Origin: an uncultured Gemmatimonadales bacterium
GTDB taxonomy: Bacteria > Gemmatimonadota > Gemmatimonadetes > Gemmatimonadales > GWC2-71-9
Direction of reading: 5' to 3'
DNA: 64,000 bases
Assembly (NCBI GenBank): GCA_963825055.1
Contig: CAWGSK010000007.1
Span: forward strand, 128,001-192,000
Below are positions 1-64,000 of this stretch, in pieces (positions within the stretch are counted from its first letter, which is position 1; the number at the start of each line of letters is the position of its first letter). Position numbers and translations under genes: made by a program. The notes under the pieces are model-generated. The model did no database searches and was not told where the DNA came from. It worked only from the letters and a program-made list of their open reading frames with translations.

Positions 1-13
1 CTACACGACCCGC

Positions 14-388
14 ATGGTGCCCGGCCTGGCGGAGCAGCGCTACCGGGGTGTCGACCCCGAGACCGTGACGGGCGCCATGCAGTTTCCCAAGCCCCTGGCC
101 GAAATGCTGACCAGCACGCATACGCACGTGCTGTCCATGGCGGCCATCTTCGCCTTCAGCGGTCTTGGGCTGGCGCTCTGCCCGACGCCGTCGGAACGGT
201 GGCGTCGGGTACTCATCGTGGAGCCTTTCGTGGCCATCATCGTAAGCTTCGTGGCGATCTGGCTCATGCGATACGTCGAACCGCGGGCCAGCCTCCTGCT
301 CTTTGCCTCGAGCGGTCTCATGGCCGTGACCTTCTACGCGCAGTCCGCCATCGTGCTCGTTCACCTGCACCGGGCCGACCGGGCATGA
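14..388 (+). CDS. Hypothetical multi-pass membrane protein, probably 5'-truncated by the window edge
   Basis: About three hydrophobic segments; frame open to window start; TGA overlaps next ATG (ATGA at 385-388). Confidence 0.7.
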   Translation: MVPGLAEQRYRGVDPETVTGAMQFPKPLAEMLTSTHTHVLSMAAIFAFSGLGLALCPTPSERWRRVLIVEPFVAIIVSFVAIWLMRYVEPRASLLLFASSGLMAVTFYAQSAIVLVHLHRADRA

Positions 389-1331
389 TGCACCGTCGCG
401 GATTCGTGTCATGTCTCGGGGCTGGTATTGCCGGTGCAACCCTCGGCCGCTGGCCGGGCGGCCCCCGGCCGCGCGGGCCGGCCGCCGGCGGGATGGTGCC
501 GGTCGAACGGTGGAGCTGGGCCATGGGCCAGCCTGTACGCATCGTCTGCTACGCGGCCTCCGAAGCGGCGGGGCTGGACGTGGCGCAGGTGGTCTTCAAC
601 GAATTGCGCGAGGTGGAGGCCCGGCTCACCCGGTTTGACGTATCAGGCGACCTGGCCGAACTGCACCACCACGCTGGAGGAAAGTTCATCCGGCCGCATC
701 CGGGGCTCAGCGAGGCGCTCGGGCTCGCCGAGGCGTTTCGTGCCAGAACAGCCGGTGACTTCGACGCTGCCATCGCACCGCTGCTGGCGGCGTGGGGATT
801 CTATGCTCCGCGCGGCACACCGCCGCGGGCGGCCGAGCTGGGTGAGGCGTGTGACGCGGTCCGCGCCGCCCGCATCGAATGGCGGGGGCCCCGGGTGCGG
901 CTGGCAACGGTGGAGGCCCGGCTCGATTTCGGCGGCCTGGGCGTGGGGATCGGACTGGATCGTGGCGCGGCACTGCTGGAGTCGCGTGGCATCCATCGCG
1001 CCATGCTCGACATGAGCGGGGACCTCCGGCTCTCGGCGCGCTACCGGGGGCGCGGGTATGGCGTGACGTGGTGGACTCCCGGCCCGGCCGGTTCGTCCGT
1101 ACGTTGCGGGTCAGGGATGCGGCCGTGGCCACATCAGCGAACACGGTGGAGGTGGTGCGATACGGGCGGGAAATCCGAGGCCACATCATGGCGGCGGGGG
1201 GAGCGCCGGCCACACTTGCCCAGGTCACCGTCGTTGCCGACTCCGCGACCGAGGCCGATGCGCTCTCCACCGCGATGCTGGTGCGCGGACGGGCGTGGCC
1301 CGGCGTCCGGCGGAGTGTGCGGCCGGGCTAG
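385..1331 (+). CDS. apbE: FAD:protein FMN transferase (ApbE family), split by a one-base frameshift near 1027-1031
   Basis: Motifs AMG, FDAAIAPLLAAWGF, LDFGG, DMSGD in one frame; AVATS, GHI, VTVVADSATEADALST in ORF 879..1331; adding one G at ctccggctc joins them; N-terminal RRGF twin-arginine motif. Confidence 0.8.
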
Positions 1332-1957
1332 GGGCGGGGAGCGGTGTCCCTGGCGGCGGCCTGGGCCCGCCCCTGCACTCGCGTGCGCTCCCGCTGGAGC
1401 TGGCTGATGCGCCCGAGCCATGCGTCCGAAATCCGGCCGGCGTAGGTCACCTGGAATCCCTCGAATACCGGTATCGGCTCCTCGAAGAGGAACAGGGCGA
1501 TCGCCCGCTCGCGGACACCCAGCTGGTAGGAATCGAAGCCTGTGGTGAAAGGGACGATCCCGAACGGCCGGTAGAGCTGGCTGCGGATATAGAGGTTGAC
1601 CTGCTGTGGATCGTACCTGGCCCCGGGGTTCTGCCCGAAGAATGACACCATCAGGATGCCGGGAGAACTCACGCCGCTGCGGGCGGCGGCCGAGTCGATC
1701 TGGCTCCGCCGGCTCTCGACCAGCTGGTGCAGGGAGGTGTACCCGTCGGGAGCGAGCAGGCGGAGCAGCTCTTCCTCCAGCGGGATGAAACGGATCTCGA
1801 GATCGTCCGTTCGCATGGTGATCGCGATCTGGTCCTGGTTCAGCGTACCGTAGCCGGCCGGCGGCATCGTCTCGCCGTTGCCCGGGGCCTGACCCCGCGC
1901 GCCGGGCGCGCAGGCGACGAGCGCCAGGAGCCCCAGCCATCCAGTCCGGAATGTCAT
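1328..1957 (-). CDS. Hypothetical exported protein / lipoprotein
   Basis: Signal peptide with lipobox-like LVAC; co-directional downstream of engB. Confidence 0.7.
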   Translation of the reverse strand: MTFRTGWLGLLALVACAPGARGQAPGNGETMPPAGYGTLNQDQIAITMRTDDLEIRFIPLEEELLRLLAPDGYTSLHQLVESRRSQIDSAAARSGVSSPGILMVSFFGQNPGARYDPQQVNLYIRSQLYRPFGIVPFTTGFDSYQLGVRERAIALFLFEEPIPVFEGFQVTYAGRISDAWLGRISQLQRERTRVQGRAQAAARDTAPRP

Positions 1958-1986
1958 GCGAATCTCCCTGTGAAGGGCCGCCGGAC

Positions 1987-2610
1987 TCAGGCGGCTTCGA
2001 GCAGGCCCAGGATACTGTCCCCGAGCTCGGGAATGCCGAGGCCGGTCGTACTGCTGGTGAGCTGGACCTGGTCGTCCGCGAGGGCGAGGGCCCGCACCAG
2101 CTCCTGGCGGCGTGAGGCACGGGCCCCATGCGGCAGCTTGTCCGCCTTCGTAATGGCCACGAGGACCGGCACGCCGCCGTCGGCCAGCAGCGCCAGCATG
2201 TCCCAGTCCTCCGGGGACGGCTCCCGCCGGATGTCCAGCAGCCAGACAATGCCCGCCAGGCTCGGGCGCCCCGAAATATACTTCCGGATGAGCGTGGACA
2301 GCCCGGCCCGCTCCACCTTGCCCGCCCGGGCATAGCCGTACCCCGGCAGGTCGACCAGGTACCAGTCGGGCAGCCGGAAAACGGTCATGTGGCGGGTCTT
2401 GCCGGGCGTACCGCTCACGTGCGCGAGCTTGCGACGGCCGACCAGCGCATTGAGAAGGCTGCTCTTGCCGACGTTGCTGCGCCCGATGAAGGCGATTTCA
2501 GGCAGGGTTGGGTCGAGCGGAGTGCGGGGGTCTGGCCAGCTGCCGACGAAAGTGACGTCGAAGGCCGCGAGCGGCGAGGCCCGCCGGCCCGGGGCGGGGG
2601 GCGGGGTCAG
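1987..2610 (-). CDS. engB: Ribosome biogenesis GTPase YihA/YsxC; start uncertain
   Basis: In-frame upstream of the called [21 protein letters not shown] (G1); then TPGKT, DLPGYG, TKADK; follows clpX. Confidence 0.9.
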
Positions 2611-3850
2611 GCTTCCCGCTTGGTCCGGGCCCGCTCCGTCACGACGAGGGGCGGCTTGCCGTCGGTGATCGCTTCGGCGGTGATCACGACCTCACGGACA
2701 TCGTCCCGGGTGGGCAGGTCGAACATGATGTCGGTCATCACGGTCTCGAGGATGGCCCGGAGCCCGCGGGCGCCGGTGCCGCGCTTGATGGCGCGGTTGG
2801 CCACGGCACGCAGCGCCTCGCCATCGAAGGTGAGGCCGACGTCCTCCATCTCGAACAGCTTCTTGTACTGCTTGGTCAGCGCGTTGCGGGGCTCGAGGAG
2901 GATTTTCACCAGCGCGTCCTCGTCCAGGGCGTCGAGCGCCACCGCGACCGGCAGGCGTCCCACCAGTTCCGGGATCAGGCCGAACCGCAGCAGGTCGTCG
3001 GGCTCCACCGAGGCGAGGCTGTTGGTGGAGGCCGTGGCTCCCGGCGTCAGGCCGCGGCTCGCGAAGCCGATCTGCTGGCGGCCAAGGCGGGCCTCGATGA
3101 TCTTCTCCAGCCCGTCGAATGCACCGCCGCAGATGAACAGGATGTCCTTCGTGTCGATCTGGATGTATTCCTGCTGCGGGTGCTTCCGGCCGCCCTGGGG
3201 GGGACGGATGCCACGGTTCCCTCGAGGATCTTGAGCAGTGCCTGCTGTACACCCTCGCCCGAGACATCGCGGGTAATGCTCGGGTTCTCGGATTTCCGCG
3301 CGATCTTGTCGATTTCGTCGATGTAGACGATGCCGCGCTCGCACTCCGCGACGTTGAACTCCCCCGCCTGGAGCAGCCGGACGAGGATGTTCTCCACGTC
3401 CTCGCCCACGTACCCCGCCTCCGTCAGCGTGGTTGCGTCGGCAATGGTGAAGGGAACGTCGAGGATGCGGGCCAGGGTCTGCGCGAGGAGAGTCTTTCCC
3501 GTGCCGGTCGGGCCCAGCAGCAGGATGTTCGACTTGTCCAGTTCGACTTCACTCTCGCGGTTCCCACTGGCATTGATCCGCTTGTAATGATTGTAGACCG
3601 CCACTGACAGCGTCCGCTTGGCCCGCTCCTGCCCGATCACGTACTGGTCGAGGACGTCCTTGATCTCGGACGGGGTGGGGACCTGCGTAATCGCGTCGGT
3701 GACCTCCCGCTCTTCGTCCTCGGCCAGGATTTCGTTGCAGAGCGTGATGCACTCGTTGCAGATGTAGACCGAAGGCCCGGAAATGAATTTCCGGACCGAG
3801 TCCTTGGACTTGCCGCAGAAACTGCAGCGGAGATGTTTATCGGTCGACAT
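2607..3850 (-). CDS. clpX: ATP-dependent Clp protease ATPase ClpX; one-base frameshift in G run near 3197-3203
   Basis: CSFCGK zinc finger, [27 protein letters not shown], then PPQGGRKHP and IGF loop in the second frame. Confidence 0.95.
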
Positions 3851-3913
3851 GGCGTGGCCAGTTCCTTCTCAGGCGGTCATCTTCCCGAATTCTGCGCTCC
3901 CGGACCGGGAGCG

Positions 3914-4531
3914 TCAACCCTTCTCGGGGACGAGGTCGCGCCGGGGGGTGAACACACTGTCAATCAGCCCGTATGCCTGGGCCTCGTCGGCGCTCATGTA
4001 GCGGTCCCGGTCCATGTCCCGTTCGATGGTCTCGATGGGCTGGCCCGTGTGCAGCGCGTAGAGGTCGTTGATCTTGGAGCGGAGGTACAGAATCTCCCGC
4101 GCCTGGATTTCGACGTCCGATGCCGTGCCCTGCGCGCCACCCGACGGCTGGTGGATCATGATGCGGGCATGGGGCAGCGCGCTCCGCTTGCCGCTCGTGC
4201 CCGCCGCCAGAAGGAACGACCCCATCGAGGCGGCCATTCCCATGCAGATGGTGTTCACCGGCGCGCGGAGATGCTGCATCGTGTCGTAGATCGCCATCCC
4301 GCTCGAAACCACGCCGCCCGGGCTGTTGATGTAGAGATAGATGTCCTTCTCGGGGTTGTCCGCCTCGAGGAACAGCAACTGGGCGATGATGATGTTCGCC
4401 ACGTCGTCGTTCACGGGGGAGCCGAGGAAGACGATCCGGTCCATCAGCAGGCGCGAGAAAATGTCGTACGTCCGCTCGCCACGGCTGGACCGCTCGATGA
4501 TATACGGGGGATAGAGCGCAGACTGCGTCAC
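3914..4531 (-). CDS. clpP: Clp protease proteolytic subunit
   Basis: [28 protein letters not shown] motifs. Confidence 0.97.
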
Positions 4532-5781
4532 GCTGACACCTCTTCAACGGTGGACTGTTCCGTCAGATAGCTGAATACCTTGTCTTCGGTTATCGCCCGC
4601 TCGAGCTCGGCGAGGCGATTGGACTTCTGCAGCGTCGCATAGACCTCGTTCACCGGGACCTTCCGCGCCTCCGCCAGGGCAGCCACCCGCTGGTCCACCT
4701 CGGCCTCCGTGGCGCGCAGGCCCTGCTGCTCGGCCACCGTCTCCAGGATCAGTTCCCGGCGCACCTGGGCTTCCGCCACCGGGCGGAACTCACCGGCAAA
4801 CTTCTCCTGTTGCCCGGGCGGAATTTCGTAGGCCTGGGCGTAACCCTGGATCACCCGCTCCACGAGCGAGGCCGGCGCGGGAACGTTGTTGGCCTCGGCG
4901 ACCTCCTGAACCAGCTGGTCACGCACCCGGGCGTCGGCCTCCCGCCCGGCATCACGCTCCAGGTCCTCGCGTACCGCCGCCCGGAGGGCCGCCAGGTCCT
5001 CGAAATCCCCGACCTCCCGCGCAAAACCATCGTCCAGGGCGGGCAGCTCCTGCCGCTTGATCTCCTGCAGCGTAACCTGGACCTTGCGGGTCTGGCCCCG
5101 GCGCGTCTCGTCCGGGTGGTCTTCCGGGAAACGTACCGAGGCGACGGACGTCTCGCCGGGCTGCATCGTGAGGATATGCTCCTCGAGGTCCGGCACGGTC
5201 TGTCCTTCGCCCAGCACCAGCGTATAGGGCCGCGTGTCGCCCGGCGCATCGTCCTCGAAGGTCGCGACCTCGACCCGGACCATCTGGCCCGGTACCGGCT
5301 TGCCCTCCGCCACGGGGAGCCAGCGACCCTTCTGTTCCTGCAGTGCCTGCAGGCGCTCCTCCACCTGGGGGTCCCCAACGACGGAAACCTGTCGTTTGAC
5401 CTGAAAGCCGCCAAGCCGCTCGAGCGTCACCTCGGGGCGGACTTCCACCACGAACTCGAACTCGATCGGGCCGCCCTCGTCGAACTTCACGTTGTGAACG
5501 TGGGGCTGGGCGATGGGCTTGAGGTTTTCGGAGGTCTGGACGGTTTCCCAGCTCTCGCGGATGACCTCCTCGAGTACGCTCTGGCGGATGGCGTCGGAGT
5601 AGCGGCGCCGGATCACGGTCTCCGGCGCCTTGCCGGGCCGGAAGCCGGGCAGGCGGGCCCGGCGCGCATAGAACCGGATGGCACGCCGCTCCGCCGCCTG
5701 CACCCGGTCGGCGGGAACGGTGACCTGCAGGGACGTCGAAGCGCTGTCCGCATCGCTACGGGCAATGGTGATGTCTGTCAT
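4528..5781 (-). CDS. tig: Trigger factor
   Basis: PGFRPGKAP ribosome-binding motif, FKBP-like FPEDH; tig-clpP-clpX synteny. Confidence 0.95.
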
Positions 5782-5870
5782 CGGGGGAAATCTACCCGGG
5801 GCCCCCCGGGCGGCCAAGTTGGCGGGGTGAAAGCCTTCCCTTCATGGCCTGCCGCCGCTTGCTTTACGCC

Positions 5871-6242
5871 ATGGCACTCATCCTGGTCGTGGACGACGAA
5901 CCCTCCATGCGGCGAGTCTTGCGCAAAACCCTTGAGATGGGCGGCCTGGAGGTCCTGGAGGCGGGGTCGGCCGGGGAAGCCCTGGACCTGGCGGACCATG
6001 AACCCGGGGTGAGTGCCGTCGTCACGGATGTCCTGATGCCGGACATCAGCGGCGTGGATTTCTATGACCAGCTCATCGCCCGGGCGCCCCACCTGCGCGA
6101 GCGGGTGGTATTCCTGACGGGGGCCGCGCACGACCCGGCGGTCCATACGCCCATCGAACGCCGTGGCGTGCCCCTCATTTCCAAGCTGGACGACCTGCGC
6201 CTGGTGCTGGACGCCGTCCGGCTCGCCCTCCTGCACCGCTGA
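5871..6242 (+). CDS. Single-domain response regulator receiver
   Basis: ILVVDDE, TDVLMP (phospho-Asp), FLTG, conserved Lys. Confidence 0.85.
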   Translation: MALILVVDDEPSMRRVLRKTLEMGGLEVLEAGSAGEALDLADHEPGVSAVVTDVLMPDISGVDFYDQLIARAPHLRERVVFLTGAAHDPAVHTPIERRGVPLISKLDDLRLVLDAVRLALLHR

Positions 6243-6246
6243 CTCC

Positions 6247-6477
6247 CTACAGCCGGCTGGGCGGCGGCAGGTCGCGCGCCGTCGCCGGATCGCGAAATCC
6301 TACGGTATTGTGCGTGCCGTCGCAGAACGGGCGGTTCTTCGACGCGCCGCAGCGACAGAGCGCGATGCGGGTCCGGCTTCCGAGCCCGTAGGCCTTCCCC
6401 TCGGAGTCCAGGAGCTCAAAGTCGCCCTCAATACGGATGGCGCCGTTGGCATTGACGGTGATCTTGCAGGCGGGCAT
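6247..6477 (-). CDS. CDGSH iron-sulfur domain protein
   Basis: LCRCGASKNRPFCDGTH motif. Confidence 0.9.
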   Translation of the reverse strand: MPACKITVNANGAIRIEGDFELLDSEGKAYGLGSRTRIALCRCGASKNRPFCDGTHNTVGFRDPATARDLPPPSRL

Positions 6478-6504
6478 GGTGAGCCGGGGTGTGAGAACAG
6501 GAGA

Positions 6505-6585
6505 TGCGGACGGCGGGACTCGAACCCGCACGGGTTTCCCCACGAGCTCCTAAGGCTCGCGTGTCTGCCATTCCACCACGTCCGC
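6505..6585 (-). tRNA. tRNA-Leu(UAG)
   Basis: GCGGACG/CGTCCGC acceptor stem, anticodon loop CTTAGGA, long variable arm, GGTTCGAGTCC T arm; CCA not encoded. Confidence 0.95.
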
Positions 6586-6632
6586 CGGCGATCGGGACCA
6601 ATCTACTCCCGTTCGCGGCAGGGCGCAGCAGG

Positions 6633-7679
6633 TCAGTCCCCGTCCCGCCAGTGCTGCCAGGCCGCCACGGCCAGGCCCACGGCGCCCGCGCCGGCGATGA
6701 CAAGGGCCCCGCGGTGCCGGTCGATCCAGGCTTCACTGCTCCGCGGTCGCGCGCGCCCGTCGAACGTGCCGTGCGCACCGTGGTCCCCGGCCACGGGCGA
6801 CCAGAGATTGTCCTGCCGGTCCGGATCCTCCGGCTGGTCGGTCTGCTGGGACTCGTATCCGGTCCTGGCCAGGTATCGGTCGAGCAGCCCGGGCACGACC
6901 CGGTTGCCCCAGATGGTGGCGACGGTCGGCCAGCCCACCTTGAAGTCGCGACGCGGATGACGGGAGGCGAACTCGATGGCCCGCGCGGCCACCTCGGGCT
7001 GGAAGATCGGCGGCACAGGCTGGGCCTGGTTGGGGAGCCGGCTCAGCACCCACCCGAACTGCGGGGTATTGAGGGCGGGCAGGTGGACCATGGTCACCCG
7101 CACGCCGCTCCCGTCATGCAGGAGCTCGCAGCGGAGCGACTCCGTGAAGCCGACAATGGCGTGCTTGGAGCCGCAATAGGCGGACTGCAGGGGGATGCCG
7201 CGGTAGGCAAGCGCTGATCCCACCTGGACGATGACGCCGTCGTCGCGCGGGAGCATCCGGTTGAGCGCGCTCAGGGTTCCATTCACGACACCCAGGTAGG
7301 TCACTTCGGTGACCCGGCGGTACTCCTCCGCCTTCATCATGCGGACCGGCGAGAAGACCGAAGCCATGGCGTTGTTCACCCAGACGTCGATCGGGCCGAG
7401 TTCGACCTCCACTCGTTCCGCCGCGAGCTCGACCGCTTCGGCGTCCGAAATGTCCGTTGAGATGGCCAGGACCTCGCTCCCGGCGTCCCGGATCTCCTTC
7501 GCAGTGCCCGCGAGCCCGTCTTCCCCACGCGCGAGCAGTGCCACCCGGTCGCCCCGGCGCGCGAAGCGCCTCGCCGTTGCCCGTCCCACGCCCGCCGTCG
7601 CGCCCGTGATCACCACGGTCCTCGGCCGTTGTCCGATCATCGGATCACCGCCCGTCCCGTTCCCGTTGCCTTCGCCCAT
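6633..7679 (-). CDS. SDR family oxidoreductase with C-terminal hydrophobic tail
   Basis: TGATAGVG, NNA, YCGSK catalytic motif; AGGAGG RBS before 7679. Confidence 0.9.
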   Translation of the reverse strand: MGEGNGNGTGGDPMIGQRPRTVVITGATAGVGRATARRFARRGDRVALLARGEDGLAGTAKEIRDAGSEVLAISTDISDAEAVELAAERVEVELGPIDVWVNNAMASVFSPVRMMKAEEYRRVTEVTYLGVVNGTLSALNRMLPRDDGVIVQVGSALAYRGIPLQSAYCGSKHAIVGFTESLRCELLHDGSGVRVTMVHLPALNTPQFGWVLSRLPNQAQPVPPIFQPEVAARAIEFASRHPRRDFKVGWPTVATIWGNRVVPGLLDRYLARTGYESQQTDQPEDPDRQDNLWSPVAGDHGAHGTFDGRARPRSSEAWIDRHRGALVIAGAGAVGLAVAAWQHWRDGD

Positions 7680-7772
7680 CTCATCTTCCCTCCTGTGCGG
7701 GTACTCCCTCAATACCGCCCCGGAGGAGCGTGGCCCGCCATGATTGATGTCACAGGAGGGGGAAGAGCCGGA

Positions 7773-8708
7773 TCAGTACCAGCCGGCAGGGTCGACGAGG
7801 CCGGCCGGTTCAGCTCCCGACTCAAGAGCCCCAAGGGCCTCGAGAAAACTCTGCGCCGCGCCGGTGGCAGTGGAGAGGCCACCCACATGCGGGGAGATCA
7901 TGACGTCGGGCCGGCCCCAGAGCGGGGACGAGGGCGGCAACGGCTCGGTCTCGAATACATCGAGCGCGGCTCCCGCGAGGTGGCCACGGTCGAGGGCCTC
8001 GAGGAGGGCCTCCGCGTCTACGAGCGCTCCCCGTCCGACGTTGATGAGAAATGCCCCCCGGCAGGCTCGGAGGGCGTGGCGGTCGAGCAGGTGACGCGAT
8101 GCGGGGGTGAGCGGTACCGCGAGAACGATGACATCCGCCCCGGACAGCGCCTCGACGAGCCGTTCCGTGGGCGTGACGCTCAGAAATGGGGCCGTGGCCT
8201 GGCCGCGACGCGAAACCCCTCGCAGGTGCGCGCCCAGCCCGGCGAATCCCCCCGCGATGGCCTGGCCGATCCGGCCTGTCCCGACCACCAGGACGGTGCG
8301 GCCGAGGAGTCGAACCGGTTCCCGGGGCTTCCAGCGGCGGTCCGCCTGGTTCACGGCGTAGGGCAGGACATGCTGCATCCAGGCGAGGGCCCTCGCCAGG
8401 CAGTATTCCCTGAGGGGCGTGCCGAAGTCTTCGAGTGATCGTGTGAGGATGGTGCCCGCGGGTATCGGCCGGTCGAGGAAGGCATCCACCCCGGCCCCCA
8501 GGGAGTGGATCCACCGGACACTGCCATAGCTGCCCGGCGGAGGCCCGAAGCCCAGATAAGCGTCCGCCTGGTCGAGAGTGTCCGGCGTCAGGGTGGAACG
8601 GTCCCGCGCGCGCACCTCCAGTTCGGGGCGCGCGCGCCGCAGTTCTGCCGCGATTTCCTCCCGCAGGCGGTCCGTGACCAGGATCCGCCGGAACGGAGCG
8701 GGCGGCAT
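7773..8708 (-). CDS. D-2-hydroxyacid dehydrogenase family protein
   Basis: GTGRIG, INVGRG, LDVFETEPLP, SPHVG. Confidence 0.9.
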   Translation of the reverse strand: MPPAPFRRILVTDRLREEIAAELRRARPELEVRARDRSTLTPDTLDQADAYLGFGPPPGSYGSVRWIHSLGAGVDAFLDRPIPAGTILTRSLEDFGTPLREYCLARALAWMQHVLPYAVNQADRRWKPREPVRLLGRTVLVVGTGRIGQAIAGGFAGLGAHLRGVSRRGQATAPFLSVTPTERLVEALSGADVIVLAVPLTPASRHLLDRHALRACRGAFLINVGRGALVDAEALLEALDRGHLAGAALDVFETEPLPPSSPLWGRPDVMISPHVGGLSTATGAAQSFLEALGALESGAEPAGLVDPAGWY

Positions 8709-8723
8709 GCGTCCGCCCGCGGA

Positions 8724-10385
8724 CTACTGGGTGAGCCCGAGGACGTCGACGCCCTGCTCGAAGACCACGTCCACCGGGATGCCCTTCTCGCCGAGCCGGG
8801 CAAGATCAGCCGTGAGCTGGGGTCCCTGCTGCGCTTCCTTGTCCATGAAGGCCACCACGCCTTCGTAGTCGCCCTGGCCCTGCAGTGTCAGGATGCGCTC
8901 GGAGAGGGCGTTCATCGCGTCCTGCATCTTCCCGAAGTCCACGCGGTACTTGCTGGTGGTGCTGTCGCGGGTGAAGGCGCCGCGGTCACGGAAGAAGTTG
9001 AAGCGCGCGAGGTTGGCCCGTCCGTGCGAGTCACCCGCGCCGAATCGGATGGAGCGGAAGATGCTTGCCAGGAACGTGACGTAGTTGTCCTGGAGCTGCT
9101 GGTCGGTGAATTCCCCATCCCTGGCGAGCGCCGTGATCATGTAGAGCCCGAGGACGTCGGCCTTGCCCTCCTCCATCGTGCCGGCCTGCTCCTTGAGTGC
9201 CGTGCGGACAGTGCCCCGGTTGTTGATGGTGTTCTTGATCCCGAGCCCGTGGGCCACCTCGTGGAACATGGTGTTCGCGAAGAACGCGTCGAAGGTGACG
9301 TGGCTCCGCTGGTCCTCCGCAATCAGCTCGTCCGCGATGGGCACGAGTATCCGGTCGAACTTGGCCCGCATGGCGTTCTTCAGCTGAAGCCGGCGGGTGC
9401 CCTTCTGGAGCTGGACGGTTTCGTCGTTCGGCAGGTTGATGGCGATCGTCTTGGCACCGGCGTTGGCCTGCCCGGCGTAGTAGACCGCATCATAGGCGTT
9501 GAGGTCGGCATCGCTGCCCGGGGTTTCCCGCTTGTACTCCGCGGGCACCGGGAGCCCGCGCTGCAGGGCGGGCAGCAGCGAGGCATACCGGGCCAGGCGA
9601 CGGCTCCAGGCCTGGTCCTTGATCAGGACGTAGCCCTCATGGGCCGCCTTGTACCCGAAGAGGTTGTCCTCGTATGTCTCGATCGGGCCGATCACCACGT
9701 CGATGGTGTTGTCCTTCATGTCCATCCATGCGAGGTCGCTGGCGCGGTAGTCGTCGGTTTCCAGGGCGTTGGCCCGGAGCTCGAGATAGCGCCGCAGGCG
9801 GGCATTGTCCGCCAGCTTCGCCGCCTCCCGGAGTTTCGCGGCCGCCTCCGCCGTGCGCTCGGCGTACGCCTGATGATAGGGAATGGCGGTGAGCCGGCCG
9901 GTGGAATCCCGGCGAACCAGGGTGTAGAGGCTCCGGAGCGCGGCGGAGTCGGCCCCGGTGGCGGCAGAGTCGAACTCCGCCTTGCTCATGTCTGCCGGAT
10001 AGAAGTTCGCACCCTCGGGCTTCGGACCAACGCCGGGGACAAAGGGTGCGTCATTCCGGAGCCGGTCCCAGGGGCCGTAATTGATCCGGACGAACTGCTG
10101 CATGTCGGGGTCGGTCACCGCCGCGAGGAGGCTGTCGCGGTTGCCGTAGGCCTGGTGCCAGTACACGTCATCCATCGCCTTTACGGCATCGATCAGCACC
10201 GGGAGCAGCGCCCGCTGCGGGCCGGTGAGGGAATCGACGTCCGCGGTGAGGCGAACGGTGGTGTAGCGGGCCAGCTCGCTCTGCATGTCAGGTGAGGATG
10301 ACTCGGGTGATTCGCCGGTCCCGCCGCACCCGGCGGCCGCCAGGGCCAGCAGGCAGAGGGCGGCCGACGTCAGGGTCTGGCGCAT
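8724..10385 (-). CDS. Dipeptidyl peptidase III-like (M49) zinc hydrolase, lipoprotein
   Basis: Lipobox AAGC; INYGPWDRL, GPIETYED, AINLPND, HEVAH, EEGKAD. Confidence 0.85.
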   Translation of the reverse strand: MRQTLTSAALCLLALAAAGCGGTGESPESSSPDMQSELARYTTVRLTADVDSLTGPQRALLPVLIDAVKAMDDVYWHQAYGNRDSLLAAVTDPDMQQFVRINYGPWDRLRNDAPFVPGVGPKPEGANFYPADMSKAEFDSAATGADSAALRSLYTLVRRDSTGRLTAIPYHQAYAERTAEAAAKLREAAKLADNARLRRYLELRANALETDDYRASDLAWMDMKDNTIDVVIGPIETYEDNLFGYKAAHEGYVLIKDQAWSRRLARYASLLPALQRGLPVPAEYKRETPGSDADLNAYDAVYYAGQANAGAKTIAINLPNDETVQLQKGTRRLQLKNAMRAKFDRILVPIADELIAEDQRSHVTFDAFFANTMFHEVAHGLGIKNTINNRGTVRTALKEQAGTMEEGKADVLGLYMITALARDGEFTDQQLQDNYVTFLASIFRSIRFGAGDSHGRANLARFNFFRDRGAFTRDSTTSKYRVDFGKMQDAMNALSERILTLQGQGDYEGVVAFMDKEAQQGPQLTADLARLGEKGIPVDVVFEQGVDVLGLTQ

Positions 10386-10429
10386 GGTGTCTCCCGTAGT
10401 ACGGTATGCCGGGGCGGGCCGGCGGCAGG

Positions 10430-10693
10430 TCACTTCTGGGGCGGCCCCGGAGGGTCGTCGCCTTCGAACGCGTCACGGTTCTTCGCGATGTACCCGGTCC
10501 ACTCTGCCGGCACGGTATCGTCCGGGAAGATGGCGGTCACCGGGCACTCCGGCTCGCACGCGCCGCAGTCAATGCACTCATCCGGATGTATGTAGAGCTG
10601 GTCCTCACCTTCATAGATGCAGTCTACCGGACAGACATCCACGCAGGAGCGGTCCTTGACGCCGATGCACGGCTCGGTAATCACGTACGTCAT
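10430..10693 (-). CDS. Dicluster ferredoxin (FdxA-like)
   Basis: CVDVCPVDC and [12 protein letters not shown]. Confidence 0.93.
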
Positions 10694-10784
10694 GCCCATC
10701 CTCCACGGTGTGCTGGTGCTCCACCCTGTCGAGTGGCGGGGATTCCTATCATAGAACCATCCGGCGGGTGAGGCCAGAGGCCGC

Positions 10785-12011
10785 TCACGCGCCTGCGCGC
10801 CAGGTCACCCGCCCGCGGCAGACAGTAAGCACGCAGGCGTTCGGTTGGAAGTGGTAGAGCCAGTGATTCACGTCGGGAGCATCGATGACCGCGAAGTCGG
10901 CTGACTTGCCCGCTTCCAGGGAACCCACCCGGTCCGCCAGCCCGGTGGCGCGCGCGCCGGCCATCGTCCCCCCGAGCAGGGCCTCCGCCGGGGTCATGCC
11001 CTGGAGCGTGCAGGCCAGCATGAGCGCCAGGGGGAGATGGTACGTCGGGGCGGAGCCCGGGTTGAAGTCACTCGCCACCGCGACCGGGACACCGGCCTCG
11101 AGCCAGCGCCTCGCGGGGAGGGGTGCCTGGTTCAGGTACAGGGCCGCGAGGGGAAGGCTCACCGCCGTGACCCCGGCTCCGGCCATGGCCCGGATGCCCG
11201 AATCTGTCGTGTGCTCCAGATGGTCAGCCGATGTCGCGCCGACCTCGGCTGCGAGCGCGGCTCCCCCGCCGTCAGTCAGCTGGTCGGCGTGGAGCTTGGG
11301 GGCCAGCCCCGCCGCGCGTCCGGCTTCCAGGATCCGGCGCGCCTCGTCGATCGTGAAAGCTGAGTCCTCCACGAAGACGTCGCAGAAGCGGGCCAGGTTC
11401 TCGCGGCCGACGCGGGGGATCATTTCGCCGATGAGGAGTTCGACGTAATCGTCACGGCGCTCCCGGTACTCCGGCGGAACCACGTGCGCGCCGAGAAAGG
11501 TGGGGACGAGCCGCGACGGGGCATCCGGCGCGATGTCGCGGTACACCCCGAGCAGCCGGAGCTCTTCATCCGGGCTCAGGCCGTAGCCCGACTTGCACTC
11601 GACCGTCGTCACGCCAAGCGCGGCCATCCCGCCGAGGAAGGCAAGGCAGCGGGACGCGAGACTGTCCGAGGAAGCGGCGCGCGTGGCGGCGACCGTCGAG
11701 GCGATGCCGCCCCCGGCCTGCGCGATCTCGAGGTAGGTGGCGCCGCCGGCGCGGAGCGCGAATTCGTCGGCGCGCCAGCCGCCGAAGGCCAGGTGCGTGT
11801 GACTGTCCACCAGCCCTGGGATCACCAGGCGGCCGCCGGCATCCCACGTATCCTGCTCGCGGAGCGCGTCGGGCAGGTCGGCTTCCGGTCCGGCCCAGGT
11901 CAGGATGTCACCCTCCCACGCCAGGGCGCCAGCGGGAACCGCCCTGACATCCCCCCGGGTTCCCCCGGGCCTGCAGGTGGCCAGGGAGCCGATCCCCCTC
12001 AGGAGAGGCAC
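10785..12011 (-). CDS. hutI: Imidazolonepropionase
   Basis: [33 protein letters not shown] start next to hutU stop. Confidence 0.95.
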
Positions 12012-12012
12012 G

Positions 12013-13701
12013 TCAGTCCCGTTCGGGGGCGGTATCCAGCATGGGCAGGTCGATCCCGCGTTCGCGTGCGGTCTCGATGGCCAGGTCGTAGCCGGCATCG
12101 GCATGGCGCATGACGCCGGTCCCGGGGTCAGCGGTGAGCACCCGCTCGAGGCGGGCATCGCCGGACGCGGTTCCATCGGCCACCACGACCATGCCCGCGT
12201 GGATCGAATAGCCGATGCCCACCCCGCCGCCGTGGTGCAGCGACACCCAGCTCGCACCGCACGCCGTGTTCAGCATGGCGTTGAGGAGCGGCCAGTCGGC
12301 GATGGCATCGGAGCCGTCCTTCATCGCTTCGGTTTCGCGGTTCGGGGAGGCCACCGATCCGCTGTCCAGGTGGTCCCGCCCGATGACGATCGGCGCCTGC
12401 ACCTTGCCCTTCTTCACCAGCCAGTTGAACCGCAGCCCCATTTCGGCGCGCTCGCCGTACTCCAGCCAGCAGATCCGGGCGGGGAGGCCCTGGAAGTGCA
12501 CTTTTTCCTGCGCCTGGCGGATCCAGCGCGCCAGGGCATCCTTTTCGGGGAAGGTCTCCAGCACGGCTTCATCGGTCGCGCGGATGTCGGCCGGATCGCC
12601 GGAGAGCGCCGCCCAGCGGAACGGGCCCGCCCCGCGGCAGAAGAGCGGGCGGATGTAGGCGGGCACGAAGCCCGGAATGTCGAACGCCTCCCGCATGTCC
12701 CGATGGTCGGCCACCTGGCCCCGGAGGTTGTTCCCGTAATCGAAGACGACCGATCCCTTCCGCTTGAGGTCCAGCATGGCGCCGACATGCTCGACCATCG
12801 AGTCGAGCACGGCTGACTCGTACCCTTCCGGGTCCGCCGCACGCTCGCGGGCCGCGTCCTCCAGGGAAAATCCGCGCGGGATGTAGCCGACCCGGAGGTC
12901 GTGGGCGGAGGTCTGGTCGGTGACCACGTCGGGCGCGACGCCGCGGCGCACCAGCTCGGGCAGCACGTCCGCGATGTTGGCGACCAGGCCCACGGACAGC
13001 GGTTGCTCGCGGTCGCGGGCCTCCTCCACCAGCCGGAGTGCCTCGTCGAGGTCGGTGCTGATCCGGTCGCAGTAGCCGGTGTCCACCCGGCGCTGGATGC
13101 GCGAGGCGTCCACGTCCACGCCAAGGAGCGCGCCGCCGTTCATGGTGGCGGCCAGGGGCTGGGCGCCGCCCATCCCCCCGAGGCCGCCCGTCACCACGAG
13201 CCGGCCGGACAGGGTGCCGCCGAAATGCTGGCGCGCCAGCTCCGCGAAGGTTTCGTAGGTACCCTGCAGGATGCCCTGCGTGCCGATGTAGATCCAGCTC
13301 CCCGCGGTCATCTGCCCATACATCGTGAGGCCGAGGGCGTCGAGGCGGCGGAACTCGTCCCAGGTGGCCCAGCGGGGGACCAGGTGCGCGTTCGCGATGA
13401 GCACGCGCGGGGCCTGGTCGTGCGTGCGGAAGACACCGACCGGCTTCCCGCTCTGCACCAGCAGCGTCTCGTCGTCCCGCAGGCGCCTGAGCGTGGACAC
13501 GATCCGATCGTAGCTTGCCCAGTCGCGCGCGGCCTTGCCGCCCCCGCCGTAGACGATCAGTTCCTCCGGCCGCTCGGCGACGGCCGGATCGAGGTTGTTC
13601 ATCAGCATCCGCATCGCGGCTTCCTGGTGCCAGCCTCGGCAGGAGAGCGTGGAGCCGCGGGGGGCGGTGATGACGCCGGGGGAAGAGAGGGTGCTGCTCA
13701 T
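12013..13701 (-). CDS. hutU: Urocanate hydratase
   Basis: [37 protein letters not shown]. Confidence 0.97.
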
Positions 13702-13779
13702 GAAGCCATGCTCCGCGAGGGGTGACGGATCATCTGCCGCAAGATAGTGCCGCCCGCCGGGCCGCGGCGACGGGATGGT

Positions 13780-14754
13780 TCAGCGCGAGGCCACCAGCAG
13801 GCCGATATATCCGGCATACGCCGCCAGCAGCAGCGCGCCTTCCGGCCGGGTGATCTTGCGGCCGGTGTACATGATCGGCGCGATGAGTACGGTGAAGCCC
13901 AGCATCCACCAGACATCGCCATGCAGGAACCCGGTCGTCACCGGCACGGGCCGGACCAGCGCGGTGGCCCCCAGGATGCCGAGCAGGTTGAAGATGTTGG
14001 AGCCCATGGCATTGGCGAGCGCGATGTCCAGCTGGTTCCGCCGGGCTGCCATCAGCGAGGCGGCGAGCTCGGGCAGGCTGGTTCCGACCGCGAGTACCGT
14101 CAGGCCGATGACCCGCTCGCTGATGCCGGCCAGCCGGGCCAGCTCGATGCCGCCTTCCACCATGAGGTGCCCGCCCAGGGCCAGCATCGCCGCGCCGCCC
14201 GCGATGAGGACCGTGATCGCGGCGCCCGGTGACACTCGCACGAACGGTGGCGCACCTCCGGCGGCTTCCTCGAACTCCTGGGCTGAGTCCGGCGTCATGC
14301 CGCGGCCGGCCCGCCGGATGATGAATCCGTGAAACGCCACCAGCGCGGCCATGAAGAGAAAGCCGTCTCCGCGTCCGATATTGCCATCCCATGCCACGCC
14401 GATCATGAGCAGGGTGGCGGCCAGCATCACGGGCCACTCGAAGAGGACCGCCGAACGGTGGACCGGCAGGGGCACGAGCAGGGCCGCCAGCCCGACCATC
14501 GCCCCGAGGTTGAAGATGTTGGAACCGATGACGTTGCCGACCGCAGCGTCGGGGCTGCCGTGCAGTGCCGCCGACAGGCTGACGGCAAGTTCCGGCAGGG
14601 AAGTGGCAAGCGCCACGATCGTAAGGCCGATGACCGCGCCGGGGACGTGCGCGATCCGCGCGAGCCAGACCGCTCCGCGTACCAGCAGCTCGCCACCCGC
14701 GACCAGGATGAGCATGCCGCTCACGAGGAGCAGCAGCGCGACGGTGGGGCTCAC
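13780..14754 (-). CDS. Calcium/sodium antiporter (CaCA, YrbG-like)
   Basis: Two alpha repeats TSLPE...GSNIFN. Confidence 0.92.
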   Translation of the reverse strand: MSPTVALLLLVSGMLILVAGGELLVRGAVWLARIAHVPGAVIGLTIVALATSLPELAVSLSAALHGSPDAAVGNVIGSNIFNLGAMVGLAALLVPLPVHRSAVLFEWPVMLAATLLMIGVAWDGNIGRGDGFLFMAALVAFHGFIIRRAGRGMTPDSAQEFEEAAGGAPPFVRVSPGAAITVLIAGGAAMLALGGHLMVEGGIELARLAGISERVIGLTVLAVGTSLPELAASLMAARRNQLDIALANAMGSNIFNLLGILGATALVRPVPVTTGFLHGDVWWMLGFTVLIAPIMYTGRKITRPEGALLLAAYAGYIGLLVASR

Positions 14755-14887
14755 GAGGGGATGCAGGCCGATCGAAGCATGCTGGAAGAAACCCGGCGGA
14801 GGGATTTCCGGAAAGGGCGGGGGGAAACGGAAACGGCGCCCGCCGAAACGGACGCCGCACCCATTGCCTTCTGCCCACTGCCAGGGC

Positions 14888-16447
14888 CTACTGACTGGCG
14901 AGTCTCACCCTGCGGACGAAGAACTGTTTCGCTACGGGGTTGTACACCCGGAGCGTCACGATATTCCCCGGGCCGGGATGTTCGAGCGCCTTCCGAAGGT
15001 CCGCTTCGGTCCGCATGGCCTGGCCTTCCACGGACACGATGATGTCCGGGCCGCCCCGATCATCGGCTCCCTGCAGTTCATTCTCCGCGGGGCCGCCGGT
15101 GGTCACGGTCGTAACCACGAGACCGTTCCGCACCTCCGACGGCAGGCCGTAGGTCTCCCGCAGTTGCGCCGTCAGCGGAGCCACCGCGATGCCGAGCTGG
15201 GTCGCCGCCACGCCGCTGACCGCCTCGTCCGGCGCGGCGGAATCGTCATTCCGCGCCAGCTCGGGCGCCTCGTCCTGGGCCGCCGCCTCGAGCTTGACGG
15301 TCAGGGTCTTCCGTTCACCGCCGCGCCGGGCCACTTCCACCTCCACCTTCTCGCCGGGCCGACGGAAGGCGATGCGCTGCTGGAGCTGCGCCACATAGTC
15401 CACCGGCGAGCCATCCACCGCGATGATCACGTCGCCGGCCTGCAGGCCGGCCTTCTCGGCCGGGCTGCCCGGCTGGAAGCCCTCGACCGTTACCCCGCGA
15501 ATCTCCTTGAGCCCGACGTACTCGGCATCCTTGCCGTTGGCCGTCTGCACCGTGATGCCGAGCTGCGCCCGGTCCACGTGGCCAGTCGCGATGAGCTGGG
15601 TCATGACCTTCCGCGCGAGGTCGATCGGGACGGCAAACCCGTAGCCGCTGTACAGGCCGGTCTCGCTCACGATGGCGGTGTTGATGCCGATGGCCTCGCC
15701 GTGCACGTTCACCAGCGGCCCGCCGGAGTTGCCCGGATTGATGGCGGCATCGGTCTGGATGAAGTCCTGGATGTCGGACTGCCGGGCGCCGAGGGCGCGG
15801 CCCTTGGCGCTCACGATGCCCGAGGTCACCGTGAAGTCGAGCCCGGCGCCGAGCGGGTTGCCGATCGCCAGGACCCACTCCCCGATCCGGGTCTGGTCAC
15901 TGTGGCCGAGTGGAATCGGCGTGAGGTTCCGGGCATCGATCTTGAGCACGGCCACATCGGTGGAGGGGTCGGTTCCGATGACCCGGGCGTCAAATTCCCG
16001 GCGGTCGAGCAGCCGCACCGACACCGTGCTGGCACCCTCGACCACGTGGTTGTTTGTCAGGATGTATCCGTCAGCGCTCACGATGAACCCTGACCCGGTG
16101 CCGTGCTGGATTTCCGGGCGCCCGCGCTGGTTCCGCGGGAAGAACCGCTCCATGCCAGGCGGGATCAGCTGGCTCTGGGGAGCCTCCCGCTCGGTCGAGA
16201 CGTACACGACACTCGGCCGGACCTGCTCGGACACCGTCGCGTAGGCCTCGCTCAGGCTGGCGAGGGCCGTCGTGGCTGGTGTATTCCGGGCCTGGACCGT
16301 CGTAATGGCGGCGGGCGTGGCCTGGCCGCCCTGCTGCGCGGCTCCGGGCATCGGGAAGTTGAGAACCCCGGCAAACAGGAGCCCGAGCGCGAAGGCCAGG
16401 CCGACGAGTCCGCCGAACTTGATCCAGTTTTGTGTACGTGTCGACAT
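14888..16447 (-). CDS. degP: DegP/HtrA serine protease with two PDZ domains
   Basis: GSGFIV, TNNHV, TDAAINPGNSGGPL, PDZ segments. Confidence 0.93.
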   Translation of the reverse strand: MSTRTQNWIKFGGLVGLAFALGLLFAGVLNFPMPGAAQQGGQATPAAITTVQARNTPATTALASLSEAYATVSEQVRPSVVYVSTEREAPQSQLIPPGMERFFPRNQRGRPEIQHGTGSGFIVSADGYILTNNHVVEGASTVSVRLLDRREFDARVIGTDPSTDVAVLKIDARNLTPIPLGHSDQTRIGEWVLAIGNPLGAGLDFTVTSGIVSAKGRALGARQSDIQDFIQTDAAINPGNSGGPLVNVHGEAIGINTAIVSETGLYSGYGFAVPIDLARKVMTQLIATGHVDRAQLGITVQTANGKDAEYVGLKEIRGVTVEGFQPGSPAEKAGLQAGDVIIAVDGSPVDYVAQLQQRIAFRRPGEKVEVEVARRGGERKTLTVKLEAAAQDEAPELARNDDSAAPDEAVSGVAATQLGIAVAPLTAQLRETYGLPSEVRNGLVVTTVTTGGPAENELQGADDRGGPDIIVSVEGQAMRTEADLRKALEHPGPGNIVTLRVYNPVAKQFFVRRVRLASQ

Positions 16448-16583
16448 GCTGAGTCCTTCGGTTCCTTATGGATTGACCGGCCCCTGGCCGGGTTCGCCCG
16501 ACCCCACCGGGGGCGGCGAAAGTGCCTTCTAATAATAACTGAGATGCGTCACCGCAGGTTTCAGTCGCACCCGCCCTGACGCG

Positions 16584-16629
16584 CCCGGCGCCGGGCGGCC
16601 ACCCCGGAGGGAGGCCATCCGGCGCCGGG
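16584..16629 (-). terminator. GC-rich hairpin downstream of dnaK
   Basis: cccggcgccgggcggcc ... ggccatccggcgccggg inverted repeat; no strong U tract. Confidence 0.45.
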
Positions 16630-16647
16630 ACACGACCGGGGGACGGA

Positions 16648-18576
<1,929 letters not shown>

Positions 18577-18650
18577 GCCCTCTCCTGGTTGCGCGTGAAA
18601 TGTCGTGCTGGTCGACCGGTGCTTCCCGTCGACCTGTCCACCCATGATCG

Positions 18651-18693
18651 AGCAATCCCCATACCCCGAAAAGCTGTCATTCTGGCAGTCTTT
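18651..18693 (-). promoter_or_regulatory. Putative sigma54-type promoter with adjacent palindrome upstream of dnaK
   Basis: Minus strand CTGCCA-gaa-TGACAG followed by GG-tatggggatt-GC (GG-N10-GC). Confidence 0.5.
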
Positions 18694-18860
18694 CGCATTT
18701 CAACGCGCGGGTGATGGCTGTCACGGCTGAAGGGAGGGCATTTTTGCATTATTGTGGCAGTCCTCGTGGCGATAGAAGCAGACGGGGGTCGAGAGGTGTG
18801 GAACAAAGCAAGGCCATCGGTGGGGGGGATCCCCCGCCTTCTACCGGAAAGGGGTATCTC

Positions 18861-19010
18861 ATGCTGTGGACTATCTTCGTCATCCTGCTCGTGCTGTGGC
18901 TGCTGGGCGTGGTCACGTCCTACACACTGGGCGGGTTCATTCACATTCTGCTCGTTCTGGCGATCGTCGTGGTCGTGATCCGGCTGCTGCAGGGTCGCCG
19001 ACCGTTGTAA
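18861..19010 (+). CDS. lmo0937-family (DUF5670-like) small membrane protein
   Basis: MLWTIFVILLVLWLLG...GGFIHILLVLAI. Confidence 0.85.
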   Translation: MLWTIFVILLVLWLLGVVTSYTLGGFIHILLVLAIVVVVIRLLQGRRPL

Positions 19011-19491
19011 CGGTCTGGCCGAACCTCGGTACCTGACAGAGGCGCGGACCTGCGTAAGGTGCTGCGCCTCTGCTCTTTGCGCACACGCCGTCCGGCGGGG
19101 AGTCCCGTCCTGGATGACGTGGCGCCCGCGACAGGGTGAGCCGTGTCACCGCATCGTGTTACAGCGCGGAGTTAACCTGTTCGCGGCGGACGACAGCAAG
19201 TCTGCCTCCCCGGACCGGCACAGGAGTACCACGCTGTCCGGGGCGCGCGCGGGGAAGTGAGCAGGCGACCTGCGTGTGTGCGTTCAGCGCCTGATTGGAC
19301 ATAGAAGGGCAGCACGGTCGGTCCGGTTTTCGGCGTGCCAGGAAGTAGGGTGAGCGAAGCAGTTCTGTTCATTTGCCCAGGGGATGCTTTCTGGTGCGCC
19401 ACCGGCTGCCGCGCCGTCCCCAGATCCTGCATGCTACGACCGCGATCCATGGGGCCGCACCGAAGTTGCCCCGGTCGCCTGGGAGGCGGAT

Positions 19492-19965
19492 ATGGTGAAT
19501 AGAGTCGAGAAACAGAACGAGGAGAAGTCATCCGAAGTCGTTGACCAGCTCAACCGGCTGATCGAGACCTGTCGCGATGGCGAGAAAGGCTACCATCAGG
19601 CTGCCGAAGGGGTGGAGAACCCCGAGCTGGTGGAGCTGTTCGAGAACTATTCCCGCCAGCGGGGACGCTTTGTCGCCGAGCTCGGGGCGGAAGTCCGGCG
19701 CCTCGGCGGAGACCCCGAGAAGAGCGGGTCGGTGACCGGTGCCATGCACCGCGGCTGGCTCGGGATCAAGGCCGCCGCCACCGGCAAGAACGAGGGCGCC
19801 GTGATTTCGGAGTGCGAGCGCGGCGAGGACGTCGCGGTGAAGCACTACCGCGAGGCGCTGGAGGCCCCCCTGCCGCCGGCCCTGCAGACCGTGGTGCAGC
19901 ACCAGTACACCCTCGTCAAGGATGCCCACGACCACATCAGACTCCTCGAGAAAGCCCGGGCCTGA
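19492..19965 (+). CDS. PA2169 / DUF2383 ferritin-like helical-bundle protein
   Basis: LNRLIETCRDGEKGY, GSVTGAMHRGW, ECERGED; GGAGG RBS. Confidence 0.9.
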   Translation: MVNRVEKQNEEKSSEVVDQLNRLIETCRDGEKGYHQAAEGVENPELVELFENYSRQRGRFVAELGAEVRRLGGDPEKSGSVTGAMHRGWLGIKAAATGKNEGAVISECERGEDVAVKHYREALEAPLPPALQTVVQHQYTLVKDAHDHIRLLEKARA

Positions 19966-20065
19966 ACCACGCCGGGCGGTTCTGGAGGGAAGGACGGGGG
20001 CTCGCCTGATGGCGGCCCCCGTTCCTGCATCCGGCCGCAGGCGAAGAACAGCAAGGACACGATTG

Positions 20066-21115
20066 ATGACGGATCATCAGACGACACCACGCGCCGGCAG
20101 CCGTCGGCGGCGGGGCCGGCGGAAGGTCCGCTATGCCGTGGTGGGGCTGGGGCACATTGCGCAGGTTGCGGTGCTCCCCGCCTTCGCGCACGCCAGGAGG
20201 AATTCCCGGCTCACCGCCCTCGTGAGCGGCGACGCCGGGAAGCGGCGCGTGCTCGGCGAGAAGTACGAAGTGGAACACCTGCCGGACTACGGCGAATATG
20301 CCGCCCTGCTGGAGAGCGGTGCGGTGGACGCCGTCTATCTCACCTTGCCCAACCACCTGCATCGCGAGTACGCGATCGCGGCGGCGGAACGGGGGATCCA
20401 CGTGCTTTGCGAGAAGCCGATGGCGCCCACCGCCGCCGACTGCCGCGCCATGATCGAGGCGTGCGAGCTGCACGACGTGCGGCTCATGGTGGCCTACCGG
20501 CTCCACTTCGAGAAAGGCAACCTGTCGGCCGTCGACCTGATCGATCGCCACACGCTCGGCACGCCCCGGTACTTCAACTCGTCTTTCTCGCTCCGGGTGA
20601 AGCCCGGCGACATCCGCCTCAATCCCACGGCGCAGGGTGGCGGACCGGTCTACGACATCGGCGTCTACTGCATCAACGCGGCACGGTACCTGTTCCGGGA
20701 CGAGCCGACCGAGGTGACCGCCATGATGGCGACCGGACCCGAGCCCCGGTTCCGTGAGACCCATGAGACGCTGAGCGCCGTCATGCGGTTTCCCGACGAG
20801 CGCATCGCGGCCTTCACCTGCAGCTTCGGGGCAGCCGATGTCTCGACCTATCGTGTCGTCGGGACTTCCGGTGACCTCGTGATGGAGCCGGCGTTCGAAT
20901 ACGCCCAGGCGCTGAAGCGACGGGTGACGGTCGACGGCGAAGTCAGGAAGAAGACCTTCCGCAAGCGGGACCAGTTCGCCCCGGAATTGATCCGGTTCTC
21001 GGAGGCTGTCCTTTCGGGCACCGAGCCCGAACCCGGGGGCTACGAGGGACTCGCAGACGTGCGGATCGTGGAGGCGCTGCTCCAGTCCGCCCGGGAAGGC
21101 CGGACCATCGGCTGA
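20066..21115 (+). CDS. Gfo/Idh/MocA oxidoreductase (glucose-fructose oxidoreductase-like)
   Basis: VVGLGHIAQ, LPNHLH, HVLCEKPM, GGPVYDIGVY. Confidence 0.92.
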   Translation: MTDHQTTPRAGSRRRRGRRKVRYAVVGLGHIAQVAVLPAFAHARRNSRLTALVSGDAGKRRVLGEKYEVEHLPDYGEYAALLESGAVDAVYLTLPNHLHREYAIAAAERGIHVLCEKPMAPTAADCRAMIEACELHDVRLMVAYRLHFEKGNLSAVDLIDRHTLGTPRYFNSSFSLRVKPGDIRLNPTAQGGGPVYDIGVYCINAARYLFRDEPTEVTAMMATGPEPRFRETHETLSAVMRFPDERIAAFTCSFGAADVSTYRVVGTSGDLVMEPAFEYAQALKRRVTVDGEVRKKTFRKRDQFAPELIRFSEAVLSGTEPEPGGYEGLADVRIVEALLQSAREGRTIG

Positions 21116-21300
21116 GCCCGACGGAGAACGTCCGGCCCTACCGGACCCGCAGGAACTCCATCGGCCGCCTAGAGGAGGAGATGGGAGCGAGGGCTAGGCG
21201 CCACCGGAGCGGGGCGGATGCTGTCGTCCCGGCACGCGGGGGCCTATGTTACGGACCACCCCCGGGGGGCCCGGGGTCCCAGCTACCCGCGACCCGACAC

Positions 21301-22302
21301 ATGACACTTCCCGATACCGGCGCAAGCGCCAGGTCCGCGCTCGACCTGCCATTCCACCCGAGGAATCCGGGCCTTCCGCTCGACCTCGACTGGGTGGCAT
21401 CGGTGCGCGTCAACCGCTCCGCGGTGGAACGCCGGACCGCCACGCTGACGAAGCGCCGCGCGGTCAAGAAGGAATGGCAGGCTGCCTGGCTCCTCCGGGC
21501 GGTGACCCTGATGGACCTGACCACGCTCTCCGGCGACGACACGCCGGGGCGGGTGCAGCGCCTCTGCGCCAAGGCCCGCCATCCCGTGCGGAACGACGTG
21601 CTCGAGGCGCTTGGCGCCGGCGGCCTCCCGGTGCACGTGGCCGCGGTCTGCGTCTATCACGCCATGGTGCCCGTGGCCGTGACAGCGCTCGCGGGGTCAG
21701 GCATCCCCGTTGCAGCGGTGTCCACCGGCTTTCCCGCTGGCCTCTCTCCATTGCCCCAGCGCATCGCCGAAATCCGGGCGTCCGTGGAGGCCGGGGCCGA
21801 CGAGATCGACATTGTCATTACGCGCGCTCATGTTCTCACCGGGAACTGGCAGGCCCTCTATGACGAGGTTCGCGCCTTCCGTGACGCCGCGGGCGATGCC
21901 CACATCAAGACCATCCTCGCTACCGGCGAGCTGGGCACGCTGCGGAATGTCGTGCGTGCGAGCCACGTCTGCATGATGGCCGGCGCCGACTTCATCAAGA
22001 CGTCCACCGGCAAGGAATCCGCCAACGCCACGCTCCCCGTCGGCCTCGTCATGGCCCGCGCCATCCGCGAGTACCGGGAACGCACCGGCCATCTGGTCGG
22101 CTTCAAGCCCGCTGGCGGGATCCGGCGGGCGAAGGAGGCGCTCGAATGGCTCTTCCTGATGAAGGACGAGCTCGGCCCCCCGTGGCTCCGGCCCGACCTC
22201 TTCCGCTTCGGTGTGAGCTCGCTCCTGGGAGACATCGAGCGCCAGCTCGAGCATTTCGCCACCGGACGCTACTCGGCCGACTACCGGCATCCGCTCGCCT
22301 GA
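21301..22302 (+). CDS. deoC: Deoxyribose-phosphate aldolase (long DERA type)
   Basis: MDLTTL, EIDIV, ADFIKTSTGK, FKPAGGI. Confidence 0.95.
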   Translation: MTLPDTGASARSALDLPFHPRNPGLPLDLDWVASVRVNRSAVERRTATLTKRRAVKKEWQAAWLLRAVTLMDLTTLSGDDTPGRVQRLCAKARHPVRNDVLEALGAGGLPVHVAAVCVYHAMVPVAVTALAGSGIPVAAVSTGFPAGLSPLPQRIAEIRASVEAGADEIDIVITRAHVLTGNWQALYDEVRAFRDAAGDAHIKTILATGELGTLRNVVRASHVCMMAGADFIKTSTGKESANATLPVGLVMARAIREYRERTGHLVGFKPAGGIRRAKEALEWLFLMKDELGPPWLRPDLFRFGVSSLLGDIERQLEHFATGRYSADYRHPLA

Positions 22303-22333
22303 ACGCGCCCCCTTCCCGGCCCGCGCCGGAGGC

Positions 22334-24724
22334 ATGATGGCTTCGATTCCCGACATTTTCGCCACCATGGAATACGGACCGGCCCCCGAGGCTGACGCGC
22401 CCGCGCGCGCCTGGCTCGCGGCGCACGGCCGCCTCGGGCATTTCATCAACGGGGAATGGTCCGCGCCGGAGGAGGGTGAGTACTTTGCCACGGAGAACCC
22501 GGCCAACCGGGAGGCGCTGGCGGAAGTTGCGCAGGGCGGGGAAGCGGACGTGGCACGGGCGGTCGCCGCCGCCCGTCAGGCTCAGGCGGGGTGGTGGAAG
22601 CTGGGAGGGCACCGCCGGGCCCGGCATCTCTATGCGCTGGCGCGAGTGGTCCAGCGGCACAGCCGGTTGTTCGCCGTCATGGAGACGCTCGACAACGGCA
22701 AGCCGATCCGGGAATCACGGGACATCGATATCCCGCTCGTGGCCCGGCATTTCTACCATCACGCCGGCTGGGCCCAGCTCATGGACGGGGAGCTCCCCGG
22801 GATGGCCCCGGTCGGGGTGGTGGGCCAGATCATCCCCTGGAACTTCCCGCTCCTGATGCTGGCCTGGAAAGTGGCGCCCGCGCTCGCCATGGGTAACACG
22901 GTGGTGCTGAAGCCCGCCGAGTTTACCCCGCTCACCGCGCTGCTGTTCGCGTCGCTCTGCGCGGAGGCTGGCCTTCCCGAGGGCGTGTTCAACGTCGTCA
23001 CGGGAGACGGGCGCACCGGGGAAGCCCTGGTCGGGCACCCGGATGTCGACAAGATCGCCTTCACGGGGTCGACCGAGGTCGGACGGCTGATTCGCGCGGC
23101 CACGGCCGGGAGCGGCAAGAAGCTGTCGCTCGAGCTGGGCGGCAAGTCGCCGTTCATCGTCTTCGACGACGCCGACCTCGACAGCGTGGTCGAGGGCGTG
23201 GTGGACGCCATCTGGTTCAACCAGGGCCAGGTCTGCTGCGCCGGCTCGCGCATCCTGGCGCAGGAGGGCATTGCCGATCGCCTGGTGGAGAAGCTCAAGG
23301 CCCGCATGGAGACGCTCCGGATCGGCAATCCACTGGACAAGGCGGTGGATATCGGGGCCATCATCGCCCCGGTCCAGCTCGACAAGATCCGCGCCCTGGT
23401 CGACCAGGGCGAGCGCGAGGGGGCCGAGCGCTGGCAACCCAGCTGGAGTTGCCCGACCGAGGGTCTCTTCTACCCGCCCACGCTGTTTACCGGCGTCTCG
23501 CCGTCGAGCACCGTGGCCCAGGTGGAGATCTTCGGGCCGGTGGTCGTGCTGATGACATTCCGGACGCCGGACGAAGCCGTCGAGCTGGCCAACAACACCC
23601 GCTACGGGCTCGCGGCGAGCGTGTGGTCGGAGAGCATCAATCTCGCCCTCGACATCGCGCCCCAGGTGAAGGCCGGGACGGTCTGGATCAACTGCACCAA
23701 CCAGTTCGACGCTGCGTCGGGTTTCGGCGGCTACCGGGAGAGCGGGTTCGGGCGCGAGGGAGGCCGGGAAGGGCTCTGGGAGTACGTGCGCCCGTCCTGG
23801 GAGTCGCGCCATGCCGCCGCCCCGGAGTCGATGTCCGCCGCGCCGCCCGCCGATCCGCCGCGTCCACAGGGTGAGGGCATCGACCGTACCGCCAAGCTGT
23901 ACATCGGCGGCAAGCAGGCCCGCCCGGACGGCGGGTACAGTCTGCACATCACGGGCGCCCGGGGAAAACTCGCCGGCGAGGTCGGGCTCGGTAACCGCAA
24001 GGACATCCGGAACGCCGTCGAGGCCGCGCACAAGGCGCAGCCGGCGTGGGGCAGGGCGGCGGCGCACACGCGGGCGCAGGTGCTCTACTACCTGGCCGAG
24101 AACCTCGGGGCGCGGAGTGATGAGTTCCGGCGGCGCCTCGTGGCACTCGGAGCGGGAACCTCGCGCCAGGCCGGTCGCGAGGTGGACCAGTCGCTCGACC
24201 GGCTGTTCACATGGGCGGCCTGGGCCGACAAGTGGGACGGCGCGGTGCACCATACGCCCTGGCGCAACGTGACACTCGCGATGCCCGAGCCGCTCGGAGT
24301 CGTGGGCGTGGCCTGTCCGGATGCATTCCCGCTCCTCGGTTTCGTGAGCCTGGCGGCGCCGCTCGTCGCGACCGGGAACGCGGTGGTGGCCATACCCTCA
24401 CAGCGCTGGCCGCTCGTTGTCACCGACCTCTACCAGGTACTCGATACCTCCGACGTCCCGGGCGGGGTGCTCAATGTCGTGACCGGGCACCGGGCCGAAC
24501 TGACCGCGGTGCTCGCGGCACATGACGACGTGGACGGGCTCTGGTACTTCGGAGCGGACGGCGGGAGCGCGGACGTCGAGCGCCTCTCGGCGGGCAACAT
24601 GAAGCGCACCTGGGTCGATCATGGCGTTGCGCGCGAGTGGACCAGCGCCGAACAGGGCGAAGGCCGTGCGTTCCTGCGGCATGCCACGCAGGTGAAGAAT
24701 ATCTGGGTGCCGTACGGCGAGTGA
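22334..24724 (+). CDS. Two-domain aldehyde dehydrogenase (ALDH16-like)
   Basis: PWNFP, FTGST, ELGGKS, NQGQVCC, EIFGP, then a second truncated ALDH domain. Confidence 0.93.
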   Translation: MMASIPDIFATMEYGPAPEADAPARAWLAAHGRLGHFINGEWSAPEEGEYFATENPANREALAEVAQGGEADVARAVAAARQAQAGWWKLGGHRRARHLYALARVVQRHSRLFAVMETLDNGKPIRESRDIDIPLVARHFYHHAGWAQLMDGELPGMAPVGVVGQIIPWNFPLLMLAWKVAPALAMGNTVVLKPAEFTPLTALLFASLCAEAGLPEGVFNVVTGDGRTGEALVGHPDVDKIAFTGSTEVGRLIRAATAGSGKKLSLELGGKSPFIVFDDADLDSVVEGVVDAIWFNQGQVCCAGSRILAQEGIADRLVEKLKARMETLRIGNPLDKAVDIGAIIAPVQLDKIRALVDQGEREGAERWQPSWSCPTEGLFYPPTLFTGVSPSSTVAQVEIFGPVVVLMTFRTPDEAVELANNTRYGLAASVWSESINLALDIAPQVKAGTVWINCTNQFDAASGFGGYRESGFGREGGREGLWEYVRPSWESRHAAAPESMSAAPPADPPRPQGEGIDRTAKLYIGGKQARPDGGYSLHITGARGKLAGEVGLGNRKDIRNAVEAAHKAQPAWGRAAAHTRAQVLYYLAENLGARSDEFRRRLVALGAGTSRQAGREVDQSLDRLFTWAAWADKWDGAVHHTPWRNVTLAMPEPLGVVGVACPDAFPLLGFVSLAAPLVATGNAVVAIPSQRWPLVVTDLYQVLDTSDVPGGVLNVVTGHRAELTAVLAAHDDVDGLWYFGADGGSADVERLSAGNMKRTWVDHGVAREWTSAEQGEGRAFLRHATQVKNIWVPYGE

Positions 24725-24748
24725 GAAGTAAGAAGTGAGAAGCAGGAA
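24721..24748 (+). repeat. Heptamer tandem array GTRAGAA x4
   Basis: gtgagaa gtaagaa gtgagaa gcaggaa; contains the ALDH stop codon. Confidence 0.7.
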
Positions 24749-24759
24749 CGAAGGCCGGC

Positions 24760-24963
24760 GGCCGGCTCATCCGCGCGCCCACGTTCTACCTGGCGGTCGG
24801 CAGCCAGGCCAATGTCGGTGGCGCCGCCTCGGCGCCCGTCGTGGCATCGGCGTTCCATCCGAGCCTGGCCCCGGTGGGGGTGCTGCTGGCGGTGCTGGGC
24901 TACGCGGTGGGAACCTACGGGGCGTGGGTCTGCGGGCAGTTGATGCGGATGGTGGCGAACTGA
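24760..24963 (+). pseudogene. 3' remnant of a DUF819-like membrane protein gene
   Basis: Translates GRLIRAPTFYLAVGSQANVGGAASAPVVASAFHPSLAPVGVLLAVLGYAVGTYGAWVCGQLM...*; in-frame TGA at 24736 and no start codon upstream. Confidence 0.8.
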
Positions 24964-24971
24964 ACGGGAGG

Positions 24972-25035
24972 CGGCAGTCGGCAATCGGCAAATCGGCAGT
25001 CGGCAGTCGGCAATCGGCAATGGGCAATCGGCAGT
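24972..25035 (+). repeat. Heptamer tandem array CGGCART x9
   Basis: cggcagt/cggcaat units, one 8-nt unit. Confidence 0.95.
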
Positions 25036-25057
25036 TGCGATGGCTCCTCCCCTGAAA

Positions 25058-25085
25058 CACTACTCACTACCCACTACTCACTGCT
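25058..25085 (-). repeat. Heptamer tandem array AGTAGTG x4 (minus strand)
   Basis: cactact cactacc cactact cactgct; contains the ppx stop codon. Confidence 0.85.
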
Positions 25086-26644
25086 CCCTCTTCCACCACC
25101 TCGACCTCCACCCCCAGCACCTTCCCCAGCACGTCCGCCTTGCTGCCGGCGCTCCAGCATTCCAGGCCGATGTCGGCGCTCTTCCGGGCCGGGGAGGCGG
25201 TGATCACGAGGCGTTTCTGGTCCAGGGAGGTCTTGAGCCCCCGGACGGCGCCGACGTGACCCCGGTCGAGGCCGTCCGCCACGCGGAGGATGCCGGAGAG
25301 GCGCCGCACGACAGCCTGCTCGCTCCTGTCCAGCGCCGAGAACCCCTCGTGCTTCCCGCGCGGCCCCTTCTTCCGGTGGTAGCGCGCGATGAGTGCCACG
25401 AGGCTGCGGTCGGAGGGCGCGAGGTTGAGCCGCTCGGCGTGCATGATGAGCTGGTAGCTGTGCTTGTGGTGCTTGCGATAGCTCATCATCTGGCCGATGT
25501 CGTGCAGCAGGGCCGCGGTTTCGAGGAGTCGGCGCTCCTCGGGGCCCGCGCCAAGGTGGCCCTGAAGCTGGGTGAACAGTTCGACGGCCAGGGCCCGCAC
25601 GTGCTCGGCGTGCTCCCGGTCCACCTGGCAGCGCTCGACGAATTCGCGTGCCTCCCGGAGCGGCTCCTCCGGCTCGCCGCGCCCGGCCAGGCCCGCCATC
25701 TCCAGCAGCAGGCCTTCGCGGAGCCCGAAGGCGCTGATGGTCACCTCGCGGGCCTCCACCCAGTCGAGCAGGGCCGACATGATGGCCAGCCCTCCCACGA
25801 TGATGTCGGCACGCTGCGGGTTGAGCCCGGGCAGCTGCCTCCGCTCCTCGGGCGACATGTGGGAGAGCCGGTCCAGCAGCTGCTCCACGTCCGCCACCGC
25901 GACCGTCATCCCGTGGACCTGTCCGACTGTGGGCAGGTCGCGCTGCGCGGCCACCATGCGGCCGAGATTGGTGAAGGTGCCGCCCGACCCGATCACGCGC
26001 GACCGGGTCCATTCGCGACCAGGCAGTGACCTGCGAAGGGCCTTCCTGACTGCGTTCCGGATCTTCCGCACCTGGCGAAAGGGATTCTTCCCGCCCTGGA
26101 GGTACGTCTCGGTGACGCGGACTGCCCCGTACGGCATGGAGGCGGACTGTTCAACCAGGCCGTCCACGGCCCCGATCAGTTCCAGGCTGCCGCCGCCGAT
26201 ATCGGCGACGATCGTGCGACCGCCTGAAAGCTGGAAGTGGTGGTTCACCGAGCGATAGGAGAGGCTCGCCTCGATCTCCTCGTCGATGATCCGGAGCGGG
26301 ATCCCGAGTTCGTCCCGGACCAGGCGGCAGAAGGCCTCGCCGTTAGCTGCGTCGCGTACCGCAGCCGTAGCCACCGCCGCCACGCGGCGCACATTGCGAC
26401 GCTCGCAGACCGCGCGCATCCGGCGCAGCGTCTGGAAGGCCCGCTCCATGGCCTCCTCGCTCAGCAGGCCGGACGCCGCCAGCCCCGCCGCAAGGCGGGG
26501 CTGCTCCTTGACCTCGTCGATGATGCGAAGGCCGGTGGCGGGTTCGTAGGCCGCGACCACCAGCCGGATGGAGTTGGAGCCCACGTCGAGCGCCGCGAAG
26601 GGCTCGCCCGGGGACACGGCCTGCCGGTGGTGCGGGCCGCTCAT
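25067..26644 (-). CDS. ppx: Ppx/GppA exopolyphosphatase with HD domain
   Basis: DVGSNS, ATAAVR, DIGGGS, GLREG, LLHDIG. Confidence 0.93.
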   Translation of the reverse strand: MSGPHHRQAVSPGEPFAALDVGSNSIRLVVAAYEPATGLRIIDEVKEQPRLAAGLAASGLLSEEAMERAFQTLRRMRAVCERRNVRRVAAVATAAVRDAANGEAFCRLVRDELGIPLRIIDEEIEASLSYRSVNHHFQLSGGRTIVADIGGGSLELIGAVDGLVEQSASMPYGAVRVTETYLQGGKNPFRQVRKIRNAVRKALRRSLPGREWTRSRVIGSGGTFTNLGRMVAAQRDLPTVGQVHGMTVAVADVEQLLDRLSHMSPEERRQLPGLNPQRADIIVGGLAIMSALLDWVEAREVTISAFGLREGLLLEMAGLAGRGEPEEPLREAREFVERCQVDREHAEHVRALAVELFTQLQGHLGAGPEERRLLETAALLHDIGQMMSYRKHHKHSYQLIMHAERLNLAPSDRSLVALIARYHRKKGPRGKHEGFSALDRSEQAVVRRLSGILRVADGLDRGHVGAVRGLKTSLDQKRLVITASPARKSADIGLECWSAGSKADVLGKVLGVEVEVVEEGAVSSG

Positions 26645-27357
26645 GCGCCCCCGGTTGCGGGGCCGGCCGGGGTGGGGGATTCCCCGCCGTCCTCCGCATG
26701 GTGCTTGATGGACTTGCCCTCCACCAGGAACACGACGTCTTCCGCCACGTTGGTGGCCAGGTCGGCGACGCGCTCCAGGTTCCGGCTGACCAGGAACAGT
26801 TCCATTCCCGCCCCGATCGTGTGCGGATCTTCCATCATATGCGTGAGCATGATCCGGAAGACCGACTGGTGCAGGGCGTCCACCCGGTCGTCCCGGCGGC
26901 AGATGGCCCTGGCGGCGGTGGCATCGCCCCGGATGAAGGCCTCCAGCGCGTCGGACAGCATTTCCCGCGCGAGGCGGGCCATCTCGACGAGCTCCGGCTC
27001 CGGCATGATCGGTGGGGACTTGCTGAGCCGCTCGGCGGACTGGGCAATGTTCACCGCGTGGTCGCCGACCCGTTCCAGGTCGTTGGCGATCTTCATGGCC
27101 GAGGTCAGCATGCGGAGGTCGCGGGCCATGGGCTGCTGGAGGGCCAGGAGGTTGATGCAGGCCTCCTCCACCTCCATCTCCATGTTATCGATGACCTGGT
27201 CGCCCGCAATGACCTCGCGGGCCTGCCCGGAATCACGTTCCAGGAGGGCCTCGACGGCCTGGCTGAGCGCGGCCTCGGCTTCCCCGGACATGGTGAGGAG
27301 GCGGACCTTGACGGAGTTCAGCTCGTCATGAAAGTGGCGATGGGTCTCGAGACTCAT
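26641..27357 (-). CDS. phoU: Phosphate signalling protein PhoU
   Basis: [26 protein letters not shown]. Confidence 0.96.
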
Positions 27358-28187
27358 CCGAATCTCCCGGTAATGTAGGCCTCGGTCCGTTCCTCGGACG
27401 GAGCAGTGAAGACCTGGTCGGTCTCGCCGAACTCAATCAGCTTACCGCCGTCCAGGAATGCAGTATAGTCGCTCACCCGCGCCGCCTGCTGCATGTTGTG
27501 GGTGACGATCACGATCGTGTATTGCGCCTTCAACTCGATGATCAGCTCCTCCACCCGTTGCGTCGCGACGGGGTCCAGCGCGGAGCACGGCTCATCCATG
27601 AGCAGGACTTCCGGGCGGTTGCCGAGCGCCCGTGCAATGCAGAGCCGCTGCTGCTGGCCACCCGACAGCCCCGTGGCGGGCTCTTCGAGCCGGTCCTTCA
27701 CCTCGTCCCACAGCGCAGCCCGTCGCAGGCATTCCTCCACCAGGTCGGGCAGGTCACGTTTCGGCACCAGGGCGTTGAGCGCCGGGCCGTACGCCACGTT
27801 CGCGAAGATGGACTTCGGGAACGGGTTCGGCCGCTGGAAGACCATCCCCACCCTCTGACGGAGGGTCACCAGGTCGACGCCGGGCGCGTATACCGAGTCC
27901 CCGAGGAGCTTGAGGTCTCCCTGGTGGGACGTGCCGAGGATCAGGTCGTTCATCCGGTTGATGGAGCGGAGGAACGTGGACTTGCCGCAACCGGAGGGCC
28001 CGATAATGGCCGTGACCGCCTGCAGGGGAACGGACAGGGTAATGCCCTTCAGGACCTCGCCCTTCCCGTAGGAGAAGCAAAAATCCTCCGCCTGGACCGC
28101 CGGTGCGCCCGGCCCCGGGTTGTCGGGGCGCGGGGCCAGGGTGCGGCGGATGCCCGGAATGAGGCCACGCGACGCAGGGGCGCTCAC
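27354..28187 (-). CDS. pstB: Phosphate ABC transporter ATPase (copy 2)
   Basis: [29 protein letters not shown]. Confidence 0.95.
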
Positions 28188-28948
28188 CCGAACCGCCCGG
28201 TGACGTAGGCTTCGGTCTGCTCGTTGTGCGGCGTCGTGAACATCTGCTTCGTCTGTCCCGTTTCGACCATCGTGCCCAGGTAGAAGAAGGTGGTCGTGTC
28301 CGACACGCGCGCGGCCTGTTGCAGGTTGTGCGTCACGATCACGATGGTGAACTCCCGCTTGAGGTCGAACAGCAGTTCCTCGATGCGCTGGGTACTCTGC
28401 GGGTCGAGCGAGGCCGTCGGTTCGTCCAGGAGGATGACTTCGGGTCTCGGCGCGATCGTCCTGGCGATGCAGAGCCGCTGCTGCTGCCCGCCGGAGAGTG
28501 CGAGAGCGCTGCCCTTGAGGCGGTCCTTCACTTCATCCCAGAGGGCGGCCTGGCGCAGCGCCTGCTCCACGGCTTCGCCCATCCGGGCCCGGCCCAGGCC
28601 ACCATTGATCCGGAGGCCCGCCGCCACGTTGTCGTAAATCGACATGGTCGGGAACGGCGTGGGGCGCTGGAACACCATCCCGATCCGGCGCCGCAGCTGC
28701 ATCACGCTCACCCGGGGATGGTAGATATCCGCGCCGTCCAGCAGCACCGTCCCGGTGATCCAGCCACCCTCGACCAGCTCATGCATCCGGTTCATGGTCC
28801 GCAGGAACGTGCTCTTCCCGCACCCCGACGGTCCGATGAGCGCGTTCACGGTGTTGGCCGCGAAACCGATGCTCACGTTCTTGACGGCAGTGAACTTGCC
28901 GTACATCGCCGTGAGCTTGTCGGTGGCGAGAATCGAGTCAGCGGACAC
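28184..28948 (-). CDS. pstB: Phosphate ABC transporter ATPase (copy 1)
   Basis: [29 protein letters not shown]. Confidence 0.95.
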
Positions 28949-29780
28949 GGAACTTCCCGCGCGTGGCGAGGCGGGCCGCGATGCTCAGTACCAGGACCAC
29001 CAGGATCAGGACCAGCGCTGCCGCCCACGCCATGCGGTGCCATTCCTCATAGGGGCCCGTGGCGTAGACGAACACCGCAAGCGGCAGCGCCGCCATCGGC
29101 CGGGACGGGTCGAGCGAGAAGAACTGGCTCCCGAGGGCCGTGAACAGGAGCGGCGCGGTTTCGCCCGCCACGCGCGCCACGGCGAGCAGTATCCCGGTAA
29201 TGATCCCGGGCAGCGTGGCGCGGACGACCACGGTCAGGCTGGTCCGCCAGCGCGCATACCCAAGGGCCAGCGCGGCTTCCCGGAGGCTGTTGGGCACCAG
29301 CTTGATCATTTCCTCGGTGGTGCGCATGACCATCGGCACCATGAGCAGGGCGAGTGCCACACTGCCGGCGAACGCCGAAAAGTGTTTCTGGGCCGCCACG
29401 ATCCACGCCCACGCAAACACTCCCACGACGATCGAGGGCGTCCCGTTCATGACGTCGGCCACGAAGCGGGTCGTGACGGCGAGGCGAGTCCCGGGGTACT
29501 CCGAGGCATAGATGCCGGCGCCGATACCGATGGGAAGGCCGAGGAGGCAGGCCAGTCCCACGATGATGAGCGTCCCCACGATGGCGTGGGCCACCCCGCC
29601 GCCAGTCTGCCCCGGCGGCGCCGGCATCTCGGTGAAGAACGCCAGGTTCAGGCTGCCCGCGCCCTTGATGACCAGGTTGAGGAGGATGAAGATCAGCGGC
29701 AGCAGCGCGAGGATGACGCACGCCGCCATGAGCCCCACCATCACCCGTCCGCGGAAGCGGCGTAAGGTCCGGCGGTTCAC
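28938..29780 (-). CDS. pstA: Phosphate ABC transporter permease
   Basis: [24 protein letters not shown]. Confidence 0.95.
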
Positions 29781-30763
29781 AGCGCCCGGCTCCCCGGGCC
29801 GGCCCCGCGCGAGACCCGCCAGATGAGCAGGCGCGCGCCGGCGTTTACCACCACCGTCACCACGAACAGCAGCAGTGCGATGTAGGCCAGCGAGGCGAGG
29901 TGGATATCCGTCACCGCCTCGGTGAACTCGTTGGCGATCGCCGCCGCCATGGTGTAGCCCGGTGCCAGCAGGGATGAGGCGATCTCGTGCCGGTTACCGA
30001 TCAGCATGGTCACGGCCATCGTCTCACCCAGCGCCCGGCCGAGGCCGAGGATCACCGCGCCGATGATACCGCTCTTCGCGTAGGGCACGACCGCGGTGGT
30101 CACCGCCTCCCAGCGGGTGGCGCCCAGCGCGAGCGAGGCCTCGCGCTGGCTGTCCGGTACCGCGAGCAGCACCTCCCGGGTCACGGACATGATGTACGGC
30201 ATGATCATGATCGCGAGGATGAGGCTGGCGGACAGCATCGAGGGCCCGTAGATCGGCCCCTGGAAGAACGGCAGGAAGCCGAGTGTCGCCTGCAGGAAGG
30301 GAAAGAGCGTCTTCGTCAGGACGGGAATCAGCACGAAGATGCCCCACAGGCCGTACACCACGCTGGGGATCGCCGCGAGGAGCTCGAGCATGAACGCCAC
30401 CGGCTGCCGGATGGCCTGGGGCGCGAACTCTGTCAGGTAGATCGAGACGCCGAGGGACAGGGGCACGGCGATCAGCAGCGCCAGCGCGGACGAGAGCAGG
30501 GTGCCGAAGATCAGGGGAGCCGCCCCGAATCGTTCGGCCACTGGATCCCAGACGCTGGAGAAGGCGAACCCGATTCCGAAACGCTCGATGGCGGGCCAGG
30601 CCCCATGGATGAGCTGCCAGGCCAGCATGACCATGAGGATCGGGATGCCGAGCGCCGCCACCGTCAGCAGCAGGCGGAACAGGCGATCGGCATGCCCGGA
30701 CCGCTTGAGCGACTCCGGGACGATCTGGGTCGATCCGGTGGACGGCTGCACGGGTGTGGTCAT
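29777..30763 (-). CDS. pstC: Phosphate ABC transporter permease
   Basis: AIPSVVYGLWG, GLGRALGETMAV. Confidence 0.95.
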   Translation of the reverse strand: MTTPVQPSTGSTQIVPESLKRSGHADRLFRLLLTVAALGIPILMVMLAWQLIHGAWPAIERFGIGFAFSSVWDPVAERFGAAPLIFGTLLSSALALLIAVPLSLGVSIYLTEFAPQAIRQPVAFMLELLAAIPSVVYGLWGIFVLIPVLTKTLFPFLQATLGFLPFFQGPIYGPSMLSASLILAIMIMPYIMSVTREVLLAVPDSQREASLALGATRWEAVTTAVVPYAKSGIIGAVILGLGRALGETMAVTMLIGNRHEIASSLLAPGYTMAAAIANEFTEAVTDIHLASLAYIALLLFVVTVVVNAGARLLIWRVSRGAGPGSRAL

Positions 30764-30799
30764 GGCGGGTGGAGTCTACTCGGGGCCGGCGGTGACCAT

Positions 30800-30826
30800 G
30801 TCACGGCAATGTAACGGACGTGTCAC
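30800..30826. promoter_or_regulatory. PHO-box-like array upstream of pstC
   Basis: GTCAC/GTAAC/GTCAC at 30800, 30811, 30822 (11-bp period). Confidence 0.7.
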
Positions 30827-30843
30827 GGGGGAGGAATGCAGGA

Positions 30844-30869
30844 CGGCCGGCCCCGTGGGGGGCCGGCCG
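30844..30869 (-). terminator. Hairpin between pstS and pstC (terminator or mRNA stabiliser)
   Basis: Perfect 11-bp stem cggccggcccc/ggggccggccg. Confidence 0.6.
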
Positions 30870-30899
30870 CCTGTGACGATGGGCCGCTCGACGTGCCGC

Positions 30900-31976
30900 T
30901 CAGCTGGCCGGGAGGGCCTTTCCCGCGGCCTGAAGCGTCTTGATCTTCGCCTCGACCAGGCCCTTCACGGTATCGGGGAGCGGGGCATAGCCCAGGTCGC
31001 TCGCCATCGACTGTGCCTCGGGCGAGATCATCCACTCGAGGTAGTCACGGATAACCTGGGCCTCGCCGGCGTCGGTCGCGTCCGCGTGGACCAGGAGCCA
31101 GGTGAAACTCGCAATCGGATACGCGTCTGCGCCCGGGGCGTTGGTGATGGAGACCCGGAAATCGGTGTCCGGCGTGAGGTTCGCGCTGGCGGCCGCCGCC
31201 GAGACCGCTTCCAGCGTCGGCTGGACGTAGTTCCCTGCCGCGTTCATCACCTCGGCGTAGGGCAGGTCGTTGCTCCTCGCATAGATCAGCTCGACATAGC
31301 CGACCGTGCCCTCCACCTGCTTCACCTGCTGCGTCACGCCCTCGTTGCCCTTGCCGCCGAGCCCGACTGGCCAGTTCACGCTCGTCGCGGCGCCGACCCG
31401 TGACTGCCAGTCGGACGACACCTTGGACAGGTAGTCGGTGAAGACGAACGAGGTCCCGGAGCCGTCCGACCGGTGCACCACGATCAGGTCGCGGTCGGGG
31501 AGCGGGATACCGGGATTGAGCGCCGCGAGACGGCGGTCGTTCCATTTGGTAATCCGGCCCAGGAAGATGTCCGCCAGCGCCGCGCCGTCGAGCTTGAGCT
31601 GGGCGGTCCCGAGCGAGGGCAGGTTGTAGGTCACCACCACCGCGCCCAGCACGGTGGGGATGTGCACGACGTTGCCGTTGACCTTGGCAATCTGCTCATC
31701 CGTCATCGGGCCATCGGTGGCGCCGAAGTCCACGGTGCCCTCCGTGAACTGGCGGATGCCGCCGCCGGAGCCGATGGACTGGTAGTTGATCTGTACGCCC
31801 GTCTTCTGGGCGTAGGCGCCGAACCACCGGGTGTAGATCGGGTTCGGGAAGGTCGCCCCTGCGCCGGTCAGCTGCGTGGGCAGGTCGGCCTTGGCACCGT
31901 CGCCCGAGGACCCGCAGGCGGCCACGGCGCCCGCCAGCGCGGCGGTGGCAAGGAAACTCCGGAAAGTACGGGACAT
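30900..31976 (-). CDS. pstS: Phosphate-binding lipoprotein
   Basis: Lipobox VAAC; GAGATFP, SIGSGGG, RSDGSGT, GGKGNEG. Confidence 0.96.
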   Translation of the reverse strand: MSRTFRSFLATAALAGAVAACGSSGDGAKADLPTQLTGAGATFPNPIYTRWFGAYAQKTGVQINYQSIGSGGGIRQFTEGTVDFGATDGPMTDEQIAKVNGNVVHIPTVLGAVVVTYNLPSLGTAQLKLDGAALADIFLGRITKWNDRRLAALNPGIPLPDRDLIVVHRSDGSGTSFVFTDYLSKVSSDWQSRVGAATSVNWPVGLGGKGNEGVTQQVKQVEGTVGYVELIYARSNDLPYAEVMNAAGNYVQPTLEAVSAAAASANLTPDTDFRVSITNAPGADAYPIASFTWLLVHADATDAGEAQVIRDYLEWMISPEAQSMASDLGYAPLPDTVKGLVEAKIKTLQAAGKALPAS

Positions 31977-32033
31977 CGTCACGTCCTGGTTCGAGGTCTG
32001 GTGTAACGCGCGCCGCAATACAAGCCGCCGCGG

Positions 32034-32071
32034 GTCACGACGGGCGCACGGTTCCGTCACGAAGCCGTAAC
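32034..32071. promoter_or_regulatory. PHO-box-like array upstream of pstS
   Basis: GTCAC/CGCAC/GTCAC/GTAAC at 32034, 32045, 32056, 32067. Confidence 0.72.
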
Positions 32072-32096
32072 GCCCGCCTGAAGGTCACGTTCCCGG

Positions 32097-33188
32097 CTAG
32101 AAATGCACCGTCATGGCGCTGCGGACACCGCTGATTGCCTGGGCGCCCGGGGCCTGGAACCCCTGCCGCTCATAGGCGACGCGGAACTGGGCGTTCTTTG
32201 ACAGGTAGAAGTTCACGCCCGCGGTCACGATCGTGGTGCCGTTATCCGACACGTCCGTGTCGGGATCCGAGAAGTCGAACCGGACCGCGGGCTCCACCGC
32301 GTAGAGCCAGGCGTCGGGCCGGGTCATCCGGATGTGCCACGCGCCGACCAGCGAGAGGCCGCGCAGGCCCGCCTTTGCCGCGGTTGCGTCCTCGCCCCAC
32401 ATGTAGTCCCCCACCAGGTACAGGCCGGGGTCGCCGACCTTGCCCCACTGCGCGTCGATCCCGTAGGCCATGTTGGTGAAGGAGGAGTCCGGCGTTCCGC
32501 CGACGTCCACAATCCCGTCATGAGAGAAGAGCGCCCCGCCGACGTTCAGGCCGGGCACCACGTCCACCGTCGCGCGGACGCCGAAGGACTTGCTGGCATT
32601 CACGTCCGCCTTCGTCTCGCCCTCGCCGTTGTACACCCCGCCCTGGATGAACAGGCCACGGGTGTCGTCGAGCTTCGTCTGGAACCGGAGCGCGGCCCCG
32701 ATGTCGTGCGAGATGAAGCCGTTCCCGCCGAACAGGTCGTTCGAGGAGGCCTTGACCAGGCCCGGGCCGGCCCCACGCTCGATGGAGGGCAGGTTGTTCG
32801 AACTCGTCAGCTCATAGCGGCCGAACGGGCGCTTCTCCTGGCCCGCCCGCAGGGTCAGGGTCGTCTTCGAACCGGGACGGCTCAGCAGCACGTCGACGAA
32901 CGCATCCCGCAGCCGGAGCCGCCGGGAGCCGTCCTCGAAGGAAGGCTGCACGATGAGGTAGATCCGGTCGGTCAGCCAGCCGTCCACCTGGATCCGCGCG
33001 CGGCGGAGCAGGAACTCGCTCTTGGGGCCAGTGCCGGCGTAATCACTGTTGTCGAAGTAGTAGAACTGCTCCTGCAGCCGGCCGGCCACTTTCATCTGGG
33101 GATATGTGGCCTGGGCGGCGAGATGCGCGGCGGGTACGGCCAGGAGAACCGCCGACACCAGCATGGAGAGTCGCAGCAGACGGGGCAT
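32097..33188 (-). CDS. Phosphate-selective porin (OprO/OprP-like)
   Basis: Signal peptide, FLLRRARI, LRDAF, GQEKRPF, C-terminal Phe; position in pst cluster. Confidence 0.85.
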   Translation of the reverse strand: MPRLLRLSMLVSAVLLAVPAAHLAAQATYPQMKVAGRLQEQFYYFDNSDYAGTGPKSEFLLRRARIQVDGWLTDRIYLIVQPSFEDGSRRLRLRDAFVDVLLSRPGSKTTLTLRAGQEKRPFGRYELTSSNNLPSIERGAGPGLVKASSNDLFGGNGFISHDIGAALRFQTKLDDTRGLFIQGGVYNGEGETKADVNASKSFGVRATVDVVPGLNVGGALFSHDGIVDVGGTPDSSFTNMAYGIDAQWGKVGDPGLYLVGDYMWGEDATAAKAGLRGLSLVGAWHIRMTRPDAWLYAVEPAVRFDFSDPDTDVSDNGTTIVTAGVNFYLSKNAQFRVAYERQGFQAPGAQAISGVRSAMTVHF

Positions 33189-33280
33189 GTGCCTTCCGTG
33201 TCAGTGTGGAACCAGGTGTATCACGGCCGGCGTCGTCCGGTCGTGAGCGAATCGTCACAGGACAATGGAACGACCGTCCA

Positions 33281-33318
33281 GTCACGGAGGCCTGACGCTT
33301 CGGTCACGGAATGGTAAC
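33281..33318. promoter_or_regulatory. PHO-box-like array upstream of porin
   Basis: GTCAC/CTGAC/GTCAC/GTAAC at 33281, 33292, 33303, 33314. Confidence 0.72.
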
Positions 33319-33322
33319 AGGG

Positions 33323-33385
33323 GGCAGGAGGTCGGGAGGTCGGGAGGTCGAGGGCCGGGAGGTCGAGGACTCGGGAGGTTGAGAT
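33323..33385 (+). repeat. Octamer tandem array GTCGGGAG-like, about 8 units
   Basis: ggcaggag gtcgggag gtcgggag gtcgagg gccgggag gtcgagga ctcgggag gttgagat. Confidence 0.85.
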
Positions 33386-33391
33386 GCGTCG

Positions 33392-33754
33392 TCAGCGTGT
33401 GCTGTCGGGCAGCCCGCGGAAGGGGTCCTGGAAGATTTCCTCGTCGGTCGCCACGAAGCGCTGGAGCGGATGGCTCCGGAGCTGGACCAGGAGATCCCCG
33501 GGCAGCGCGATGATCTCGATCGTCAGCCGCTCCCTGACCTCCGCGTCACGACAAAGGAGCCAGAGGAGTGCGGCGCCCACCGGGTCGATCCGCCGGGTGT
33601 GTGAGGCGTCCAGCGTCAGGCGGGTCAGGGCGGCCTGCCCGTCCAGGGTCGCTCGAAGCCGGCGTACCAGGCGTGGTTCGACTTCGGCAGGCAGAACGAG
33701 ATGGAGATGCTCCCCGCTGTTGGCGGGTCTGGCGGCAAGGATCGCGTCGGTCAT
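33392..33754 (-). CDS. Small STAS/MlaB-like hypothetical protein
   Basis: LTLDASHTRRIDPVGAALL resembles STAS lDls.v..iDs.gl; alternative TTG start at 33823. Confidence 0.6.
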   Translation of the reverse strand: MTDAILAARPANSGEHLHLVLPAEVEPRLVRRLRATLDGQAALTRLTLDASHTRRIDPVGAALLWLLCRDAEVRERLTIEIIALPGDLLVQLRSHPLQRFVATDEEIFQDPFRGLPDSTR

Positions 33755-33819
33755 GGGCTCAACGGAAACCCCGCCCGGCCACGAAATGGCGGGCGGGGCG
33801 TAACGACCTCGCAACGACC

Positions 33820-35538
33820 TCAATCCGTCGGGGACGCCATCGGGAACCAGACGCTGATCCGGGTGCCTTCCCCGAGTGTGCTGGACGCGGAGACCCGGCC
33901 CCCGTGGCTCTCCATCAGGTGCCGCACGATGGCGAGCCCGAGGCCCGTGCCGCCTTCGTCCCGGGAGCGGGAGGGATCGGCGCGGTAGAAGCGCTCGAAG
34001 ATGCGCGGCAGGTGCTCCCGCGGAATGCCGGGCCCGGTGTCGGCGACGGTAAGCGACAGCCCGCCCCCCTCGGATCGCGCTTCCACCGTGATGCCTGAGC
34101 CGTCCGGCGCGTACCGGAGGGCGTTCTCCAACAGGTTCCGCAGCACCTGGTCAAGCGCGCCGGAATCCGCGGTGATCTCCCGGGCATCCGGCATGAGGTC
34201 GGTCTCGAGCGTGACCCCGCGGCGCAACGCCCGCTCCGCGAGCGGGGTCCAGGCCTCGCGGATGGCCGTGCCGAGGTCAAAGCGCTCTCGCTCGGGACGC
34301 CAGGTGCCGGCCTCGATCCGGGACAGGTCCAGCAGGCTGTCCACCAGTCGCTGCATCCGCCGCGCGTTGTCCATGATCACGCCGAGGAAGCGGGCCGTGG
34401 TGGCCTGGTCGGGCTGGTCCGACATCAGCGTTTCCGCGTAACCGGAGATGGAGGTCAGCGGGGTCTTGAGCTCATGGGAGACATTCGCGACGAAATCCCG
34501 GCGGACCGTCTCCAGGCGGCGGATTTCGGTCAGGTCGTGCAGGACGACCACCGCGCCGCCGCTCGGCAGGGAACGCGCGTTGATCAGGATCGTCTTGCCG
34601 TCCATCTCCACTTCGCGCCCCATCGTCGAATCACCGGCGATGACTTCGTCCATGACGGACCGGGCGGCCTTGGCGCGGAAGAGATGGGGAAGGTCCGGGA
34701 AGGACGCGTCGGGCTCGTAGCCGAGCAGACGACGGGCGGCGGAGTTCGCGATCACGATCCGGCCTTTCGGGTCGGCCGCGAGCACGCCCTCCACCATCGA
34801 TTCCACCAGCGCCGCCGTCTCGGCCTGCTCCCGGCGGATCGCCTCGAACCGGTCATCCAGCTGGACGTGCATCTGCCGGAGCGCGCGGACCAGCGTGTCA
34901 ATCTCCGGGATGCCGGAACGGGGGAAGCGGGGTGGCGTGCCGGCCGCGATCGCGCGGGCCGAGCCGGCGATGGCGATGAGGGGACGGGCGACGGACCGCC
35001 CGGCGATCACCGCGATGATAATACCGATCGCGAGGGCGACCAGCGAGGCGGCGAAGACCGACTGGTGGGCCTGGCGGATCATGGCGTCGGCGAGGCCGAG
35101 CCCGGCCGCGACCCGCACCACGCCCGGTCCGCCCGGGACCGCGACGTACACGAAGTCCTGGCCTACCGTCACGCTGTGGCGGCGGGCGGACCCATGCATG
35201 CCGGCGAGGGCGCTGTCGACCTCCGGACGCCCCCGGTGGTTCTCGACCGACCCGAGCGCGGCGGCGGGAACGTCACTGTCCGCGACCACCACGCCGGCGG
35301 TATCGATCAGGGTGATGCGGCGGCGGTTCTCGTGCGCGAGGCGGGTAACGAATGACTGCCACGCCTCCGGCGCCGGGGGAAGCGCCTCGCGGGCCAGGCT
35401 CGCCTCACGCTGCAGCTCCTGGCGGAGGTCGTCGGCCAGTGCGCCGCGGAGCGACCAGCCCGACACCCAGACCAGGACCGCAGTCGTGATGACCAGGACG
35501 AGAACCGTCCCGAGGACCAGCCGGGTGGCGAACCTCAC
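33820..35538 (-). CDS. phoR: Phosphate regulon sensor histidine kinase
   Basis: HAMP and PAS regions, FVANVSHELKTPLT, NLLENA, RIFERFYR, GTGLGL. Confidence 0.92.
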   Translation of the reverse strand: MRFATRLVLGTVLVLVITTAVLVWVSGWSLRGALADDLRQELQREASLAREALPPAPEAWQSFVTRLAHENRRRITLIDTAGVVVADSDVPAAALGSVENHRGRPEVDSALAGMHGSARRHSVTVGQDFVYVAVPGGPGVVRVAAGLGLADAMIRQAHQSVFAASLVALAIGIIIAVIAGRSVARPLIAIAGSARAIAAGTPPRFPRSGIPEIDTLVRALRQMHVQLDDRFEAIRREQAETAALVESMVEGVLAADPKGRIVIANSAARRLLGYEPDASFPDLPHLFRAKAARSVMDEVIAGDSTMGREVEMDGKTILINARSLPSGGAVVVLHDLTEIRRLETVRRDFVANVSHELKTPLTSISGYAETLMSDQPDQATTARFLGVIMDNARRMQRLVDSLLDLSRIEAGTWRPERERFDLGTAIREAWTPLAERALRRGVTLETDLMPDAREITADSGALDQVLRNLLENALRYAPDGSGITVEARSEGGGLSLTVADTGPGIPREHLPRIFERFYRADPSRSRDEGGTGLGLAIVRHLMESHGGRVSASSTLGEGTRISVWFPMASPTD

Positions 35539-36242
35539 CGTCGGGTCGTCGCCCGCTCCGCCCCGCGGAAACGGTAGCCGAAGCCACGAACGGTTTCGAT
35601 CAGGTCACCGTCCGCCCCAAGCTTGGACCGCAGCCGCTGGATGTGCATGTCCACCGTCCGCGTCTGGATGTCCGGTTGTGCGTCCCACACCGTCTCCAGG
35701 AGTTGCGGACGTGACTGCACACGCCCCCGGCGCTCCATGAGCGTATGGAGCAGGCGGTACTCGGTGGCGGTGAGGTCGAGTTCCTCGCCGCGCAGCGTGA
35801 CACGGTGGGAACCCCGGTCCAGGGAGACGGGGCCCGCTGACAGGAGTGAACCACTCGACACGGCAGGCGAGCCGAGCCGGCGGAGCAGTGCGTTGACCCG
35901 GAGCGTCAGCTCCTGGGGAGAGAACGGCTTGACCATGTAGTCATCCGCGCCCAGGGAGAGGCCGCGGATCCGGTCCGGTTCCTCGCGCCGCGCCGTCAGC
36001 AGGATGACCCCGACCTCCCGGGTCTCGTCGATGCGGCGCAGGTCCGCCAGGACGTCGTAGCCCGAGACGCCGGGCAGCATGACATCCAGCACGACTACGT
36101 CGGGGCGCTCTTCCCGGGCGGCCTTGAGGGCTTCCGGGCCGCTGGCCGCTGTGGAGACACGGTAGCCCGCCTTCGCCAGATGGTAGGCGACCAGTGCGGT
36201 GATATCGGGTTCGTCGTCCACAACGAGCACGCGATGACTCAT
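35535..36242 (-). CDS. phoB: Phosphate regulon response regulator (OmpR family)
   Basis: Receiver domain plus wHTH TRTVDMHIQRLR, TVRGFGY; cluster context. Confidence 0.92.
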   Translation of the reverse strand: MSHRVLVVDDEPDITALVAYHLAKAGYRVSTAASGPEALKAAREERPDVVVLDVMLPGVSGYDVLADLRRIDETREVGVILLTARREEPDRIRGLSLGADDYMVKPFSPQELTLRVNALLRRLGSPAVSSGSLLSAGPVSLDRGSHRVTLRGEELDLTATEYRLLHTLMERRGRVQSRPQLLETVWDAQPDIQTRTVDMHIQRLRSKLGADGDLIETVRGFGYRFRGAERATTRR

Positions 36243-36261
36243 GCGATGCTTCTCCTCAGGT

Positions 36262-36639
36262 TCAACGGACCACGGCGGCGGATCCGCCGATCGCCGCCAG
36301 GCGGTTTCGGGTACTCGACCGGCTCACCGAGACCGCCTCCTCGCGGTCCCGGCGGTACTGCTCCTCGTCCGCGATGCCGTCCAGGACTGCCCGGAGCAGC
36401 CGGCCCGAGGCGTCGGCGCGGCGCTGCAGCCGGTACAGGACGAACTGGGCGATCGGCGTGTCCCGCACGATTCCCGCGGCCCGGAGCACCGCCAGGTGCC
36501 GGGAAACGGTGGGCTGGGGAATCTCCAGGATGGCCTGCAGGTCGGACACGAACAGCGGCGCGGCGGCCAGGCAGTTCAGGATCCGGAGCCGCGTGGGTTC
36601 GGCGACCGTCAGGAGGAGGGATGCAGGAGTGTCGCTCAT
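36262..36639 (-). CDS. ArsR/SmtB family transcriptional regulator
   Basis: EPTRLRIL, QPTVSRHLAVLRAAGIV. Confidence 0.9.
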   Translation of the reverse strand: MSDTPASLLLTVAEPTRLRILNCLAAAPLFVSDLQAILEIPQPTVSRHLAVLRAAGIVRDTPIAQFVLYRLQRRADASGRLLRAVLDGIADEEQYRRDREEAVSVSRSSTRNRLAAIGGSAAVVR

Positions 36640-36657
36640 ATGCGTCTTGCCGAATAT
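36638..36657. promoter_or_regulatory. Putative ArsR operator palindrome overlapping its start codon
   Basis: ATATGCG-N6-CGAATAT (one mismatch). Confidence 0.5.
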
Positions 36658-36718
36658 ACACTGGCTCAGGCCGGTGGGAAGCCGTCGGCTCCGGTCCTCC
36701 GGTCCTTATATTCTGCCC

Positions 36719-39700
36719 ATGCTCCTCACCCTCCTTCTGGCGGGCGCGCTGGCGCTGCCGCTCCAGGACACCACCGCACATCTCGTGGTGGTGAGCACCA
36801 CGGACGTCCACGGCCACGCCACCGCGTGGGACTACCTGAACGACCGTCCCTTCCCCGGCGGGCTCACGCGTGCCGCCACCGTGGTGGACTCCCTGCGCCG
36901 TGCGTGGCCCGGCCAGGTGGTGCTGGTGGACGCCGGCGACCTGATCCAGGGCGAACCGTTTGCGGCCTACCTCGCGCAGGAGAAGCCACGCGACCCGCAT
37001 CCGGTGCTGGACGTGATGGGTGCAATGGGCTACGACGCGGCGACGCCCGGGAACCACGAGTTCAACTTCGGGCTGCCCTTCATGCAGCGCGCACTTTCCG
37101 CGGCCCGCTTTCCCTATGTGAGTGCGAACGTGCGCGCGGGGGCACGGGACTCCCTGATGTTCGAGCCCTGGGTGGTGGTGCAACGCGCAGGTGTCAGGGT
37201 CGGGATTACGGGATTCACCACGCCGGGGGTCATGGTGTGGGACCGGGAGAACGTGCGGGGCCGCGCCTCGGTGGGCCGGATCCTGCCCGCCGCACGGCGC
37301 GTGCTTCCGGAGATGCGGGCCGGTGCCGACGTGGTGATCGCGCTCGTCCATTCCGGTATGGCCGAGGCCTCCTCCTACGATACGACGGGCGTGGGGCTGG
37401 AGAACACCGCGCAGGCGCTTGCCACCACGGCTTCACCGCCAGACCTGGTGATTGTCGGACATACGCACCGGGAAATGGTGGACTCCGTCGTCGGCGGGGT
37501 GCATTTCGTCCAGCCGAGGCCGTATGCGGAGAGTGTCTCGGTCGTGCACCTCGAGCTTGCGCGCCGCGACGGTCGCTGGGTCGTCACTTCGATCCGGGGC
37601 CAGGCCGTCCCGCTGGCCGGGGTCCCGCCCCTCCCGGCGCTGGTCCGTCGGCTCGCGCCGCTACAGGCGGAAGTGCGGGCCTGGGCGACGCAACCGATCG
37701 CGAGCGCCTTCGGGGACATGCCCGCCCGTTATGGGCGGGCCGGGCCCACGGGCGTGGTGAACTTCGTGAACGAAGTTCAGCGGCGGCAGGCCGGGGCACA
37801 GCTTTCCTCGACACCCGTGTTCAACACGTCAGCCGGTTTCCCGCGGGGCGAGATCCGGCTGGCCGACGTGGCCGCGATCTATCCGTACGAAAACACGCTC
37901 CGCGCCATCCGCATCTCGGGCGCCCAGCTCAGGGCGTACCTCGAGCAGAGCGCCCGCTACTTCACCGTGAGTCCGGAGGGCAGGGTCGGGCTCAATCCGG
38001 AGATCCCGGGGTACGACTTCGACATCATGAGCGGGGTGGAGTACGCCATCGACCTGCGTTATCCCCCCGGGGACCGGATCCGCGGGCTGACGGTGGGCGG
38101 CAGGCCGGTAGTACCGGGCGACAGCTTCACGCTTGCCCTCAACAGCTACCGCCAGGCCGGAGGTGGCGGCTATGCGATGCTCAAGGATGCGCCCGTCGTG
38201 TACGACAGGGGTGAGAACATCCGCGACCTGCTCATCGCCGCGGTGAAGGACCGCCAGATCCTCCGGCCGGAAGACTACGCGGCGGCCAACTGGCGCATCG
38301 TCCCGGTCGAAGCCGAGGCGCAGGTGAGGGCCCTGTTCGGGGAGGAAGCCCGCCGCGCCGTGCGTGCCCCGGCGCCGCGGGACAGCATCGAGGTGCGGCT
38401 GATCGCGCTCAACGATTTCCACGGCGCCCTCCACCCGCGGGTGGAGGAATGGTCCGGCGGGGAGCCCGTCGGCGGTGCCGCGCGGGTGCAGTCAGTGATG
38501 GACTCCGTGGCCGGGGCGTGCCGGTGCGCCACGCTCCGTCTCGACGCGGGCGACGGGATGCAGGGCTCCCTCCCGTCCAACCTGGTCCACGGCCGCTCCA
38601 CCATCGAGGTGATGAACCGGCTCGGGATCAGGGCTGCCGCGGTCGGCAACCACGACTTCGACTGGTCGGTGGACACGCTGCGGCAGCGGATGGCGGAATC
38701 GCGGTACCCCTGGCTGAGCGCCAACCTGGTCGATTCCGTGACCGGCCGCTCTCCCGCCTGGGTCCAGCCCTGGGTCATGCTCGACGCGGGTGGAACCAGT
38801 GTGGGGGTCATCGGGTACAGCAGCCCGGGAACGAAGGCAATCGTGCGGCAGGGGTTGCTCGCGGGCCTCGAGTTCCGGGGGCCGGACGGCCTCGCCGGGC
38901 CGCTGGCCGCCCTCCGGGCGAGGAAGCCCGACGTCGTGGTCGTGCTCGCGCACGCCGGTGGCCGCTGCAATGCGCAGGCCTGCGCGGGCGAGGTCATCGA
39001 CCTCGCCCGGGCGCTTCCCCCCGGTTCGGTCGACCTGATCCTGGGGGGTCACGTGCACGAGCCGCTCGATACGCTCGTCAACGGGATACGCATCGTGCAG
39101 GGCAGGCCCCGGGGTGGTGCCGTGACGGTGGTGGACATCCTCCGCACACCGGTCGGCGCGAGGGAAGTGCACGCCCGCCTGGTTCCCGTGACCGGAGGTG
39201 TGACTCCCGACAGCGGGATGGCGGCGCTCGTGGCGGAGTACGACAGCCGGACCGGGGCCGTGGCGGGGCGCGAAGTGGCCCGGATCCGCTTTCCACTCGA
39301 GCGGACCGGCCGGCAGCATCCGCTCGGGCTCCTCGTGGCCGAGTCGTTCCGTACGGCGCTCCGGACGGACGTGGGCCTCGTGAACAACGGCGCCCTCCAG
39401 GCCGGGCTCACCTCGGGTCCGGTGACCTGGTCGCAGGTCTATGAGGTCCAGCCGTTCCAGAACCAGCTGATGCGCGTCACGCTGAGCGGTGACCAGCTTG
39501 AGGCGCTGGTCGAGTCGCTGCTCGCGGACGGCGAGCCGAAGTCGCACCTTGCGGGGCTCGAAGTGCGGTGGGATTCCACCCGTCCTGCGGGGCAGCGCGT
39601 GCGGGAGATCCGCATCCGGAACGGCAGCAGGATCGAGCGGAAGCGGCACTATACCCTGGCCCTGCCCGACTTCCTCCTGGGGGCGCAGGACGAATTTGCC

Positions 39701-39826
39701 CCACTGGCCGGACTGCCCGCGGAACCGGGCGGGGTGCTCGATGTGGATGCCCTGGTGCGCTATCTTGGCGCCCTGTCCCAGCCGGTCGATCCCCCGGCGT
39801 TCACCACGTTCATCCCGTCCCGGTAG
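36719..39826 (+). CDS. Exported nucleotidase with two tandem modules (2',3'-cyclic phosphodiesterase-like plus 5'-nucleotidase-like)
   Basis: Signal peptide; module 1 TDVHG, DAGD, GNHEF, GHTH, YPYEN; module 2 NDFHG, DAGD, GNHDF, GHVH, QPFQN. Confidence 0.9.
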   Translation: MLLTLLLAGALALPLQDTTAHLVVVSTTDVHGHATAWDYLNDRPFPGGLTRAATVVDSLRRAWPGQVVLVDAGDLIQGEPFAAYLAQEKPRDPHPVLDVMGAMGYDAATPGNHEFNFGLPFMQRALSAARFPYVSANVRAGARDSLMFEPWVVVQRAGVRVGITGFTTPGVMVWDRENVRGRASVGRILPAARRVLPEMRAGADVVIALVHSGMAEASSYDTTGVGLENTAQALATTASPPDLVIVGHTHREMVDSVVGGVHFVQPRPYAESVSVVHLELARRDGRWVVTSIRGQAVPLAGVPPLPALVRRLAPLQAEVRAWATQPIASAFGDMPARYGRAGPTGVVNFVNEVQRRQAGAQLSSTPVFNTSAGFPRGEIRLADVAAIYPYENTLRAIRISGAQLRAYLEQSARYFTVSPEGRVGLNPEIPGYDFDIMSGVEYAIDLRYPPGDRIRGLTVGGRPVVPGDSFTLALNSYRQAGGGGYAMLKDAPVVYDRGENIRDLLIAAVKDRQILRPEDYAAANWRIVPVEAEAQVRALFGEEARRAVRAPAPRDSIEVRLIALNDFHGALHPRVEEWSGGEPVGGAARVQSVMDSVAGACRCATLRLDAGDGMQGSLPSNLVHGRSTIEVMNRLGIRAAAVGNHDFDWSVDTLRQRMAESRYPWLSANLVDSVTGRSPAWVQPWVMLDAGGTSVGVIGYSSPGTKAIVRQGLLAGLEFRGPDGLAGPLAALRARKPDVVVVLAHAGGRCNAQACAGEVIDLARALPPGSVDLILGGHVHEPLDTLVNGIRIVQGRPRGGAVTVVDILRTPVGAREVHARLVPVTGGVTPDSGMAALVAEYDSRTGAVAGREVARIRFPLERTGRQHPLGLLVAESFRTALRTDVGLVNNGALQAGLTSGPVTWSQVYEVQPFQNQLMRVTLSGDQLEALVESLLADGEPKSHLAGLEVRWDSTRPAGQRVREIRIRNGSRIERKRHYTLALPDFLLGAQDEFAPLAGLPAEPGGVLDVDALVRYLGALSQPVDPPAFTTFIPSR

Positions 39827-39841
39827 CAAGGACAATCCGGA

Positions 39842-40078
39842 ATGCGCGTCTTCGTTAATGAACAGTCTCTCGCCCTGCCAGATGGTGCCGACGCCGGCGC
39901 CGCGGTCGAGGCGTTCGATCCCGGTCTCGCCCGGCACGTCGCCGACGGGTCCGCCTACCTCACCGACGGCCGTGGCGTCCGGCTCGAGCCGGCTGCCGCG
40001 CTCACGCCGGGCGCCATCATCCGGGTGGTCAGGTCCAGCCGGCGGGCGGGCGGGGACGGGAACGATGCTGACGCGTGA
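39842..40078 (+). CDS. Small ThiS/MoaD-like (beta-grasp-like) hypothetical protein
   Basis: MRVFVNE start and LTPGAIIRVV end pattern; AGGA RBS; overlaps add start. Confidence 0.6.
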   Translation: MRVFVNEQSLALPDGADAGAAVEAFDPGLARHVADGSAYLTDGRGVRLEPAAALTPGAIIRVVRSSRRAGGDGNDADA

Positions 40079-41090
40079 CCTGATCCACCGGCTGCCCAAG
40101 GTCGAGCTGCACGTCCACCTCGACGGCTCGCTGCGGCCCGGGACGCTGGTGGACCTGGCCCGGGCCGCGAAGGTGGACCTGCCGACCTCGAATCCCGAAG
40201 CCCTCGCCCGCTACATGCTGGTGGACGACGCGCGCGACCTCGAGGACTACCTCCGCCGTTTCGACACCACCATCGCGGTACTCCAGACCCCGGAAAGCGT
40301 CGAGCGCGTGGCGTACGAAATGGTGGAGGACGCCGCGCGGGACAACATCCGGCATCTCGAGGTGCGCTACTGCCCGGAGTTGAGCACGCGCGGCGGCCTT
40401 TCCCTGGACGAGGTGCTCGAGGCCGAGCAGCGCGGGCTGTCGCGCGGACGGCACGATTTCGGGGTCAGCACGGGGATCATCAACTGTTCGCTCCGTCACT
40501 ACGATCCTGCCACGTCGGTGAAGATCGCGAAACGCTCGGTGGCCTTCCGTGACCGCGGGGTGGTCGCGGTGGACCTGGCGGGTGGCGAGGCCGGCCGTCC
40601 GCCCGGCGTGCACAAGGCGGCATTCGATATTGCGGCCGAGGGTTGCCTCGGGATCACGGTGCATGCGGGAGAAGCCGCCGGGGCAGGGTCGATCGCCGAC
40701 GCGCTTCACCACTGCCACGCGCAACGGATCGGCCACGGTACCCGCCTGCATGAGGACCCGGTCCTGCGCGACTTCCTGCGTGACCGCCGTATCCCGATCG
40801 AGATCAACATCACCAGCAACCTCCAGACCCGCGTGGTGCCGCACGCCTCCGCGCATCCGGTGCGCGACTATTTCGATCGCGGGCTGGTCGTCACGCTCTG
40901 TACTGACAGCTGGCTCATCAGCGGCACCTCCCTCACCCACGAGTACTGGCTGGCCCACTCCGAGCTCGGGTTTACCCGGGAGGAGATCGACCGCATGATC
41001 CTGTATGGCGCGGAGGCGGCGTTCCTGCCCTGGCCGGAGAAGCAGGACCTGGTTCGCCACATGCGGGACGAACTGGCGGCCATCGCATGA
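40065..41090 (+). CDS. add: Adenosine deaminase
   Basis: PKVELHVHLDGS, DLAGGE, HAGE, RIGHG. Confidence 0.93.
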   Translation: MLTRDLIHRLPKVELHVHLDGSLRPGTLVDLARAAKVDLPTSNPEALARYMLVDDARDLEDYLRRFDTTIAVLQTPESVERVAYEMVEDAARDNIRHLEVRYCPELSTRGGLSLDEVLEAEQRGLSRGRHDFGVSTGIINCSLRHYDPATSVKIAKRSVAFRDRGVVAVDLAGGEAGRPPGVHKAAFDIAAEGCLGITVHAGEAAGAGSIADALHHCHAQRIGHGTRLHEDPVLRDFLRDRRIPIEINITSNLQTRVVPHASAHPVRDYFDRGLVVTLCTDSWLISGTSLTHEYWLAHSELGFTREEIDRMILYGAEAAFLPWPEKQDLVRHMRDELAAIA

Positions 41091-42460
41091 CGGGCCTCTT
41101 CCTCCTCCAGTCGGCTGCCGAGCGGCTGGCCAGCGCCCAGGCGGGCCTCGACACGCCCCTCCTCCTCCGGCTGGTCGGGCTGGTCGGGCTGGTAGCGATG
41201 CTTGGCATCACCTGGCTGATTTCGTACGACCGCAGGCGCATCAACTGGCGGCTCGTGGGCAGCGGGGTGACCCTCCAGTTTGTGCTGGCCCTGCTCGTGC
41301 TCAAGACGGAACCCGGCCGAAAGTTCTTCGCCTGGCTGGGCAGCGTGATCACCGGCCTGCTCGCTTTCCAGGAAGAAGGGGCACGGTTCGTGTTCGGTGA
41401 CCTGGTCCACGCCACGGTGCCGGTCGGCGTCATGCAGGCCGGGGACAAGTTCGTCCAGAGTGGGGAGCTGATCGCCCGGACCGGCGCCTACTTCGCTTTC
41501 AATGTGCTGCCGACCATCATCTTCTTCAGTGCGCTGATGTCGGTGCTGTACTACCTGAACATCATGCAGCTGATCGTGAAGGGCATTGCCTGGTTCATGC
41601 AGAAAACCCTGGGCACCTCAGGGGCGGAGACCCTGAGCGCGTCCGGAAACATCTTCATGGGGCAGACCGAGGCCCCGCTCCTGATCAAGCCTTTCGTGCG
41701 GACGATGACGCAGTCGGAACTCACTACCGTCATGGTGGGAGGGTTCGCCACGGTGGCCGGCGGCGTACTGGCGGCCTACGTCGGCATGCTGTCTGGTGTC
41801 TTCCCACTGATCGCCGGGCACCTCATCGCGGCGAGCGTCATGAATGCCCCTGCCGGACTGTACCTCTCCAAGATGCTCCGGCCGGAGACCGGCTCCCCGG
41901 TCACGAAGGGGACGCTCAAGATGGAGGTGGAGAAGACCGACAAGAGCGTGATCGAGGCCGCGGCCAGCGGGGCGGCGCAGGGCGTGCAGCTGGCCATCAA
42001 CGTCGCCGCGATGCTCATGGCCTTCATCGCCCTCGTGGCCATGCTCAATTTCGGGCTGCACTGGATGGGTGGTCTCTGGGGCCAGGACAACCTGTCGCTC
42101 CAGTGGATCCTGGGAAAACTGCTCCAGCCCCTCGCCCTGGTCATGGGGGTGCCGCCCGCCGACTCGGCGTACGTCGGCAGCCTGATCGGGATCAAGACGA
42201 CCATCAACGAGTTTGTCGCCTACGCCCAGTTCGCGGGTGACCTGGGGAACGGCATCGTGCTGCAGCCGCGCAGCGTCATCATCCTCACGTACGCGCTGCT
42301 CGGCTTCGCCAACTTCTCTTCCATCGCCATCCAGATTGGCGGCATCGGCGGCCTCGCCCCCGAGCGCCGGAGCGAGATCGCGGCGCTGGGCCTCCGGGCG
42401 ATGATCGTGGGGAACCTGGCGGCATTTACCTCCGCATGTATTGCCGGGATGCTGGTATGA
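41087..42460 (+). CDS. nupC: CNT/NupC family nucleoside transporter
   Basis: LPTIIFFS, NIFMGQTEAPL, INEFVAY, GFANFSSIAIQIGG. Confidence 0.93.
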   Translation: MTGLFLLQSAAERLASAQAGLDTPLLLRLVGLVGLVAMLGITWLISYDRRRINWRLVGSGVTLQFVLALLVLKTEPGRKFFAWLGSVITGLLAFQEEGARFVFGDLVHATVPVGVMQAGDKFVQSGELIARTGAYFAFNVLPTIIFFSALMSVLYYLNIMQLIVKGIAWFMQKTLGTSGAETLSASGNIFMGQTEAPLLIKPFVRTMTQSELTTVMVGGFATVAGGVLAAYVGMLSGVFPLIAGHLIAASVMNAPAGLYLSKMLRPETGSPVTKGTLKMEVEKTDKSVIEAAASGAAQGVQLAINVAAMLMAFIALVAMLNFGLHWMGGLWGQDNLSLQWILGKLLQPLALVMGVPPADSAYVGSLIGIKTTINEFVAYAQFAGDLGNGIVLQPRSVIILTYALLGFANFSSIAIQIGGIGGLAPERRSEIAALGLRAMIVGNLAAFTSACIAGMLV

Positions 42461-43272
42461 CGGACATCGGAGCCGCGGCAGCGGTGGTGCGTGAGCGGCT
42501 CGACGGCTTTTCCCCCGAAGTCGCCATTGTCCTGGGCTCGGGCCTTGGCGGGCTGGCCGCCCGCCTGGAGGACGCCATCCGCATTCCCTATGGCGACATA
42601 CCAGGCTTCCACGCGCCATCGGTGGAAGGCCACAGGGGAGAGCTCGTGGCCGGGACCCTCGCGGGACGGCGCGTGCTGGCCCAGGCCGGCCGGTTCCACA
42701 TGTATGAGGGATACGACGCGAATACCTCGGCGCTTCCGGTCCGCGTGTTCGGCGCGCTCGGCATCGGCACCATGATCGTAACCAACGCCGCCGGCGGCAT
42801 CCGCCGGACCTTTCGTGCCGGCTCGCTCATGCTCATCGCGGACCACCTGAATTTCACGGGCCGGAACCCGCTGGTCGGGCCGGTGCTCGAGGGCGAGGAA
42901 CGCTTCCCGGACATGTCAGACCCCTACGACAGGGGGCTCCGGGCACTCGCGCGGGACGCAGCGACACGCGAAGGGGTCATGCTGGAGGAGGGTGTCTACG
43001 CGGGACTGCTGGGGCCGAGTTACGAAACACCCGCCGAGGTCCGCATGCTGGAGCGCGTCGGCGCCGACGCCGTCGGCATGTCCACCGTCGTGGAAGTCAT
43101 TGCCGCCCGGGCCCGCGGGATCCGCTGCCTCGGTTTCTCCTCGATCACCAACCCCGCCGCCGGCATCAGCGCCGAGCCCCTGTCGCACAAGGATGTGATG
43201 GCGGCGGCGGACAGGGTGACGGGGGACCTGGTGAAGGTGGTGGAAGGGGTGCTGGAGAGTAGTGAGCAGTGA
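42457..43272 (+). CDS. punA: Purine-nucleoside phosphorylase (trimeric type)
   Basis: LGSGLG, GRFHMYEG, TNAAGG, YETPAE, VGMST. Confidence 0.94.
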   Translation: MTDIGAAAAVVRERLDGFSPEVAIVLGSGLGGLAARLEDAIRIPYGDIPGFHAPSVEGHRGELVAGTLAGRRVLAQAGRFHMYEGYDANTSALPVRVFGALGIGTMIVTNAAGGIRRTFRAGSLMLIADHLNFTGRNPLVGPVLEGEERFPDMSDPYDRGLRALARDAATREGVMLEEGVYAGLLGPSYETPAEVRMLERVGADAVGMSTVVEVIAARARGIRCLGFSSITNPAAGISAEPLSHKDVMAAADRVTGDLVKVVEGVLESSEQ

Positions 43273-43408
43273 TTAGTGAGTAGTGATTAGTGCTTCAGGG
43301 ATGGTTCCGCCCGGGCAGACGGACAGCGTCGCAAGGAGATGGCTCCGCCAATGCACTACTCACTACTCACTACTCACTAGTCACTAGTCACTAGTCACTA
43401 GTCACTCT
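43258..43408. repeat. Inverted pair of AKTAGTG-type heptamer arrays (5 units, 61-bp spacer, 7 units)
   Basis: agtagtg agcagtg attagtg agtagtg attagtg ... cactact x3 cactagt x4. Confidence 0.95.
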
Positions 43409-44179
43409 GTGCCCCAGCGGCCCCCTCCCGCCCCCCAGCCCCGGCGCCCCTCGAATCGCCCGCTGCACGTAGTCAACCGCCGACTCCACCGCCGATTCCA
43501 GTGAGTGCCCGAGGGCGAGCCCCGCGGTGATGGCCGCCGAGAGCGTGCAGCCGGTGCCGTGGGTCGAGGTGGTGTCGATCCGCTCGTGGGTGAAGCGACG
43601 GCTGCCGTCTGGCGTGACCAGCAGGTCCACCAGGGTGTCGCCACCCATGTGTCCGCCCTTGATCAGGGCGGCCCGCGCGCCCCGGTCGAGCAGCACCTTC
43701 CCGGCTCGCTCCATGTCCGCCTCGCTCCCCACGTCCATCGCCGCCAGGATGGCGGCCTCGTGCAGGTTGGGGGTCACGATCATCGCGAGGGGCACGAGCA
43801 GGCCGAGCAGGGCCTGTTCGGCATCCTGGTCGAGCAGGCGGTCCCCCGAGGTTGCGACCATTACCGGATCCAGCACGTAGCGCGCCCACTTCCGGTGCCG
43901 GACCTGCTCCGCGACAAGGTTGACCAGGGCGGGGGAGGCCAGCATCCCCGTCTTCACGGCATCGGGCGGGAGGTCCTCCGCCACGGCGTCGAGCTGGTCG
44001 AGGACGGTTTCCCCCGGCACGGCGTGTACCGCCCGGACACCACGCGTGTTCTGGGCGGTGACGGCGACGATCACGCTGGTGCCGTGAACACCGTACTGGT
44101 GGAAGGTCTTGAGGTCCGCCTGGATGCCCGCCCCGCCGCCCGAGTCCGAGCCGGCGATGGTGAGCGCGATTGCGCTCAC
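43391..44179 (-). CDS. thiD: HMP/HMP-P kinase
   Basis: [33 protein letters not shown]. Confidence 0.96.
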
Positions 44180-44982
44180 TTCGGCGGGGGAGGGAGGGCG
44201 TGCACGCGCCGCTTGAACTCGGCGTAGAGGTTGTCATGCACCTTGCCCGTCCTGAGGGCGGCCTGGGCCCCTGGCGTGGTGGCAATGATCCGGTTGACGT
44301 TGCTGATCCGCTCGGCCGCCATCGGGTGGGAGCTGAACCACTGCTCCACCTTGGATGGCTGGCTCTGCTGGAGCTGCTGGAGCACCTCGAACATGTCCGT
44401 GATGCCCCGCGGGTTGACGGCCGTGCGGGTCAGGTACCCGACCGCGACGGAATCCGCTTCGCGCTCGTCGTCCCGGCTGAACTTGGCGAAAACCGCGCCC
44501 GCGGCGACATTCAGGGCCACCGATTCTCCCGCGCTGGGCTGACGGCCGAGGAGGGCATACAGGAGTCCGACGCCGGTGTTGGCCGCGCTGGCCTGGCCCA
44601 TCTGCTCGGCGGAATGGCGCAGTTCCACGTGGCCCATTTCGTGGCCCAGAACGCCCATGAACTCGTCGTAGTCAGCGGCGTGCTCGATCAGGCCGCGGAA
44701 GACGTACACATGCCCGCCCGGTACGGCGAACGCATTGACCTGGTCGGAGTTCACGACCCGGAACGTCCAGGGAAGATCCTGGCGCGTCATGACCCGGCGA
44801 AGCGGCGCCGCGAGACCGTCCAGGTTGGCCTGGACGCCGGCATCCTGGACCACGGGCATGGTCTGGTTGATCTCCGCCACCGCCTGGTTGCCGATATCGA
44901 CCTCCTGCTGGACCGTAGGCGCACAGGCGGCCAGGATGCCCAGGCCGAGGGTGAACGTGGCTATCCGATGGGACTGAATCAT
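44176..44982 (-). CDS. M48 family metallopeptidase lipoprotein
   Basis: Lipobox [25 protein letters not shown]. Confidence 0.9.
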
Positions 44983-45748
44983 GGCAAGCTCCGTGCAGTC
45001 GACAATTCGAGATCTCCACCGCCGCCGGGGCCGCGAGCGTCGCGGCCTGGCGCTGGCGGAAGGTGTCCGCCTGGTGGAGGAGGCGCTGGCCGCCGGGGTC
45101 GAAATCACCGGCGGAGCCCTCGCTCCAGCCCTTGAAGCTACCACCCGGGGAGAGGCGCTGGCAGCGGCGCTCGTCACATCAGGGGTTCCCCTCGAACGGG
45201 TGGATGACCGGACCCTGTCGGGGCTGGCCGCCACCGAGCACCCCCAGGGCGTGGTCGTCGTATATCGCCCCCGGGTCTGGCAGTTCGCCGACCTCGACAC
45301 CGCCCGCGGACCACTGCTCGTCCTGGACGCGGTGCAGGATCCGGGGAATGTCGGCACCATGGTCCGGACGGCCGATGCGCTGGGCTCGGGCGGGGTCGTG
45401 GCGCTCACTGGCACCGCCGACCTCACCAACCCGAAGGCAGTCCGGGCCGCGATGGGGTCGTCCTTCCGCCTCCCGGCACTGTCCCTGGACGTCGAGACGT
45501 TCGGCCGGTGGGCAAAGGGTGCCGGGCTCGACCTCTGGGTGGCTGCCACCGGGGGCGCGCCGGTCGGGTCGCTCAGGCCCGTCCTGCCGCTTGCCCTGGT
45601 CGTGGGAAACGAAGGCGCCGGCATCAGTGCGCCGGTGGCAGCACTGGGCGGCACGCCGGTCGGCATCCCGCTCCAGGAGGGCGTGGAGTCCCTCAACGTG
45701 GCCGTGGCCGCGGGCATTCTCCTGCATGAGGTGATGCGTGACCGATAA
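44981..45748 (+). CDS. TrmH/SpoU family RNA methyltransferase
   Basis: EG, HPQG, QDPGNVGTMVR, GNEGAG, ESLNV. Confidence 0.92.
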   Translation: MASSVQSTIRDLHRRRGRERRGLALAEGVRLVEEALAAGVEITGGALAPALEATTRGEALAAALVTSGVPLERVDDRTLSGLAATEHPQGVVVVYRPRVWQFADLDTARGPLLVLDAVQDPGNVGTMVRTADALGSGGVVALTGTADLTNPKAVRAAMGSSFRLPALSLDVETFGRWAKGAGLDLWVAATGGAPVGSLRPVLPLALVVGNEGAGISAPVAALGGTPVGIPLQEGVESLNVAVAAGILLHEVMRDR

Positions 45749-46511
45749 GGGCGTGATCGTGGCGTTTGCCGGGCTCCTCGGCCTGATCCTCGGCAGCTTC
45801 CTGAACGTCTGCATCCTCCGGCTGCCGGCCCGGCAGTCGATCGTGCATCCACCCTCACGCTGCCCGAACTGCGGCGAGGGGGTGCGGTGGTACGACAACG
45901 TGCCGGTGCTCTCCTGGCTGATCCTGCGGGGGAAATGCCGTCACTGCGGCAACCCGATCTCGATCCAGTACCCGCTGGTCGAGCTCGCCACGGCTGCCAT
46001 CTGGGCCGGCATGGCACTGCTGTTCACCGCGCCGCTCGACATCCTTGCCGCCGCCCTCTTCCTGACCCTGCTGCTCGGCATCGCCATGACCGATGCGCGG
46101 GAATACATCATCCCGGACGAGTTCTCGCTGGGCGGACTCGTCATCGGGATCCTCGTCAGCCTCAGGGCCGGGCTGCCGGGCCTGCGGGACGCAGCCATCG
46201 GGGCGGCGGTGGGATTCGCGGTGCTCTGGCTCGTCGCGATCGTGGGCAAGCGGCTCTTCCGCAAGGAGGCCATGGGCGGTGGCGACATCAAGATGATGGC
46301 CATGGTCGGCGCCTTCCTTGGCTGGCAGGGCGTCTTCCTGACCATCTTCCTCGGCTCCGTGGTGGGGACGCTGGTCTTCGGACCGCTCGCGCTGGTCGGA
46401 AAGAAGAAGGAAGTGCCCTTCGGGATCTTTCTGGCGCTCGGGGGCGCAGTCACGTTCTTCTGGGGCCCGGCCCTGCTCGACTGGTACCGCAGTTACCTGG
46501 TGGCCTCGTGA
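45738..46511 (+). CDS. pilD: Prepilin peptidase (A24)
   Basis: GSFLNVCI, CPNC/CRHC, IIPD, MGGGDIK, PFG. Confidence 0.94.
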   Translation: MTDKGVIVAFAGLLGLILGSFLNVCILRLPARQSIVHPPSRCPNCGEGVRWYDNVPVLSWLILRGKCRHCGNPISIQYPLVELATAAIWAGMALLFTAPLDILAAALFLTLLLGIAMTDAREYIIPDEFSLGGLVIGILVSLRAGLPGLRDAAIGAAVGFAVLWLVAIVGKRLFRKEAMGGGDIKMMAMVGAFLGWQGVFLTIFLGSVVGTLVFGPLALVGKKKEVPFGIFLALGGAVTFFWGPALLDWYRSYLVAS

Positions 46512-47713
46512 CGCGTTCCGGCCTCGCCCTGATTGCCGGGATCGGGCTGGCCGCGTGCCGGGGCGAACCACCCCGCCCGCCGGCGGATGAACTCGCCCAC
46601 GTCGTGGACAGCCTCAAGCCTGCCATTGAAGCCGCTGCCGGGCTCCAGTTCACCCGCCCGGTGCGCTCGGCGCTCCGGAGCCGGGAGCAGGTGCGGGCCT
46701 ATCTCATCCAGGAATTCGACGACCAGCTTCCACCCGAGCGGCTCGAAGGGCTGGAGAATGCCTATCACCTCTTCGGGCTTCTCCCGGACAGCCAACAGCT
46801 CCGCCCGCTGCTGATCGACGTCCTGACCGAGCAGGTGGCGGGCTACTACGATCCCGACTCTACCACGCTGTACGGGGTGGCTGACCAGAAGGGGATCCAG
46901 TTGCGTGCGGTGGTGGCGCACGAACTCGTACACGCCCTCCAGGACCAGCACTATCCACTGGACTCGCTGCTGGAACAGCAGGAGGATGGCGACCGTGCCG
47001 CGGCGGCGCAGGCCATCCTCGAGGGCCAGGCACACTACGCCTCAGTGAAGCTGCTGGTGGGAGAGGCGGCGGACGTCACGACCATGGAATTCTGGGACAC
47101 GGCGCGAGAGCAGACCCGTCAGGCGCAGGAGCAGCTTCCGCGCTTCGGCAAGGCGCCCGTCGCGATCCGCGAAGAACTGCTCTTTCCGTACATCAGCGGG
47201 GCGGAGTTCATGCGCTGGTGGTTCGTGAACCACCCGGACGCGCTTCCCTTCGACGAGCGGATGCCTCTTTCCACCGAACAGATCTTCCATCCTGACCGCT
47301 ACGCGGCCGGTGATGCGCCGCTCACCGTCCGGTTCACCACCTCCGACAGCACCGTCATGTTCGAGGACGACGTGGGCGAACTGGGCCTGGCCACCCTGGC
47401 GGCGTCGGCAGCCAATACCGTCGCCATTTCCACCACCCGGGCCTATGGCTGGGGCGGCGACCGCTACCGGGTGTACCGCACCCCCGGCGGCCCCGCCCTC
47501 GTCTGGTTCGTCCTGTTCGATGACCCCGCCTATGCCGACCGTTTCTACACCGGCCTCGCCAGCGTGATGGAACGGGACTTCAAGCGGCCCGGATATGCCT
47601 TCCATCGCGAGCGGGTGGAAGTAGAGGGAAGTGCAGGGGTGAAGGTGGTGGTGGGGCCGGAGGGGTGGGAGCCACTAGAGGTAGTGCAGGTCAAAAAAGA
47701 GCGTGAGCGGTAA
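46508..47713 (+). CDS. Putative zinc metallopeptidase lipoprotein
   Basis: GTGA overlap with pilD; lipobox LAAC; AGYYDP, HELVHALQDQ, LEGQA, FPY, STEQ. Confidence 0.8.
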   Translation: MTRSGLALIAGIGLAACRGEPPRPPADELAHVVDSLKPAIEAAAGLQFTRPVRSALRSREQVRAYLIQEFDDQLPPERLEGLENAYHLFGLLPDSQQLRPLLIDVLTEQVAGYYDPDSTTLYGVADQKGIQLRAVVAHELVHALQDQHYPLDSLLEQQEDGDRAAAAQAILEGQAHYASVKLLVGEAADVTTMEFWDTAREQTRQAQEQLPRFGKAPVAIREELLFPYISGAEFMRWWFVNHPDALPFDERMPLSTEQIFHPDRYAAGDAPLTVRFTTSDSTVMFEDDVGELGLATLAASAANTVAISTTRAYGWGGDRYRVYRTPGGPALVWFVLFDDPAYADRFYTGLASVMERDFKRPGYAFHRERVEVEGSAGVKVVVGPEGWEPLEVVQVKKERER

Positions 47714-47770
47714 GCGGTAAGCGGTGAGCCGGAAAGTGAGGACAGCCTGAACGGTGAACCGTGAACGGTA
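47703..47770 (+). repeat. Left bipartite GTRARCG heptamer array
   Basis: gtgagcg gtaagcg gtaagcg gtgagcc, linker, ctgaacg gtgaacc gtgaacg. Confidence 0.9.
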
Positions 47771-48127
47771 TCAGACGGCGCGGCACCGTTGAACCAGGCC
47801 GAGCAGGAGGCGCTGAGAGCGTCTGTTGCGGGAGAGCAGGGGATCGATTGTTGCCCGGGGGATCGCTTCTGAGTCCTTGGCGAGTTCGAGTAGCTCCCCC
47901 GTCTCTATGGCGGAGCCGTAGGCGATCTCAAAATGGTGAGCCTGCCGTCGACCTGGGCCGTAGGCGTACCCTTCGGCAATGTTGAGTTGCACGGACAGAG
48001 CCGAACGCTGGATCTGGGAGAACAGTGCAGCGCACCATGGCTTCCAACAGGTACGGGCCAACCCGAACTCGCCAGGGACGCAGAAGCGGTTCCTGCGGCC
48101 ACGATAGACACCCTGCTGCTCCCGCAA
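47771..48127 (-). CDS. Four-helix-bundle protein (23S rRNA IVS protein / TIGR02436-like); N-terminus uncertain or frameshifted
   Basis: SQIQRSALSVQLNIAEG and FEIAYGSAIET signature. Confidence 0.85.
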   Translation of the reverse strand: MREQQGVYRGRRNRFCVPGEFGLARTCWKPWCAALFSQIQRSALSVQLNIAEGYAYGPGRRQAHHFEIAYGSAIETGELLELAKDSEAIPRATIDPLLSRNRRSQRLLLGLVQRCRAV

Positions 48128-48186
48128 TCAGCGGTGACCAGCGCCTCCTCCTCGGCATGCTCAAGCAACACCGCCCCTTCAAATCC

Positions 48187-48252
48187 CCTTCACCGATTCA
48201 CCGTTTACCGCTCACGCTGTTTCCGTTTTGCCGTTCACCGTTCACCGCTCAC
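48187..48252 (-). repeat. Right bipartite GTRARCG heptamer array, inverted relative to 47703-47770
   Basis: Minus strand gtgagcg gtgaacg gtgaacg gcaaaac ggaaacagc gtgagcg gtaaacg gtgaatc g gtgaagg. Confidence 0.9.
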
Positions 48253-49811
48253 CCTAATAAGACATTCACGCCAAACGCCACCAGCCCCACCACCGCCCCC
48301 AGCACATATCCGAGTCTGACGATCAGGTCCAGCTCCCGCTGGGTCACGTCCTTCACGATCTGCTCCATCCGCTGCGTACTGAAGCCCAGCACCTTCTGCT
48401 CCACCATCTCCTGCACCTTGAACTGCTCCACCACCGCGGGGATCTGTCGCTGCACCCATCCCCAGGCCGCGGTGGTGACGGCTTCCTCGATCTTCGCCGT
48501 CATCTCCGGCCCCATCCACCCGGCCGGCCGGCCGATGGGCCGGTCCAGCAGGTGGTCCGCCACGCTCCGGACGGCCTCCTCCACCCAGTGACGTCCCCGC
48601 TCGCCGCCCAGGGCGTCGGCGGCGAAGGCGGCCACCTGCGCCGGGGGGATGGCTTCGAGCAGGTCACCCCAGGTCCGCTGCTCGGCGGCGGTGAGCGCCC
48701 GGTCCACGGTCTGGCCGATGACCCGGCGGGTTCCCTCGTCCCGCGCCACCCGCATCAGCCAGTCACCCAGGGTCTCGGCGAGCCCCTCTACCCGGTCCTC
48801 GCCGAGGCGGCGGAACCGCTCGGCCAGCGGCACGCGCAGGAAGTTCACCACGGCGTCGTTGACCGCCCGCGCGACCTGGCTCTTCACGCCCGGCTCGTGG
48901 AGCCCCTCGGCCAGGCGGTCGAGTCCGCGCCGCTCGAACCCGTCCACCAGCCGCTCGATGGTGCGGTCGGTGACCATCAGCTTGGCCAGCACCCGCTCGT
49001 GGATAAGCAGGTCCCGGACTGTGTGATCGAATGCGTCGCGGAGGGAGACCTGGATCTTCCGGCGGGCATCGGGATCGGCCAGGATGCCGCTCAGCCGGTC
49101 CACCGCCACGGGCAGGTAGTCCGTGATGCCCTGCTCCACGGCCCCGATCAGACCCGGGGGGAGTCGGTCCAGCATTGCCCGGTCGTCGTGGGAGAGCTTG
49201 TCCAGCTGGTCACGCACGAAGCCCCGGAGCGTACGTTCCAGCTCCTCACCCTGCGCGAGCTGGGTGACCCAGTCCTCCACTTTCCGGCTGAGGGACTCGC
49301 GCCGTTCAGCAGTCAGCAGCTCACCCAGCGACCGGTCGCCCACCTCCTCCCGGAGCTTCGTCATCCACTCAGTCACCCGGGCCTCGAAGGCCGGCGAGCG
49401 GGCGTAGTCCGCCAGTCGCTCGGCCAGCCCGCTGCTCACCCGGGGCAGGGAAGACTCGATGGCCTCCAGCACCGGCGGACTGAGCAGGCCGCGGAGGGGG
49501 CCCCGCTCCGTTTCCATGATGTCCGTGACCGCCCGGCGGACTGCGTCGTCGAAGGCCTTCCGGAGGGCCGGGTCGGACAGGCGTCGGGCCAGGTCTTCGC
49601 TGGTGAGCAGGCGCTCACCAACGGCCTTGCCGACGCTTTTGGCGAGGCGGGGCTTGTTCTTGGGGATGGCCCCGTGGAAGCGGAAGGGGCCGAACCCGGA
49701 GGGCTCATGGGGGTGGAACAGCATCCACACCGCCACGGCGTTGGTGATCCCGCCGGAGAGGGCGCCCACCAGCACCGTGACCAGGCCCGTGATGAGGGTC
49801 GAGGAATCCAT
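48249..49811 (-). CDS. DUF445 family membrane-anchored protein
   Basis: GGITNAVAVWMLFHP, GAIPK, ELDLIVRLGYVLG. Confidence 0.88.
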   Translation of the reverse strand: MDSSTLITGLVTVLVGALSGGITNAVAVWMLFHPHEPSGFGPFRFHGAIPKNKPRLAKSVGKAVGERLLTSEDLARRLSDPALRKAFDDAVRRAVTDIMETERGPLRGLLSPPVLEAIESSLPRVSSGLAERLADYARSPAFEARVTEWMTKLREEVGDRSLGELLTAERRESLSRKVEDWVTQLAQGEELERTLRGFVRDQLDKLSHDDRAMLDRLPPGLIGAVEQGITDYLPVAVDRLSGILADPDARRKIQVSLRDAFDHTVRDLLIHERVLAKLMVTDRTIERLVDGFERRGLDRLAEGLHEPGVKSQVARAVNDAVVNFLRVPLAERFRRLGEDRVEGLAETLGDWLMRVARDEGTRRVIGQTVDRALTAAEQRTWGDLLEAIPPAQVAAFAADALGGERGRHWVEEAVRSVADHLLDRPIGRPAGWMGPEMTAKIEEAVTTAAWGWVQRQIPAVVEQFKVQEMVEQKVLGFSTQRMEQIVKDVTQRELDLIVRLGYVLGAVVGLVAFGVNVLLG

Positions 49812-49894
49812 AGGCCCGACGAAGATAGCCACCCCGGTCCGCCCCCGTTGGCCCGTTGCTTCAACCCCCTCCAGCCGTTTATCTTGCAAGGCTT

Positions 49895-51229
49895 ATGTTC
49901 GAGGAGCTTTCGACCAAACTCAACTCCGCGCTCCAGAAGCTCACGGGCCGGGGTGTACTGAGTGAAGAGGCTGTCACCGAAGGACTTCGGGAGATCCGCA
50001 GGATCCTCCTGGAGGCCGACGTCAGCTTCGATCTCACGCGCGAGTTCCTCGAACGGGTCAAGGCCAGGGCGGTAGGCCTCGAGACCATCAAGACGGTGAA
50101 GCCGGGCCAGCAGCTCGTCAAGATCGTGTACGAGGAGCTGGTCGCGCTGCTGGGCGAGAAACAGGCGCCCATCACGTACGCGACGGTCCCGCCGACGGTG
50201 ATCATGCTCGTGGGCCTCCAGGGCTCCGGCAAGACGACCACCGCGGGCAAGCTGGCGCGGCGTCTCAAGCAGGAGCAGAAGGCGCCGTTCATGATTGCGG
50301 CGGACGTCTATCGTCCCGCCGCGGTGGACCAGCTGGTGACGCTGGGTGAGCAGGTGCAGGTCGGCGTCCATGCCGAGCCGGGTGTCACGGACGTCGTCGG
50401 CATCGTGAAGCGCGGGATCGAGGCGGCGAAGAGCGCCCGGGCGCGCGCCGTGCTGGTCGACACTGCCGGCCGGCTGCAGATCGACGACGCCATGATGAAC
50501 GAGCTCAAGGCGCTCAAGGCGGCCGTGGGGCCGCACGAGATCCTGCTCGTGGCGGACGGGATGACCGGCCAGGACGCGGTGCGGATCGCGCAGGGCTTCC
50601 ATGAAGCCCTCGGCGTGACCGGCGTGATCCTGACCAAGATGGACGGCGACGCGCGCGGTGGCGCCGCGCTCTCCATCTACGGTGTCACCCACGCGCCAAT
50701 CAAGTACGTCGGCGTGGGCGAGCGGCTCGATGCGCTGGAGCCCTTCCATCCGGAGCGGATGGCCGGCCGGATCCTCCAGCAGGGCGACGTGCTCACGCTG
50801 GTGGAAAAAGCCGAGGCGGCGGTCGACAAGGCCGAAGCCGAGAAGCTGGCGAAGAAGGCCGGCAGCAAGAAAGGCCTGGATCTTCAGGACTTCCTGACGG
50901 CCATGCGCCAGATCCAGAAGATGGGCCCGCTCAAGAACGTGCTGGGCATGCTGCCGGGGGTGAACCCGTCCATGCTCCAGGCCGCCAACGTGGATGACGG
51001 CAAGATGCGCCACATCGAGGCGATCGTGCTCTCGATGACCCCGAAGGAACGGTCGAACCCGGACGTGATCAACGGGTCGCGCCGGATGCGGATCGCCAGC
51101 GGGTCGGGGCGGACGGTACAGGAAGTGAACCAGCTGCTGTCGCAGTTCAAGCAGATGAAGAAGTTCATGAAAGTGGCCGGCAAGCCCGGCATGAAGCTGC
51201 CGTTCGGGGGTCGAGGCCGGTTCGGCTGA
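49895..51229 (+). CDS. ffh: Signal recognition particle protein
   Basis: GLQGSGKTT, DTAGR, TKMDGDARGG, M domain. Confidence 0.97.
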   Translation: MFEELSTKLNSALQKLTGRGVLSEEAVTEGLREIRRILLEADVSFDLTREFLERVKARAVGLETIKTVKPGQQLVKIVYEELVALLGEKQAPITYATVPPTVIMLVGLQGSGKTTTAGKLARRLKQEQKAPFMIAADVYRPAAVDQLVTLGEQVQVGVHAEPGVTDVVGIVKRGIEAAKSARARAVLVDTAGRLQIDDAMMNELKALKAAVGPHEILLVADGMTGQDAVRIAQGFHEALGVTGVILTKMDGDARGGAALSIYGVTHAPIKYVGVGERLDALEPFHPERMAGRILQQGDVLTLVEKAEAAVDKAEAEKLAKKAGSKKGLDLQDFLTAMRQIQKMGPLKNVLGMLPGVNPSMLQAANVDDGKMRHIEAIVLSMTPKERSNPDVINGSRRMRIASGSGRTVQEVNQLLSQFKQMKKFMKVAGKPGMKLPFGGRGRFG

Positions 51230-51290
51230 GGTCACCGTCGGCCGGAAGGCGCCCGGGCGCGCCTGGCTCACACGGAAGCAGGAAGAGGAT

Positions 51291-51563
51291 ATGGCAACTC
51301 GGATTCGTCTACGTCGCGTCGGCCGCAAGGGCCTCTCCATGTACCGGATCGTCGTCGCGGAGAAGGAAGCCCCGCGCGATGGCCGTTTCGTGGATATCCT
51401 GGGCACCTACAATCCGCGCGCCGCGGACCAGGAGCAGGTCAAGGTGGACGCGGAGAAGGCCCGCGAGTGGATCGGCAAGGGCGCCACGCCGTCGCTGACG
51501 GTCGCGTCGCTGCTCCGCAAGGCGGGCGTCTTCAAGCAGACGCAGACGCCCGCCTCCGCCTGA
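51291..51563 (+). CDS. rpsP: 30S ribosomal protein S16
   Basis: RIRLRRVG, YRIVV, PRDGR, GTYNP. Confidence 0.97.
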   Translation: MATRIRLRRVGRKGLSMYRIVVAEKEAPRDGRFVDILGTYNPRAADQEQVKVDAEKAREWIGKGATPSLTVASLLRKAGVFKQTQTPASA

Positions 51564-51565
51564 TC

Positions 51566-52090
51566 ATGGCGGAGACCCGCCACCTGGTGGTGGGGCGCCT
51601 GCGTAAGCCGCACGGCCTGAAGGGTGATCTCGCGGTCTTTCCCCTGACGGACACTCCCGATCAGGTCTTCGCCCCCGGAGCGACGCTCCACCGGGCGGAC
51701 CTCGAGGGGAATGTCCTGGGCGAGCCGCTCACGATCGAGCGGAGCCGGGGCTACCACCGCGAGTGGCTGGTGAAGTTCGAGGGGCTGGACACCCGTGAGC
51801 CCACGGAAGGGTGGCGGGGGCAGTTCCTGGTGGCGCCCGCGGAGGTGCTGGTGCCGCCCGACGAAGACGAGGTCTACCTGCACGAGCTGGTCGGGTTTGC
51901 CGTGCGGGACGAGGACGGCAGCGCGCTGGGGCTGGTGAGTGACGTCCTGGAGATGCCGTCCGGTCTGATGATCGAGGTACAGGGCCCGAAGCGCGAATTC
52001 CTGCTGCCGTACCGGCGGGAGTTCATCCGGGAGGTGGACCGCGAGGCCCGCCGGCTCGAGGTGACGGTTCCCGAGGGCCTGATCGACTGA
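51566..52090 (+). CDS. rimM: Ribosome maturation factor RimM
   Basis: KPHGLKG, YLHELVG, PEGLID; synteny. Confidence 0.93.
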   Translation: MAETRHLVVGRLRKPHGLKGDLAVFPLTDTPDQVFAPGATLHRADLEGNVLGEPLTIERSRGYHREWLVKFEGLDTREPTEGWRGQFLVAPAEVLVPPDEDEVYLHELVGFAVRDEDGSALGLVSDVLEMPSGLMIEVQGPKREFLLPYRREFIREVDREARRLEVTVPEGLID

Positions 52091-52093
52091 GCC

Positions 52094-52786
52094 ATGCTCG
52101 CGATCAACGTGGTGACGCTTTTTCCGGAGGTGCTGGAGCCTTTTCTCTCGGCCAGCATCCCCGGCCGGGCCCGGGAAGCGGGGCTCGCCGCCTACCGCCT
52201 GGTCCAGCTGCGCGACTTCGCGCACGACCGGCACCAGACGGTGGACGATGCCCCCTACGGGGGCGGCGCCGGCATGGTCCTGAAGCCGGAGCCGATGGTC
52301 GAGGCCGTGGAGTCGCTCATGCCCGCGGGGCCGGTGATCGTGCTCTCGGCGCGGGGGAAGCGCTTCGGCCATGACGACGCGGTCCGCTGCTCGCTGGAAC
52401 GGGAGCTGACCTTCGTCTGCGGGCACTACAAGGACATCGACCAGCGGGTGGTCGAGGTCCTGGGCGCGGAGGAGTGGTCCATCGGTGACCTGGTCCTCTC
52501 CGGTGGCGAGGCGGCGGCGCTCTGCATGATCGACGCGATCGTGCGGCTCCTGCCCGGCGCCATTGGAGACCACGAGTCGGCCAGCGGCGATTCGCATTAC
52601 GACGGGCTCCTGAGCCCGCCGAGCTACACGAGGCCCGCCGAGTTTCGCGGGCGGACCGTGCCCGAGGTCCTGCTGTCGGGCAACCATGCCGCCATCGAGG
52701 CATGGCGGCAGGCGGAGGCGGAACGACTGACGCGTGAGCGGCGGCCCGACCTCTGGAAACAGCACGAGCAGGCCCGGGACGCGTAA
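52094..52786 (+). CDS. trmD: tRNA (guanine-N1)-methyltransferase
   Basis: VDDAPYGGGAGM, CGHY, SIGDLVLSGGE, YTRP. Confidence 0.96.
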   Translation: MLAINVVTLFPEVLEPFLSASIPGRAREAGLAAYRLVQLRDFAHDRHQTVDDAPYGGGAGMVLKPEPMVEAVESLMPAGPVIVLSARGKRFGHDDAVRCSLERELTFVCGHYKDIDQRVVEVLGAEEWSIGDLVLSGGEAAALCMIDAIVRLLPGAIGDHESASGDSHYDGLLSPPSYTRPAEFRGRTVPEVLLSGNHAAIEAWRQAEAERLTRERRPDLWKQHEQARDA

Positions 52787-52852
52787 CGCGTCCGGCCCAT
52801 GGCGCGTACGGCGGTACGCAATGCACGCGCACGACGCGCGGAGGATGAACCA

Positions 52853-53200
52853 ATGCAACGAGTGGCTGAGCTGAATCTGGAGAACCTGCGGACGGACCAC
52901 CCTGACTTCAATCCGGGCGACACGGTCCGCGTCAAGGTTCGCGTGCGCGAGGGTGACAAGGAGCGCCTGCAGGCGTTCGAGGGCACCTGCATCGCCAAGC
53001 GGGGCGGCGGGATCAGCGAGTCGTTCACGGTCCGGAAGATCAGCGCCGGCGTCGGCGTCGAGCGAATCTTCCCCCTGCACAGCCCGTCGATCGCCACCAT
53101 CGAGGTGGTCCGCAAGGGCCGCGTCCGCCGCGCCAAGCTGTACTACCTGCGGGCCGTGAGCGGCAAGAAGGCCAGGATCCGGGAGAAAAGGGACCGCTAG
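52853..53200 (+). CDS. rplS: 50S ribosomal protein L19
   Basis: [25 protein letters not shown]. Confidence 0.97.
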
Positions 53201-53202
53201 TC

Positions 53203-53868
53203 ATGGCCCGCCGGCCGACCCTCGCGCGCGAGACGGCGGTTTGGGCCGAGTCCCGGTTGTTGGTTGGTGTGGATGAAGCAGGCCGCGGCCCCCTGGCAGG
53301 TCCAGTGGTGGCCGCGGCCGTCTGCTTTCCCCCGAAGTTCACCCGCCTGAACGGCCTCCGCGACAGCAAGGTGCTGCCGGAGAAACGCCGCCGCATCCTG
53401 GCCCGCCGCGTCCGCGAACGGGCGCTCTATCTCGGCATCGGCGCGGCATCCTGCCGCGAAATCGACCGGCTGAACATCCGGGTCGCCACCGCGCTGGCGA
53501 TGCGCCGGGCGATCCGCGGCGTCTGCCGCATGGCGGGCGGGACCACGTGCCGCGTCCCCACGCCGCCCCTCCCGGGTGAATTCCTGGTGCTCGTCGATGG
53601 CCTGCCGATGCGGGAGATCGGCTATCCGCACGAGGCCCTGGTGGACGGGGATGCGCTCTGCGACTCGATCGCGGCGGCCGCCGTCATCGCCAAGACGGTC
53701 CGCGACACCCTGATGCGCCGCCTGGCCGCGCGGTATCCCAACTACGGCTGGGAGACCAACGTCGGCTATGGCACCCCGGAACACTGTGCCGCTCTCGGCG
53801 AGTGGGGCCCGACCTGCCACCACCGCCACAGCTTCGAACCCATCGCCCAGCTGGCGCTCCCGCTATAG
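53203..53868 (+). CDS. rnhB: Ribonuclease HII
   Basis: GVDEAGRGPLAGPV, DSK, VDG, GYGT. Confidence 0.95.
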   Translation: MARRPTLARETAVWAESRLLVGVDEAGRGPLAGPVVAAAVCFPPKFTRLNGLRDSKVLPEKRRRILARRVRERALYLGIGAASCREIDRLNIRVATALAMRRAIRGVCRMAGGTTCRVPTPPLPGEFLVLVDGLPMREIGYPHEALVDGDALCDSIAAAAVIAKTVRDTLMRRLAARYPNYGWETNVGYGTPEHCAALGEWGPTCHHRHSFEPIAQLALPL

Positions 53869-53882
53869 TTCATGCAACAGCC

Positions 53883-53960
53883 TTACCACAGAGAGCACAA
53901 AGGACACAAAGAAAAAGTAAAAACTGTACTTAGTCTGTTCTTCGTGCCCTTTGTGGTGAA
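53883..53960. repeat. Inverted pair of nonamer arrays (NNCACRRAG) around an AT-rich spacer
   Basis: accacagag agcacaaag gacacaaag ... cttcgtgcc ctttgtggt gaa. Confidence 0.8.
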
Positions 53961-54002
53961 AGCCATGACTTTCACCCGGACCGATCCTCCAACCCGAGCC
54001 AC

Positions 54003-56438
54003 GTGATGCCCCGCGCCATCCGCTTTCTCGTCGCCCTCTCGCTCCTCGCCTCCACCGCCGCCGCGCAGACCAACGCGGAGCGCATGCTGAATGACCGCTA
54101 CACCCGGTCGCACGACTACGACCTGGTCCACCAGCGGATCGAGCTCGCCGACTTCAACTGGGACTCGACCTCCTTCACCGGGAAGGTCACGACCACCCTC
54201 GTGGCGCTCCGGCCGGGCTTCGACTCCGTCGTCATGGATGCCGGGCAGAAGCTCGTCATCCGGAACGTTGAGATGAACGGGGCGAAGCTCGCCACGGGGC
54301 GTCACGGTGACACGCTGGTGGTGAAGCTCCCGAAGGCCATCGGGTTCGGCGATTCCGTGACCTTCAGTGTCGCCTATGACGGGAAGGTCGAGAACGGCCG
54401 GGGACTGACCTTTATCGACGCCGAGAAGGGGAGGGCGCACCGGCCAAGGCAGATCTGGAGCCAGGGCGAGGATGACAACAACCACTACTGGTTCCCGACC
54501 TACGACTTCCCGAACGACAAGATGTCGTGGGACATGGTCGTGACGGTCCCGAAGGGGTTCACCGCGGTCTCCAACGGTACCCTCGAGTCGGACGAGACCG
54601 GGGCCCGCGGCCGCACCATGCACTGGCACCAGGCGAAGCCGAGCACCACGTACCTTGTCTCGCTCATCGTGGCGCCGCTGGTGAAGGTGTCCGATACATG
54701 GCGGAACACCCCGGTCGACTACTACGTCTACCCCGAGGACAGCACGCTGGCGCCGCGCCTCTTCAACGTGACGCCGGACATGATCGAGGTCTACTCGCAG
54801 CTCACCGGGGTGGACTATCCCTGGGCCAAGTACGCCCAGACCACCGTGGCCGACTTCTTCGGCGGCATGGAGAACGTCAGCGCCACCACGCTGGTGGACT
54901 GGCTGCCGGACAACATGGCCTACCAGGACCGCCCGTGGTTCCAGTACATCCTGATCCCGCACGAGCTCGCCCACCAGTGGTTCGGCGACTACATGACCAC
55001 CGAGAACTGGGCCAACATGTGGCTGAATGAGGGCTTCGCCGAGTTCCTGCCCGGGCAGTACTGGGCGACGAAGCTCGGCCGGCACGCGGAAGAGGATTAC
55101 TACGCCGACGAGTACCGGCAGTTCATGAACATCGACCGCCGCCGCCGGATGCCGCTCGCCAGCAGCGGGTCGAACAACATCTACCCCAAGGGCGCCCTCG
55201 TCCTGGAGATGCTCAAGCACCAGCTGGGCGAGAAGCCCTTCTGGGCCAGCATTCACTACTTCCTCGAGCGGCATGCGTACGACAATGCCGTCACCGACGA
55301 CCTCCGCCAGGCCGTGCTCGAGACCACCGGCCAGAACCTCGACTGGTTCTGGGACCAGTGGATGTACCAGGCGGGGTATCCCGAATTCAAGGTCACCGCG
55401 TCGTATGACACCGCCGGGAAGGCGCTCACGCTCGCGGTGAGCCAGGTGCAGGTGGACAGCTCGAAGGCGGATTCCACCGGCCTCCGCTACACCACGCCCT
55501 CGATCTTCCGGATGCCGGTGACGGTGAAGGTGGGGACGTCGAACGGCGAGGTGACCCGCCGGTTCCAGCTCGACCAGCGTGAGCAGACCCTGCTGATCGA
55601 CAGCCTCCCCGGCGCGCCGACGATGGTCATCTTCGACGATGACAACACGATTCTCAAGACACTCGACTTCCAGCAGCCGACCGCGTGGCTCGTCACCCAG
55701 CTCGCGCAGGACCCGGACCTCTGGAACCGGCAGTGGGTGATCGGCGAGCTGGCCGACCGGACCGACGATGCCGCCGCCCGTGAGGCGCTGTCGAGGGCGG
55801 CCACGTCGGCCGATTACTACCTCACCCGGGCCCAGGCTGTAGATGCCCTGACCGCGTTCGACGCCGCCGGGCTTCCCGCCATCGAGAGGGCGCTGTCCGA
55901 CACCTCCGCGCAGGTCCGGGAAGCGGCGGCAGGAGCGCTGGGGCAGGTCGGGGGCGACCAGGCCATCCGCCTGGCCCACCGGGCCTTCGAGCAGGACAGC
56001 AGCTACGCCGTGAAAGCCGCGGCCCTGGGCGCCATCAGCCGGATCGACTCAACCGGCCGCCACGACGCGATGGGGAAGGGGCTCGTGATGAAGAGCTATC
56101 GCGATGTCATCCAGCAGGCGGCGCTCGGCGGGATCTTCCGGACGGGAGACAGCACCTTCGTCCCGCAGCTCGAGACCCTCATGCCCGAGCAGAACGCGGC
56201 ATCGCTGGTGCTCGCGGGCCTTGCGTCCAAGGGGAGCAGCGCTGCCCGCGGGGTCCTGGCGCAGCACCTGAACGACGGGCGCCGCTGGGTGCGCCAGTGG
56301 GTGGTCCAGGCCGTACCGCGGATGATGAAGCCCGACCAGGCGAAGGCGTTCTTCCAGGAGAACCGGAAGAAGCTGAAGTTTGATGACACGAGAACGGCAG
56401 TTGATGCTGCGATGGAAAGACTGAACAAGACCGAATAG
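54003..56438 (+). CDS. M1 family aminopeptidase with C-terminal HEAT-like repeats, exported
   Basis: GGMEN, HELAHQW followed by NEG, YPKG; signal peptide. Confidence 0.93.
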   Translation: MMPRAIRFLVALSLLASTAAAQTNAERMLNDRYTRSHDYDLVHQRIELADFNWDSTSFTGKVTTTLVALRPGFDSVVMDAGQKLVIRNVEMNGAKLATGRHGDTLVVKLPKAIGFGDSVTFSVAYDGKVENGRGLTFIDAEKGRAHRPRQIWSQGEDDNNHYWFPTYDFPNDKMSWDMVVTVPKGFTAVSNGTLESDETGARGRTMHWHQAKPSTTYLVSLIVAPLVKVSDTWRNTPVDYYVYPEDSTLAPRLFNVTPDMIEVYSQLTGVDYPWAKYAQTTVADFFGGMENVSATTLVDWLPDNMAYQDRPWFQYILIPHELAHQWFGDYMTTENWANMWLNEGFAEFLPGQYWATKLGRHAEEDYYADEYRQFMNIDRRRRMPLASSGSNNIYPKGALVLEMLKHQLGEKPFWASIHYFLERHAYDNAVTDDLRQAVLETTGQNLDWFWDQWMYQAGYPEFKVTASYDTAGKALTLAVSQVQVDSSKADSTGLRYTTPSIFRMPVTVKVGTSNGEVTRRFQLDQREQTLLIDSLPGAPTMVIFDDDNTILKTLDFQQPTAWLVTQLAQDPDLWNRQWVIGELADRTDDAAAREALSRAATSADYYLTRAQAVDALTAFDAAGLPAIERALSDTSAQVREAAAGALGQVGGDQAIRLAHRAFEQDSSYAVKAAALGAISRIDSTGRHDAMGKGLVMKSYRDVIQQAALGGIFRTGDSTFVPQLETLMPEQNAASLVLAGLASKGSSAARGVLAQHLNDGRRWVRQWVVQAVPRMMKPDQAKAFFQENRKKLKFDDTRTAVDAAMERLNKTE

Positions 56439-56445
56439 AAACGGC

Positions 56446-56534
56446 GTGAACGGTAAGCGGTTAGCGGTAAGCGGTGAGCGGGGTCGCAATTCGCGTCTTG
56501 TTCCCGCATTCACTGCTCACCGCTCACTGCTCAC
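56446..56534. repeat. Inverted pair of GTRAGCG heptamer arrays (5 units, 26-bp spacer, 4 units)
   Basis: gtgaacg gtaagcg gttagcg gtaagcg gtgagcg ... cattcac tgctcac cgctcac tgctcac. Confidence 0.92.
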
Positions 56535-56545
56535 GCAGTTCTCCC

Positions 56546-57436
56546 CTATCTCCCGTTTACGCGTACCGTCCCATCCCCCGTCCGGATCCGGATCGTGGGG
56601 CCGCCGCCGTTCAGGTCGCCCTGTACTGCGTGGTTGCGGACCTCGCCCCTGATCTCGAGCCCGCGGATGTTCAGATCCTCACCCCGGAGGTCCAGGGTGG
56701 CGGCGATGGTGCTGGGCATGTCCAGGCTGACGTCGCCGTCCCCCGTCTGGAGGCTCACCCGGGCCGCTTTCGTAATGGAGAGGCGGAGGTCGCCGTCGCC
56801 GGTCTGGGCCTCGAGGTCGCCCGTCACCTCATCCACGTGGACATCGCCGTCGCCCGTTCCGATGCGGGCCTCGCTGGCCGAGATGGAGCGGACCTCGATG
56901 TCGCCATCACCCGTGCGCAGCCGGACCGGTCCGCCCGTGAGGCGCCCCGCGGCGATATCTCCGTCGCCCGTGCTCACCGCGATGTTGCCCTGCTGGTCGC
57001 CCATCCGGACGTCGCCGTCACCCGTGGAGATGTCCAGGTCTAGCTCCGCCGGAACGCCGATCGAGACGGTCACGTTCATACCGCGCCCGTCGTGCCACCC
57101 CCAGCGGTTGTCCCGATGCTTCGGGGTAGACACCCGGATCCCGCGGCCCACCTGCTCGACGGTAAGCTCCATGTCCCGGTAGCGATCCCGGGCCCAGTCC
57201 ATGTCGTCGGGCCGGGACGAGATGACCACCTTCACGGCCCCGGCCGGGAGGCTCCGGTCCAGGTCGATATCGGCGTCGGAGACATCGACGGTCAGGGTGG
57301 ATCCGCCGGCCAGCGTCATCTTCTGGTCGAGGACGGTGGCCCGGGCCCATTGCTGGGCCGGGAGCAGGGCGGGGGTCGCGGACAGGGCGGTCAGGACGGT
57401 CAGGGCGGTCAGGGCGGTCAGGCGTCGGACGGACAT
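56546..57436 (-). CDS. DUF4097-like beta-strand repeat exported protein
   Basis: Repeated TGDGD motifs, GDLNGGGP; signal peptide; AGGAG RBS. Confidence 0.88.
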   Translation of the reverse strand: MSVRRLTALTALTVLTALSATPALLPAQQWARATVLDQKMTLAGGSTLTVDVSDADIDLDRSLPAGAVKVVISSRPDDMDWARDRYRDMELTVEQVGRGIRVSTPKHRDNRWGWHDGRGMNVTVSIGVPAELDLDISTGDGDVRMGDQQGNIAVSTGDGDIAAGRLTGGPVRLRTGDGDIEVRSISASEARIGTGDGDVHVDEVTGDLEAQTGDGDLRLSITKAARVSLQTGDGDVSLDMPSTIAATLDLRGEDLNIRGLEIRGEVRNHAVQGDLNGGGPTIRIRTGDGTVRVNGR

Positions 57437-57541
57437 GGCCTTCTCCTGGTGCGTTGGGGTTTCTCCCTTGGATGGGGTGGGGGTGGAAAAGGTTGACGTC
57501 CCCTTGAATCTGGCCCCGGGAAGGGCGACCTTGTTCCGCCG

Positions 57542-57614
<73 letters not shown>

Positions 57615-57630
57615 TCGTAGCCAAGCACTT

Positions 57631-62760
<5,130 letters not shown>

Positions 62761-62879
62761 CGCGCCTAACCGGTGACTTGGCCTGATCTAAAGGCGACAA
62801 GGAGAAAGAAACTGAGCGTGACAACAGAGACACCTATCACAGTTTGAGGGCAGAACATGACCACCTGTAGGAGAAAGAG

Positions 62880-63226
62880 ATGACCGCTACCCTCGAATAG
62901 GCCTCGGCCTGACCGAAGCCATCGAACGCGGAGTGGAAAAAGCCGTGGCCGCCAGTGGACGCGCCTCCTCGTGCTGGACGCCGGAGCGCTTCTGGTCGTG
63001 CCCACCCACCGTCAGGCTCTCGGCGGATGAGCTCGCCTCGGCGCTGGGCTGCTCGACGCGCACCGTCTACCGCTTCGTGACGGAGAAGGGGATGCCAGCC
63101 CGACGACGAGAGGACGTCTACGTGTTCATCGACGGGAGACGTCCGGTCGTGGCTGGAAGAGCGAGAAACCGTCATCAACGGCGTCAAGCGATTCCGGGGG
63201 AGGGGCGATGCCTAAGTTCGACCTGA
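62880..63226 (+). CDS. Phage/ICE-type HTH protein (excisionase- or terminase-small-subunit-like); boundaries corrupted
   Basis: LSADELASALGCSTRTVYRFVTEKGMPARR; RBS and ATG at 62880 interrupted by errors. Confidence 0.55.
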
Positions 63227-63527
63227 ATGAAGTTGCCGAACGTGCTGACGCCGCGGACAACTGAGCGCGTACTGGAAGACATGGCGGAAGAGAGCGGGCT
63301 TCGCGCCGCGGTGCGTGGACGGCTATGCACAGCTTGACCTACACGCGGAAATCTACGCCGTGAGAGAACCTCGCCGCGGAGATCCAGAACGGAACGCCCC
63401 GACTGGTCGTCACTCGCGGTGTCTTGATGAGGCCGAGGCCCATTTACTCCCGGACCGTAGCGATGAGTTGCTGAGCCGACCGAAGGCCATCCGGACGACA
63501 TTGGCTCGATGGGGGAACGGCGAGTGA
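63208..63527 (+). CDS. Hypothetical protein, frameshifted
   Basis: GGAGGG RBS plus MPKFDLNEVAERAD; plausible protein continues in another frame to TGA 63527. Confidence 0.35.
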
Positions 63528-63703
63528 AGGACTGGCCAGAAGAGTGAATGCAGACACAATGTGTGCTCGCCCCGGAAGTACATCGAGATAGGATAGTTCT
63601 GTCACGCTAGACGGCCGGTAAAGCGACCCCGGTTGAACAGCTGACCGGGCTCGGCAGCGTCGCGGCTGGCCGAGCCACCCTCTCCCTCTCGATGGAGTAC
63701 ACG

Positions 63704-64000
63704 ATGGCGAAGTCCGCACTCACGCTGGAGGCCGAACTCGGTCAACTCCAGTCGAAGCTCTATCCCCTCTACGCGGCAGCAGGAAGAGGCCAACGCGATC
63801 GGCCACGACCTACGCCTGCGCCCAACGGTCGGCGACCGGGTCGGCGCTCACGGCCATCATCCTTGAACGAGAGAAGGCCGACGCCGAAGTCCTCCGGCTC
63901 ACCAAGGAGATCGAGCCGCTCAAGGACCGGGCCGAGGAGATCACCCGGACCCTCGCGGCGGAGCGCCGGGCCGTCCAACTGAAGGTGATGCACGAGCACG
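63704..64000 (+). CDS. Hypothetical coiled-coil protein, frameshifted, runs off window
   Basis: GGAG RBS plus MAKSALTLEAELGQLQ; second frame NEREKADAEVLRLTKEIEPLKDRAEEITRTL. Confidence 0.45.

Follow-up and report, generated by a model that had tools for sequence, protein, structure and literature searches.

Genes of the PF05635 four-helix-bundle family are found across phyla in an arm-gene-arm architecture, bounded by mutually inverted arrays of short tandem units, in a cassette that carries no recombinase, transposase or reverse transcriptase of its own. On balance, we favor a reading in which this cassette of about 550 bp lies between inverted 7-nt arrays at host stop codons, occupies many sites in both orientations, likely undergoes flips, replacement and gene loss through host recombination at its arms, and would be looped out of read-through transcripts by those arms. 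The copy described below is likely an assembly chimera.

The window, a 64,000-nucleotide stretch of a contig from an uncultured Gemmatimonadales bacterium, contains one such locus and three gene-less array pairs:

46508..47713, + strand: host gene, Hvo_1808-like/putative metallopeptidase (ORF call; start assigned in the analysis)
47700..47770, - strand: left array of GGTRARC units, purine-rich on the + strand, assigned as downstream arm of allele A
47771..48067, - strand: four-helix-bundle allele A, 3' part of about 98 codons (PF05635/TIGR02436)
48064..48185, + strand: allele B, 3' part of about 40 codons, orientation opposite to allele A
48186..48253, + strand: right array, pyrimidine-rich on the + strand, assigned as downstream arm of allele B
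48249..49889, - strand: host gene DUF445 (PF04286, 124 bits)
56446..56535, no strand: gene-less inverted pair with the GGTRARC unit of the window cassette (fold z -6.8)
43257..43406, no strand: gene-less inverted pair, unit AGTGA(G/C/T)T, located where two host genes converge (fold z -6.9)
24965..25089, no strand: gene-less pair with mismatched arms, GGCAGTC-type facing CACTACT-type

Several observations of an earlier note on this DNA hold. GGTRARC-type arrays at 47700-47770 and 48186-48253 are mutually inverted, each contains the stop codon of a neighbor (47711-47713 for the + strand gene, 48249-48251 for DUF445), and the empty copies announced at 56446 and 43258 are present. The cargo family is as named: the window ORF scores 56.5 bits against PF05635 (cut-off 33.8) and 59.3 bits against TIGR02436 (cut-off 24). 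The + strand neighbor reaches 90.5 bits against NF038145 in a profile search, below the cut-off of 200. The two neighbors are convergent in 22/29 relatives' loci, and the DUF445 junction lacks the four-helix-bundle gene in 29/29 relatives; the locus is not fixed in relatives, contrary to what the note had set as its refutation. The flanks are protein genes with no rRNA gene around the locus, Rfam matches between 42000 and 58000 being a tRNA only, and a PADLOC search with 2 proteins matched no defence family.

The earlier note had further taken the interval for a single unit with one cargo and symmetric bipartite ends, a view that was not borne out, the symmetry stemming largely from a likely chimeric assembly. 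Positions 48030-48255 (+) are an inverted, roughly 70% identical repeat of the gene's own 3' end and downstream arm, which is why the entire 573 nt at the locus folds as a single rod (z -9.5). The window ORF aligned only to positions 31-104 of the PF05635 model, and the first helix of allele A is absent. Contigs of short-read runs X1 and X3 follow the window to 48067, then diverge into other letters; in a second contig the right half of the window unit is part of a full paralogue or orthologue, and a 495-nt X1 contig spans the allele B part and runs on as a full gene. Contigs from runs X1 and X2 cover the left array with 1 difference. The allele B stretch, detected by inverted self-alignment and tblastn, has one extra base at each of three places when compared with the short-read contig. 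That contig differs from allele A at 29 positions in 158 nt (15 of the 19 differences listed fall at third codon positions); the two alleles are 82% identical, and the allele A part is 68% identical to L080, another family member. Both alleles occur in short-read contigs as whole cassettes of about 550 bp, the allele A contig reaching to what would be 48233 and the allele B contig to 47728, each approximately the whole interval. The assembly is a mixture of sister lineages, with duplicate contigs of 75-99.9% identity totaling 317 kb. The printed copy is therefore probably chimeric, joining two alleles of opposite orientation; this is an inference insofar as no contig spans the whole window locus. 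As the printed unit consists of the 3' part of A (47771-48067) and the inverted 3' part of B (48064-48253), its "shared bipartite ends" are two homologous 3' arms.

A simple frameshift affecting the start of the reading frame was dropped once the inverted allele had been found. The halves differ mainly at third codon positions, and for this reason a fold-back artefact of the reads was rejected as well. It seems rather improbable that, at this locus only, two complete cassettes stand head to head with their middle lost by the assembly or the strain. One run does show both alleles at like depth (6.8 and 5.6), one relative (L069) has two divergent cassettes 2.8 kb apart, and the junction has a 4-base overlap; against this, either allele alone explains the interval length in what is a mixed assembly, the missing 5' halves are absent from the entire assembly, and the arrangement requires that arms meet closely in pyrimidine-to-purine (Y-to-R) order, for which 128 close pairs provide no example. 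The likely chimera carries a caution, namely that flipped alleles of mixed populations can assemble as false palindromic "elements". Junk sequence was also seen in the assembly 10 kb from the locus.

The architecture itself extends well beyond this copy. A flank scan of homologues, set beforehand as a test of the earlier proposal, revealed strong enrichment of inverted 7-9-nt arrays. With an inverted flank score of at least 16 as criterion, arrays surround 8/8 copies in the window genome (swapped flanks 83/600), 110/116 in relatives (32/600), 54/56 among metagenome relatives of allele A (286/600) and 61/82 in a cross-phylum set (63/600), 21 copies of which lack a strong inverted match. Shifted-window controls reached the criterion in 17/409 cases and short called genes of the window genome in 36/879, several of these being cassettes themselves. 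The termini are complementary and can form a stem; in a clade of family f2, long inverted repeats are kept without clear periodicity. Close array pairs run purine-to-pyrimidine in 93 cases versus 0 in the reverse order among 128, a polarity that does not hold everywhere (14/48 across phyla). The purine arm tends to have a host stop codon at its outer end (160/411 versus 36/3000 at random), and in the window genome tandem units of 7 nt lie at gene ends, their purine arm 3' of the stop codon. As the earlier note had observed, no transposase lies between the arms, where PF05635 is the only cargo; no reverse transcriptase was found in the genome. A search of 50,697 phage records gave no match, and among plasmid records there were 27 matches, most of them to cyanobacterial plasmids. 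The pattern YRRNRRN fits 368/431 heptamer arrays of the window genome; it is a loose consensus only, since rotation allows 28/63 purine-rich patterns to fit and arrays of other phyla depart from it. We also dropped the idea of the units as a source of stop codons in every frame, because a number of the common ones contain no stop triplet.

The repeat unit tracks protein clade rather than host genome in these comparisons, a covariation that the earlier note had proposed to test. The arms of one cassette agree within 1 base in 153/188 cases. A unit is held in common by 3.1% of 96 cassette pairs from the same genome and by 1.7% of 3999 pairs from different genomes, versus 51% of 61 protein pairs at 70-80% identity and 78% of 40 pairs at 80% identity or more. 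Arms built of 8-mers fall together in clades, and 7-, 8- and 9-nt families with many units coexist in one genome. L111 and L112, 80% identical with differing units, are a counterexample, and the linkage would also fit plain co-inheritance, falling short of proof that the protein reads the unit. It is doubtful that the protein acts as a regulator by binding specific RNA or DNA sequences, with the arrays as iterated sites of a post-transcriptional regulon and the flanking arrays autoregulatory. Hundreds of gene-end arrays share a fixed polarity, array load is higher where the gene is present, Avd protomers are described as using the same residues to grip flipped-out bases (bioRxiv 2023.10.23.563531), and the TAACTGA repeats have been proposed as regulatory (PMC4679880). 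Yet the 8 copies of the window genome differ in unit and lie at unrelated loci, a stable regulator would not be expected to be gained, lost, flipped and replaced at individual sites, and binding sites need no inversion, although inverted flank matches far outnumber direct ones.

Turnover at individual sites is better accommodated by our favored reading, recombination at the arms. The 262 cassettes are spread over 199 sites, and this spread supports the full/empty family suggested earlier, as do orthologous junctions with and without a cassette, changes of orientation and derivatives reduced to their arms. Both orientations occur at 11/30 shared sites (counted from the site listing), some of which have resident proteins at most 36% identical. 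The L177/L195 pair differs by a flip with breakpoints within the arrays, although opposite orientations could equally stem from independent insertions. Among protein pairs 70-80% identical, 46/74 have no common flanking gene. Across 13 genomes of genus g39, one operon junction is filled in 4, arms-only with mismatched arms in 1, reduced to short remnants in 6, and bare or nearly so in 2; there the cassette parts two normally overlapping genes. This pattern resembles an ancient gain followed by several losses rather than ongoing spread. As to a target-site duplication, the filled and bare junctions are too diverged, and a 4-base echo was seen by eye only. Wherever same-site pairs have any arm change, both arms are usually altered (26/32), but the arms agree within 1 base in both cassettes in only 13 of these 26. 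Recombination at the arms would be the engine of flips, swaps and gene loss, and arm exchange would also keep the two arms alike. Recombination or transposition is read here from sequence comparison, no event having been caught directly.

Gene-less array pairs would be scars of deletion or replacement, as well as landing sites. Over 600 kb, 43 period-7 arrays were counted versus 1 in shuffled DNA, and the window genome has 183 short gene-less inverted pairs, whose arms match poorly in 92. At least 30 array matches were found in 0/18 genomes lacking the gene versus 32/82 having it; the correlation is modest (rho 0.40), the genomes are related and a reversed-pattern control also matches real arrays. 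A Gibbs motif search of cassette leaders recovered the start-codon region only, without enrichment in gene-less spacers, and no leader motif is common to those spacers and the cassettes; the search thus lends no support to spacers having descended from leaders.

The earlier proposal that the arms pair gained indirect support, namely that they change together and that the clade in family f2 keeps long inverted repeats whose periodicity is not clear. Paired arms would loop the cassette out of read-through RNA, and the stem may make insertion at gene ends tolerable. A stronger version, that the arms act mainly in RNA, the cassette being an mRNA intervening sequence looped out and cut by RNase III like the Coxiella 23S element, with DNA flips as a by-product, is possible but improbable. 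That element is reported to have heptamers, a 28-bp terminal stem, an S23 ORF and RNase III cleavage in vitro (PMC4990558), and besides the two points above, at the g39 junction a stem would rejoin the stop and start of the separated genes. However, operons would be split if mRNA were cut and not religated, the host genes at the window site are convergent, and the 92 poorly matched gene-less pairs are unable to pair well. Moreover, 56/167 copies (those outside the GTDB scan) have a -10-like box 5-8 nt upstream of the start codon and downstream of the 5' arm (shuffled mean 5.4), so the gene's own mRNA would be without the 5' arm and hence the stem. The gene may accordingly be transcribed from a promoter inside the cassette.

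To our knowledge, structures of the four-helix-bundle family have been solved without assignment of a function or catalytic activity. A single-sequence fold was poor (pLDDT 57) and was discarded. We modeled not the window ORF but its clade-mate L090 from a 115-row alignment (pLDDT 96.7); the predicted fold is Xcc0516-like, with TM 0.9 to 2GSC and TM 0.76, at about 10% identity, to the Avd structure 4DWL. The 2GSC and 2RLD structures have five chains each. By likeness to Xcc0516 and Avd, the protein may form pentamers that bind its own arms as nucleic acid. It is far less probable that the cassette is a kind of retroelement served by a reverse transcriptase from elsewhere, in the way that Avd partners the enzyme of diversity-generating retroelements, with the arrays as primer or template products. 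The Avd-like fold, the reported binding of Avd to both reverse transcriptase and RNA (bioRxiv 2023.10.23.563531) and the horizontal passage of a single unit type between phyla speak for it, but the window genome (87% complete) has no reverse transcriptase, the enzyme is present in 13/101 genomes versus 83/101 for the gene (3 of the 13 lack the gene), and by-eye inspection revealed none among cargo ORFs between matched arms.

Over-represented 7-nt intergenic repeats are known from several phyla, and we know of no explanation for their origin. Our analysis ties them to one gene family, the gene being nearly always bounded by inverted arrays and the unit traveling with it; repeat origin and protein function thereby become testable with one construct. 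More tentatively, the cassettes might be autonomous members of an unrecognized mobile class without a catalytic mobilizer, in which a pentamer would recognize the 7-8-nt unit of its own cassette, be it in RNA or in single-stranded DNA, and would direct host enzymes to copy, insert or flip that cassette. The intergenic heptamers of Xanthomonas, cyanobacteria, Beggiatoa and this lineage, together with ORF-bearing rRNA intervening sequences, would then be scars and offshoots, such intervening sequences being recast as one among the landing sites of a more widespread element. A general link between heptamer arrays and the four-helix-bundle gene was not found in the literature searched, the supplements of which may mention the gene beside repeats.

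MITEs and invertible segments have terminal inverted repeats, full and empty forms and orientation flips, as do the cassettes, which differ in having no linked transposase or invertase, no established target-site duplication and arms that vary between copies. Cyanobacterial STRRs are among the known intergenic heptamer repeats. Parts of what the earlier note put forward as a candidate new element are already published, namely the arrays, their polarity and one heptamer-plus-ORF element, the Coxiella intervening sequence. Intergenic heptamers are described in Xanthomonas (GGGAATC) and Nostoc (GGGGA(C/T)T; PMC4692102) and in Beggiatoaceae (TAACTGA; PMC4679880); like ours, they form arrays of 7-nt units near the ends of genes and occur as inverted pairs that converge, their units are similar, and the rule in PMC4692102 that the purine arm follows or overlaps the stop codon also applies here. 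The main texts of both papers make no mention of a helix-bundle or S23 gene, leave repeat origin open and report no mobile-element link. In contrast to the heptamers they describe, a single genome here has families of 8 and 9 nt and a large variety of units. REPIN/RAYT and TIRYT systems (PMC6006769) likewise combine few coding copies with inverted flanks, many gene-less hairpins and long vertical persistence; here, the coding partner is a four-helix bundle instead of an HUH tyrosine transposase, and the arms are tandem arrays. The window genome has two Y1 transposases, flanked by repeats other than cassette arrays. The DGR accessory protein Avd (bioRxiv 2023.10.23.563531, PMC10053308) resembles the cassette protein in fold and in having pentameric relatives (2GSC, 2RLD); no reverse transcriptase, template repeat or variable repeat was found alongside the four-helix-bundle gene. 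The Coxiella burnetii 23S rRNA intervening sequence is described as having an S23p ORF preceded by tandem heptamers and a sporadic distribution (PMC4990558). Both have a PF05635-type ORF, heptamers and complementary termini forming a stem. Unlike that element as described, the cassettes lie between protein-coding genes in many copies per genome with varied units, and occur in both orientations at one site and as gene-less derivatives.

In the source genome of the window, G000 (3.53 Mb, 35 contigs, 87% complete, 6% contamination), all eight genes of the four-helix-bundle family PF05635/TIGR02436 lie between inverted arrays, each gene with its own unit. With a local inverted-alignment score of at least 16 as threshold, inverted flanks were found at 8/8 genes of G000, at 110 of 116 loci of relatives (a non-random choice, the ~110 with the best scores among 341 matches), at 54 of 56 metagenome relatives of allele A of the window gene, and at 61 of 82 loci of a cross-phylum set comprising about 20 phylum-level labels, assigned from record titles. 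The same score was reached by 17 of 409 shifted windows and by 36 of 879 short called genes (crude gene calls); swapped flanks reached it in 83, 32, 286 and 63 of 600 cases, the count being high only where a clade shares a unit. Set against the shifted windows, the relatives bear out the enrichment of inverted arrays beside PF05635 homologues that the earlier note had proposed to look for, and the phenomenon is family-wide rather than a property of the window locus alone. The gene also occurs in 27 plasmid records; three of the four copies opened have inverted arms, and the fourth has an IS gene at the place of the upstream arm. A cassette with long heptamer arrays on a Pseudanabaena plasmid (L356, NZ_CP112875.1) lies between cas6 and cas4, a position which may explain the occurrence of the gene in cas loci, noted earlier with no function assigned (PMC3936711). 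One clade of the gene in family f2 (L280, L295, L298, L299, L301, L308, L309, L311, L316) is bounded by long inverted repeats, scoring 34-67, with little or no periodicity.

The two arms of a cassette match within one base in 153 of 188 cases. Units are shared by 3.1% of 96 pairs of copies from the same genome versus 1.7% of 3999 pairs from different genomes, by 51% of 61 pairs at 70-80% protein identity and by 78% of 40 pairs above 80%. Arms of 8-mers are clustered in clades of the protein, and units of the YAGCNNT type reappear within one protein clade across many phyla. This distribution indicates co-transfer of unit and gene. The suggested co-variation of unit and protein clade thus exists as linkage, which falls short of recognition of the unit by the protein because L111 and L112, whose proteins are 80% identical, have different units; that the protein is a regulator and the arrays its iterated sites is distinctly unlikely.

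Comparison of sites points to a cassette that changes place and orientation and can disappear. The 262 cassettes kept from 299 profile hits (duplicates, partial genes and contig-edge cases were dropped) occupy 199 sites, and 46 of 74 pairs at 70-80% identity have no common flanking gene. Both orientations are held at 11 of 30 shared sites by hand count, and at some shared sites the proteins are at most 36% identical. Four orientation flips were checked by blastn, the L177/L195 breakpoints falling inside arrays. Among same-site pairs, which are not independent, both arms changed in 26, one arm in 6 and neither in 14. Filled and unfilled orthologous junctions, which the earlier note had wished to see compared, do exist. 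In genus g39, two overlapping genes, presumably imuB and dnaE2 by their motifs, meet at a junction that is filled in 4 of 13 genomes; mismatched arms alone are left in 1 and remnants in 6, and 2 have little or nothing there, a pattern that looks like an old gain and repeated loss. The window locus is likewise not fixed: its junction holds a PF05635 gene in none of the relatives' 29 loci. The same neighbour is found, convergent, in 22 of these, of which 14 have a gap of at most 45 nt and no array and 2 have short array pairs, one with the window's unit. At L323 (contig C133 of genome G029), a cassette lies upstream of DUF445, the family of one host neighbour at the window site, and downstream of it stands an array with that cassette's 8-nt unit, hinting at an arm-mediated rearrangement around DUF445.

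At the window site itself, mutually inverted arrays at both ends, the stop codons of both host neighbours inside them and, by profile search, a PF05635/TIGR02436 open reading frame between them were all confirmed; the idea of a single intact element did not stand, as the printed copy is likely a chimera of two alleles.

Parts of the window unit and duplicate contigs of G000
47700-47770: left array
47771-48067 (-): gene part, allele A
48064-48185 (+): gene part, allele B
48186-48253: right array
C14, C16, C21, C24-C29, C31-C33, C6 versus C8, C9, C12, C13, C15: duplicate contigs

In short-read run X1, a 546-nt contig agrees with 47688-48067 except at one position and then diverges for 166 letters, which by our reading would encode the missing first helix of the window gene; run X3 has the same loose end. 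From X1 comes also a 495-nt contig that spans 48064-48219 without three single bases of the window and then runs on as gene, differing from the first contig at 29 positions in 158 nt; 15 of the 19 differences listed are at third codon positions. Alone, each contig would nearly fill the interval (reaching 48233 and 47728, respectively); no short-read contig spans the whole locus. The runs that gave these contigs belong to a single study; the source sample may be among them. Since 317 kb of contigs are duplicated at 75-99.9% identity, the assembly evidently mixes two related lineages, which very probably carry the cassette here in opposite orientations, the consensus having switched between them. 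The stretch 48030-48255 (+) is homologous, in inverted orientation, to the 3' end of the window gene and the arm downstream of it, which explains why the whole 573 nt fold into one rod (z -9.5). That the site held two head-to-head cassettes whose middle was lost is unlikely. At window positions 57630-62500, beyond a tRNA gene, the 68% GC contig changes abruptly into low-complexity, AT-rich sequence (GC 0.28-0.39), likely a noisy-read assembly artefact.

On balance, we lean towards a cassette that has no recombinase of its own and would be flipped, replaced or emptied by host recombination at the arms. This exchange would also keep the arms alike, and mismatched orphan pairs would be its scars. 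Both Y1 tyrosine transposase genes of G000 are flanked by their own REP-like repeats, unlike the cassette arms.

Y1 tyrosine transposase genes of G000
C3:21452-21799: L240
C20:60213-60473: L241

Pairing of the arms would hide the cassette in read-through RNA from either side. A promoter of the gene's own, located between the arms, is likely because 56 of 167 copies that do not belong to the cross-phylum set have a TAnnnT box 5-8 nt ahead of the start codon (5.4 after shuffling); the cross-phylum set shows no excess (8 of 78 versus 6.5). An mRNA intervening sequence processed by RNase III is a lesser, tentative possibility. The modelled protein of a clade-mate has four predicted helices (pLDDT 96.7), resembles Xcc0516 (TM 0.9) and BT_0352 and, weakly, Avd (TM 0.76, E 0.34), and may bind the units. 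A reverse transcriptase was not found in the 87% complete G000 and is present in only 13 of 101 genomes; a retroelement with a borrowed reverse transcriptase is very improbable.

Tandem arrays of period 7-9 number 782 in G000 (449, 173 and 160, respectively), a total that is somewhat too high because of contig duplication and a few low-complexity runs; 600 kb hold 43 period-7 arrays versus 1 after shuffling. Arms match poorly in 92 of 183 short gene-less pairs. In close pairs (n=128), the purine arm precedes the pyrimidine arm in 93 and follows it in 0, and host stop codons lie at the outer end of the purine arm in 160 of 411 cases versus 36 of 3000 random positions. Among 100 relatives, at least 30 array-pattern hits occur in 0 of 18 without the gene versus 32 of 82 with it (rho 0.40), kin not being independent and the pattern being derived from G000. 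Other genes may likewise be gained and lost between arrays, since 3 of 10 inspected breaks between duplicate contigs have an unrelated accessory gene in one lineage and only arrays in the other.

Accessory gene/array breaks
C33:17982-18027 versus C9:150041-150641
C33:21065-22026 versus C9:146913-147019
C28:7981-8281 versus C13:156120-157184

At C3:91084-91688 of G000, an open reading frame that we take to be GIY-YIG-like, by its motif, is flanked by a purine arm and a pyrimidine arm that do not match and has its own inner inverted repeat. Inverted repeats of a different, roughly 9-nt kind flank a GxxExxY (PF13366) gene (L242, C13:290993-291337), and the same kind forms a hairpin with no gene at window positions 53875-53965 (z -5.4); the two may represent a parallel full/empty system.

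Full-text searches of openly accessible main texts found no statement of a general gene-array link, of the flips or of the unit-clade linkage. The main texts on Xanthomonas and Nostoc (PMC4692102) and on Beggiatoaceae (PMC4679880) describe paired heptamer arrays with polarity as in G000 and do not name the helix-bundle gene. The Coxiella 23S intervening sequence, as outlined in its report, combines heptamers, a terminal stem and an open reading frame of this S23/PF05635 type, as the cassette does (PMC4990558).
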